From positions 310,001-374,000 of the forward strand of contig NW_002060969.1 in NCBI RefSeq assembly GCF_000150275.1: DNA of 64,000 nucleotides, given 5' to 3'. Shown here piece after piece: positions 1 through 64,000 of the stretch. The number at the start of each line of letters is the position of its first letter. The first letter of the stretch is position 1. The DNA is from Trichoplax adhaerens (Eukaryota; Animalia; Placozoa). The notes beneath the pieces are model-generated. The model was not told the DNA's origin. It saw only the letters and a program-made list of their open reading frames with translations, and did not search any database. A program made the translations under genes and the position numbers.

Positions 1-1435
1 ACGATTTTTGGAGTATCACTTTTAAAAAAATTGATTGATATAAATTGATCGGTTTTATTGCTAATCTTTAAAATAAGCTATCGTATTACTGCCGTGCACC
101 TACTCATGCACAATCGTTCATTGTTTCTTATGTTGTTTATGCTACGAGTATACAACATGCAGTTATATACAGTATATATATGTGTTAGATGTAACTAAAG
201 TCAGTTGCAGCACTGAGGGGTTAGCTTCATGTTGTCATTGATCTCTCTATGTTAGCTGGATCTGGCCGTTGCACTAATTGTAACGGAACTGTAATATTGT
301 AAACATAGAATTATTAAGCTACGGTTAGTAAACCCTGACGTGATGTGTTCGAGTTTTAGTGATACAGTTACAGTAATCGTCTTGTATTGTAAACACTGTA
401 CGCTAGCAGTGTACTGCAATTGTAATTGATGTATTGTATAATTATTGCATACAATATACTCGTATGCGACATAGACCGGCTATAAATACTAATGTATCGT
501 GAGCAAACAGACAGACGCGAGAGCAGTGGAATAGGAATAAAGAGCATGTTGAATTGCAGCCTGAGGGAATATCAAACTGCTTGAGACTTATATAACGATA
601 CACTAATAAAGCTCCTTTCTTCTACTGCTACCTTCTATATACACATCGTTATATTATTTGAACATTATCACATAAGCTATGTATCACCATAGTCTTACTG
701 ACATACTCGATAATGACTGATGCAGTAATGGTACGCATTACATGATGCATATGTATTTAATGCTCAAAAAGCATTCGAATAAGAAACAACTTGCTTATTA
801 TCATAAAGCACGTACTATTATTTTTTGTTTTACTGTCAATCCTAAGGAACGTATAAGTCATACATTATACACATCTATCCATCCGAAATAGTTTAATTGT
901 AATGTCATAACACGCACATTTATTCTTACTACGAATCTGTGGCGTTCATTGCGAGACAAGCAATATCTAGCAGGTTATGTGTAAGATAGTGTTAATGAGA
1001 AGATGTTATTACGAGATATTATAATACTATAGCACATGATGCGGTATACAATATTATGTAAGAGGTAACGATGTAACTGTAACTTGTATGCCAATGTATG
1101 TTGATGAGTTATCGGGTTCAGCACAGCACGGTACTATATTACTTCGACTGTATATCAGAAGCTAGTATTGAATAAATTCGGCATTATTTTGTTGGCCTTA
1201 TTCTGTATTTCTATAAGCTATTCTAAGCTGGATACATAGCATAACTGATGTATGCTTACAGCCCTGGAATATTCGGGATTAACTTAGATATTTCTTAGGA
1301 TTATCCAATTCTAAGGGTTGACACTACCAGTATTATACAAGCATAAAGCATAATACGGTAGCCTACGCCTAGTCTGAAGTTAGGAGCTATTGTATAACAC
1401 ATACCAAATAATATTCAGTATATACAATGCTGTAC

Positions 1436-3163
1436 CTGTAAAGGAACACATTCGCGTCCTTTCATAATCGATATGCGTCTATGATGGTCTCTATTATCAG
1501 AAGAAAAACTTCCAGTTAACAGATAACAAGATAATAAAAAAGATTACATGTACAACAATTAGGCTAAACTGACCCGATTCTCGCCGTAATAGTTGGAATT
1601 TCATTTTTTTGCATATGTCTACGTAAGATATCACCATCCGTAGATCTGATAGTAGACCTTTCTATACCTTTAGAGCTTAAAAATAATGTTGCTATTTAAA
1701 ACGCATTACTAAACTTAATATGTGCCAATTCGCAGTACTGTATTAAATTAAATTTTATATTTTCCTTTATTTATAAATTATATAATGGAAGTTTGGTGAA
1801 CTTATAGTGCAATGATCTGTTTGATTTTTATTGCATGACTATCTTAGTCTGTTAAGTGTATATTTATTTCAATAATTTCTTTATCAAATATTTCATCGTG
1901 GTATTTTTGAGAGTGCAGTAATTATAATCTTACTTGAAAAGATAATCCCTTCCTGGATTAGCGTAAATTGTTGGTAACACTGATTCTTTTTTGAGTCCTT
2001 CTGGAGCGTTGTTACTTTGACACAACTGCTTTATATCGGTCTGATTTTTACAAATACAATTAGATATTGATATATTCGTATTTTCTGTGCTATTTCGAAA
2101 TCAATTAAACATACAAATATTGTAACTTACCATACTTCTAAGCATCGCACTTTGCATTCTGTGAATGGTTTTCTCATTCCCCTAAGTAGTAATAACTGTA
2201 GTTTCAATTGCTTATACGTTAGGGTGGCAAGAACTAAATTGGCTACTGGGTACATCTTTTAGTGACGAAGCTATTTATGCCTAGTAATACCTTCGACCGA
2301 AGCCTTCTTTCTTCTAATCTACGTCGTATTTGTCTACTCCGATGGGTTGATATGGGCATAAAACCGTGATAGGGATGGTCTAGACTGGAGCTGTAAAGGA
2401 AATCTCGATGTAAAGCCGGTTCAGAGACCTACAATTAATCCAGGACACATATATCATAAAATTAATATTATTAACTGCTAGCATTAATAAGTTTGGTGCA
2501 GTTGACCAAAGATACTGTTTAGAAAGAAATATTCAAACAGAGCTTGATTTTAGTATGCATTGAACTGAAAAAGACAAATCAGCAATGTCGTTTACGTTAT
2601 ACTTTATGCAGCTGCATTGCACACATTATACTGATCATTCATAAGAGTTATGTTGTACAATCATGTGTGATATGGTTTATATAGTAATAGCTAGGTAATA
2701 GCCTTTATTATAGCACTTTATGTTTCACCTTTGTTGTAACTTAGATCACAGCATGTAATTATTATATATTCTCTATTTAAGAACTTACGCTCCAAAGAAA
2801 ATTCATTTCATCCAGCGTACAAATCCGTAGTAGTTTTTGAAGAAAGCCGACGCACTGTTTTAAAATGTTAATAAACCAAATGAAATTCGAACTACTCTAA
2901 GTAATGTCCTTATTTAAGTATCACAAAATACTATATTAAACTCGTGTATTAACTATATTTAGATTATTTACATATCTTAAAATGATATACAAGTATATTA
3001 AACTACTTCGATTGAATTCGTCGTACATTTATAAGTTTTGATGACTTACTAGCTCATGCGTCCAGAAAGTTAACCACCTAGCTACATGGTCTAGCTGTTG
3101 TTCGAATTGTATGCTAATTTCGGTCGTAGGTGACGGCCTTGGATATTCCTTAGACACGGACAT
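1436..3163 (-). CDS. Uncharacterised multi-exon protein with an N-terminal helical dimerisation-like (D-domain/SSR-like) module; 3' end not resolved and may continue toward or beyond the window start
   Basis: Phase-consistent GT-AG exons: 3163-3050 (MSVSKEYPRPSPTTEISIQFEQQLDHVARWLTFWTHEL), 2854-2789 (CVGFLQKLLRICTLDEMNFLWS), 2428-2291 (VSEPALHRDFLYSSSLDHPYHGFMPISTHRSRQIRRRLEERRLRSK), 2181-2131, 2040-1934, 1675-1574, 1490-1436. Not in the ORF track because every exon is short. Confidence 0.75.
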
Positions 3164-3770
3164 TGCGATGATCGATAAGGTAAGCTGCTGTATATTTACG
3201 AAAAAAATTGTTCTAATATATGTCAGAGTTTGTTTCTTGCATCTTACAATCTACTTAAAAATACAAATTGAAATGTACGATATCTGATCACTATGTATCT
3301 TATCTTAACATGTACTGTACTGTACAGTATTTCATAAAAATGTAATAAATTTTGCGCTGTATTTTAATGGTACTCTACGGACTACGGAAAGATTTTCTGG
3401 ATAAGTCTGAAAGCTAGCTTTATTACTATCAGTTCCAATGCAGGCTGCAGTACTTTAGCGATTAAATAGTTACCTGTGGTAAATGTACGGTATATTATGT
3501 ATATAACATATACATATGCTGTATATACATACGTATATATTCTTACGGTATATTAGTGTAACCCACGCCTGTTCTACTTCGCAAACTGTATACAGCCTGT
3601 ACGCACGTACTTGTACTTTTTACTTTGCATGATATTAATTATATTATTTATAATAGTATTGTATACTGTAGCAACGTCAGTACGTTACGATAGAGGGTGT
3701 CATCTGATATTTAAATATTGTATAACAGCAGAAAAGTACAGAATTGATAAATCAATTAAATCTTCAAACT

Positions 3771-3784
3771 GTTGCCATGGTAAC
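3771..3784. promoter_or_regulatory. RFX X-box (GTTGCCATGGTAAC)
   Basis: Near-perfect palindromic X-box consensus about 600 bp upstream of the ATG at 3163. A plausible 5'UTR intron lies in between (minus-strand donor near 3473, acceptor near 3184). Confidence 0.7.
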
Positions 3785-4214
3785 GGGAAGCATACCGTAT
3801 CGGGCTGTGCTACAGTATACTGTAAGGTAATGTAAAGTAAATCAGATAAACACTGTTAGTAAAATGGAATAAAACAAAATAAACTAGTGCACGAAATCAT
3901 AGCAATATCTACTTTACCATAGTTAATTAACAATGATATTATTGTTAGGATTGCTAGATAGGTGTACGTGTACATGCGTCGAGTTTAGTTAATTAATCAC
4001 TAACGTGTAGAGTCAGTTAGTGCAGTACCATAACCTCACTTCTATCATATCATTGTAGAAGTGCAATCAAAATGACTCTTAAGTCTAAACTCGACTGCGT
4101 GCATTTATGTAATGGTATAGTGCAGGACATACTACCATATCTTATTAAAGCGTAGATAAATAATAAAAATTAAATTTGATTCCTATCCTCCACACGATTG
4201 ACTAATCTGTACCC

Positions 4215-4655
4215 TACTACTGTACAGTATACTGTACTGTACATGTACTGTACTAGTCATTACTGTACTGTAGAGTACTGTACAATGTGTACAGTGTATA
4301 GTACAATGTGTACAGTACAATATACAGTACAGTACACTGTGTACTGTACTGTACTGTACTGTACATAATAATGTAACTACTGCAGTTTCTACTGTATAGT
4401 GTACAGTACTGTACTGTACAGCAGAGTCTTGCAATGAGTGAAAACGCAACCCGAATCCGACAAAGCCCGAACACATTGTTGATTTTCTAACCCGAAATGA
4501 GTACAGTACAAATGCTATACAAATACTGTATCACCATAGAAATTCTTAACCCGAATCCCGTCTCGAGTCGGGGTTCAAGTCGGGTTTCGGGTTGACTATT
4601 AAGTCGACTACAGTACCGTACACTGTACTATACTGTACTGTACAGTACTGTATTG
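4215..4655. repeat. (TACTG/CAGTA)n pentamer island with embedded AACCCGAA direct and inverted motifs
   Basis: Dense tactg/cagta/tactgtacagta units. AACCCGAA at 4448, 4489 and 4548; inverted TTCGGGTT at 4586-4593. Confidence 0.85.
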
Positions 4656-6941
4656 ATGTTCGCAGTGATACAACATTTACAAAACAGAACATTTAAAACT
4701 AGGATTAGTAGCTTTTTTTACCAGAACAAAGCTCATACTTTCTCTAGCGAAGCTGCAACCTCCGTTAGTTTGAACATTACAGCATCGAAGATACTATGGC
4801 TACAGTGTCAGATTAGGTATGAGTCATTAACTTTCCTATTCCTATTACATATCGAGTTGCACACCGTTGCAAAATATGCTGGATGTAGCTTCCTACGTTT
4901 ACAGTATGACTGTTCTGAGAGGACTTTTCAGAATGTCGTTCGTTTAGGTGTAAATCTCTAACTATTTATAAACTCATTATTAACGTATTACTATGCTAGC
5001 GTCGTAACTTCTCATGAAAGCTTTCATACTGCAATAGTAGTCAGTCTTGAAAAATGTATTTTAAGGATTACAGTACAGTATTACGATTGATTATAGTTGA
5101 ATCAGAATTGTGGCTACCTCCCTGCTGTGTTTCATACTCGTAAATCAGCCTGCACCAGCTCAGGGCGCCCAACAGTATGTACTGTTCAGTACGTACCTGC
5201 AAGCTCAATGTTGCAGTACTGGACTGTACAGTACAATACTGTGACCGTACTAATTCACATACAGTAACTGTATAACCTTGCGTACTTACTACTAGAACTT
5301 GCAAAATCTTCCTAAAAGTAGGAATTTAATGGATGAATTCATGATTCGAAACAGTAAATTGTAGTCGAAACACGCAGGAAGTTTAATGTTTTCTACTATT
5401 AACTAATACTAAAGAATCCATTAAAAAGGCTAATTTAAACTATTGCTGCATTCTATACCTGATCTTATCGGCATAATAATTCTTTCTTTTTATTTTCAAA
5501 ATATCAGTGTTGCGTCAATCTGTCATTGCAACATCATTAATTAAACACTTATAAGCGTAATTACATTTGTCATTATGCAGTACAGTATAGTACGGTGAAT
5601 ATGTTACTGTAATTATTTCATTATCATGATTTATTTATTATACTAGACTGTAATTACAATACTCTGGTGTCTACTAATGAGAATTTTTAGCATAGCTTGG
5701 GCTGGCTTGTGCGCTCACGCTCTTGCAGGCTGAATTAAAGTCTACTGTAATCAACCCTCTTAATCAACACGCCTATCATGTTACGCTACAGTACGGTACT
5801 GGAATTCCCTAATTTCTACAGTCTGCACATATCTCTAATATCACTACAGTAAGTAGTACTGTATGTCAGCTACTAGGACCTCCCATGGTTTCTGTTTGTT
5901 CAATTTTGTTATTATTATTATAATAACTATGATAATATCATGGTATTTAAATTAAATACAGTAATACAGTATCTTTTATCAAGTCCCGTACTGAATTATT
6001 ACTGTATTTTTGGAATACAATAATACGTTCAGTAGTCATCATGGACTACCACGGAGTGCTGCTGTAGTAATACAGTATACATATATTATGTTGATGTGAC
6101 AGTAAGTAGGATAGCTTGAACGAAGTTTACAAAGAATTTTATGCAAAATGAATTAGGGTTACTGTACTAGTACTGATTCAGCGTATTATTATTTTCTTGA
6201 CTCTAGCAAGTCGTGGATAACTAGCTACAATGTTATTATGCTGTACACAAAGTACACAGATGTAACCCTCGAAGATGTGCAGTCATCGATAAATTTCCCA
6301 ATTTCTATACCTGTTCACAATATAGTCTTGGCATGTACTATACTATTTGTAAATAATTATAGTACTTTAACATTTACATACGCGTATATTAACAACAAAA
6401 CGTATTATCATCAATCCAATATACATTACGTAATGTAAGCGCTTAATAGGTTCTGCCAATTCGGGCAATATTCTATCATATGTGACATGCTCGCATTGTT
6501 CAGAGCTTAAGTTAGTAATAGATATTCATTAACATCGCAATGACAATAATCGTTTTAGATCAAGTTGACTCATCATTTTCCTCCGTTTTACCAAAGTTAG
6601 CTTGACCAGATTACCGTACTGTGTAATCAACAACTGTAACTCGGTTTAATAACAAATATATACTACAAACATACGCTAATAGGTTGTGTTTGACCATCAA
6701 TCGTACCATCTTCATGAATAGTTAACTGGCTATTGCTAGGCTTAGCCTGCCATTTTATTAAAGTGCTATATTAAAAGGAATATTTTGTATCTTATGAATA
6801 AGTCTTATCACTTTTATATTGAGGGTGTGAACTTATATCCAAACATAGTTCTGTCAGATCGGTATGCCGATAACAGTTATAACATTATCATTGTCTATAA
6901 GCTGATTGCGATTAATCGTCTACATAGAAAAAATTCTCGCC

Positions 6942-9900
6942 ATGAGTGATTTCGGAAAATTCGATGTAAGTCTGGAAGCTGATGTTGATCAGGCCCTATC
7001 TGCAGATGATAATTATATGTTGGAGACCTTATTTAGAGTTTGCGATGTACAATCAACGGGCGAAGTCCGTATATCCAAGATTATTTCATATTTAAAACAG
7101 AATGCTTTGCCTGATACTACAGAGGTATGCGATAAAATGTAACCTTTAATTCATTTAATGGCCTTTTATATCGCGGAAATGTCAACAAATTAGCTAACTT
7201 AATAGCCGTATTTAACCCTAATTATTAATTATTAGTCTGCGGAAGCTTTGGAAGAATTGGCGAGACTATTTGATCCAGGCAATGGAGACCCTCTCATTGC
7301 GAAAGATACGTACAAAAGAGTTATACGCCGCTGGATTTCATCTCTTAAATACAAAAAAAGTAATTTCAGGTACGATTCTTCACTTGGATTACGTCAAATG
7401 CTGTATGACCCTTTAAAAGAATTTGTTAATAATATTGCTATTATTATAATTAATTCAAAATTAGTTCAGAGTTTTCAGCAAATGCAGTGGTGGGAATTGA
7501 TCATCAAACGGTACGCGCTGTGGTGACCTAAGTGTTTTAATAAATTATGCAGTTATCTTTTTATATTGACTTATACTCGTACTGCCTTCTTGCGCCGTGA
7601 TTGTGTTAAGTTTTTACTTTAGCATTCTGACGACACTTAAGTCTACTGAAACTTCTTGATCGACGAAGTATGATTACTTATACTAGTAGATAAGTTATGG
7701 ATAGCTAATAAGCATATTTTGATACCAGGAAAATCCTAGAAGCAGTTATTTCGAAGAAATATGGAACAGTACTGATGAAGAAGGTATGCAATATTTATAT
7801 TGTTAGTAAACAAGACGAGTGAGTACTTTTGTTCATTAATGGATTATTTATGTAATATATAGTGTTCATCCTTTAAATTTTTAGTTGATAAATATATGAA
7901 AGAATTATACTTAGTTTTAATCGATACTAATGCTAACTTTTAATTAAATACGCGACAATTTTGCCCGCTAACTGCACACTCGACTAATGTGCAGTGCCTT
8001 CGTCTTCCTTCCTGGATATAACTGATCGGTAATTAGAGCATTCATTGATTTTTATTGTTAAGTTGATTCGATTATTTGTTGCTAAGTGAAGTTAATTTTT
8101 TACTTTAAAACTATAATAGTAGTTGTAAGTACGTATATTAGATACTTACTGAGTAGCATAGGCATACTGATATATATCAACTAACCGTTTAAATAAGTAA
8201 ATAATGAATCTTTTCTTATAGTGACAAAACTGTACTTCTAAGCAGAATGTCACAGCTCCAGTTGGAAAATAGAGAACTTTATAGACAGAGCAAGGAAGCG
8301 GTTTTACAGGTCTGGTTGAATCAAATTACCTTAGCATAAGCAGAAGTATAACGCGATGATGATAATACTTATCAATTGATTTGTTGATTATAGGTGGAGG
8401 CAATAGAAGATTCAAACCAGCAATTAGAACAAGAAATAAGTGAACTACGAAAAAAAGTCATAAGGTATAAGTCAATAAAGTTTTCTTGAATTCAGACTAC
8501 TGCTGTCTAGCTATTGACTCAGTGTTATTTACTAGTAATCAAAATATTGCTGAAAATAATAAGCATTTACTTGAGGAGAACGAAGAGTTAATGTCTACTG
8601 GTATGTGCATTTACAGTCTCTAATCTGTCTCTCAATCTTGTATACCTTTAGTTGTATTTTTTGTGCACTATTTTCAATCTTAAACTGGTAATTTTTAATG
8701 ATCTACTTCAGTTTCGGAGTTGCGCCAGGCAAAAAATAGAATTCAAGGAAAAAATGTACAATTGGTTAGTTTCATATCTATGAAGCTTTGTAACTTAGCG
8801 TAACTCTAGCACTTGTTGTTACTTTCAGGAGAGGGACAACATTGAACTTGAAAAGAACTTAAAAGAATTACATGAAATGGTAAGTTACCGTACCATGTTA
8901 ATTATCTACGTTTCCTTTCATTACTGTGGTGGAAAATACTACCAGTGTTTATTACTGATGTATTCTTTATGCATTCTTAAAGAAATGTATATATGTATTG
9001 AATGACTAGTAACTAACTTTTCGGCGGAATTCCCGATGAAATTACCATGATTAATTTTGGTTCACACGTATCATTCTTAGCTTGATAAGTCGTATTCGTC
9101 ACTGGAGGAATTGAAGACAGTAAAACAAGAAGCTTATCGAACGTTGGATGAGCATAAACAAAGTGTAAATATCTTGAAACTAGTGTATAGTCCACTTGCG
9201 ATATGCGGTATTGCAAAACTGCACCCTATTTAAATAAATCCGTTGCAAATTAGTGATTAGCAATTATTGTAATCAATTATAGAATATTGAGAATCTTAGC
9301 AGTTTATTTCTGACGACTCAATTATAGAAGCGATGTTCTCAAATTAATGGTTTTGTTTCTATAATTGCTAGAGATTTCAGACTGACTATCTAGTGCTTGA
9401 ACTTTCAAGTTTAAAAGCAGATTTGGCTCAGGTATGTATTTGTAAGGAGTATCATACAAGTATCTTAAAATTTTTTCATTGTTAGGTGACCAAATGTACT
9501 CTTCATTTTTACTATCATATAATCAATCACATTATATCGTTACAATGCATTATCAGTTTACTCTTTCAATTATGTAAGTAATTATCTTATTATTTATGTA
9601 TTACTTAAAGACACGATTATCAGCTAAGAGAACGGATGCTATCAATAACAAGTTGACAAACGAAAATGATTCTTTGCGTAAGATTATAGCTGACCTAGAA
9701 AAGGCCTTATCGGAGGAGTCGAATAAAAGGTATATCAAACACATTTTCTTGCTAACTTAGTTAATAGGAGTAGGTTACAGTATTTTCTCTTCCATTGGTT
9801 TGCATGAACATAAATTCTTTATATGTCGAAACTAGCTCTTTGCTCCTGCAGTAGTATCTTAATAGGAATAAATCATTGTTTGTATTACGGCCCGAATTTA

Positions 9901-12900
9901 AATATCAATCTCATAAATTGGTTTACTACCCCGTTGTAAGAATCCCATAAACTACACGAAAAATTGAGGAATGTACTGTGCATTATATTTACAATTGCTT
10001 ATGAGGAGTAATACGTATACCCACCAGTTGGGTACCGTATGATGATTTTACATCTAAATTCAGATATCTGAAACAGTTTTATAATGATCAAGCGATAAAT
10101 TGCATTGATATAGCTCCTATGATATTTAAATGTCACCAATATCATTTCTCATATTAACAGAGTACTTTGGCAACACGACAATATGTTAAATACGGCAAAT
10201 GAAAACGGTCAGTCACTACACAGCGAAATACAGTCAGAAATAATTTCTGGATCTCACAGAGGCAATATTATTTTGCCGTTACCATTATGTGATACGGATC
10301 CAAGGAGAATCTTAATGACTTGTCCTGAAGTTAATCAGCCTTTCTTAAAAGACTTAGAAAGTTACGCCGATAGGTGTGTCGAAGAAATCTTTGCATGTAT
10401 ATATGATAGAAATGGAAAGAACTCAACATATGGTAAAAATTTCGGAAATAGAAATTATAGCACTACCTTGAATGTAGAAATCCACGAAATTAAGCATGAC
10501 CCAGAAGTACTTTTTGCGACAACACTCGTTAATGGAATATTTAAGGATATCTTTACTAGATATACTGAACTGATTAGCGCTAGTATCCGAAAGTATGACC
10601 ATCAAAGACCGAGCGCCTCTGGAAGTGTCGATATTAATATCACTAGCAATTCCATTGACAGTTTTGTTAATATCTCTCTAGATAGCTCAATACCAAAAGA
10701 TGGTTACAGTATCATTGCAGGACAAGCTGTAAGTCTGTCTTATAATTAAAACTTGATTTACTTTAGGCACGTTAATAACAATATAATACAACTCCTTTAC
10801 TATAGCTAATAAACTATTAAAATAACGGCTTGTTCTTGAATTTATCAACTTACTCAAATTATTTATTCTTGTTTAGGCAACGGTCTTTGAAGAAAAAAAG
10901 GTAGCTGTTCTCAATCAAATAACGCATCTACTTTCGTCGTCACCAAATATCGAAAGAGAGGTAATTTATTCATGATTAATATTACACTCCGATATGGCTA
11001 TTAATATTGATAGATGGCTCATTTGATTGGTGAATTAAATTTCCAGGGTATCTGCCGAGACTTAGAGAACGAGTTAAATAATTTTTCGAATAAAATTTCC
11101 GTATTGGCTTATTCTAAAAACAAATTAGAAAAAAGGTACGGTGATTTAATATTCACTAAGTAATAAGTCGGTAAATATGATTACTGAATATAATGTATGA
11201 ATGGAAGACAAATATTATAACAACAAACCCTTACAACGATAGCTCTTTAGTTTTTTCTATCATATTATAATTCTGCTGATTAATTATTAATGTGCTAATA
11301 AATAGGGATATATTTCTTATAAGGGTAGAGTTCGAGATCAGGATTAATTATGGATCTGTAATATTAAAATGATTAGATTGATGAATTGTATATTAGAGTA
11401 TAGCTAATGAATATTGTTGGCGATCTTATATACGTGTATTTGGCAGTACCCTAGCTGGAAATATTAGTGATTAGAATCCGAATCTAACGTACTAATAGCG
11501 ATTTATTAACCTTCAAATAAAATTTGAATAGGCTAGCTTCAGTGAATTTGTTACTCGAGAAGTTACGAGGTATGAAAGAGATAAAGCTTTCCTATTGATG
11601 CGTTTTGTAATTCCACCGAAACCGTAGCTCTTAACTGCGTAAAATTTTAGGTCTCTTAAAACTATGTACGCTGCTGTTATATCGTAGTTAGGTACTAGTA
11701 CATTTTACCTTTTAATTCAGAAGTAATCCTAATGCTTTCGAAGTTCGTTAAGTGAATCCAATCTAATTGCAGCAGGACCTAATCACCGTCATAAATACGA
11801 TATTGTACTAGACAATGTCAATCGCTGTATTCTTACTGAATTATTGGCAATTGCGCTCCACATTGCTTTTTCAATTCAAAGTTATGATAACAAGTTATTA
11901 TTTTGAAGTTTCTGTAATTAAATGTTGATTTTGATCGTTAACGTTAACTCTTTCAGAGGAAAACAATAGCTTGCGATATGAATCTCGAATACTGGCAGAT
12001 AAACTTAATAACTCTAGGCATTACGCTATAAAATTGGAATTAAGGTAAGTTGGTAAATCAAAATGCAACCTAACCGACTTACTTAAAGGCCTTATTTTAG
12101 TGCTACTAGTTATACATTCAGTACATGAGCAAGCACCTTTACATATATTCTTAGTTTAGGATGGATAAGAAAGCGCTACATTTTATGTTTATTCTGCAGT
12201 AGCGTATAAAGTAAGCATTTCGCATTTCACAATTTTTGCATCGGGTTTACCGTAAGATGCATATTGTAAGTTTTAATTTATTTACGAATAGAATTAAGCA
12301 CATAATTCGAGTACATTTTTGTATCAATGCTAATGAATTTATTAGGTATCTGTTGTGATTGTAATATAGTATATATTTATTCCAGATACGGTGTCAACAT
12401 TGATACGAGGAGTTTACTTTATTAACCGTGCTTACTTCTTACTTATTTGTGCGATCACTGACCAGACAAGCTGCCGGATTGACGGATAATTATAATTGCA
12501 ACTAATAATACATAACTTAGCAGCGATACTTCATGCAATACAGCGTATAATTAGCTGTTTCATATAAACCTAGCTTTGCTTTGCATAATATTCATTGTTC
12601 GTAGCAATTATTTACATCCAATGCAAAATCTGGGATATTAGTCAGAATTCAGAAATTTGTGAACGCGCATTTGCACAGCAAATCTTTGGGTACAGCTTAT
12701 AGATTGTTTCACAGGTTTATTGTACTGACAATCACACCTAGTAGTAGATTCATAGTTAGCTATACAGCCTATATTGTATCATTAATAACCGTTTGAACAT
12801 CAACAGACCATCTTGGTACAATTCTATCAAGATTTTAATGAGCCATAAATCTATTTAGAACACAGAGATTTTTGAAGAACAGCTCCAGGAATAATGTACC

Positions 12901-14156
12901 GCATAAAAGATGCCTACCTAAACACCCTTATTGATAATGTTGGGTATTCTCTACATTAATCGTATATAGTTCGCATCTAATTCTTACCCTTCAGTCTTGC
13001 TGACATTTACTTTTACTTACTAATCTTAAATTTATAAATATTCATACAATAACATGTCTATTCTATTTTTACCCTAATAATGTATTTAAATCCACTTTAC
13101 CTTAACATGCGCTGGATAGTGGGGACTCTAAAATTTCTAGCGTAACTGTGAGGTGCATTGCGGTAGCCTACCGTAAATCAGGGCGCAGATTATAACAATT
13201 ATAGATTTAATTAAGACGGAATTCTATAAACAATACCATACTTCAGTTCTACATTTATCGTAAAGTACATTAATGTGGATATACATCGCACATTCTCCGT
13301 ACATCTGTATATCCAATTCTCTATATAATATCTTCTACATAACAGAATTCTATAAACAAATACCTTGGTTCAGTTTTTTATTTATCGTGCAGTATAATCA
13401 ATGTATACTATTTCTGGATCATAGTACGGAGGCGTCTATATCGACTAAATATTAAGAACTAGTTTCATACGCATATATTTTAGCTTGTTTTCCGTATGGT
13501 CTGCAATTGCGAAGAATTATCTGGATGATTTATCAATTGCAATCACTATATTTACACTATATTTGCGTATTTAGCTAATTAGTCTATGCTCATATCACAT
13601 AATAATCATTTTTCATATATATACAGTATAGTAATTTTTAGATTATAATTAATAATTTCCTCACTGACTCATCTACTCAGTACTTCGTAGGGATTTACAA
13701 ACATAAAAATTTTTGCCCAAACTGTATACAGTAGTCAGTAGGTAAATAAATAAATAGTGACAGTAAATTACGGTAATGTAATGTACTGTATCATGTGCAC
13801 TTGTGCAGTACTGTACAGTACTGTACAGTACATTACATTACCTTACCATAATACTGTACTGTACACTGTACAGCATGTACTACTGTACATTCATGGACTG
13901 CTAAAAGAAGACCTGGACCCACAGGTCTCGTTTTAACCTTACCGCATAATACAGTACAGTACATTATACGCTTCTGTACTTTAATCGTACTGCATCTACT
14001 GTACAGTACTGTAGAGTGAAAAAGCCGTTATGGACTTTCTATGGTTTTTTCTTACTAGTGCTGCAGTGTACAGTATGTATAGTACGGCATTATTTGAAGA
14101 AGAATGACCAGTGATACTAATATACTATACAATTGTCGGTTTCTGGCACAGATTAC

Positions 14157-14195
<39 letters not shown>

Positions 14196-17100
14196 GTATG
14201 AATGAGTGGGTAAGAGTGTTCCACATAGCTAAAAATGGAGAGTTACTGTAAGATTAGAGAAATGCGGTATGTATATCAGTATATGTCATACACTCTACTA
14301 CTACACAGTACACGGTATAAAGTTACTGAACCTCTGACAGGTCTACGACAAATGGTAATACTATCTGTTAAATGAGCACATTATCGTAAACCGTCAGCAA
14401 AGCGACGGGAGTTTGCACTAGTGCTGCTAAAACAGTTATTCACCTTCAGTACATTTGTCCAAACATATCTGCCAATTCTTAGTAAAATTAACCAAGATTT
14501 TAAGATCTTGGTTCATTTCGTTAAAACTTGGCGAATTTGTTTAAATAAGCACTGTACAGTACAGTATAACGAAGGTACTGTATACAGTACAGTACAGTAC
14601 AGTAGAGCCGTTTCAGCCGCATTTTTGGATAGTGTACAGTACATGCGGTACAGTACTTGTAGTCCTTTTGGTACTGTAATTGATTTCTGTATTCATTTAC
14701 AGCAAAGGTAGTGTACAGTACACTACCGTATTTACGAATAAATACTGTACAGTACAGTACTCGGTAATTTAGGATGATTCAGTCAAAGGCACGTAAGTCA
14801 TGTTGTAGCTAGCTCACCGAATCGGTTCTTTCCCATCGAAAACTAAGACGTTAGTCTAATCTATTAATTTTTAAGTATGAATTACCGCGATGTACTATAC
14901 TGTATGTGTAGTACTTACTTTCGTACTGTTTCTTTCCAGGTTACTTTCGATCAGTATCTGCTTTACTTTCCTAACAATAAAAATTAATTATTATTTGCAT
15001 ATACTGTACTGTATACCGTATACAGATTCTAATTTTCTGATAAACTTATTACACTACTGTGCAATGTACATACCTTTATACAGCAAGAAGGTGATTCACC
15101 TTATTGAATATACGCGTAACAATTACATATTAATAATAGCAAAAGCGAAATACAGTAACTACACGTCTTAATTGACTTCTAGCATAGTGTATGGCTATCT
15201 GCTGTACGGATCTTTTATAAATTTATCTTGTTCTATATTACTGTATGGTGTATAGCACTATAAAAAAAAACCTTTTAATAGTCTTTACGATTCAAATTGT
15301 TGAAAGCAGGATTACTATTAGCATGTTGTTGTAGCTTTTGTTATGCATACAGACCCTTTTAAGATACTATATTATAGTCGGTAAAAATTCATTGATGGTT
15401 TCAGATAGACCCATATTATGCTCCGTAGAAGCCAACTTATATCACTGTTATGAAATTTCTATTCTGTGCAGCTTTCCTATTACTCAATTTTTTTGTTACT
15501 GAATGCAACTGTATTTCCTGATGCGTTATTTACGTTATATTCTTTTGTGATTACAATATCTAAATTATCTTCTTTTGTACGATTATGTGATTTTAGGCTT
15601 GATTCATTGCAATCATCCCTGGTTGAGGAACGAGATAGATGCACTATTTTGGAAGCAGAAGTTGGTAGTTAATCGCAGTAGATATTTGGCTAAAATTTAC
15701 TACTTACATAACGGCCCTCTTTTTATCTTGTCTTCGGTAGCTGAAAGACTTAAGAATATCCACCCTGCATCAAAGGTACAAGGGCTCGATACTATTTTGA
15801 CCTGCATGTCTAATTTCATATGTTATCACTGTTACGTGAAGATACCAGCGTGCTCAAAGTACTTATGGGCTTGTGATAGTATCATACAGTATAACTAGCT
15901 GGAGTACAATATTACCTATACGAATTCAGATTATGCTTGCTTGTTGCTGTAGTTGTAGCTGTAGCATGTTATCGTGCTTATTGACTAGTGATAGCGTAGA
16001 AAAACTTACTACTATAATCAATTCGTAGAGAGTAGCGAAATTTCTGTTTCTTCTTTACTCAAATGTATATTACATGCGCACAGTTTATCAGACATTCAGT
16101 TGTTACCATTAAGTAGATATGGATCTACTGTAGAATAGCTGCTAGCAATGATCACTGATTCTAACCCTAACCCTTTAATTTCAATATTTAGTGACAAAAT
16201 CAAAGCACTCACCACATCCCTAGAAACACAGGTATATTACAGGCCTTTGATGTGGTAGATGTCCTTCTATAACATTTGAATTACAGTTTTCTTGTCAATT
16301 GATATAATACGGTTATTTAATATTAAAACTTTACTCAACTGGGAAGTAAAAAAGCTTTATTCTTTAAGATGAATTATAGATCGAGCTTGGATGAACAGTT
16401 CAAAGAATCAAAACTGTATGAGAATCCAGATGAGTCTTCTTATTAATCTGATTCTGAGGCCAAATGTAGTTGTATTTATTACACGGCATAATAATTTTTT
16501 ATAGCTTTTATTAAATTACGTAAATGAACTAAACTTGTTGCTTTGTAAATGTTCTTTCTCAAATATAGGAATAACCGCGATCTTCAAGCGCAAAACTTAT
16601 TGTTAACTGGTATTACATTTTTGTTAACAAATTGAAATTTAGTGTACATTTCCTTGATAATCTACTGAATATTAGGAACTTCCCTTGTGAAGCCTCAATT
16701 CGTTGATCAAACATTATATTCGTCGTAGTTAATACTGATAAATAATTCACTGAATAACTTTTGACCAATTTTGACTTGATTGGCGAATCATTTTTGCTTT
16801 TATTGAACGTAATGAATCAGTGTATGGCAGTTTTCATGCTAGTTATAGTGATGTGAAAGATTAAACTTCTGTATTTTTATAACAACTTACATTTATCGGT
16901 ATCCGTTTCATTATTTTATACTAGTATTGCTAACCGTTATCAATGCTGTGTAAACGTTTTGTAGATCAATTATCGGAGCTACAACGTGAGCTTGAAGTCC
17001 TAGGAAAAAGAAACTGGGAATTGGAGGTTAGTTGAAATGTCAATTGTAATATTGTACTTGAAAATCTTGCTTCAAATATGGCTGCACCATTGGATAACGT

Positions 17101-20100
17101 TCTAGAGATCTCTCGAACTTGCGACTTCACGGTATGGAAAGGATCAAGAGGATATCACAGGTTTTGAGGAAAGAAGCAAGCGATGCGCTACCGATAATGA
17201 GGTAAGATTGCTAATTTGATATATTAAATGTAATTGTTGGACCTCATGATAAGAACCACGTATAATGGAGTATAGATATGAAAATAACTTTATTACATTT
17301 CACCATGTAATATACCTCACCGAAGAAATACCAATTACCTGTGCAAGTAACAGTGTTCCTACTATCTGTTAGTTTACATCGTAAATGCATATATCTGAGC
17401 GTATTATCCTTTCAGCATTCTTATGTAATTAAATGGCTTTGGGAACTGTTTTCCTTAGTCATGAAATAGCTATACTGTAGTGATTAGAGACATGGTGTTG
17501 GGGTTTAGAATATCAATTTTATTTCGTAACCCAAAATGCAGTTGCATGATAATTGCCTTTTGAAAGATCCAGGATACTATTATCTGCAAGGCTGATACAG
17601 TGATTTCGTTGTAGTAGTTATTGGCGTACTGTTATGAAATATTTCTAGATAGCAATTTGTTATATTTGTCTTATTAGCTGCAATGTCACCTAAAGTGCCT
17701 GCGGTAAATATACGGTGAATACAATGAGAACGTTGCCTCATGCTACAGTATATCAATAACCTTTGTATAAATATAAACATTACCTAGGAAAGCCAACGCC
17801 CCCTAGCTCGCGCTTTACCAACGCTTGATAACGATGATGCCTTCTCGATATCTGAAAAGCAGCTGTTAGCCTTTAAAGAGATGATCTCAAAGATTGATAG
17901 GACCACGTTTTCGGATACTCGTATCATTGATAACCTAACTAAAGAATTTGTTGAACCAGTCTACATCACCTTATCTCGGAAGCCATTCTCGAAGGCTTCT
18001 TTTGGAGTCATCTGTCCAAACATAGGTCGTCTGCCTGTAATTTCGCTGGATAGCGAAGAACAGCAAACCGTTAGTTCTTATATGCAGAGTAGTTCTTCCA
18101 GGAGCACTACCGGTTTACATTTATTCAGTATTATTAGCAATTCCACAGAATTAGCAGAAGATGTAACCAATTGTAATCAAAAGTCCAGCGCGAATATTTA
18201 CATACAGACCGAGATTGCAAATTTGCAAGATGTATCTGTCCAAACCAATCAGCAGAAAGATGTCGTTTACCAACATTATTTTTTGACAGATCCTAAGCTT
18301 ACGTTGGATGTGGCATGCCAAACAGATATTCCTGTTGATTCGGAATATGTGAATCAAATTGATTCTGATAGTCTTAGCCAAGTTACTTCTATTCAAAGAA
18401 CATTGAATGAATTTAAGAAAGTTGATGAAGACAAAGGTAACCTCAAATACGAATGACTTGCTTATTGTAGTTCCTAAAATTTTAATTAGAATTTTTACCA
18501 GCTTACCTTTAGGATCAGGTATACTTATTCTTCACGAAATTTATAGAATTAACATTAAGAAATCATTTTCTTTAAGACTAATTATAGTAATATGCGAAAT
18601 ATATTTCTTTACTAACGGTAAAAGTTTCGTTTTTTTTATTTGCTATTAATAATCTATTTATGGAAAGGCAGGAGCTGCAAGATCATTTCTAAATTATTCT
18701 TGTTCTTAGTTGTGTTGCTTATCGATTCAAATATTATTCGATTTTTCTATAGAAATTATTAGGTTATCTGCAATGGAGAAATGGAAGCACAGTGTTAGGC
18801 CGGCATTAGGCTCCATTGCACAGAGTGCATTTGAAGAGTCAGAGGAAATACTTAAAGGAGCAAAAGGTTCATATCTGACAGAACTGAACTATGTACTTGT
18901 GAAGCATTAAGTCTCTATAAAATTTGAAGTAGTTTGTATTGAAGGTTTAGGCATACATACTGATATGCTTATACATTGTATTAGTGCTTCATTTACATTT
19001 CACAGCTTTTCAAATTGTAATTCAGTTAGGATGCGGAACCGTTGTTTAAATTTTAAGATTTTTGAGGCTATTAACTTGTATCGTTGTCAAGAGTGTAAAC
19101 AAACTCAAACTCCGAAGCATTATTGAACATCCGTTTTATTACTCATCCCTACTATACAGCATTAATACTTTGATTATGCTTACTATTAACTATGCAAACT
19201 TCAAATAGTTATTTGCATCTACTTAAATATCATTCAGCAGATAAAAGCATTTATCGTCTCCGATGTGAATCAGATCCTCAGGCGAAAAAGTTAGGCATGG
19301 CTGACATTGCTGCTACATTTACTAAAAGTGCTCGCAAAGTTGTGAATAACGCGAAGACAAACTCTATGCTAAGATCTGCAACATTCAGAGAATCTACGTA
19401 CGTGATAAGATTTTAGTCAAAGCATTACATGAAAGATACGCAGAGAGTTCAAAGTGATTTTGATGTTAGCTTGGTTTACTGTAGTCTTAACAGTTTATTA
19501 CATGTGATGAAAATATGTTGAGGATTTTCGCTGTAGGTCCTTAGTATTTTTTCCTTAGTTTGGAGCTTGCATGATTATACACATGTACAGTAGATAATAT
19601 CCATAACTCACTGGTTGTGAACTAAAATTTATTAATCATTTTATTAGGTGGGATACCTACGACAATATTGAGGTTTGGAATATATACTCTATACTGCTTC
19701 GGATATTCTTTCTAGAAATCATTTAAATATGAAATGTAGATCTCATTATCAGAAGTGCTAGATCCAGATTTAATAGTATAAATGTCTATTCGTCAACACG
19801 CTCAGGATCGTTACACAAGATTAGTGTTAGCATTCAAAACGGATCAGTCAACGATGTCGGTTAGATTATCTTCACAGGTGCTGCTAATTTGTAGTATTTA
19901 CGGTTAATTCCTGTAATTTGCTCTATAAGGATAAGCACCTTTTGTATCTTAGGAGCGTAGCTTAAAGCTAACGGAATCGAATGCCAATAAGGAAATTATT
20001 GACCTTAGAAATGTTATAAAGGTGCTTAGCAATAAGAAAAATCTATGGCCGACTGAGCACGCTTGCGTAACTAAAATGTTTCAGTACAACAATTGAGCCG

Positions 20101-22484
20101 TACTCAAATAAATCTAATATATATATTTTAATGGCTGAATCATCGTCACTTAATAAATGTAGCGGCTATGTATTTAGTTATAGATTTACAACCGTACGTA
20201 ACCCGATTTAATAGTTTCATAACGAAGATTCTCAATTTATTAAACTATTTGTGTTTCGGACAGATTTTGAATCGATTGATTACAGATCTTAGAATAAAGG
20301 TAATAAGCTTACTTTCTGGTTCGAGCATAATTCAGAATGACGTTTCTCTCATAAATTCATCTTTATATACTAGGAGGTTATTCGAGCGGCGGAAGACTAT
20401 ACTGACGTTCTGGAAAAATGCCTTTCCAGGATAATCAGCAAAGCTGAAAGTCTTGGTAGCGTTCAACAAGTAAGTGATTGTTGATTTCCTAAAGATTCTG
20501 ATCTCAAGACCTTGTCCTCATAAATTTGTAAATTTTAACCATTTTTATCTTTTATACTAATTATACTTTCATTTAGGAAGAAAATCTAAGCATGTCCATT
20601 AAAATACTTATATCATACTCAGAGCATTTGAAGCGACAAATTGCCGGACAAAAAGAAGAACTTGAAGAAGCAAGGTTAGACTTTACAAAATTCGAAGTTT
20701 CTTAGAAGAACAGAATTGTTCCTTTTGTAATACAGATTGTAATTTATCTCTATAAGAAAACGGCGTGATGAGCAAGCCCTGCAGAATACCGCTCTTCGTA
20801 CTATAGGAGCAATGCCGTCAATACAAAGTTAGACTGTATTTATAATCAATCTTGATTCTCCACTATAATTCTGAATATTTCCCGTTGCCTGCAATAATTC
20901 AGTAGTATTTGTAGCGGATATATAACTAAACTGATATGATCTTAGTCGGTATTATGCTAATTAGGCTATTAAAAATTTAATACAAAAACAGCATCACATG
21001 CTAGACTAAGGCATCGAAAAGGTGTCACTTCAACAGATCCGATTCATTCTCAATCCCCAAGGGTAAGTTTTATGTTGAGATCTCACTGAAGTTACAAAAC
21101 ATTGCATGCTTATTTAGCTAAAATTCGGTAAAAATTGTCGCATGACAGTCTTAAGATTTCTTAGAAGCGAGAAAACTGCGTATCCGAATTTTTAATAATT
21201 CTTCTTTAAAACTTATCGAAGTTGATGACATGTCTGTTCGTTATCGTACAATAGCTTGATCGTCGACAATCACTTGGACAGTCCTTTGCGCAAATGGCTT
21301 TTAGAGCAGCGCAAGCAATCGGTTTACAAGAAGAAGAAGAAAAGGAAGGTGCTGAAAAACAAGAAGTTGTAAAAGGACCTATGAGAAGGTATTGCACCTA
21401 GACATAATTCAGGCATTATGCTGCAGTAGAATATGCTGCTAATAACATCAATCTTTATCTGATAACGACTCTGATGATTAAAAGCAATGAATAAATCTGC
21501 TACTCTAAACGTGACAGGTCGTCATATTAACAGTGTTATAATACAGTTTGTCGTAGTGATATTAAAATAGGATCACTCAAAATTACAATTTAGGAGACGA
21601 GGGCCAGTGATTGGTGCTATTGTCGAGGAAAATCCAGATAGTAATTTGGAAATCGTAAATCAAGACAATCACGAAGACGCTACCACCAATAATACAGACA
21701 TTTACCAGCAAGGGTATAATATTATGAAGGCACTGCAAACTAGTGTCTGGCATAAAATCATTTATTACTTGTGTGTTATTACAGATTTGAAAAAGGATTA
21801 CAGACACGGATTAGTAATGAAATGGAAGAGATGCATGAACAGCAGGATGCTATTGAAGCAAATGTTCGTATGCTAACAGAAAGGTAAATCAATCAATCTG
21901 TTCAACAAGTATCTCTGAGGAATTTCTACGCGTATTCTTGAAAGGAATTAGAATATTTCGCAAAATTAAATAGTACGCGTTTATGGCGAATTAGTTTTGA
22001 TCAACTGTACAGGTTAACATTAAATGTAACTTTTTTTCAACTAGAGCAAATGTTTTAGAAGAGAAATTTACAACAAATGATATAGAAAAGTAAGACCACT
22101 TATGAACTCATGATGTTTTGTAACTTATGTAAAATTTTTGTATATAAGTTTTGTTCTATTTAATTAATGAAGCTGAGATTGTTTAAAATTTACAGATTAT
22201 TTAAAAATAGAAATGATAATGCTACTTCGAAAGACATGATACACGAAGCAGGTAGCTGGCGTGAGGAATTTCTCATATCCTGCAATAATATATTGTTGAA
22301 TTATCGATGTTGGATGCAGAGCAAATACGGGAAGAAATTGTTTTGGTTCCTCTTTTTTATCGCCATTTTTATGCTGATCTGCATCTGGTATTTACCTTTA
22401 AGTAACCTGGCGAAACATGTAGCTAGCATCAGCCATAGCTATTTATCGTCAACAAGAAGTCGAGAGCCACCAACTCCTACATAA
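6942..22484 (+). CDS. KASH5/LRMP(IRAG2)/IRAG1(MRVI1)-family tail-anchored nuclear envelope/ER protein: EF-hand pair, coiled coils, MRVI1 domain, TM helix, KASH-like tail
   Basis: Exons 6942-7124 and 7236-7369 give LETLFRVCDVQSTGEVRISKIISYLKQ...LEELARLFDPGNGDPLIAKDTYKRVIRRWI, resembling the KASH5 EF-hand pair. Many short coiled-coil exons follow. Exons ~19650-20674 give DRYTRLVLAFKTDQSTMSVRLSSQERSLKLTESNANKEI...SKAESLGSVQQEENLSMSIKILISYSEHLKRQ (MRVI1/LRMP signature). The last exon ends KKLFWFLFFIAIFMLICIWYLPLSNLAKHVASISHSYLSSTRSREPPTPT*. Phase is preserved across the 12045-15596 intron. Confidence 0.85.
13790..14070. repeat. (TACTG/CAGTA)n pentamer island inside the large intron of the KASH/LRMP-like gene
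   Basis: Units such as cagtactgtacagtactgtacagtac near 13806-13831. A second patch lies at ~14550-14760. Confidence 0.8.
14159..14189. repeat. (TA)n microsatellite
   Basis: About 15 consecutive TA units. Confidence 0.95.
14351..14421 (+). mobile_element. Helitron-like 3' terminus (non-autonomous remnant), copy 1
   Basis: Hairpin CCGTCAGCAAAGCGACGG (14391-14408), a 9-nt spacer, then CTAG (14418-14421) followed by T. About 70 bp is shared with 47303-47384. Confidence 0.65.
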
Positions 22485-23925
22485 ACTAAACGATTCTTGG
22501 GTTCCTTAGTAAAATTTAATACTTACTTTTCTGACAAAGAATATATATAAACAAGCATAACAATTTGAAATAATACAAATAATAATTTTATCTATTACAG
22601 TGGAGTATCTAAGTACCGACTTTACAATATGATCGCTATAATTGAAAATCGTTCTAATTTGTTATTTTTCTTTGTAATGTTACGCAATTACCATTACTTA
22701 ATACCCTGCAATATTACAACAAACCTCGAAGTTATTATACATTGATATGGATATACTAATGCTGGACTGAGTTTGCATCTCCGATGGTGTATCTTGTAAG
22801 TTTTAGCGTGGTACTTAACCGAAATTTGGGCTGTAGAAAAGGCGACGCATTGCTACATTCAGTCGATCAGTAAAGACTGATTGATAGCAGCTCCTATTAT
22901 ATATTAATATAGCTACTGTTATTATATAGCATACAGAAACGTGACATACTTTTCTGGTAATGTACCCCTTGCATACAACCCTTTAATAAAGATTGTATAC
23001 ATGATGTATATATACGACCTACTATTTACGACGAATTGTTTGAAACCTTGCAAAGTAGTAATTCATTCTTATTATGCTGCTATATTTCGTAATCACGAAT
23101 ATTTCCGTGTAATGACCGAAACTCCTGTACAATCAATCAAGTCGCGTTACAGTAAGAGTGTTTTGGAAAATTAATTAGTCCATCAAACATGGCAAATTTC
23201 CTATGTAATACGACAGACATCTACATGAGAAACTCGATATGTTTAATAAATTTTCCCGAAATTCGTTTTTATGTAAGTTGAAATAACTACAGCGTGTCTA
23301 GCTTCACGATTTCATAATCACGAATGTTTCTGTTCACGGCCGTAACCCCTATATTGTCATGGACCACTAATTACCTTACGGGTAAAGTATCTAGTGATCC
23401 TTGATATGGTACGTGTACTCGAGCATTTGTAAAATGACCCTCTTTACTCTTTATTAACTTTACAGTACAATCTAATTCCAGGAGCACAGTACAGTATTTA
23501 GTTATTTCGTATTATCATTTAAAAAACAGTTTTTGTACTGTGTTATGCTCGTAGAGTTATTAAACATGAAATTTCGGGTACGGTACATTAAGTTAATCAA
23601 AATGTTATGAGATATAAATTCGTAAATCAATCAAAAATCGTCGACTGTAAAGAAGTTCCTATACAAGTGCAGTGCAATGAAATATAGTGTACCAGTGCAG
23701 ACTAATGTTACTTTATCTGGCTACTATTGTCGTGCTGCGGTCCTGTACGTGTATGGTATGATTGGGTAAATGCTAGCACACCAAGGCAAGAAGAGAACAG
23801 TACGACAGCTGGACGACGGATGGATATGGGCGGGGTGATGGGGAGAAGTTAGCGCTAGTCCTAGGCAAGAAAGCTGAAACAGCAGCCTTTTTTTCACCAT
23901 ATGATGAACACTAGGGTCTCTACTA

Positions 23926-30961
<7,036 letters not shown>

Positions 30962-31851
30962 TAGATATATTTTTGTAAGATTGAATGAATCACTTTAAAT
31001 GTAGGAGTAAATTTGCAATATGACGCATGTAACATAGTCTCTGTCTCTAGTGTTAGAAATTTTGTAAAATTGTTAAGAATATTGATATAAACTAACCATA
31101 TCGAGTAGCTTGATGGGAGAAAGCGTTAAATTGTAAACAATCTATGATAACTATGGTAATAATAATCTATGGTAACTTATGCTTTTTAATTCTTTCGTAA
31201 CATCAACATCTAGCTAGATTTAGCTATACTACTGTAGGGCGCATAATACTATAGTTAAATTATTACTATACCCCACTCCGTCTTTGAGTCAAATTTGAAA
31301 TTTCATTTGTGTATTGTGCTAAGAACCGTTATCAATCTTCGTTAAAAATGCTTGACAAAGATTGCTTTCAGAAGTATCTAACAATATTTTTCTATGCTTA
31401 TAGCATAAAGCAATTTAGTACAGTATGTTACTTAAACTAAGGATTCTTACACTACTAACAAATTTAAGAAGTTTTCGATATGAATAGCTACAAATAATTA
31501 AAATCTGCTTATTAGTACAATAGCGTATCTGAAAAGCATTTAATTTATTAAGATTAGTAGATACAATTTTATGGCGGATAATGTTGGCCCATCCTTCGAA
31601 TTATAAGACAGCAGTGTACAAATTAAAGATTGGTATTTATTCACTAAATTTTTTAATCATGTACACATAAAAGCTAACTACACCTTAATTAGGCGCAAGT
31701 ACAAATTGTGAGCTGAACGTAAACCATAGAAAAGTAAGACAAATAACAACTAAAGTGCTGAGATTCCTGATGCAGTATGAGGTGATTTCTACTACCATAA
31801 AGTATAGCTAATACTAGCGAGTACTACGTTTACGAATTAGCATCAAGGCAT

Positions 31852-34800
31852 TTAGGCAACAACTTCAGGGGACTTTTCTTCAATATTTGAAACTGTTTTT
31901 CTAACTTTATCGGACCAACTGCTTATCTGTTCTTTCAATTCGGTTAGCTGTCAAAATTATTTACAGGATTAAATCAAATAGCAGAATAAAAATTTATCAT
32001 AAGAACGTTTCTATAGTCGTTCATTCACGAAAGCAATAAGTGTAAAAGCGTCACCTGTGATAGATCGAGTACTCTAGGCCGGACCCATATCATTTCAGCT
32101 CTTTCAAATACTTGATTGATTTTGCCTACGGTAGAGATTTATAAGTTGAGTACAATTATCTAGGTAAACTGAAATGGTCAATGCATTTAAACCTTCAAGT
32201 AAACCACGAGCAAAAGCTTTCATGACAAGCATCTCAACCTGAGGAATGCCGAATAAGAGCTTATTACTGTTATGCAAATAGAATTTCAATTTATCACTGG
32301 AGTTAGATAGTAAAGAAAGGCTGTCTGATTTTTTCCCTTATAAGATACTCATACCGAGCCTAATGGTGTTTTCGTAAAGTGAGAAATTTCTTTAAAACTT
32401 AGAACTCGATTATTGGCCGGTTTATGAAATGTTAGCTTTTAAAAAATAATCGATGTAATTAAATGTATCATGGCTTAAGAGACGGTGTTAGTACAAACGT
32501 AATGTAAGTACGAAACACAGTAACGTAAGGTTTAATGCCATACATACCTCAACTAGGCCAAATAGGGCCAGCTTTTGTCGTAAGCTCCCTTCATTTTGAG
32601 CTAATTCGGTCTATCAAAGCACGTTTGTAACTACGTCAGGAGGCAATGAAACGTTCAAACTTTTCTCTACGCATGGGTATATTTTACCTGTTCCTTCCAG
32701 TACGGTTTCAAATTCTCAAAAGATTCATGATCTCCTAAAAGTAATATAAAGGAAGATTTAGTGAAAGAAAATTTTAAATTCAATCATTGCCGGTAGTATC
32801 AGAAGGGTGCAAAACTGTAACTTTTACCTTTATTAAAGGCTAACAGCATTCTTATGATCCATTCATCATTAGTTTTACGTAAAGAATTTAATATTGGATG
32901 AACGAGCTACAAATAGCCGAGCAAAAGAAACATTTATTGCAACTTTGATAGGTATTGCTAAATATATAAAATCCTGCATTCAGCATACATTACCAGTTCC
33001 CCAAGATTAAATAAATTATCCGCCAACAGTGCGGCAAAGGAAAGGTCACGTGCTCGAGCTTTTTGTTCATCCACTATCATTCGAATATTGTAGCATATAC
33101 AATCCACATATTAATTAATTATAAAGCATATTAAAATTTTTTATACAGGAAAATCTTATATATCTATAATTTACATGTAGCCTTACATGTCATATCTTTT
33201 AAGTCAATGCAACCTAAAAATCTCAATGCATCAGCAAAGTACCCTGAAAAATCTCCTTGCATCTATTAAAATTCATTAGTCATCGATTAACTTTAACTAG
33301 TAATAATATCGAGTTCATGAATCTAATAGAAATCAAGTTTAACAAATTGAAGCATTACCTTACAACATTTGCTACACAGATCATAGTACTGGGCATGTAC
33401 TGATGTAATCCCTTGCATTTCGTCCAATAGGGGTGCAGTTTCATCAACAACCCTCTAAAATTGATCAGTGATCGTTACGAATCTTTTTAAAACAATAACT
33501 AATTAATCATTTGCCTACCTTGACAGAATTCAGGTCATTCCTTGCCAAATATATTCTTCCTATGGCGGTCTTGCATAATACAATTGATTCGACGTCTTTA
33601 TTGACCTGAAATGTTCGAATTCTTTTATGTAAAGGTCTTTTATTAATTGCTGAACATAAAGAAGTTCACTTATGTTATGGAGCGTCATGAATTCGCTTCA
33701 TATAAATCAAACCCTTAATACCTTTTCGAGGACCCCTTCTAACAGATGTATCGAATACTCCAAGTCTATTGTAAGATACGCCATCAATGCATTGATACAG
33801 ACTTAACATCTGAAAACTATTAATACTTGCCTGTTATTTGTTTAACTACGCACAGTGATATTTCGACAAGAGATAAAGGACTAATCCTGTTTTACAAATA
33901 GAAGCTATTAGAATGAATAATTTTGTAGCTAAGACTTTCGTACCAGAGCTATAAAAATACAATCAAGATTTTATCTCCGTTATGACTTCGTCGATGTTAA
34001 GCAAAACCTTAGCAAATATTAAGCCCATCTGCGGTTACTACTATAAGTTCAATATATATGTTACTATACAGTATTACGATTGTGTCCTTCTCTAAGCATC
34101 CAAGTACACGTTTAAAATTATTTAGCTCATAGAGTATCATTTACTGCTTTATTTCTTTAAATCATAAGAAGTAAATTTTGAAAAACCCAGACAAAAATGA
34201 CAGAGAAACAGATCTTCTAAATCAGTAAAATATGATCCTATGCTATTGATACTATAATGTATATTTTGTGTAGTAATGATCACGATTATTGGATATCCAA
34301 ACCTTAATTCGATATCTGAAATAAATTGTTGGTATATCTATAAAGGTAAAACAGCATTCAGCATTAATCATTAGTACCATACACCGTGATGTGACGTCCG
34401 AAGTCATGTGATTTATAACTTTAGGTTTTTCTCTAACCTTATAATTAGTGGAAGTAAAATGTTAATGTGACGATTATTCTATAATTATACTACACTGTAC
34501 ACTACTTTATGGGTACAACTACCTTATACATTTGGTTGAAATAACTTCCTATACACTACGCTTTTTTCATATTAATTTCCAAATTAAATGAACCAATGAC
34601 TTTGGATCACATCATCGTCCTACAGTAAGTAACTATTTACTGTACATAATCGCTTAATTATCTCTAACAAGGATTAATGTATCATTTACCTCTAGTAGTT
34701 CATCTCCCGAATTAAAATAACTCGAATTCATAAACGAATTTAATTCCAACGTTAACTGATGCCACAATCTGTACTGAAATAAATGCACATAAATGAGTTA

Positions 34801-35469
34801 ATTAAAAACAGACAGATCAAGCTAAAGATACAATAATGCGGAGCTTAGATAGGACACATCAATGCATTGCAAAATCAATATTTTCCGTGTTCATTCATCA
34901 GGGAAAACGATTACTACTTCTACGTTTCGAAACTTTTGTCAAATACTCAATGCTGTAGCCGAGTACAATATAATTATGGTTTCCGGCCAATAAAAGCTAT
35001 GATATTATGCACAAGGATAACTGGATTCGCAGCAAAATTATTTTCGGCTAGGGATGTATAATAACTAAACGGCATGCGCACCCAAAATATACAGTAGTGA
35101 TAAGAAATGATTGTCAAAAGCGAAATTCTTCACTAAAAGTACGATGTCTAACGTGCTTTAAGCTCGAGACTTAATCTAATAAAATATTTCAAGTTTGTAA
35201 TGTCTAGCAGCTGAATAGTAACTGAAAGAAATGACGGAAGAAACGCACTTTTCTGGTTACGAACCATTTACCTAATGTATAATTCGTATTCTTATTATTA
35301 ATAGCTACTTAAAGTGCAACTGTACAGTAAATTGGAAGTAAAGTCAGACTTGCCTCTTAATGTAAAGATCTTGCAGTCTTTGCCAGATATCAGCAATATC
35401 AGTGTCATGACAGTTCAGTCTCTTTCTTTCTAAGAAGTTGACTGTATTTGTATTAACAACACTTGCCAT
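31852..35469 (-). CDS. PSMD13: 26S proteasome non-ATPase regulatory subunit 13 (Rpn9)
   Basis: Spliced peptides IWQRLQDLYIKRLWHQLT, ISPLSLVEI, DALRFLGCID, FNLGELLVHPILNSL, VEMLVMKAFARGLLEGKINQV, WVRPRVLD; stop at 31852-31854. Two introns use GC donors. Confidence 0.95.
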
Positions 35470-35574
35470 TCCTAAACGGATAATTGATAGACTAAAAATG
35501 TGCTTAAAATTTCCTGTTTGCTAACTTTAAAAGACAAAATTATGTCTATACATTATCATATTGTGCTTAGTTGT

Positions 35575-36960
35575 TACGACTGTACAGTACTATGTACCTT
35601 ACATACTGTACAGTGTACAGTGGTACCATTTTGCAAGTTAGTGCCATAATAACATTAACATTTATAGTTTAGAGAAGTACTGTACAGTACACAGCACTGG
35701 CACTGACTACTGAGTACTGTACACTGTATTACTTTTGTTTAACTACTGTACTGTGCACTGTACAGTACTGTATAGTAATGCATGTTACAGAAGCTGGCGT
35801 GATGTCAGTACAGTAACAAGCAGTGTTGCAAACAATATCCCATAATCAGAATCAGTATCAGAAAAATATCTCAAAAAAACGCTTATCCCACGCACCTACA
35901 GTACTGTACAGTATACTGTACAAGATCGGAGCCCGTTGCATAGCAGCCATAGCTACGATGACTTCTGGGCCATCGTACATAGCGTAGGTTAGGAAACAGT
36001 AGCTGAGCTCGTAATCTTCTGTAGTGATATAGAGAAGTAAAGTAAACAGAACAGCAGTTGATCGGCCTGAGCCCATGGTATAGTAGCTGATCTCGTTGGC
36101 TAGCCTAGTGTATCAGTAATTAACCTATCAATAAAACCCCTTCCTTCATCCTCAACCTGTCTTTATAATCCTTGTGAGTCAAGATATAATGCTACACCAG
36201 GGACTTACCATTTTTTATTTTTACTACATGGGAGCAAAACACCGTATTGTCGACTTACAGTACAGTATCGTGCGGTAGTAAATTCATACTTCACGTCAGG
36301 CCCACTTACTGTACTCAGCTGATGAATTTAGTAAGTCTATGCTATTTACTGTAATTATTATTAAATATAGTATACTGTACTGTATTGTAATCAGTTAGAA
36401 CTTAGAAGATTACTAAAAGGGAGAAAAGTACGCACTACGTGTTTCTTACTGCACATCACTTTACTACTGTACTCATTTCGTCTTTGCGGAGAACGTTATC
36501 GTTAAATAAGCAACTTGAAATTTGGAGCGATGATAGAAACTGTAATATGGTACAATAGGGAAGTGTCCAGCTAACATTATGAAACATTTTTTACATTCTG
36601 GATCCCTCTAATCTACAGTACTTTGTCTATTGAGTTAAGACTACACGAAAGCAAGATTGAAATTTAATTTGATTTAATTAATTTGTTTATGAAAGTTATA
36701 AATTACAGGCGATCCGTTATGCGCAATACGACTCGTATAGTACGCGAAGTATAACAAGCGAGGGGTCTACTAGTTTTTAATAATTCTATATGTAACAGAA
36801 TAAAAAATACTGTACAGTAAAACCAGTGTCATGAACTATAGAAGTACTGTACTATAGTGATTTCTATGCAGGACAGTACTGTTCTGAACAGCGCTTCTAT
36901 TGGACTACGAGAAAACTTACTGTACTGTACTAGTGTAATGTACAGTACAGTGTACTGTAC
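35575..36960. repeat. Scattered (TACTG/CAGTA)n patches in the PSMD13/KIAA2012-like divergent intergenic region
   Basis: Dense patches at ~35580-35920 and ~36920-36960. Confidence 0.75.
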
Positions 36961-37022
36961 TTTTCTTTAAGATAAGATTAATCCATTTTCATTTTGCAGG
37001 TCTAGGTCTGAGTTTGAGTTTA

Positions 37023-37036
37023 GTTACCATGGCAGC
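37023..37036. promoter_or_regulatory. RFX X-box-like element (GTTACCATGGCAGC) at the 5' end of the KIAA2012-like gene
   Basis: One mismatch from GTTRCCATGGYAAC. It overlaps the candidate ATG at 37029. Confidence 0.55.
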
Positions 37037-40000
37037 GGTACGTTCAATGACGCATTCATTTTAAGCGACTTAATTGGAAGAGTACAGACGCGACAATATC
37101 GTTCCAACCTAAGTTGCAGTTTTTGGCGTACTTTACATGTTCATGCCCATTTATTCATACGTTTACTTTTTACAGAGGTTACGATACGCAGTATACGTAA
37201 CACCATTTCAAGATAAAAAATCAGAAGTTACATGACTTTTCTTTGTTCAATTGTAGCCGGCTGTGCATTATACTGTATGTAGCAGTAATGGCAATAGCTT
37301 TCCTAATGTGATAAACATACGTCGTGTTCAACTTTAATAACGTTAATAACGTCATTGTTCTAATACGTATCACCTCAAGAGCACCTAAATGTTATCACCG
37401 CTGGCCAAAGGACTAGGCACTTGGGATGGTCAAGTCGTTATTGATGCAAAAGAGTTAAAAAAAGCAGTAAGTAGCTTTAGTTTTTTCATCATCAATGTAA
37501 TACCTCATTTAATTTGTGAGTACATACAGTCAGTACAGGGTACAATCCAGTAAACTATTAAAATTATACTTATTTTCATGATTCACACACCTTACAGGCA
37601 CACGATGTTTCATTGCCAATTCTGCCTTCATTATTGGCTTCATCAGAACCTACGAGATCGGAACGGGAAATAGCTTCCTATGGAATCTCAAAGCAGTGTT
37701 TAAAAAATGCAGTTGATGATCACATATCATTACCACGAACGTTTGCTACGCGAAAAGGAGCATTGCTGCTTTTTACTGGTCCAGAAGACTTATTAATCGA
37801 TTACAAAAGACCTGAATTTCCGGTTCCGTACACAAAAAATCACAAGGCCCTGCCACGGGTCAATGCGAAAGACATCCGAAAAGTATTACAAACTACCAAT
37901 AAACTGCGAAGCACAGTGCTAGATTTTGGTAACGATATCATTGAGAAGGCAAGCAAAAATACTAATTAATAAATATAATTGTACATAAAGCTGGAGTTGT
38001 GAAAGTGATATAAGAGCATAACTGCATTTACCAGTGGCTACAAAATCGCTATCAATTTTTAAGGAAATTTTGAAAGATACATGTTTTTACTACCTATAAA
38101 GTTATGTATACGAATAACTACCTAATGTAATCTATGTACCATAGATCAGAAGCCCTGAACATCTAATGCTTTATAAAGCTAGTTCCAATATAACATCATA
38201 GTTCGATTAAGTGGATGATACGAAGCCATAATAGATTTCAACGCTGTGTCACATAAATTATCTAAAGGAACGTCCTGCATTAGATTAAATTTGTATCGTG
38301 AACAGAATCAAGACATTTAGGCATAAATTTAGTCGAACGCCCAGTTTATTGTAAAATTTTATCTTTACAATATTAGCAGAAATTGAAACTTACTAGAGGA
38401 GCATCATTCAATTAATTAAGATGTAATATCTGACTCTTCAGTACTGCAATTATTTGACTTCTTAGAACTGTAGATGCTGTCATTATATCAGTATGGTTTT
38501 TACAAGAGATATTAAAATTTGTAACGTAGACTTTCGAGCGATCGTCACAATTGACCAGTAAGACCTCTCCCACCCTTAATAAAAGAAGAAATTTCTTAAA
38601 GTTATTGCCCACATCGGATTGGGATGCAATTGACAAATTTAACTTTCCCGGAATAGATAGTAACTACTACTTAAAGGGCATTCAAAGTCGATTAAGGTAA
38701 GAATGCTAACATCCGTATTTTCGTCATTCCATAAAGATAAAACAAACATCAGATATATTTAATACTAAAAATTATAGAGAATTGACTATTTGGCTTTCAA
38801 ATAATGTTGTTCTGTAATTTATATTAATAAAGTCATCAGAGTAAGATACCTTTAAATGAAAGTGAAAAATCCGCTGATGAAATCATTAACGAGTATCTTA
38901 GCGAAGAGGTATTGGCGTACAACCAATCAAGTTTTGGAAAATTTTCTGAGCAGGACGAAGCTGATGTAGATGTAATTGCTAATAATAGTAGCAGCAAAGA
39001 ACTAGATGAAGTTGCACTTGCTAACGATGTCAATGGTACAACGAGGTTTGGCGCGATTCGATAATTCTAATTCGTTGACTGATATAATTAATTATTAATA
39101 TGATAATTTTATACAAGTAGTAAATTCTATACAAGCAATACAAATGACACTGATATCTCTCACGGAACTTCGACGAGGACAATTTGGCAAAGCGAAAGTT
39201 GTTCTGCAGAAATTCAAGATGAGCGATGTATTGTAAAACCCCATACAGATACTGAACACGATTGGTATTTAGAAGACGAAATTTCAGATAATGATTTGTT
39301 TTCTGCTCCTAACTGTAAGTGAAAGCTAATGCCTATAATAGCGTAAGCACGTTATTTCTAATAATGTAGACATAATGTCTTTTTTTAGTCTTATTCTTAG
39401 GCTATAAACAGATTAAATATTGTAATCGCTTCACTTTTAAGCATTTAATAATAATATAAATTTCAATATGTAAGTAAATACCTGTATGTATATTTTTTGG
39501 GATTATGCCAATAGTAATTCTTATCAGAGGGTCACAACGCGTATGGTCTCCTCCTACAGCAGTTGCGAGACACCAGACGTCATTTTCTCGAACAGCTAGT
39601 AGCAAACTTTCTGGAAATAAAAATTCACACATAAGCGCAAATTTTCGCAAGAACTTACTATCTAACTCTGGTAGCAAGGGAGCTGGTAGCGAAAGATCTC
39701 AACATGATCGAAGACTTACCGATTCTGGGGGCAAGATCAATCACCTATTGAAGTTTGGATCTGATATGAACCAAAAAACTTACAGTAACAATATAAATAA
39801 GCAAATTGTTTTGGAGGAATTTAGATCACGGGAAGTAAACGGCGATGAGACTGAAGGTACACATGATTTAATATCAGAAAATTTCATGAAACAACTTCCG
39901 TTTTACCTAATAATGATAATAATTACTATCAATCTGCTTTAGACAATAAACCCAAAGTTAAGTTGACTGCAAATGATCAAGACGTTAGCGCTAGATCCTC

Positions 40001-42504
40001 TGTTTCGCTTAATTCTGATGACAATGATAAAATATGGGCTAACTCTAAGACCGCTGCTAAATTCGTACCTAGAAATTCTGCTGCATCCAAACAATTAGAT
40101 CAAGAAAGCACTACAAACGTTAATTCGCACAGTGTAACGACAAATCTCGATTCTAAGTTAACTGTGAGTGAAAAGGTACACAAATCCACTCTTCCTGAAT
40201 CAAAAAACAACCTAAATCCTTATCTGATGCGGAGTTTACCGAAAGCAACCAATATAAAACCTAACAATATATCATCCAATGCTGCACTTTTAACTAATGA
40301 TTCGTTTACAGACGATGTCTTAAAACCGTTAGGTAACTCGCAGCTTAATGAGACTGAAATTGACAAAAAGTTAGCGAAGTTAGCAGATATAGGAAGATTG
40401 CGAGCTTCTTCAGTAGCGAACGACCTTTTACTAGATGGCAATGAGGCGTTATCAGAAAATGAGAATTGTGCAGACAAAATTTTTGGTGAAGCACCAACAA
40501 ATGATGTTGAAGTCTTAGATAAAAAAATTAAATTTGTACCTCTGCGTAATGTTAGAGAACGATCAAAGAGCTCTGCCGGTTTTGGTAAGTTTTTATTAGC
40601 TATAAAATCTTTTAAGTGTTTGAGTATTTCCATGATTGGTTACGGAAATCACTATTGATCTTTCCTCGAAGCTAAAATACAAATATCAAATATTCCAGAT
40701 ACGTACAAGAACGAAAATCCAGGTGATAATGATGAAAAGATTTCATTACCACTCTGCCTATAATTCTTGAAAAAAGTTACATGTCGTTATAAGAAGTAAT
40801 CATAAATTTAATTTTAGGAAATGTGCAAGCCGAACACCAAGCGCTTCTTGCAGAAACTGATATAGAATTTCCTAAGACGCAACCTTACGAAATAGACAGG
40901 CCGGATAGTAAATCAAGTCTTTTTAACAATGAAATTCAGTCCTCGCAGGAAGACAGTAAAAGTGATGATAAATTAAACGAATTAAAATCAATTGCTCGAG
41001 ATCTACTCATAAGAAAAGAGACTACGAAGGTATGCGTACTAAGTATTAATTGGATTTTTCTTTGAGCGCAATAATCGTTAACTGTCTGCTCTTTTATGTT
41101 AAATTATTTCCTCGAGCTACAAGTATTGTATTTTTGCTATGCCATTTCTATTAGTCTGCTAAGCTTAAGATAAAAACGAAAAAGCGGCGAAGAAAGAAGG
41201 TTTCCCAAGATGTAAATGAAAGGAAGCAGTCATGGGTCAAAATTGCAGAGTCGATGGAATCTATAGTTTCGTCGAAGGTGATGCAGAATACAACAGTTGC
41301 CTTGAAGACGTCTAGTATAGCTCGAAATTCTATGACCAGCAATGATTCATCAAATAACCAAGACAATGTTAATAATGACAATACGGAAACTATTCCTGTC
41401 GATGTTAGCCTTGAGCCTAACACCAGAGAACCAATCACCTTGGGAGAAGCTCCTTTCGATAAAGTTGAATTTATAGCAGCAATCGAAAGTGACGATGATG
41501 GCGCCTGGAAGGCGTCAAGTCATAGAAGACATACAAACAAAAGGGAAGAGAAAAAATTATCAAAGGAATATGAAAAAATGTTGAAAGAAAGAGAGAAAGA
41601 AAAACAGAAAATGAAAAAGGATGCTGAATTAAGAAGAAAAAGAGGGGATATTAGTAATAGTAAGCCTGAAGATAATGAAGTTTTACAAAATGAAATAAAA
41701 GATCCAATACAAGACGCTGATGCTGAAATTAGGAAGAAGACTAAGGAACAGCGTGAAGCGAAGAGGCTAGCAGATGCAGAGAGGCGGAGATTAGAAGTGC
41801 AGCGAAAACGAGCGGAAAGAAAAGAGCTTGAAGCTAGACAGGCCGAAGAGGAAAAGCGGGTAATAGAGGAGCGCGAAGAAAATGAGCGAATCATGAAAGA
41901 GAAATTAGCAGAAATGCAACGGTTAAAAGACTTAGAAAGACGGCAACGAGAAGAGAAGGAAAAAATGGATGCTGTTATTAAGGAACGGCAGTTGGAGCAA
42001 GAAAGAGAGGCTGAGGCATTAAAACAGAAGTTGGCAGAAGAAGAGATACAGCGATTACTAAGAGCGAGACTTCAGCAGCAGAAGGAAGAAGAATATCTCA
42101 GGAAAGAAATGGAAAATAGAAAACTTCAGGAAGAAGAGCAGCGCATAAAAGAAGCTGAGGAAAAGAACCAAAGAGAGTTAGAAAATAAAATAAGGCAAGT
42201 GCAGGCCGCAAAAAAGCGTGAAAATGAAATGAAGGATCAAGCTAAACGCCGTCTGAAAAGATTAGCTGAGGAAAGACAGAAAGCCGCGGATATAGAGAAG
42301 CAGCGAGCGCTTATTTTAGCTAAACAAGAACAAAACGTAGTTTTGTTCAACGAACTAAAGAAAATAATGTATGGGCAGGGCTTAACGAGAGCATGGTTAT
42401 TTTCATATTTTGTTCATGTCCCGAGACATCTTTGGGAATTACCTATGGGATACAGTAAGGATAAAAGAAAAATTCCGGTCAAATTCAGATCAAGAAAGTT
42501 GTAA
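37029..42504 (+). CDS. KIAA2012: KIAA2012-like protein: conserved N-terminal block, long low-complexity middle, charged helical C-terminus; 5' end uncertain
   Basis: The exon near 37600-37948 has SLPRTFATRKGALLLF...LQTTNKLRSTVLDFG, resembling the remembered KIAA2012 LPKTFSTRKGALILY...LQDLKEAILAYG. The last large exon (to 42504) is E/K/R-rich and ends in LTRAWLFSYF, like the KIAA2012 RPWVYSYF motif. Confidence 0.7.
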
Positions 42505-44460
42505 TTGTACGGATGACTTTTAGATAGTACACCAAGCAAGCCAAATCTTATGTAGAGCTGTGGCTACTATAAAAGTTGAAAGTTATCTAACTATATTAGC
42601 TAGCAATTTTATAATAAGATAAGATTAATGACCTTTGAATGCTATGTGTATGAGCTGAGACTACTGTATTACACTTATATGCTGGTAATTTCTCCAAGTT
42701 GGGTTAAATGGCTTAACTTAAGGTAAGGTCTGTTCTTAAATATCGTTGGTAACTTGGTAATGATATTTTTGTTAGCGAAATCTGTAAGTCAGTAAAAACA
42801 TTGCAATTGATCAGGTTTATAATTTAATATCAAACTAAGCACTAGCAGTAGCAAGGCTGCGAAATTTTACTTCTGTAATTATATCGCAATGATTTATTGT
42901 AAATAAAAAATTCAATTATTTTATTCTTAATTGACGTCCTTCTTGCCAGCCCATCTGCATATTTGTCCTCAAATGCTTTAGGAAACTTGTTAACATATTC
43001 TGTTTAATTTTGTAAGAACTATATCATAAATTTCACCTGTACATTCGAAGGCAATTTTAAAATTTTTTAAATGATTTTATTTATGGTTTTTATATTTATT
43101 ATATCATTAAAAACAACACCACTAAAGTAAGTTTAATGTCAAAAATAATTGCTATCATAAAATTATTGGCTGCTAGATATTCTCCGCAATAAATTTTTAA
43201 TCCGTAAAAATCTACACCAGTAGTCTGTGATATACTCGTAGCCCTTACGACTTTCAGACAGTAAAGGTTCCTGTGGGCATTTTTATACTTTATGCTGGTA
43301 CAGTATACAGACAGCTATCTCAATTTCAAAATTAGAAATCCTACATCGCAGTTTGAAGGTTCTTAAATAAACAGTACCCTTTCTTACGTAAGATTACGAG
43401 TATACTCGTATTAAGTGCTCATATCATATCATTCGATCTTTTAATTTAATTTATCGTGCAATAACCTAAAGACGTTATTGTAATGATTAGTACAGCTTGG
43501 CCTTGTTTCTGCTGGATATTGGCGATTTTCTGGAAATAATACAACTTTTTAAAGTTGCTTACTCCCTAGACATCTTTGCATTAGTGTGAAGCTTTAACAT
43601 CCCACAGCGTGCGTTAACGCAGACATATTTACAATTATAATTTGTGAATAGTGCTTTTCATTATGGAAACATGTGTATGTAGTAGTGTAACGCCAATAAA
43701 GCCTCAGCTGGTAAGGGTAAACATAGTTTAAAAAGAATGCAACATCAGATGGGTCAGTTTTCACTGTATTTGCTATCGTAACTAATCCCTACTATAACTA
43801 GTCTACAGAATTAGTACGATAAGTCAATGACGGATAGGTGTAAATGCTGCACTTTAGCATAAGATCAGTTCTTTTTAGATTTTCTTAGACATATTTATTT
43901 ACATCAAGAGATTTACAGTCCGATATCAAGATGACGTTTGTAATAATATAACATCGTATACAGAATCATCCAAGTACGAAATAATACCGAATGCTACGAA
44001 AAACTTTTCAATAATTCAAGCGCCAATGCTATTATAATTATTAAAAACGAGGACAATCTACTCCTGTCAAAGGACTAAGGTGAGTATTGTTCCACAATGA
44101 TAAAATATCTTTAATAGATTATACTATGCTAAATATAAGTTGCTGAAATGTGTATGTAACTAATTTAAATGACAAGCATCAAACGTCATCAACTTGCCTC
44201 CAAATCTGCTAACTAAAGATACTTAGAACATATTCAAAAATATGGCGTCGTTTTGCAGTATAACGTTAGGCTATCAACGGTAATTGATTTTAACTTATGC
44301 TATTCATTTGTAAATTATAGTTAAAAAACTAATATTAGAAGTTAGCTGATTTGTATTTTGCTAACATGTTACTGTGTGTAATATAAGAACTACTAACATG
44401 AAGTTTATACGTACCAACATTCGGTCACGAACAAAGTACTGAAAAGAAGAAAGTATTTGG

Positions 44461-46012
44461 TTATGACATGTCGGCATTCGTTATAAGAGGAGAAATAAAT
44501 TCCGAATGTTTAATTCCAAAGGAAAATCTTGGAGCGGTTTTCTTAGTCATGTAAACCTATAAACAACACAACATTAGGTTAGGTGATACACGTATAGCTT
44601 CGTGTGCTCAAATTGGTGAGAAAAATTACTGAAATTAATAGCGATTTTTATTTAAAACTATAGATTTTACATTAAGATCACGTCTAAAATCCTTGTAAAA
44701 TCAGTTACATTAATAAGATTTTCATTTAAAATAATAGCTACAAGTACCAATCCATTTTACGGCCGCTTTTAATTCACTTACTTTCTCTGGAGTATACTGC
44801 CCTGGGCCAGGTAAGACCACTGTGTCTTGAGGCATAAAATTTCTTCCACTCATGGAATAAGCAGGATATTTCCTTTTAAATACCTGGGTATCACTGACTC
44901 GATAAGCACCAGGTCCAGGTGTCTGTTAAGTAAGGAACTATTCATTACGATGCTAAAATACCTTATTTTTACCATTAGCATTTAGATTTAACCTGTTCGT
45001 TTGAAGTTGAAATTTTGTTTCTGGCTGAAAGAGAATAGGCGGCCGAGGAGCTCTTTAACGCAATTCTAGATCCTAACAGCGACGGTAAGGTATATGCATT
45101 TGGCGCGGGAGTTGAATTGGTAGATCGGTAGTTAGTACGGCTTCCAAACGAGTAGGCTGCCGGGCGTTTTTCACGCATGGGGGGTACTTTTTCAGGAGAA
45201 TATGCTCCTAAAGTATTGAAAATACTGCAGAGGTTAGTATAGATTAAATAGTAATTCGAATACTGTAGGAAAATACAATATTTAGAATATATACAAAATT
45301 GAACAGCAAAGGTTATTTATAATACTAATCAACAGATCTTATAGCTTATTTTCTAGCACCAAATAGTTAAACATTTTATGTTCAATATGCCCACTGTAAC
45401 AACTTTGATATATCAGATAAATTTATCTCTAAGAGCTGAAAATATTGCCAATACAAAAATTAATATCAAAGACGTTATGTTAGTTATAGGTGTTTTCTAA
45501 CGCTCATAGAATGAAAATTGAAAAATTATTTTTATAATCCATAAGCCATTGAGATATAGGGAAATAAATTATTCCACTTAGTAATTATGTTTATATCTAC
45601 TAATACTATATTATTTCTAATATCAATGTAAGAAAATATTCCTTGCAAATTCCAGATAATGTGACATTATTTAGAGTACAACTCGATCTTTGGGATGATC
45701 TTATAATCTACCTGGCGCTGGCGTTTGAAAAGAAGAAGTAGTATTAATCCTTCCATGTAGAGTAAATGCTGGTGAGCCACTGGGACCGTTTCGCGTCATT
45801 CCTTGTTTTACTACGTATTGAGGACCCGGACTTGAAACGCTTGCAAAACGTAAAGATGAATGACGCATACCTAACGAATAAGCAGGACTCATTTTTCTAG
45901 TACAGTCGTGAGCTTTATAACCGACAGTTCCTGGTAGCATGTATTTTGCTGGGCCAGGCCCGCGATGTCTGGCCGCAACTAGCATTTCATTCCTGGTCTG
46001 AGCATCTGCCAT
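44461..46012 (-). CDS. ODF3: ODF3/SHIPPO1/CIMAP1-family axonemal protein with PGP (STPG) repeats
   Basis: Four exons 46012-45712, 45207-44993, 44922-44782 and 44556-44461. Repeated GPGPAKY, SPGPQY, TPAPGAY, TPAPNAY, TPGPGAY and LPGPGQY motifs alternate with P-x-[YF]-[ST]-[LFM] motifs; ends FSFGIKHSEFISPLITNADMS*. Confidence 0.9.
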
Positions 46013-46148
46013 TTTATGAACAACAACGTCAAGCGATTTTCTGCAGCGGCGAATTGACTGAGTAATGTACTATAGTACTGCTCTACAGACAATTTATAAG
46101 GTTAAGCTATCCTACGCCGAAAGTTTTGTATAATTTAGAGTCAACGCT

Positions 46149-46162
46149 ATCGCCATGGTAAC
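46149..46162. promoter_or_regulatory. RFX X-box (GTTACCATGGCGAT on the minus strand) upstream of ODF3
   Basis: About 140 bp upstream of the ODF3 ATG (46012), a typical position for a ciliary-gene X-box. Confidence 0.65.
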
Positions 46163-46189
46163 CTTTTCTTTTATTCATACAGTTGTGTA

Positions 46190-46290
46190 TCGACTGTACT
46201 GTACTGTACAGTACAATACAGTACAATACGGCACTGTACACAGTACTGTACAGTACAGTACAATATCAATGTACTGTACAGTACTGTAGT
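46190..46290. repeat. (TACTG/CAGTA)n island upstream of ODF3
   Basis: actgtactgtactgtacagtacaatacagtac and similar units. Confidence 0.85.
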
Positions 46291-47302
46291 CAGTGTAGTG
46301 CTCTAATAACTTGACTCAGAGGGGATTGTGGACGTCGGTAAACGCCAACGATAACGTCTGTATTATCCGGTGAAATTATCTGAGTTAGCTGTCGTCGAGG
46401 TGCCTAATAACACGCCTTGGTATTAGCATCTCTCGAGAATCAGCAGTAGAGGGCTTCTAAGAGAAATACCTGAAATATTTCTTTACGAGTCCCTTGTCTG
46501 ATTAGTAATTAATTAGTACTATACACTGATGTCAGTCTCTGGTACAAAGTCTTTTTGATATAAAGTGTTGCAATACTGAGTCATTTATATTACAGTGCAC
46601 TGTATTGTACCGATGGGAAGCACCGTAATGACCACCTAATCTTAATTTTGTATGCTGTACTCTATACAGTACAGTACGCTATGTCATGGACTACTGTACT
46701 AAAAGAATAGTTGGACTGATCACTCCCGCTACAGTACAGTTTTTATAGACTTAAAGTCAAGATTGCAACAAAGCAGTAATGTTGCTTTTTTTTTTACGAT
46801 CCAGCTTTTACTGTCACTGATGTCTGCTCTATAACTACAGTAGGTAGAAAAGTGACTACTGTACTAAATAAGCTTTGGATAAGCAACTTTCATTGACTTT
46901 CCATTATAATGATGAAAAAAGAATAAACATAGAATCTTTATAGAGTTTTCTCTACAGCCATTTTCATTGTTACAATTTCTTATAACGGTTGTTATCGACA
47001 GAGCAAGATTTACCTGCATACGCAAGCGATCCTTAGACACACTATAATGATTGGTATAGAACTGACCACAGTACTAAGAACATTGTACCGCACTGTAGAT
47101 ACTTTACAGTACCTGCTAATCTTTAACTTGGTATGTCCATCACCGTATATTAGTTATCATAATGTGCTTTGTACCATTAACTAATCTTAATATAGCATTT
47201 CATAGCATTTCATCCGTGAATGCATTATTGAAAAGTAGAATTCTAGAAGCATAGCTGTGAATATAGTAGTGCCTAGCTATTACCAGGATATATATAATAT
47301 CG

Positions 47303-47384
47303 AATGGTAATACTATCTGTTAATTATTAACGAATGGGTACATTATCGTAAAACCGCCAGCAAAGCGACGTGAGTTTGTACTAG
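47303..47384 (+). mobile_element. Helitron-like 3' terminus (non-autonomous remnant), copy 2
   Basis: aatggtaatactatctgttaa...cattatcgtaaaaccgccagcaaagcgacgtgagtttgtaCTAG-T, a diverged copy of 14351-14421. Confidence 0.6.
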
Positions 47385-47444
47385 TATTACTTAATCTAGA
47401 AAGTATCAGTCAATTCAAAAATCAAAATCGACCATCTATAACTC

Positions 47445-47950
47445 GTACACTGTACTGTATTACAGTATTATAGTAAAGTGTTAGCACAATATTTTGAGGA
47501 GATGAGATCTAAATATCTGTCGGTACAAGAGTGAACGTACAGTACTGTACTGTACTGTACTGTACTGTACTGTACTGTACTGTACTGTACTGTACAGTAC
47601 TATACTGTATGTACTGTACTGTACAGTACATTGTACAGTACAGTTGTACAGTGTACAGTACACCCGTATGCTACTACTGTATACTGTACTGTACTGTATG
47701 TAGGGAATACAGTACAGTATGTACTGTATTGCAGTAAGCATAGTATGGGCCAGCATTTGCAGAGTGATCCTTTCACGAAACGTGGAGTGTCCCGGCGCCA
47801 AGAAAAGACCAATAGCGGTAAAGTACAGTACTGTACAGTATGTTACGAGTAGTCGAGTACAGATGATGATTGTAGTGTACTGTACAGTGTACAGGGTGTG
47901 TGTACATTACCGTACAGTACACTACAATCATCATCACATACTGTACAGTA
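47445..47950. repeat. Large (TACTG)n/(CAGTA)n pentamer array upstream of ACTR6
   Basis: A perfect run of about 10 TACTG units at ~47542-47595 plus degenerate units. It generates the CTVLY/YSTVQ pseudo-ORFs. Confidence 0.95.
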
Positions 47951-48072
47951 CGCGTAAAAACCATCTAGACTTGTTATCATCCAGAAATAGAAAGGCATCT
48001 TGGAATCAGTACTTTTTCAGTAGTCTATAATAATACTGCTACTGTAAGTGCAGAGTATCTACACTTGTAACA

Positions 48073-51000
48073 ATGGCCATAATTTTAGATAACGGTTGTT
48101 ACACTTGCAAAGTTGGCTTTTCCAATGAAACTAGACCTCGGTATGCCTTACGTGAAATAGTATGTTTCTAATATTTTTCTAAAGTAATTAGGAAAGCAAT
48201 ACAGCCATTTACCAGCTTACTCGTATGCACAGTTCCACATGTATTCGATAAGCTTGTGGTATTTACTCCTTGTATCCTTTTAGGTGCAGTACACTACTGC
48301 ACAGAGCTGTGAAATAACGAAAACTCTAGTCTGGAATTGATTCTACTGTATTGATGTTATTATAGATTACGTTACTGTACTGTATTACACAGCAGTCTAT
48401 TTCACTTTATATAATCTTCGTAAATAATAACTATGTAAACCATCAAGATGTTCAAAATGAGTACCTTACCGCATAATATGTATCTTTTACCTGCTTTGTG
48501 AAAGATTTCTACAATAACATTTACAATTACATCAGCAACACACGGATTGTAGGATTACTGTCCTTTTGAAATTATAAATGCTGTACAGTATCCTACATAA
48601 AATATTTGCAGTATTGGTCTGTTTCATGCAATCGCGCTATTATGTGATGGTACAGTGACATATGACTATAGTACAGTATAATTGCTGATATTGCGCTTAA
48701 GGCATTTTTCTTACAATTATATAAAGGTCTTTTCTTAAGAATATATCAAAAATTAATTTAGAAATTATACGGGTATTATTTATCTAACATAGCCTAGCTG
48801 TAAATTTTTTTGATTTAATTTATTGTTTTATGCAGATTATGTTCCCGTTTAAATTAATTATTTAAAACGTGTAATTTACTAGTAATATATAATCAAGGAT
48901 TATCGATAAACATTACATAAAAATAACGCTATCCGGATGATTGTTTGATTTAGAGAATTCAGATTTATCCAAGCACAGTCATTTTTAAAATGTTCCACAT
49001 TATGATGCGTGTAAATAAAACGTCAATCATCCATTATCTCATTAAATTTAGGCTTATGCTAAACAGCATAATCAAAGCGAAGAGTGAAAGGAGAACTAGC
49101 TTTATTAGTAACCAAATAAATGATTGCAAGGATCTGTCAGGAATATTCTATTTATTACCTTTACAGAAAGTAGGTTAAAAATATACTGATTATTGCTAAT
49201 ATTGTCTATTGACGGTACTGTACGATTTACACTATGCTAATTCCGATTTATTTCACTTAATGTATGGAAATATTGTTTGACGAACGTACGAATTTCTGAA
49301 TACGTACCTATATGGATTTAACATAATACCTATTGTAGAGGTTATCAGAATGCATTTCGATGATCGGAACATATTACGAAGTACTACGATTTTTCCTTAT
49401 GCTGGTCGTTGTGTACAGTATCTCGTACTCTTGTATGCAGCAGCAGATTAGAAATGTAGACCTTATACGTATTTATAACGCCGAATCTAGCGCAACAAAG
49501 CTCACATCGATTTGTACGCTACTTACTAAAATATGACTAATTAGCCTGACGTGTAGCTAAGATGATACAAGCGAAAAAAATCATGAGATGGATCAGTCAT
49601 TTTGTTTTATTTCATTTAAATTATTAAATGCTGTCTATAAACTTTCAAAAAATTTAGGGATTTCTTATTGACTGGGACCTTGAAAGACAAATCTGGGATT
49701 ATATTTTTTCGAAAGAAAACTTAAACTTAAATGTAAGAAATATTATGACTGTAGAGCTTGTCTTCATGCGATTTTTTGTATCGAATGTTCGTACATACCG
49801 TTTTCCTGCCTCGTTATGAATTCTACCAAGTTTAGATATTTCATCATGCCTTATAAATAGAAAGGGGATTGAAGTTTCTTTGCAATCATCTTGTAAATTC
49901 TTCAGAATGTAATGTTTTCTATAGAATCTTACGATCGCATTTTAGGTAGAATTTCAAGAACATAACATTGTGATCACCGAACCGCACTTCAATTTCACAC
50001 CTGTTCGGGTAATAATTTTTAGTGTCGATTTTTAGTATTGTTAACGACTTCCTTAGGTATAACTATAAGATGTGTCCATTAGTATACGCGTAGTTCTCAG
50101 GTTCTATAAATACTTAAATAAAATGGAAAGAATTAAATTTTCTTTGTTCAATCGTAATTTATGGATCAGAAATCGATGGCTGAAGTAGTATTTGAAGAGT
50201 TTCAATTTAAGGGATTTTACACCACAGCTGGTATTATTATTTGTATATTATAATTACTTGTATATGTAAAAATCGTTAATATCATTAGGTTCTGGAAAGG
50301 AATAATAGTCCGGAGTATCTCATTTGGATTAACTTACAGCTAAAACTTTGCAATTGTAATTGTAGCTTCAACTTTAAGCTCTCGATCATATCTACGGGAA
50401 AGAAATCGCCACTATTGTGTTGTGATAGACAGTGGTTTTTCCTTTACGCATGTTGTTCCGTATTGTCATGACAGAAAGCTTGCTAGGGCAGTAAGGAGGT
50501 CGGTGCATTGGTGGTTGACAACATTTAAACTTTAAGATCATAAAAACTCAGCCTATCATCGATATTACGATATTTCCAGGATTGATGTTGGTGGTAAACT
50601 CATAACAAATCATATGAAGGATCTTATTTCGTATAGGTAAGGTCACAGATGAGATAACTCTTTACGGCATGGTTTCCTGACTAGCTTTAATTAATGACCC
50701 TACAGACAATTGAATGTCATGGATGAGACATACGTCGTAAATCAGGTATTAAATAATAAAGGATAATAACGCTTGAAATTTATAGATGTAATTCAGAAGT
50801 TTTTTCCGAGAAGTAACTTCTTTTTACTGTATTAGTTAAAAGAAGGAGCATGCTTCGTTTCAAAAGATTTTTTTGCTGACATGGAATTGGCTAAGTAAGA
50901 TTAAAAGTATGAATAAAAATTTAATTTTTTAGTAAGATTCATTTACGTAGGCAATATTATTCAATCTAGAAATAGTGACAGGAAAGTTTCGTGTAAGTAC

Positions 51001-52376
51001 GTTTTACCTGACTTCCAAAACATCAAGCAGGGATACATACAGGATGATAAGGTAGAATCATCATTGTTTTCATTTGATACATATTACGTGACATACCAAA
51101 TATGAGTACGACATAGTCAATTTCATTCAAAGCATTCAGGGTCTCGGCTAGCTGTTAGCGAAGAGCAGGTATATGATCAGTTGTACTTACTCTAATTTGA
51201 GAATCTATCACTGTTATGTATGTAATATTGTATTCGCTAGATTGTGAAACTTAAGAATGAAAGATTTACCGTTCCCGAAGTTCTATTCAATCCATCTTAC
51301 ATAGGTAGTTTTAAGGTTTCAAGCAATAAAGATTATTGAAATATTTGTATTCTGAATGCTACCATCTCTAATCTATGTAGGAATTAATCAAATTGGAATA
51401 TCTGAGGCCATTGTTAATGCTCTAGATGCAACGCCAAGAGGTAGGAGTACAGCATTTACTGTAATCATAATACGAGATATCGTGTAATGTTATACATATG
51501 AGGTAGGATAGTGTTATAGTTATAGGATGGTGTTTTGATATTGATAGGCTATTAATGATTAGAGTAACCGCACAATGTGAGCAAGAAATGAATTTTATCT
51601 GTATTTTTGCCTTAAATAGAAATACAACCATTGTTGTATAAAAATATTATTCTTACTGGTGGAAATGCAAAATTGCCTGGCTTTAAAGAGAGAATGTAGG
51701 TTATAGATTTCTCAACTAACTGAATGTAATTGATTTAAGATATCTCTTGCAACCGATACATCTTTTTTGTAATGATGAAGTAATCTTGAAATAACTTGAT
51801 TCGAGAATCTTCTATATGTTCTACTGACTGAAAGCTATTGCTTGTCCAGTTTTATCTGCTATCCTTTACTCGTTTTTTGTTTCTAATCTTGACACTACAA
51901 TAACTCGCTTCATAAATTTACGGTAATAACCGATCATACTAATGAGTAGTTAGCTTCAGATACTACAAGAAAGGTCAAGCTTGAGGCTTTACATTGTTCA
52001 CCGTCTTTAATTCATGATCATTGTCCGGCCATGTAAATTCTTTTAATTATAATGAAAAAGGATCCCCAATTAACATTACATTATTATGCTCTTTACATAA
52101 AATTACAGATTCAACGATGTTCGCTCTATTACTAATGCAGATTTCGACGTTCAAATTTTTTCACCTGAAGAGTAAGTATTTATGTTAGCATTACTAAATT
52201 TTTTTGCATAATAGTTTATGTAGTATTGGTATTGTCTTTGCTATTACAGTCCTGTAACATACGCCTGGGAGTGTGGAGCTAAGGAAGTCCGTGATGGTGC
52301 TCTTGATAACCTATTTGTATCTCGAAAAGAATATGAAGAATTTGGCTATAATATCTGTAGAAATCGATTTTTTTAG
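48073..52376 (+). CDS. ACTR6: Actin-related protein 6 (SWR1/SRCAP complex)
   Basis: [136 protein letters not shown]; stop at 52374-52376. Confidence 0.95.
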
Positions 52377-53821
52377 AAAATTTTATTTTTCTAATTGAGC
52401 GTCATGCCATATACAACATTATTTGCCTACTTATATAATTAAATTTTAATGTATTAAACAAAAGGTATATTAAAATTATTTTGGAATTTTCTTGGGAATT
52501 GCTCAACGATTTCTGTGTAATCAAGCATTAAAGTCGCATCTGCAGTAATGCCCTAGGGTAGCCTTGCAATAATACCGTATGGTTTGGTCAGTAATTTGCA
52601 CAAACCTTTAAGCCTGAAGCATACAGTAAATGAAATATATGAAAAAATCTAGGGCATCAATCTGTATGCGTGCATACACTTAAATGCATATACTATGTAG
52701 CGCATACGTAGATGTGTATTTCGTTGATAAAATGTTAACTTCTCACTGCGCTTCAAGAACATGAAAAGCCTCCACGGACAAGCGCAATCTACGTAGGAAA
52801 GAGAATGTAATGAAATGATCCTTACATACTGATTTATTTTTTATTATATTATGCACTACTAGTTCTTTCTCTACCGCTAAGAACGATTCATAAGCGCTCT
52901 TACTAAAATTGGAGTATCGATCATCTGTAGTCCTATTTTATGAATGAAAGCCTACTACTGTACAATAGATTGCACATGAACAACTTTATATCCACTTCGA
53001 ATTTCTATACGACATACTTTCCATTGCAAGACGTTACCTAACCACTCTTTAAAGTGCAGTAATCTGCATACTATAAAGGGTGGTACTATTGATAATACCA
53101 ATATTGAGTTTACATACACATCGCACTATTTGAATGAAATATAAGCATACTTGTGCAGTGGTTACAATACAGTATAAACCGTTTCGTGTAGACATAGGCT
53201 TCATAGTGCAGTATCTTTATAAACGAAAAGACAGGATGTTCTGTCAGTCCCTGGTTTGCAAACTCTAAAGATTGGATAACAGTGGCTATTCTCAACTCCC
53301 TCTCGATCCATAAGTTGACCCATTGTTGTACTGAATGATCTTATAATGTACACGCGTTTTCTATACTGGTTCTATTAATAATATAGTATAACAAGTGATT
53401 ACTATAGTTGTCTGTGTCATGAGCAGGTGAAATCATAGCACCGAATGCTCGCTTACAGTATAGCACGCGAAACTAAGAATTCGTAAACTGTAATAGATCA
53501 AATATGCTATAACGCTAAATTTTAGTTTATATTTATAAATTTAAGTCCAGCTTCTTAAATACTTACACCTTAGTGTCATAGCCAAATCATGATCTAAAAG
53601 CATTATACTTTATTTCAATTTACCTCAAATGCTTAATGAAACCGATGAAGTACAGCAAATTAAAAAGCTCGTTCTAATCTATATAAAAGGAACGGCAATA
53701 CTATTAAAGCGTGAGCTGTGCGAACTTTCACTAACATGCTATAGATCTCATAAAGTAATCCGCACTTATAATTTCTATTAATAATCAATCGTACTAATAC
53801 CGTATCTGATGTATGAAATTA

Positions 53822-55330
53822 CTACATATGAAGCTGAATCTTGCTACGCAATCGATCTTCTGCAGCGCCACTAACTTCGTCAATCTATCCGTCATTTAAT
53901 GAAACGATAAAAGATATGATTTAATAGCATCACATGACAATTTCTAAATTTCAGCGTATGTATTTAACAAAAGTTATAAAGCATTTCACAGCTTTGAATT
54001 TTCTAGATCTTAGCAAGTCAGCACACACTACCTTAGAGCCGTTCTTATAAAAAGCAAACGTCGGCATCGCTCTTATACCAACGAATTCGGCGGTCTCCTG
54101 CAATTATATTTACTATATATTTGTTGTTTGATCTTCTAAACTTTAATTGTAGCCCGAGAATATGAAACAATTAAGTCTATTCCATGATATCTTGCGCCTT
54201 TACATACCTCATTCTCATCAACATCAATTTTAGCAAAGACCACGTCCTTATATTCATCGCTTTCGCTCATTTTCTGATGCGGCAAAAGACAGATTTTGTT
54301 AAATAATTATCAATCAAAGTGTAATTAAGGTACACGTAGACAATGTGCGCATAGTCGTAACACTAAGTCAGATTGATATTATTATTCAAAGGTATTCATT
54401 ATAATTATCAAGTGGGGCAAAGCATAATTCTAACCTCAAAAATAGGCCCAATAAGTTTACACGGTTGACACCAGGTAGCGAAAAAATCAAATACTACTAA
54501 TTTATCCTTTGCGTCTGAAAGAAATTTGTCAAACGCCTCCTGCAAAGTAATTTTTATTGTTAAGTACAGTACAGTATTAAGCTTCGAAGAAATACTTGTA
54601 CCCTTCATTATTGTAATTTTATTGCATCAACAAAGACAATATGTTCAGGTGCATTAAACAGTAATTTACATTAATACACGCAAGCGAAGATATAACATCC
54701 ATATTACGAAATGGATAAGCGGTCATGAATCGTAAATATTACTTTATAATTTTTTAATTGCATATGTACAATATGCAAAAGAACATTTATAAATATACAG
54801 TATGTTATATAATATAATCAGGGAAACAATATACAGTACAGTACACTATAATAGTATACTGTATACTGTATATAATCATAACTCTGATTACACAGGAACT
54901 AAAACAGTCGCGATGTTACTCTTAAATTAAGTTAAATATGCTAGTCTTGGATCAAATTTAGCAGAGATCTAAGCTTCTAAACCAGCCAAGAGCGATTCAA
55001 TCTATAGTTGCAGTAAATGATTTATTTTATGACAACTAAAATTTTTGACTGATGTTAAAAATTTATTCTAAGAAGAAACTTAAAAATTGCATAAATGTTA
55101 AGGGATCAAACGCTTCAGCACTTTCCTAGTACAGAACAGTACAATAATTTAGTATTTATTTATCCATTTTAGCAGGGATTGCAAATTAGAGTCAAATGCG
55201 ATATTTTGGTATGCTATAGAGTACGTGCGTATACTTAGAGGCAAAGGGATAGTTTTAGATTAATAGCTTACTAAGTAAGTGCTATGTAGGAAGATAAAAT
55301 CTCCACCTTAGTCTCAATTACTTGCACCAT
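53822..55330 (-). CDS. TXN: Cytosolic thioredoxin (107 aa) with a variant WCQPC active site
   Basis: Exons 55330-55307 (MVQVIETK), 54539-54435 (EAFDKFLSDAKDKLVVFDFFATWCQPCKLIGPIFE), 54273-54208 (..VFAKIDVDENE), 54097-54032 (..GIRAMPTFAFYKNGSK) and 53884-53822. All introns are phase 0. Confidence 0.9.
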
Positions 55331-55454
55331 CTTGCTTTCTTAAATTTTCTGTACTTGCCACAGGATCGCGTTTGCAGTGGTACAGTTCATGGAAACTGGA
55401 AACTGGTAACTCATCATCAGCAGCGAATAGTTTCACACTTTCACACCATGCGAC

Positions 55455-55985
55455 CCTGTACAGTCTAAGTGTACAGTACAGTACTGTACTGTACACTGCC
55501 ATGGACTAAACGACTAAAGTGTACAGTACTGTACACTACAGTGTTTTATGACGACCTTCATATAGTACTGTACTGTATTATGTAGAAGAATAGCTGGACC
55601 ATGGGCTGGACAGTGGACAGTCCTCATTTCGTCCACAAATTGTGTCAAACACTTCGTTATGAATACACCTTTAGTATGCGGAAAGACGATTCTGAATTGA
55701 ATGATTTTTTTCTAAATTAAATAATATTATATTGTATTACTTGTTGCTAAGCTCTGCTTATATACAGTATTTATAAGAAGCTGTTCATATGCTAGATGTC
55801 GGTATAAACTACTGTATTTGCACGTTAGTTTTAGTTACATTTTTCCCTGTTAAAGTAAGTATCTAAAACGAAATTAAAGACGCTATACTGTACAATATAT
55901 TTCTAGCAGTCTATCATTGTACTGTATGTACTGTACGGTGACCGAGGAGGGCCAGTACTGTACTGTACAGACGTACAGTATATCA
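55455..55985. repeat. (TACTG/CAGTA)n patches upstream of thioredoxin
   Basis: Dense at 55455-55580 and 55915-55985. Confidence 0.8.
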
Positions 55986-56934
55986 CGAGTAGATTCTTAT
56001 ACTCGCGAACGCGTTCTCATACAGTAGATGTTAATTAATTAGTTGTCAATGGTAGCGTGATCAGTACAAATAAGTATAAGTTTTCATTTCTCGCCAGCTA
56101 AGTTATTAACGAAAGGCTTACTGAGCAATGTATATACTTGCAGATGTCTTGAATCCATTTTTCTCTCCGACATTAACAATAATTATGAGCGAAAATTAAT
56201 AGAAAAGACTGACTGAGAAACAATACCGAACGCTATTTCTATTTGATAAAACGGCGGGTTAAAAATGGTAGACGGTAATAGCGTAATGTTTTACGATACC
56301 AACAAGTACAGCATTAAATCTAGAAGTTTAAAGCTCATACCGGCCGTACCGTAGAAATACAATACATTGCGGATCCGGTTTTTTAATTATAAAGGATATG
56401 TAAATCTATTAAGATTTCCCTGTTGAATCCTTATAACATCCGATTCTGCAAGTAAAATCTTGTATCAAGAATTCAACGTCCATTCTCGATACGCTGTAGC
56501 TGGTGTGGTGTCGTGATACTCGATTATATATTTATTAGAGACTCAGCAAGATCAATACTATAGTGTCATCTTAGAGATAACTAAAAATAGAACGCAAATA
56601 CACCAACAAAAATCTTACTGTTAAATAATTATAATTAATAACTCAACATACAAATACGAAATCGCATTTTAAAGTTAAAACAGTTTATTTATTGCACGTT
56701 GAACTCACAATCCACTTAGATATAGTACTATAGTGAGATCACTATATTTGTAAATTGTGCTATGAATTGTTTAATTTACGTTTGCTTGTTGTCTGCAGAT
56801 GCCAAATCAATTTAGTAGACGCACCGTTCTATCTGTAATATTTTCTTGTAAAGTTTGTTTTATGCTTAAATTTTTATACATTACACATTAACGTTGATGC
56901 GACTTGCTTTATAGATTACGATCTACGAGTACAT

Positions 56935-59900
56935 TTACCATTTGACAGATATGGCATTTTGAGATTGACTCTTATCATAATAAGTGGTGTATAGCATCTT
57001 TCTAGCCTGTAAACGCATCATTGAATAGACAAAGATAACTTTAAGGATTAACAATATACAGCGTAATTCAGCTATAAAACGAGTATAATATAAATTGCCA
57101 TTGTTAATAATAATCACTAGTGCACTGATTAAGCTAATGTAAGAAATTACGGAGTTACAACGGGAAGCTAATATATCTCAACAACTTCATTATAAAATAC
57201 TTGCAAAATTACTAAATAGTTCTACCTTATAGCTATCAGACCCATCAAGCCATTCCCTGAATAAAAGAGTAAAATTGTTGTTATTAGTGCTAGATATTCC
57301 CGTTCGTTTATCCAATTCGACTATCTCACTAATTTATTAGGCTGCTACAACTCCCGATACGTAAAATCCTCCATTAGTGATAAAATATATTGCTAGAATT
57401 CATACGCATATAATTCTAATGACTAAGAATTGCAATTAATCTAATGTATCATATCTTAATTGCTACCATTTTTCTTAAGAGAACCCTACCAAGTATTACT
57501 TAACAGTTAAAATTACCGAATTGACACCGTGCGTATTACTCACTTATACAAAGCTTGTACTAAATCGTTTTCATTCGGTTTCCTTTTACTGTGTAACATC
57601 CAATTTAAAGAGAATGATAACATCCTTAATGAATCAACGTCCAGAAAAATATACATATACAGTACTTTGATCTGCTTAGTTTTACCCAGCTGAGTTATAA
57701 CATTTTTCTAATTTCATCAAGTGGAGCCGTAAATTTGAATCCAAGTCTATTTTCGGCTGCCCACCCCCATTTAAGCACCCTAAGAACCATCAAAAATAAA
57801 ATAAGTTCAAAGTTAGTATATCTATTACATTATTTATTTGATCGCTAATCGTAGCTGTTTGAAATAATCACAAATGATATTCAGTCTGACCTCCTGGACA
57901 TGCCATAATTTCCACATAATCGTATAAACATTTACCGCGTTTCATTCTTTGAACGATATTCTACAAAGCATAAGCAGCACTTAAACTTTACCTGATTGTA
58001 TCGATATTCCAAAAATAATTGATGAATCATTTTGTATGGGAGTAACATATTTGTATGAAATGCACAATAACTTACCTGAATGTTTCTGAACCCATACACA
58101 ATAGCCCCTTTTAGGACAGATTTGCCGTCGATCTATGATAATCATAATTGAAGCATTAAGTTGACCATTGCACATAATTTAACGCAGAACCTGCGTTATA
58201 AATTTAGCCTATCATTTACTGTAAGAATAACTTCTCTGAAATCCTTATTTCGCACAGTTTTATAAATCATATTTTGTATTTTCAACTGAAATATCTAGCA
58301 AAATAAGGAACATAAGTTAAACAACCTGTTAATAATAAGAGTTAATTAATATATGAACATAACTTGATACAAACTACCAAAATCATTTCACCTCAGCTGC
58401 AGCTGTTTTAAAAACATTTTCCAAGTAGCCACCCTAAAGAATTGCGTGCATGAAGGCAACAATTTCTGCTTCTAAATATTGTACCACCTACCCATTAAAA
58501 TTAACTGTAGCGTAATATACACACTTACTGAACCTCCACCATCATGTGTTAGCACCTCATTATTTTCATCCACGCTTACAAAACTATTTACAGACATTTA
58601 AATATTATCATCACTTAGTGACTAGTAGTCATATATAGCTTCTGTAAGTAAGGTATGGTCATTAGCACCCTATACATATCTTGTTTAGTACATATAAAAT
58701 CTACAAGCGCGTTAGCTACTTTGTATACCATAGAGCTGATTTACTTACGGTCTATCTAAATTTTCAGATGTTCCGTTTACTACAACACAACCTCTTTCGT
58801 TAAAGATTTCCATTACTTCACCTTCAGATCAAACTTTAATTGTAAATACGGGTTAAAAATAGCTAATCCTATAAATATTAGTAAACCTGAGGTTAAAACG
58901 CAATCGACATCAGCAGCATTCAGGCTTTCATTGTAAAAATCATTTCTGGAAGCTTCTAGTTTCTTGTCGTAGCACGGCATTACAGTTACATGGTAGATGT
59001 CACTGGGGCTGCAAAATAAAAGTTTCCGTTGTTACTCATTTCATTTGATTTTGTTTCTTATTTGATATCAGTGCGACACTATAAAAGGACCATCTTTACC
59101 GTTTCCCAATTTGATTAGCAAAATAATCCTTAATTAGACTTCCCATGATCTGTTGTGGTGACTTTACGGCACTACAAATAACACAAGATTTCGGTTCTTG
59201 AAGCTATATTGCACCTACTTACCGTTGGAAAATTGCATAAAATGCTACAGGGCCATTGAGGCAGAGGATTAAATTGCAGTAATTTAAGTCGTAAGACAAG
59301 ATATGTCACATATAGTTGAGATTACCTGAGGTAAGGTAATATAAATTTACCATGAATTTTCTCAGCGTAACAAATCCATCCTAAAAGTTATCAAATTTCT
59401 TCAATTACGAAAGTTATTATAAGGAAACCAATACATTATGCTTTAAGTTAATAAGAAACGCTATTGCCTATATTGACACACATGTAGTTAATATACACTG
59501 TACAAGTTACCTGGGCACGCAGATGCAAATACCGGTAGTTTACATGGACTGCTGCTACAATAGCGATCGATGAATTCCCGCTGGCTAAAGGGTTTCCAAT
59601 ATACAAATATCAGTCGTAATATTAAACAAAGTGGACGAAATTTAGATATAAGTGTAAAATGATAAGATCTAAAGTTAATAGTTAAATATCTGCCCTTTAT
59701 ATGTATCAATAGAAAGTAAAGTTACCTCTCTATTAGACTAAAATCTCGAGCGAAAGTGGCATCGAAAACGTAAGAAGCTCCTAATATAGCAACCAAATGT
59801 ATCGTTGTAACACTAGTGCAATAGTTACAAGTGGTAATCATGCGTTATGTAACTGTTAAATATCAGACCTAAAACCTTCTTAAATGTTGCTGCTAACATT

Positions 59901-61491
59901 TTACCAATCTAGAACAAATAATGTCAGAACGTATATTATAGAGAGATCATTTTTTCGTGCTAGGCATAATTACGCAATTTAAAACCATAGCAAGTTTCTA
60001 ACAAAGTACATATGTCTGAGCCGAAAACTATCAAAAAGGAAAAATATTTCCGTTTAAAGGATGTAACTTTCGTTATGAACCTGATTTATATCTAGATTAT
60101 AATTCACAGCCAGCGCTGCACGGGACTGGGGTGATATAGATACTATAATAGTTTTCATTCTTGATTCTTGATGTGTCTATCAAAATTATAAATATATATG
60201 ATTCACTAATAGCTAATTCATGCAAATGCAGATTGAAACTCTTTAATCTATTTGCTTAATTTATAGTTTATCTATGATTCTACCAAAGACTTAGATAAAA
60301 AGGGTGCAAGATCAAAATTATGCTTATATATGTATTTAATTCTACGCTTATACATACTTCTTGTAGCCTTTGATTCTTATCTAGAATGGCGTAAAATTCC
60401 TCTTTACTTTGCTTACTAATAAGCACACTCTCAGCTGATGTTATGCATCCGCTATATTCGCAGAAGACAAGGTTTAAAAAGATATTTTGTTAGGATTTTA
60501 CTTAAAAAGTTCTTACTTACTATTTATCTAACCTGCATGCCAAGCAGTCGTTTAACGAGATTTTCACTTTCTCTGACTGCGAACGATGATTGTACTAAGA
60601 TCGTATAATGTAGAAAGAAACACATTAATAATGCAACAATATGAATGTCCTGTGAAATAGTATTCCGCATTAAAACCATCCATAATGCATCAGGACAAGT
60701 TTTGAAGCATTTAATCGCTACCATCTAAAGTTGAATCCGCGAATTGTTACACTGTCAGCTGTCATTGACAGTACTATAACTTAAAATCGTATCAACTCCA
60801 GGGGAATAAGAGAAAACGCTCGTTTAATTTAAAATAAGTTGGACATAAGATATAATAAATCACGGTCATGAATGGATAGTTACGATGAAGCCTGGACTAT
60901 CAAATAATTATTAAGGAGAAATAACCCGTATACTGTACAGCATTGCTTCATATCGAGCATACCTGTAGTGTTCACTAATGATATAAGAATTGATCTTTTA
61001 AATTTAAAATATTATAGTATATATAATTAATATACGCGTAAATTTTAAAATCAGTCATGAGCCGGAACAGAAACTATATATGTGTATATAAACTAGGAGC
61101 CGCAGGCAATTACAGAACTCAACTCAGGTTTAATATTACTGTAGACCCATCACGCTAGAAGACACTTATATACTTGTTTGGCTAAACAGGTCTAATTTCA
61201 GTACTGTTTGGACTGCTAGGTATTGCAATCAAATACGGTACTTCGTTTTTACCTTTTCGTGTTTATCCAACTTCGATGTGATTGGTTTTATACATTCCTA
61301 CACAAATATAAATTTAGATTTATCCTTAAAGAATTTATTCTATGCATAAACTACTAACAAATATTTGATGTACTTTACGGGCTGTACTAACGTAGGTAGT
61401 TTATGTACTGTATACGTATGTTCAGCATTACCTGGGAAGGATTGATAAAATCATCTACATCGGCTATTTTCAGTACGCTGCTAAATGCCAT
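56935..61491 (-). CDS. CIAO3: Cytosolic Fe-S cluster assembly factor CIAO3/NARFL (iron-only hydrogenase-like, Nar1)
   Basis: [117 protein letters not shown]; ends ...ISVKW* at 56935. Confidence 0.95.
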
Positions 61492-61649
61492 TCCACAGAT
61501 TCCATGTGCTGTACTATCCACTCACTCTCTCAGTAGTCACACAGATGAGTACTTTCGGATCCAATGCTATTGCAAACTTTGCGTTTAATTAATTAAGGAA
61601 CTCCTATCAGCGACTTCTGCTCGTATTACACTAGCGACATCTTAAAAAA

Positions 61650-62035
61650 TGTACAGTACTTCAGCTTAACACGTACTGTACAGTATACAGATAATACAGT
61701 ACTGTAAAAGAAAGAAAAATGACTACAGTACAGTAGACTGATACTGTACTGTAAGTTACAGTACTGTAGTTACAGAGTTACAGTACAGTACTGTACAGTA
61801 CAGTACAGTACTGTACAGTACACGTAATCTTCTGTACTATGTACTGTACAGTACAGTACATTGTACAGTACTGTACTGTACAGATTACGGGATTTGAAGT
61901 CAAGTACTGTACTGTACGGCATCAGAGATTTTAAGATTTGGAAAACAAAATCAACGCACTGTACACTGTACAGTGTACGGTACATGTACTGTACAGTACA
62001 GTACTTTGATTTCGTTTTCCAAATCTTAAAATCTC
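61650..62035. repeat. Pentamer island with a 30-bp inverted repeat in the CIAO3/WIP divergent intergenic region
   Basis: Arms at 61925-61954 (gagattttaagatttggaaaacaaaatcaa) and 62006-62035 (reverse complement, 1 mismatch) enclose TACTG/CAGTA units. Confidence 0.9.
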
Positions 62036-62885
62036 CAATAGAAGCAGAAGGAATGAAAACGAATTGCCTATATTAAGCATTAATATTTTGATCAAATTTT
62101 TTTGATAACTACTAAACTATACATAATTAATTAACAAGCCTATCACCGATTTACTTACCTATCATTTGTCTGCGCAGGATACTATAAGGTAGCTACAATG
62201 CATTAGAATACTAACCGACGGTAATCAATAAATGCCAAATTAAGGACCCTGCTGTACACTGTACCGTAGACCGTAGCTTGCCATCGTGTAAAAAAAGCCT
62301 AATTTTGATCATTCCGATTCTCTTAATTTTTCATTGTATCTATTTAATCCTAAGTTATATTTGAACGTTTATCATTGTGATCTTGGCGTAGTATTAGCTA
62401 AGTACTGTGTGTATTGCATATTACTCTATCGCAATAGCTCTGCTAATTAGCTCTTGAGTCTTGACTGCATTCACTCGAATTTACCACTGGTCAAGTCAAT
62501 TAAACTAAATAAATCATCAGTTTCTCGACCACTACTGTACCTGCCGTCCTGCCTAATATCACTGTAAGTCTGCTGATAGTAATATAATTTTCTAGAATAC
62601 AGTAGCATCATTAGTTCACCAAAATATCACGATTGCTAAAACTATGGTTAAACTCATTCAGTAAGGCGACGGGGACAAATATCTGATAATTTTGGCACTA
62701 ATTACGAAATTGTTACAGTACCTAATACCTTGATATAATGTTGGTCTTCGAAGCTAACATAGCACTATAAAATTTAAATTTATGTAAAATACTAGTTCGT
62801 ATTATTAAAAGATTATTAGTCGTGTTTTATTGTACTCCTGGCTAAAATTATTCTCAAACTTAGATTCGTACAGTATACGACAAAA

Positions 62886-64000
62886 ATGGTTCCTCCGCCA
62901 CCTCCCCCTCCACCGCCACCACCTTCAGGATCTGTCCCGAACATTGCGTCGTCCAAGTTGCTAAATCCTTCTGGAGAAGTTACACACTCAACCTCAGCTA
63001 AGCCAGACGAAAGTCGCAATTCACTACTTTCATCTATTCGTGCTGGAAAGCAGTTAAGGAAGACAACGACAGTTGATAAAAGTGGTCCGCTTCTGCCAAA
63101 AAGTACGGTAGTGACATAGTATTTCAGTTGTATTATTATCGTTATCAATAGCTTATTATTACAAATATGAAAGTTATGAGGCAAGAAATACACACGTCGT
63201 GATACCATAATTGCAATGACTGGTTGGAAGTACTACACTGTACTGTATGTTTGTGTTCTAACTTGTGATTACTCAAAATACTTAATTTTCGAAGAACAAA
63301 CAAGCTCGGATTCAGGGAGTCGTACGGATCAAGTTAGTTCCCGTGGCCCTGCAAATCTTGGTGGGTTATTTGCAGGTGGAATGCCGAGTCTGAGACCAAC
63401 AAATAGCCGCTTTTCATCGGCTGCTAATACAGGTTTGGCTATTAATAAAATCGTGTTTATTTATAAACAGCTCAAGATATCGATGTATTTGACTAACCAC
63501 TTAGTTATTAGTTGCTTCTTTAAAGTTGTAATAGCACCGGTATCATTGGAAATTTGTTACTTATTCAATCGCTGTTGCATTCCGTTTCATAGGTAAGCCT
63601 ACAAGCGATCAGCCGCCGTTCATGAAATTTCCGTCAAGATCATCTGACCAAATTTCAGTAAACCAGACAATTGGAACGGATAATAAATCTCAGGTAATTG
63701 AATTAATTATTATGTGCAATTACTTGACTACATAATGACCGTTCCAAACAATTTTTAGTTAAAGACAGCACTACAGAAGTTCTAACATGCAGGTTATTTC
63801 ATTCTATAGTGAACATACTTGAATGCACTTAGGAAACAATCTTCTTCATTATTCAGGTTCCACACTTCTCTAATAGATCCGCCATTGAGTCACAATCAGC
63901 GACTCCAGCGACAAGAATTCAACGTAATCGCCCTAGTGAAATATCGTCAACATCTCAACAAACTGTAAGTGAGCCATCCAATATAGCGTCTACAATGCCA
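62886..64000 (+). CDS. WASP-interacting protein / verprolin family (WIPF-like), 5' part; continues beyond the window
   Basis: N-terminal polyproline (MVPPPPPPPPPPPS), WH2 motif SRNSLLSSIRAGKQLRKTTTVDKSGP, then the verprolin motif LGGLFAGGMPSLRPT. Confidence 0.85.

What the first reader, a model, noticed from the sequence alone, without database searches (positions are those of the whole stretch)
6942..22484. One gene combining KASH5, LRMP/Jaw1 and IRAG architecture: candidate ancestral LINC/dynein/IP3R adaptor in a basal animal
Seen: N-terminal KASH5-like EF-hand pair, extended coiled coils, a clear MRVI1/LRMP domain, a C-terminal TM helix and a ~30-residue luminal tail ending PPTPT with no luminal cysteine. 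Known: vertebrates distribute these parts among KASH5/CCDC155 (meiotic LINC component and dynein adaptor), LRMP/IRAG2 and IRAG1 (IP3R regulators); the long zebrafish Lrmp (futile cycle) keeps both ends and attaches centrosomes to pronuclei. Inference: this is a full-length ancestral-type member that may couple the nuclear envelope, dynein and Ca2+ release. If the source is a placozoan it would also be a germline/meiosis marker in an animal whose sexual cycle is poorly known. The PPTPT end is a variant of the PPPX KASH terminus.
Basis: partly seen in the sequence, partly recalled or inferred. Interest (0 to 1): 0.85.

Follow-up and report, generated by a model that had tools for sequence, protein, structure and literature searches.

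The report
Placozoan KASH5-type tail-anchored dynein adaptor
A single 37-exon gene in what is almost certainly Trichoplax encodes a roughly 1,420-residue membrane-anchored protein with the dynein-binding front end of the vertebrate meiotic protein KASH5. This puts that protein family at the base of animals, but its claimed LRMP/IRAG (calcium-release regulator) part rests on one weak match.

Summary
The gene is real and is one gene. Pfam EF-hand_9 (the KASH5-type EF-hand pair) matches exons 1 and 2 above its curated cut-off, and this is the only such locus in the 105.6-Mb genome. Exons 1-15 are each conserved in another placozoan-like genomic contig. RNA contigs from two RNA-seq runs splice 12044 to 15597 (GT..AG, in frame) across the 3.55-kb intron, and seven neighbouring introns are also spliced. 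That rules out "two genes".

My 37-exon model gives 1,421 residues:
- two proline-free heptad regions;
- a conserved Spindly-like motif about 18 residues after the first coiled coil;
- one hydrophobic helix in the whole protein;
- a 29-residue, cysteine-free tail ending PPTPT.

The "clear MRVI1 domain" is not confirmed. Only exon 20374-20469 matches PF05781 (14.6 bits, cut-off 27). None of 65 control coiled-coil pieces matched it, so the hit is suggestive and no more. KASH_CCD hits are non-specific in this genome, and Pfam KASH and solved KASH5/KASH6 peptides do not match the tail. Exons 24-37 are ab initio.

The combined KASH5+LRMP layout is already known from zebrafish Fue/Lrmp (Horn 2013). 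This is a new, deep-branching member of a known kind. SUN, dynein and IP3R binding are all untested.

The parts
6942..7124 (+). Exon 1: start codon and first EF-hand. Loop at 7044-7079, with D and Q at the X and Y positions and K at -Z.
   Evidence: Pfam EF-hand_9 49 bits, profile 1-35. 81% aa identity in relative contig L011, where conservation begins at 6939.
7236..7369 (+). Exon 2: second EF-hand. Loop at 7272-7307, with D at -Z and P at position 7.
   Evidence: Pfam EF-hand_9 38.3 bits, profile 36-66. Conserved in L011 up to the GT donor at 7370.
7740..8028 (+). Two micro-exons (7740-7783 and 7995-8028) linking the EF-hands to the coiled coil.
   Evidence: Both conserved at protein level in L011. 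Canonical splice sites.
8222..9729 (+). Eight exons of coiled coil 1 (residues 132-329), proline-free.
   Evidence: Each exon is conserved in L011 at 63-84%. Heptad score is above the 99% shuffle level. The KASH_CCD hit on 8394-8486 (17.9 bits) is non-specific.
10161..10728 (+). Exon 13 (189 aa), a non-coiled region with conserved islands.
   Evidence: 54% identity to L011 with long invariant runs. AlphaFold model unusable, pLDDT 36.5. No Pfam hit.
10213..10230 (+). Spindly-like motif SLHSEI, 18 residues after coiled coil 1.
   Evidence: S-L-H-x-E-I-Q-S-E-I is invariant between the window and L011. Its position parallels the putative Spindly motif of human KASH5 at 371-376, after a coiled coil ending near 349 (PMC10071310).
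10877..12044 (+). Exons 14-17, the first half of coiled coil 2.
   Evidence: Exons 14-15 conserved in L011. Joints 11135>11532 and 11569>11957 seen in X9, X12 and X11.
12045..15596 (+). Intron of 3,552 nt (GTAAGT...TTTTAG) with CAGTA-pentamer repeat islands at about 13800-14760.
   Evidence: Joint 12044>15597 in RNA contigs of X9 and X12, with the frame kept. Tandem CAGTA/TACAG arrays.
14881..15596 (+). Intron 3' end that is contiguous with exon 18 in some RNA contigs. It is a possible alternative first exon or a retained intron.
   Evidence: X11 contig covers 14881-15660 and is then spliced 15660>15741. It holds 13 upstream ATGs.
15597..17026 (+). Exons 18-23, continuing coiled coil 2.
   Evidence: Five GT..AG joints in RNA contigs of X9, X12 and X11. 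One continuous frame.
17106..20021 (+). Exons 24-29 (ab initio), including the 649-nt Ser/Thr-rich exon 17788-18436.
   Evidence: Splice-site and codon model. In-frame codon score is the best of three frames for every exon. No RNA or comparative support.
20374..20469 (+). Exon 30: the only MRVI1-like segment, inside a heptad-rich stretch (residues 1090-1141).
   Evidence: PF05781 14.6 bits, E 0.014, profile 250-283 of 533. 0 of 65 control coiled-coil pieces hit MRVI1. It is 1 of only 9 family hits among 64 open segments of the 3' half.
20577..22089 (+). Exons 31-36 (ab initio). Exon 21011-21062 is doubtful.
   Evidence: No Pfam hit.
22196..22484 (+). Last exon: juxtamembrane region, transmembrane helix (22335-22394), luminal tail (22395-22481) ending PPTPT, and the stop codon.
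   Evidence: Hydropathy and composition. No hit to Pfam KASH or to solved KASH peptides.

Best explanation
Window 6942-22484 (+) is one 37-exon gene for a protein of about 1,421 residues. It is the placozoan member of the KASH5 / zebrafish Fue(Lrmp) family.

Inferred mechanism:
- The C-terminal helix inserts the protein, tail-anchored, into the ER and outer nuclear membrane.
- The short proline-ended luminal tail is held by a SUN protein in the perinuclear space.
- In the cytoplasm, the degenerate (probably Ca2+-independent) EF-hand pair binds helix 1 of the dynein light intermediate chain.
- The following dimeric coiled coil and the Spindly-like motif engage dynactin.
- The protein therefore recruits and activates dynein at the nuclear surface, for centrosome-nucleus attachment, nuclear or pronuclear movement, and possibly meiotic chromosome-end movement.

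A distal coiled-coil segment may be homologous to the IP3-receptor-binding coiled coil of LRMP/IRAG.

Shown here: gene unity for exons 1-23, the EF-hand_9 domain, the coiled-coil character, the single tail-anchor helix, and the tail composition.
Inferred: exons 24-37, all binding partners, and localisation.
For: - EF-hand_9 lies above the Pfam cut-off on two consecutive exons, co-linear with the profile, with no generic EF-hand family hit.
- This is the only locus in the genome above that cut-off.
- The EF-hand loops carry D/Q at X/Y of hand 1 and D at -Z of hand 2, as described for human KASH5 (PMC10071310).
- Exons 1-15 are conserved exon by exon in contig L011 of a relative, while the introns are not.
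- Eight GT..AG joints in RNA contigs keep one reading frame from 11047 to 17026. They include 12044>15597 in X9 and X12.
- The X12 contig carries 1,652 letters upstream of 11045. The model predicts 1,636 coding letters back to the ATG.
- There is a single transmembrane helix followed by a 29-residue tail. Three of the last five residues are proline, p about 1e-4.
- MRVI1 was the only family hit for exon 30, and it is absent from 65 control pieces.
- Fue/Lrmp shows that the same layout exists in fish and binds dynein (PMC3787381).
Against: - The MRVI1 match is 14.6 bits against a cut-off of 27, on one exon only. The last exon, which the Pfam model should also cover, has no match.
- KASH_CCD hits of this size occur in many coiled-coil genes of this genome and even in prokaryote controls.
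- The terminus is PPTPT, not PPPX.
- Neither Pfam KASH nor the PDB KASH5/KASH6 peptides match.
- The Spindly-like motif has H where F or A is usual.
- Exons 24-37 have no RNA or comparative support. The joint over the large intron has 30 letters on its short side and comes from one study.
- No homologue outside placozoan-like contigs could be retrieved.
Confidence: 0.7

Rival explanations
1. It is a KASH5-only orthologue. The protein is an EF-hand/coiled-coil/tail-anchor dynein adaptor with a long lineage-specific linker, and the MRVI1 exon match is a chance coiled-coil hit. In that case it says nothing about LRMP/IRAG or Ca2+ release.
For: - Only one exon matches PF05781, and it is below the cut-off.
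- The six-frame genome search found nothing.
- Spurious hits at E 0.003-0.1 to coiled-coil families are common: about one per 40-residue control piece.
Against: - 0 of 65 controls hit MRVI1.
- In the 3' half only 9 family hits arose from 64 open segments, and one of them is exactly the family predicted from Fue/Lrmp.
- The match lies in a heptad-rich stretch about 230 residues before the membrane helix.
Confidence: 0.3
2. It is a tail-anchored ER or Golgi dynein adaptor that is not a LINC component. The proline-rich end is not a SUN ligand, and the protein positions ER or other organelles rather than the nucleus.
For: - The terminus departs from PPPX.
- There is no sequence similarity to any KASH.
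- Mammalian LRMP is largely ER-resident (PMC10298018).
Against: - Tail length (29 residues), the absence of cysteine as in KASH5 and LRMP (PMC3787381), and the proline enrichment right at the C-terminus are KASH hallmarks.
- A canonical multi-exon SUN gene exists in the genome.
Confidence: 0.2
3. These are two adjacent genes, or the single gene is an assembly or annotation artefact: an N-terminal soluble EF-hand coiled-coil gene and a separate C-terminal membrane-protein gene.
For: - The 3.55-kb gap is far larger than the other introns.
- An RNA contig in X11 runs unspliced from 14881 into exon 18.
- Exons 24-37 are ab initio.
Against: - The spliced joint 12044>15597 has canonical ends and keeps the frame in two RNA runs, continuing one coiled coil.
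- Downstream contigs chain exons 18-23.
- The N-terminal part alone has no membrane anchor.
Confidence: 0.04

Closest known systems
Zebrafish Futile cycle (Fue/Lrmp)
   Same: One polypeptide with an N-terminal KASH5-like EF-hand and coiled coil, a long middle part, an LRMP-type region, a single C-terminal membrane helix and a short luminal KASH tail. It binds dynein and attaches centrosomes to pronuclei (PMC3787381).
   Different: The LRMP/MRVI1 homology is only weakly detectable here. The terminus is PPTPT. The source is a non-bilaterian animal. No function has been tested.
Mammalian KASH5 (CCDC155)
   Same: - EF-hand_9 pair with degenerate Ca2+ ligands.
- A coiled coil directly after it.
- A Spindly-like motif about 20 residues after the coiled coil.
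- A tail-anchor, and a luminal tail lacking the nesprin cysteine.
   Different: This protein is about 2.5 times longer (1,421 against roughly 560 residues). It has a second coiled coil and a Ser/Thr-rich region. Its tail does not end PPPV. KASH_CCD could not be shown specifically. Meiosis-specific expression is not shown.
LRMP/Jaw1/IRAG2 (KASH6) and IRAG1/MRVI1
   Same: Type II tail-anchored membrane proteins with a cytosolic coiled coil that binds IP3 receptors, and a short luminal tail that is KASH-like in LRMP (PMC10298018, PMC10827754). One exon here matches the MRVI1 profile inside its central region.
   Different: The match is below the Pfam threshold. There is no match to the juxtamembrane part, no evidence of a PKG-interaction region, and the vertebrate proteins lack the EF-hand front end.
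EF-hand dynein activating adaptors (CRACR2a, Rab45, FIP3, ninein)
   Same: An N-terminal EF-hand pair followed by a long dimeric coiled coil, the layout that binds dynein LIC helix 1 (PMC10071310, PMC9242646).
   Different: Those adaptors are soluble or Rab-linked. Here the cargo end is a membrane anchor. The Pfam assignment here is to EF-hand_9 and to none of the generic EF-hand families.
C. elegans ZYG-12
   Same: Outer-nuclear-membrane KASH protein that recruits dynein for centrosome attachment, pronuclear migration and meiotic pairing (functional analogue; PMC3787381).
   Different: From my own knowledge, ZYG-12 is a Hook-family protein and has no EF-hand_9 pair. It is not homologous in the dynein-binding part.

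Membership tests
KASH5 / Fue family | N-terminal KASH5-type EF-hand pair (Pfam PF14658 EF-hand_9 above the gathering score) | tested here: met
   49 and 38.3 bits on exons 1 and 2, cut-off 37, profile 1-35 and 36-66. It is the only locus above the cut-off in the genome. Caveat: EF-hand_9 can also be reached by unrelated EF-hand proteins (P0003, P0004), but those also hit generic EF-hand families more strongly, and this gene does not.
KASH5 / Fue family | KASH5 coiled-coil domain (PF14662 KASH_CCD) directly after the EF-hands | tested here: inconclusive
   One exon scores 17.9 bits, cut-off 43.3. Equal or better hits occur at five unrelated loci of this genome and in four prokaryote controls. 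The coiled-coil character itself is clear.
Dynein activating adaptor | Spindly motif (L-[F/A]-x-E) shortly after the first coiled coil | tested here: inconclusive
   S-L-H-S-E-I lies at residues 347-352, is invariant in the relative, and sits in the right place. It has H instead of F or A.
Dynein activating adaptor | Binding of dynein LIC helix 1 and activation of motility | not testable with these tools
   The EF-hand pair is split over two exons, and joined sequences could not be submitted.
KASH proteins | Single C-terminal transmembrane helix followed by a luminal tail of about 40 residues or fewer that ends the protein | tested here: met
   Only one hydrophobic window in 1,421 residues (1373-1392), and a 29-residue tail.
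KASH proteins | C-terminal PPPX motif, or a match to Pfam PF10541 | tested here: not met
   The tail ends P-P-T-P-T. No PF10541 hit at E<=10. No match to solved KASH peptides. Proline enrichment at the terminus is nevertheless significant.
KASH proteins | SUN-dependent localisation at the nuclear envelope, or SUN binding | not testable with these tools
   The genome's canonical SUN domain is split by introns, so no unaltered reference could be given to complex prediction.
MRVI1 / LRMP / IRAG | Pfam PF05781 at or above 27 bits | tested here: inconclusive
   Exon-wise the best score is 14.6 bits on 20374-20481, and no other exon matches. 0 of 65 control pieces hit it. The joined protein was not searched.
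MRVI1 / LRMP / IRAG | Coiled coil that binds IP3 receptors; PKG-I-beta interaction and phosphorylation sites (IRAG1) | not tested

The most novel reading that the evidence does not exclude
The one placozoan gene already makes both vertebrate-type products. The first is a long KASH5/Fue-like dynein adaptor from the 6942 start. The second would come from a promoter inside the 3.55-kb repeat-bearing intron: a short form lacking the EF-hands and starting at the Met that opens exon 16369-16415 (757 residues), that is, an LRMP/IRAG-like tail-anchored protein. Vertebrates would then have resolved a two-promoter gene into separate KASH5 and LRMP/IRAG genes.
Probability: 0.15. Interest if true: 0.75.

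Novelty: new member of a known kind. Interest (0 to 1): 0.5.

Why it matters
KASH5 is treated in the literature as a vertebrate or mammalian meiotic LINC component. No paper in the searchable library mentions it together with Trichoplax or Nematostella. The fused KASH5+LRMP layout has been discussed only for fish.

A placozoan gene with the KASH5 EF-hand pair, coiled coil and tail-anchor would mean that the membrane-bound EF-hand dynein adaptor dates to early animals. That fits the finding that its nuclear partners TERB1-TERB2-MAJIN are also pan-metazoan (PMC7227075).

It also gives a concrete, testable candidate for nucleus-centrosome coupling, and possibly meiotic chromosome movement, in an animal whose sexual cycle is poorly known. 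If the MRVI1 homology holds, it would make the long Fue-type form the ancestral state of the KASH5/LRMP/IRAG group.

Tried and rejected
- **Representatives search.** Exon 1 against 1.8 billion representatives gave only two placozoan-like fragments and two unrelated EF-hand proteins.
- **The search for homologous proteins.** Exon 25, the tail exon and exon 27 found nothing. The length window excludes full-length relatives, so this says little.
- **Metagenome scans.** A scan for the spliced junction and one for relatives of the tail exon found nothing.
- **ESM Atlas.** No usable hit for the tail, and only generic EF-hand clusters for exon 1.
- **PDB hit 9r9a_B.** It matched the membrane region at E 0.0023, but it is a Salmonella contractile-injection-system protein. 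I rejected it as a chance hydrophobic match.
- **Pfam KASH hits elsewhere in the genome** (L017, L018) are junk with in-frame stops.
- **Best Sad1_UNC hit in the genome** (L013). It lies mid-way in a 1,618-residue open frame that, by my reading of the translation (no domain scan was run), looks like an E3 ligase and not a nuclear-envelope SUN protein.
- **AlphaFold on exon 13** was unusable, pLDDT 36.5.
- **Internal-promoter idea.** It is supported only by run X11. The putative first exon carries 13 upstream ATGs, and in X9 and X12 the same stretch is at ordinary intron background.
- **Complex prediction** was not run, because neither partner can be given as an unaltered reference.
- **Joined model.** The joined 37-exon protein was not sent to any search tool. 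It was built only inside scripts, for coordinates, hydropathy and heptad statistics.


Full report
**What the window is**

The window is AT-rich, 31-37% GC. It lies in a 105,631,681-bp assembly of 1,414 contigs. From memory that size fits Trichoplax adhaerens, and other agents of this scan reached the same view. The run names are coded, so I could not confirm the species directly.

**Front end**

- Translated by reference, 6942-7139 and 7236-7523 each match a single Pfam family, EF-hand_9 (PF14658). Exon 1 covers profile positions 1-35 at 49 bits and exon 2 covers 36-66 at 38.3 bits; the curated cut-off is 37.
- No generic EF-hand family appears. For ordinary EF-hand proteins that also reach EF-hand_9, the generic families score far higher (P0004).
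- A six-frame search of the whole genome finds no other locus above the cut-off.
- The first loop has D and Q at positions X and Y and K at -Z. The second has D at -Z and P at position 7. These are the kinds of departures described for human KASH5, which does not bind calcium but needs the EF-hand fold to bind dynein LIC (PMC10071310).

**Gene model, exons 1-15**

- The representatives search with exon 1 returned two short proteins, 77-80% identical.
- These led to genomic contigs of a related organism. One of them, L011 (5.7 kb), spans the equivalent of 6939-11138.
- blastn and tblastn show islands of conservation that coincide with every exon I propose between 6942 and 11135, including the micro-exons 7740-7783 and 7995-8028. 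The introns are not alignable.
- Conservation starts 3 nt before the ATG at 6942, so that is the start codon.

**One gene or two**

- I laid contigs of four runs on 11000-16999. X9 and X12 are recorded as RNA-seq, from one study. X11 is a guessed RNA run from another study.
- These show eight joints, all with GT..AG ends once the stated offsets are applied: 11135>11532, 11569>11957, 12044>15597, 15660>15741, 15775>16192, 16231>16369, 16415>16569 and 16609>16965.
- Joined, they give one open frame of continuous coiled-coil sequence.
- The joint across the large intron is seen in X9 and X12 only, with 30 letters on its short side. In X12 a contig that covers exon 18 from 15595 and carries the downstream joints overlaps the 30 letters beyond the joint. 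This is what a 31-mer unitig graph would give where spliced and unspliced forms branch. The word length is my inference, not a tool statement.
- The X12 contig has 1,652 letters upstream of 11045. My model needs 1,636 coding letters back to the ATG. This fits a transcript that starts just upstream of 6942, but I did not see those letters.

**Exons 24-37**

- These rest on a splice-site and codon dynamic programme, refined by hand.
- The programme missed five small RNA-proven exons further upstream, so small exons may be missing here too.
- With a codon table trained only on exons 1-23, all 14 distal exons score best in the model's frame. Thirteen exceed the 90th percentile of open intronic segments. 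This is partly circular, because a similar score helped choose them.
- Exon 21011-21062 is doubtful.

**The protein (1,421 residues in this model)**

| Residues | Feature |
|---|---|
| 1-106 | EF-hand pair |
| 132-329 | Coiled coil 1, no proline |
| 347-352 | S-L-H-S-E-I |
| about 330-518 | Non-coiled region with conserved islands |
| 519-747 | Coiled coil 2, no proline |
| 748-964 | Ser/Thr-rich region |
| 1090-1141 and 1281-1323 | Heptad-rich stretches |
| 1373-1392 | The only hydrophobic helix |
| 1393-1421 | 29-residue tail, no cysteine, ending P-P-T-P-T |

- The motif at 347-352 is invariant in the relative. It sits where human KASH5 has its putative Spindly motif, but it has H where F or A is usual.
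- With 2.25% proline overall, three prolines in the last five residues has p about 1e-4.
- The tail does not match Pfam KASH or any solved chain, including the KASH5 and KASH6 peptides.
- By primer sequences in Horn 2013, mouse KASH5 and human LRMP both end PPPV. The PPTPT end here is a variant, not a member, of PPPX.

**The MRVI1 claim**

- Exon by exon, only 20374-20481 matches PF05781: 14.6 bits, E 0.014, profile 250-283 of 533.
- Re-scans at E<=10 of all exons, and of all 64 open segments of the 3' half, added nothing.
- The six-frame genome search had no candidates.
- As a control I scanned 65 forty-residue pieces of unrelated coiled-coil proteins from the same genome. They produced about one spurious hit each, to 70 different families, and none to MRVI1.
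- In the 3' half only nine family hits arose at all, and one is the predicted family. I read this as suggestive, with a chance probability somewhere between about 4e-4 and a few percent depending on how many families attract coiled-coil noise. It is not a "clear" domain.
- The KASH_CCD hit on exon 6 is not informative. Five unrelated loci score as well or better, and prokaryote controls ring too.
That is the obvious missing test.

**What is already known**

- Horn et al. 2013 (PMC3787381) described zebrafish Fue/Lrmp as LRMP with a KASH5-like N-terminal extension. They showed that LRMP and KASH5 are SUN-dependent KASH proteins lacking the nesprin cysteine. They suggested an ancestral fish gene that was duplicated and trimmed.
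- The dynein-adaptor mechanism of KASH5 is established (PMC10071310, PMC9242646).
- TERB1-TERB2-MAJIN were traced to Placozoa (PMC7227075).
- I found no paper that mentions KASH5 with Trichoplax or Nematostella. Almost nothing exists on "KASH5-like" proteins of invertebrates.
- The architecture is therefore known. The placozoan member and its depth are new.

**Function**

The best-supported reading is a tail-anchored outer-nuclear-membrane/ER dynein-activating adaptor. Every binding step is inferred from family membership and layout. Spliced transcripts were assembled in runs from two studies, so the gene is expressed. Nothing shows germline restriction.

**Short isoform**

- In X11, one contig runs from 14881 through exon 18 and is spliced at 15660>15741. 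This could be an alternative first exon.
- In X9 and X12, the same stretch is at ordinary intron background. The stretch holds 13 upstream ATGs before the first in-frame Met at 16369.
- I keep this as the novel case, at low probability.

**Verdict**

Noticed in passing
window 13800-14760: Repeat islands built from CAGTA/TACAG pentamers and a (TA)19 run inside the large intron. Contig depth there is 10-100 times that of the flanks in all four runs, and many contigs break or rejoin there, so the element is multi-copy.
   Followed up: partly
window 14881-15660: In run X11, one contig covers the last 716 nt of the large intron contiguously with exon 18 and is then spliced to exon 19. It is reported at higher contig depth than the upstream exons. 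It could be an alternative first exon or a retained intron, and it holds 13 upstream ATGs.
   Followed up: partly
window 10161-10728 and L011:4550-5122: The 189-residue exon between the two coiled coils has long invariant runs between two placozoan lineages, for example a hydrophobic helix around residues 115-132 of the exon and its last 17 residues. It has no Pfam match, and its AlphaFold model is very low-confidence. This conserved region has no counterpart that I could name in KASH5.
   Followed up: partly
L019 (G000:C1414:11304000-11313999), open frame 3926-8779: A 1,618-residue stop-free open frame carries the genome's best Sad1_UNC match in its middle. By eye it looks like part of an E3 ligase and not a nuclear-envelope SUN protein. 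No domain scan was run.
   Followed up: partly
L020 (G000:C1408:1752000-1761999), hits at genome 1757531-1757653 and 1757867-1757977: A multi-exon gene with two co-linear Sad1_UNC matches. It is the likely canonical SUN partner for any KASH protein of this animal.
   Followed up: no
L021:3-5675:- (G000:C1412): Part of a giant, intron-poor coiled-coil open frame (3,357 residues according to the genome search), used here only as a negative control.
   Followed up: no
window 11000-16999, run X5: Run X5 covers exons and introns evenly, shows no splice joints, and differs at scattered single bases. It behaves like genomic DNA of a closely related strain rather than RNA.
   Followed up: no
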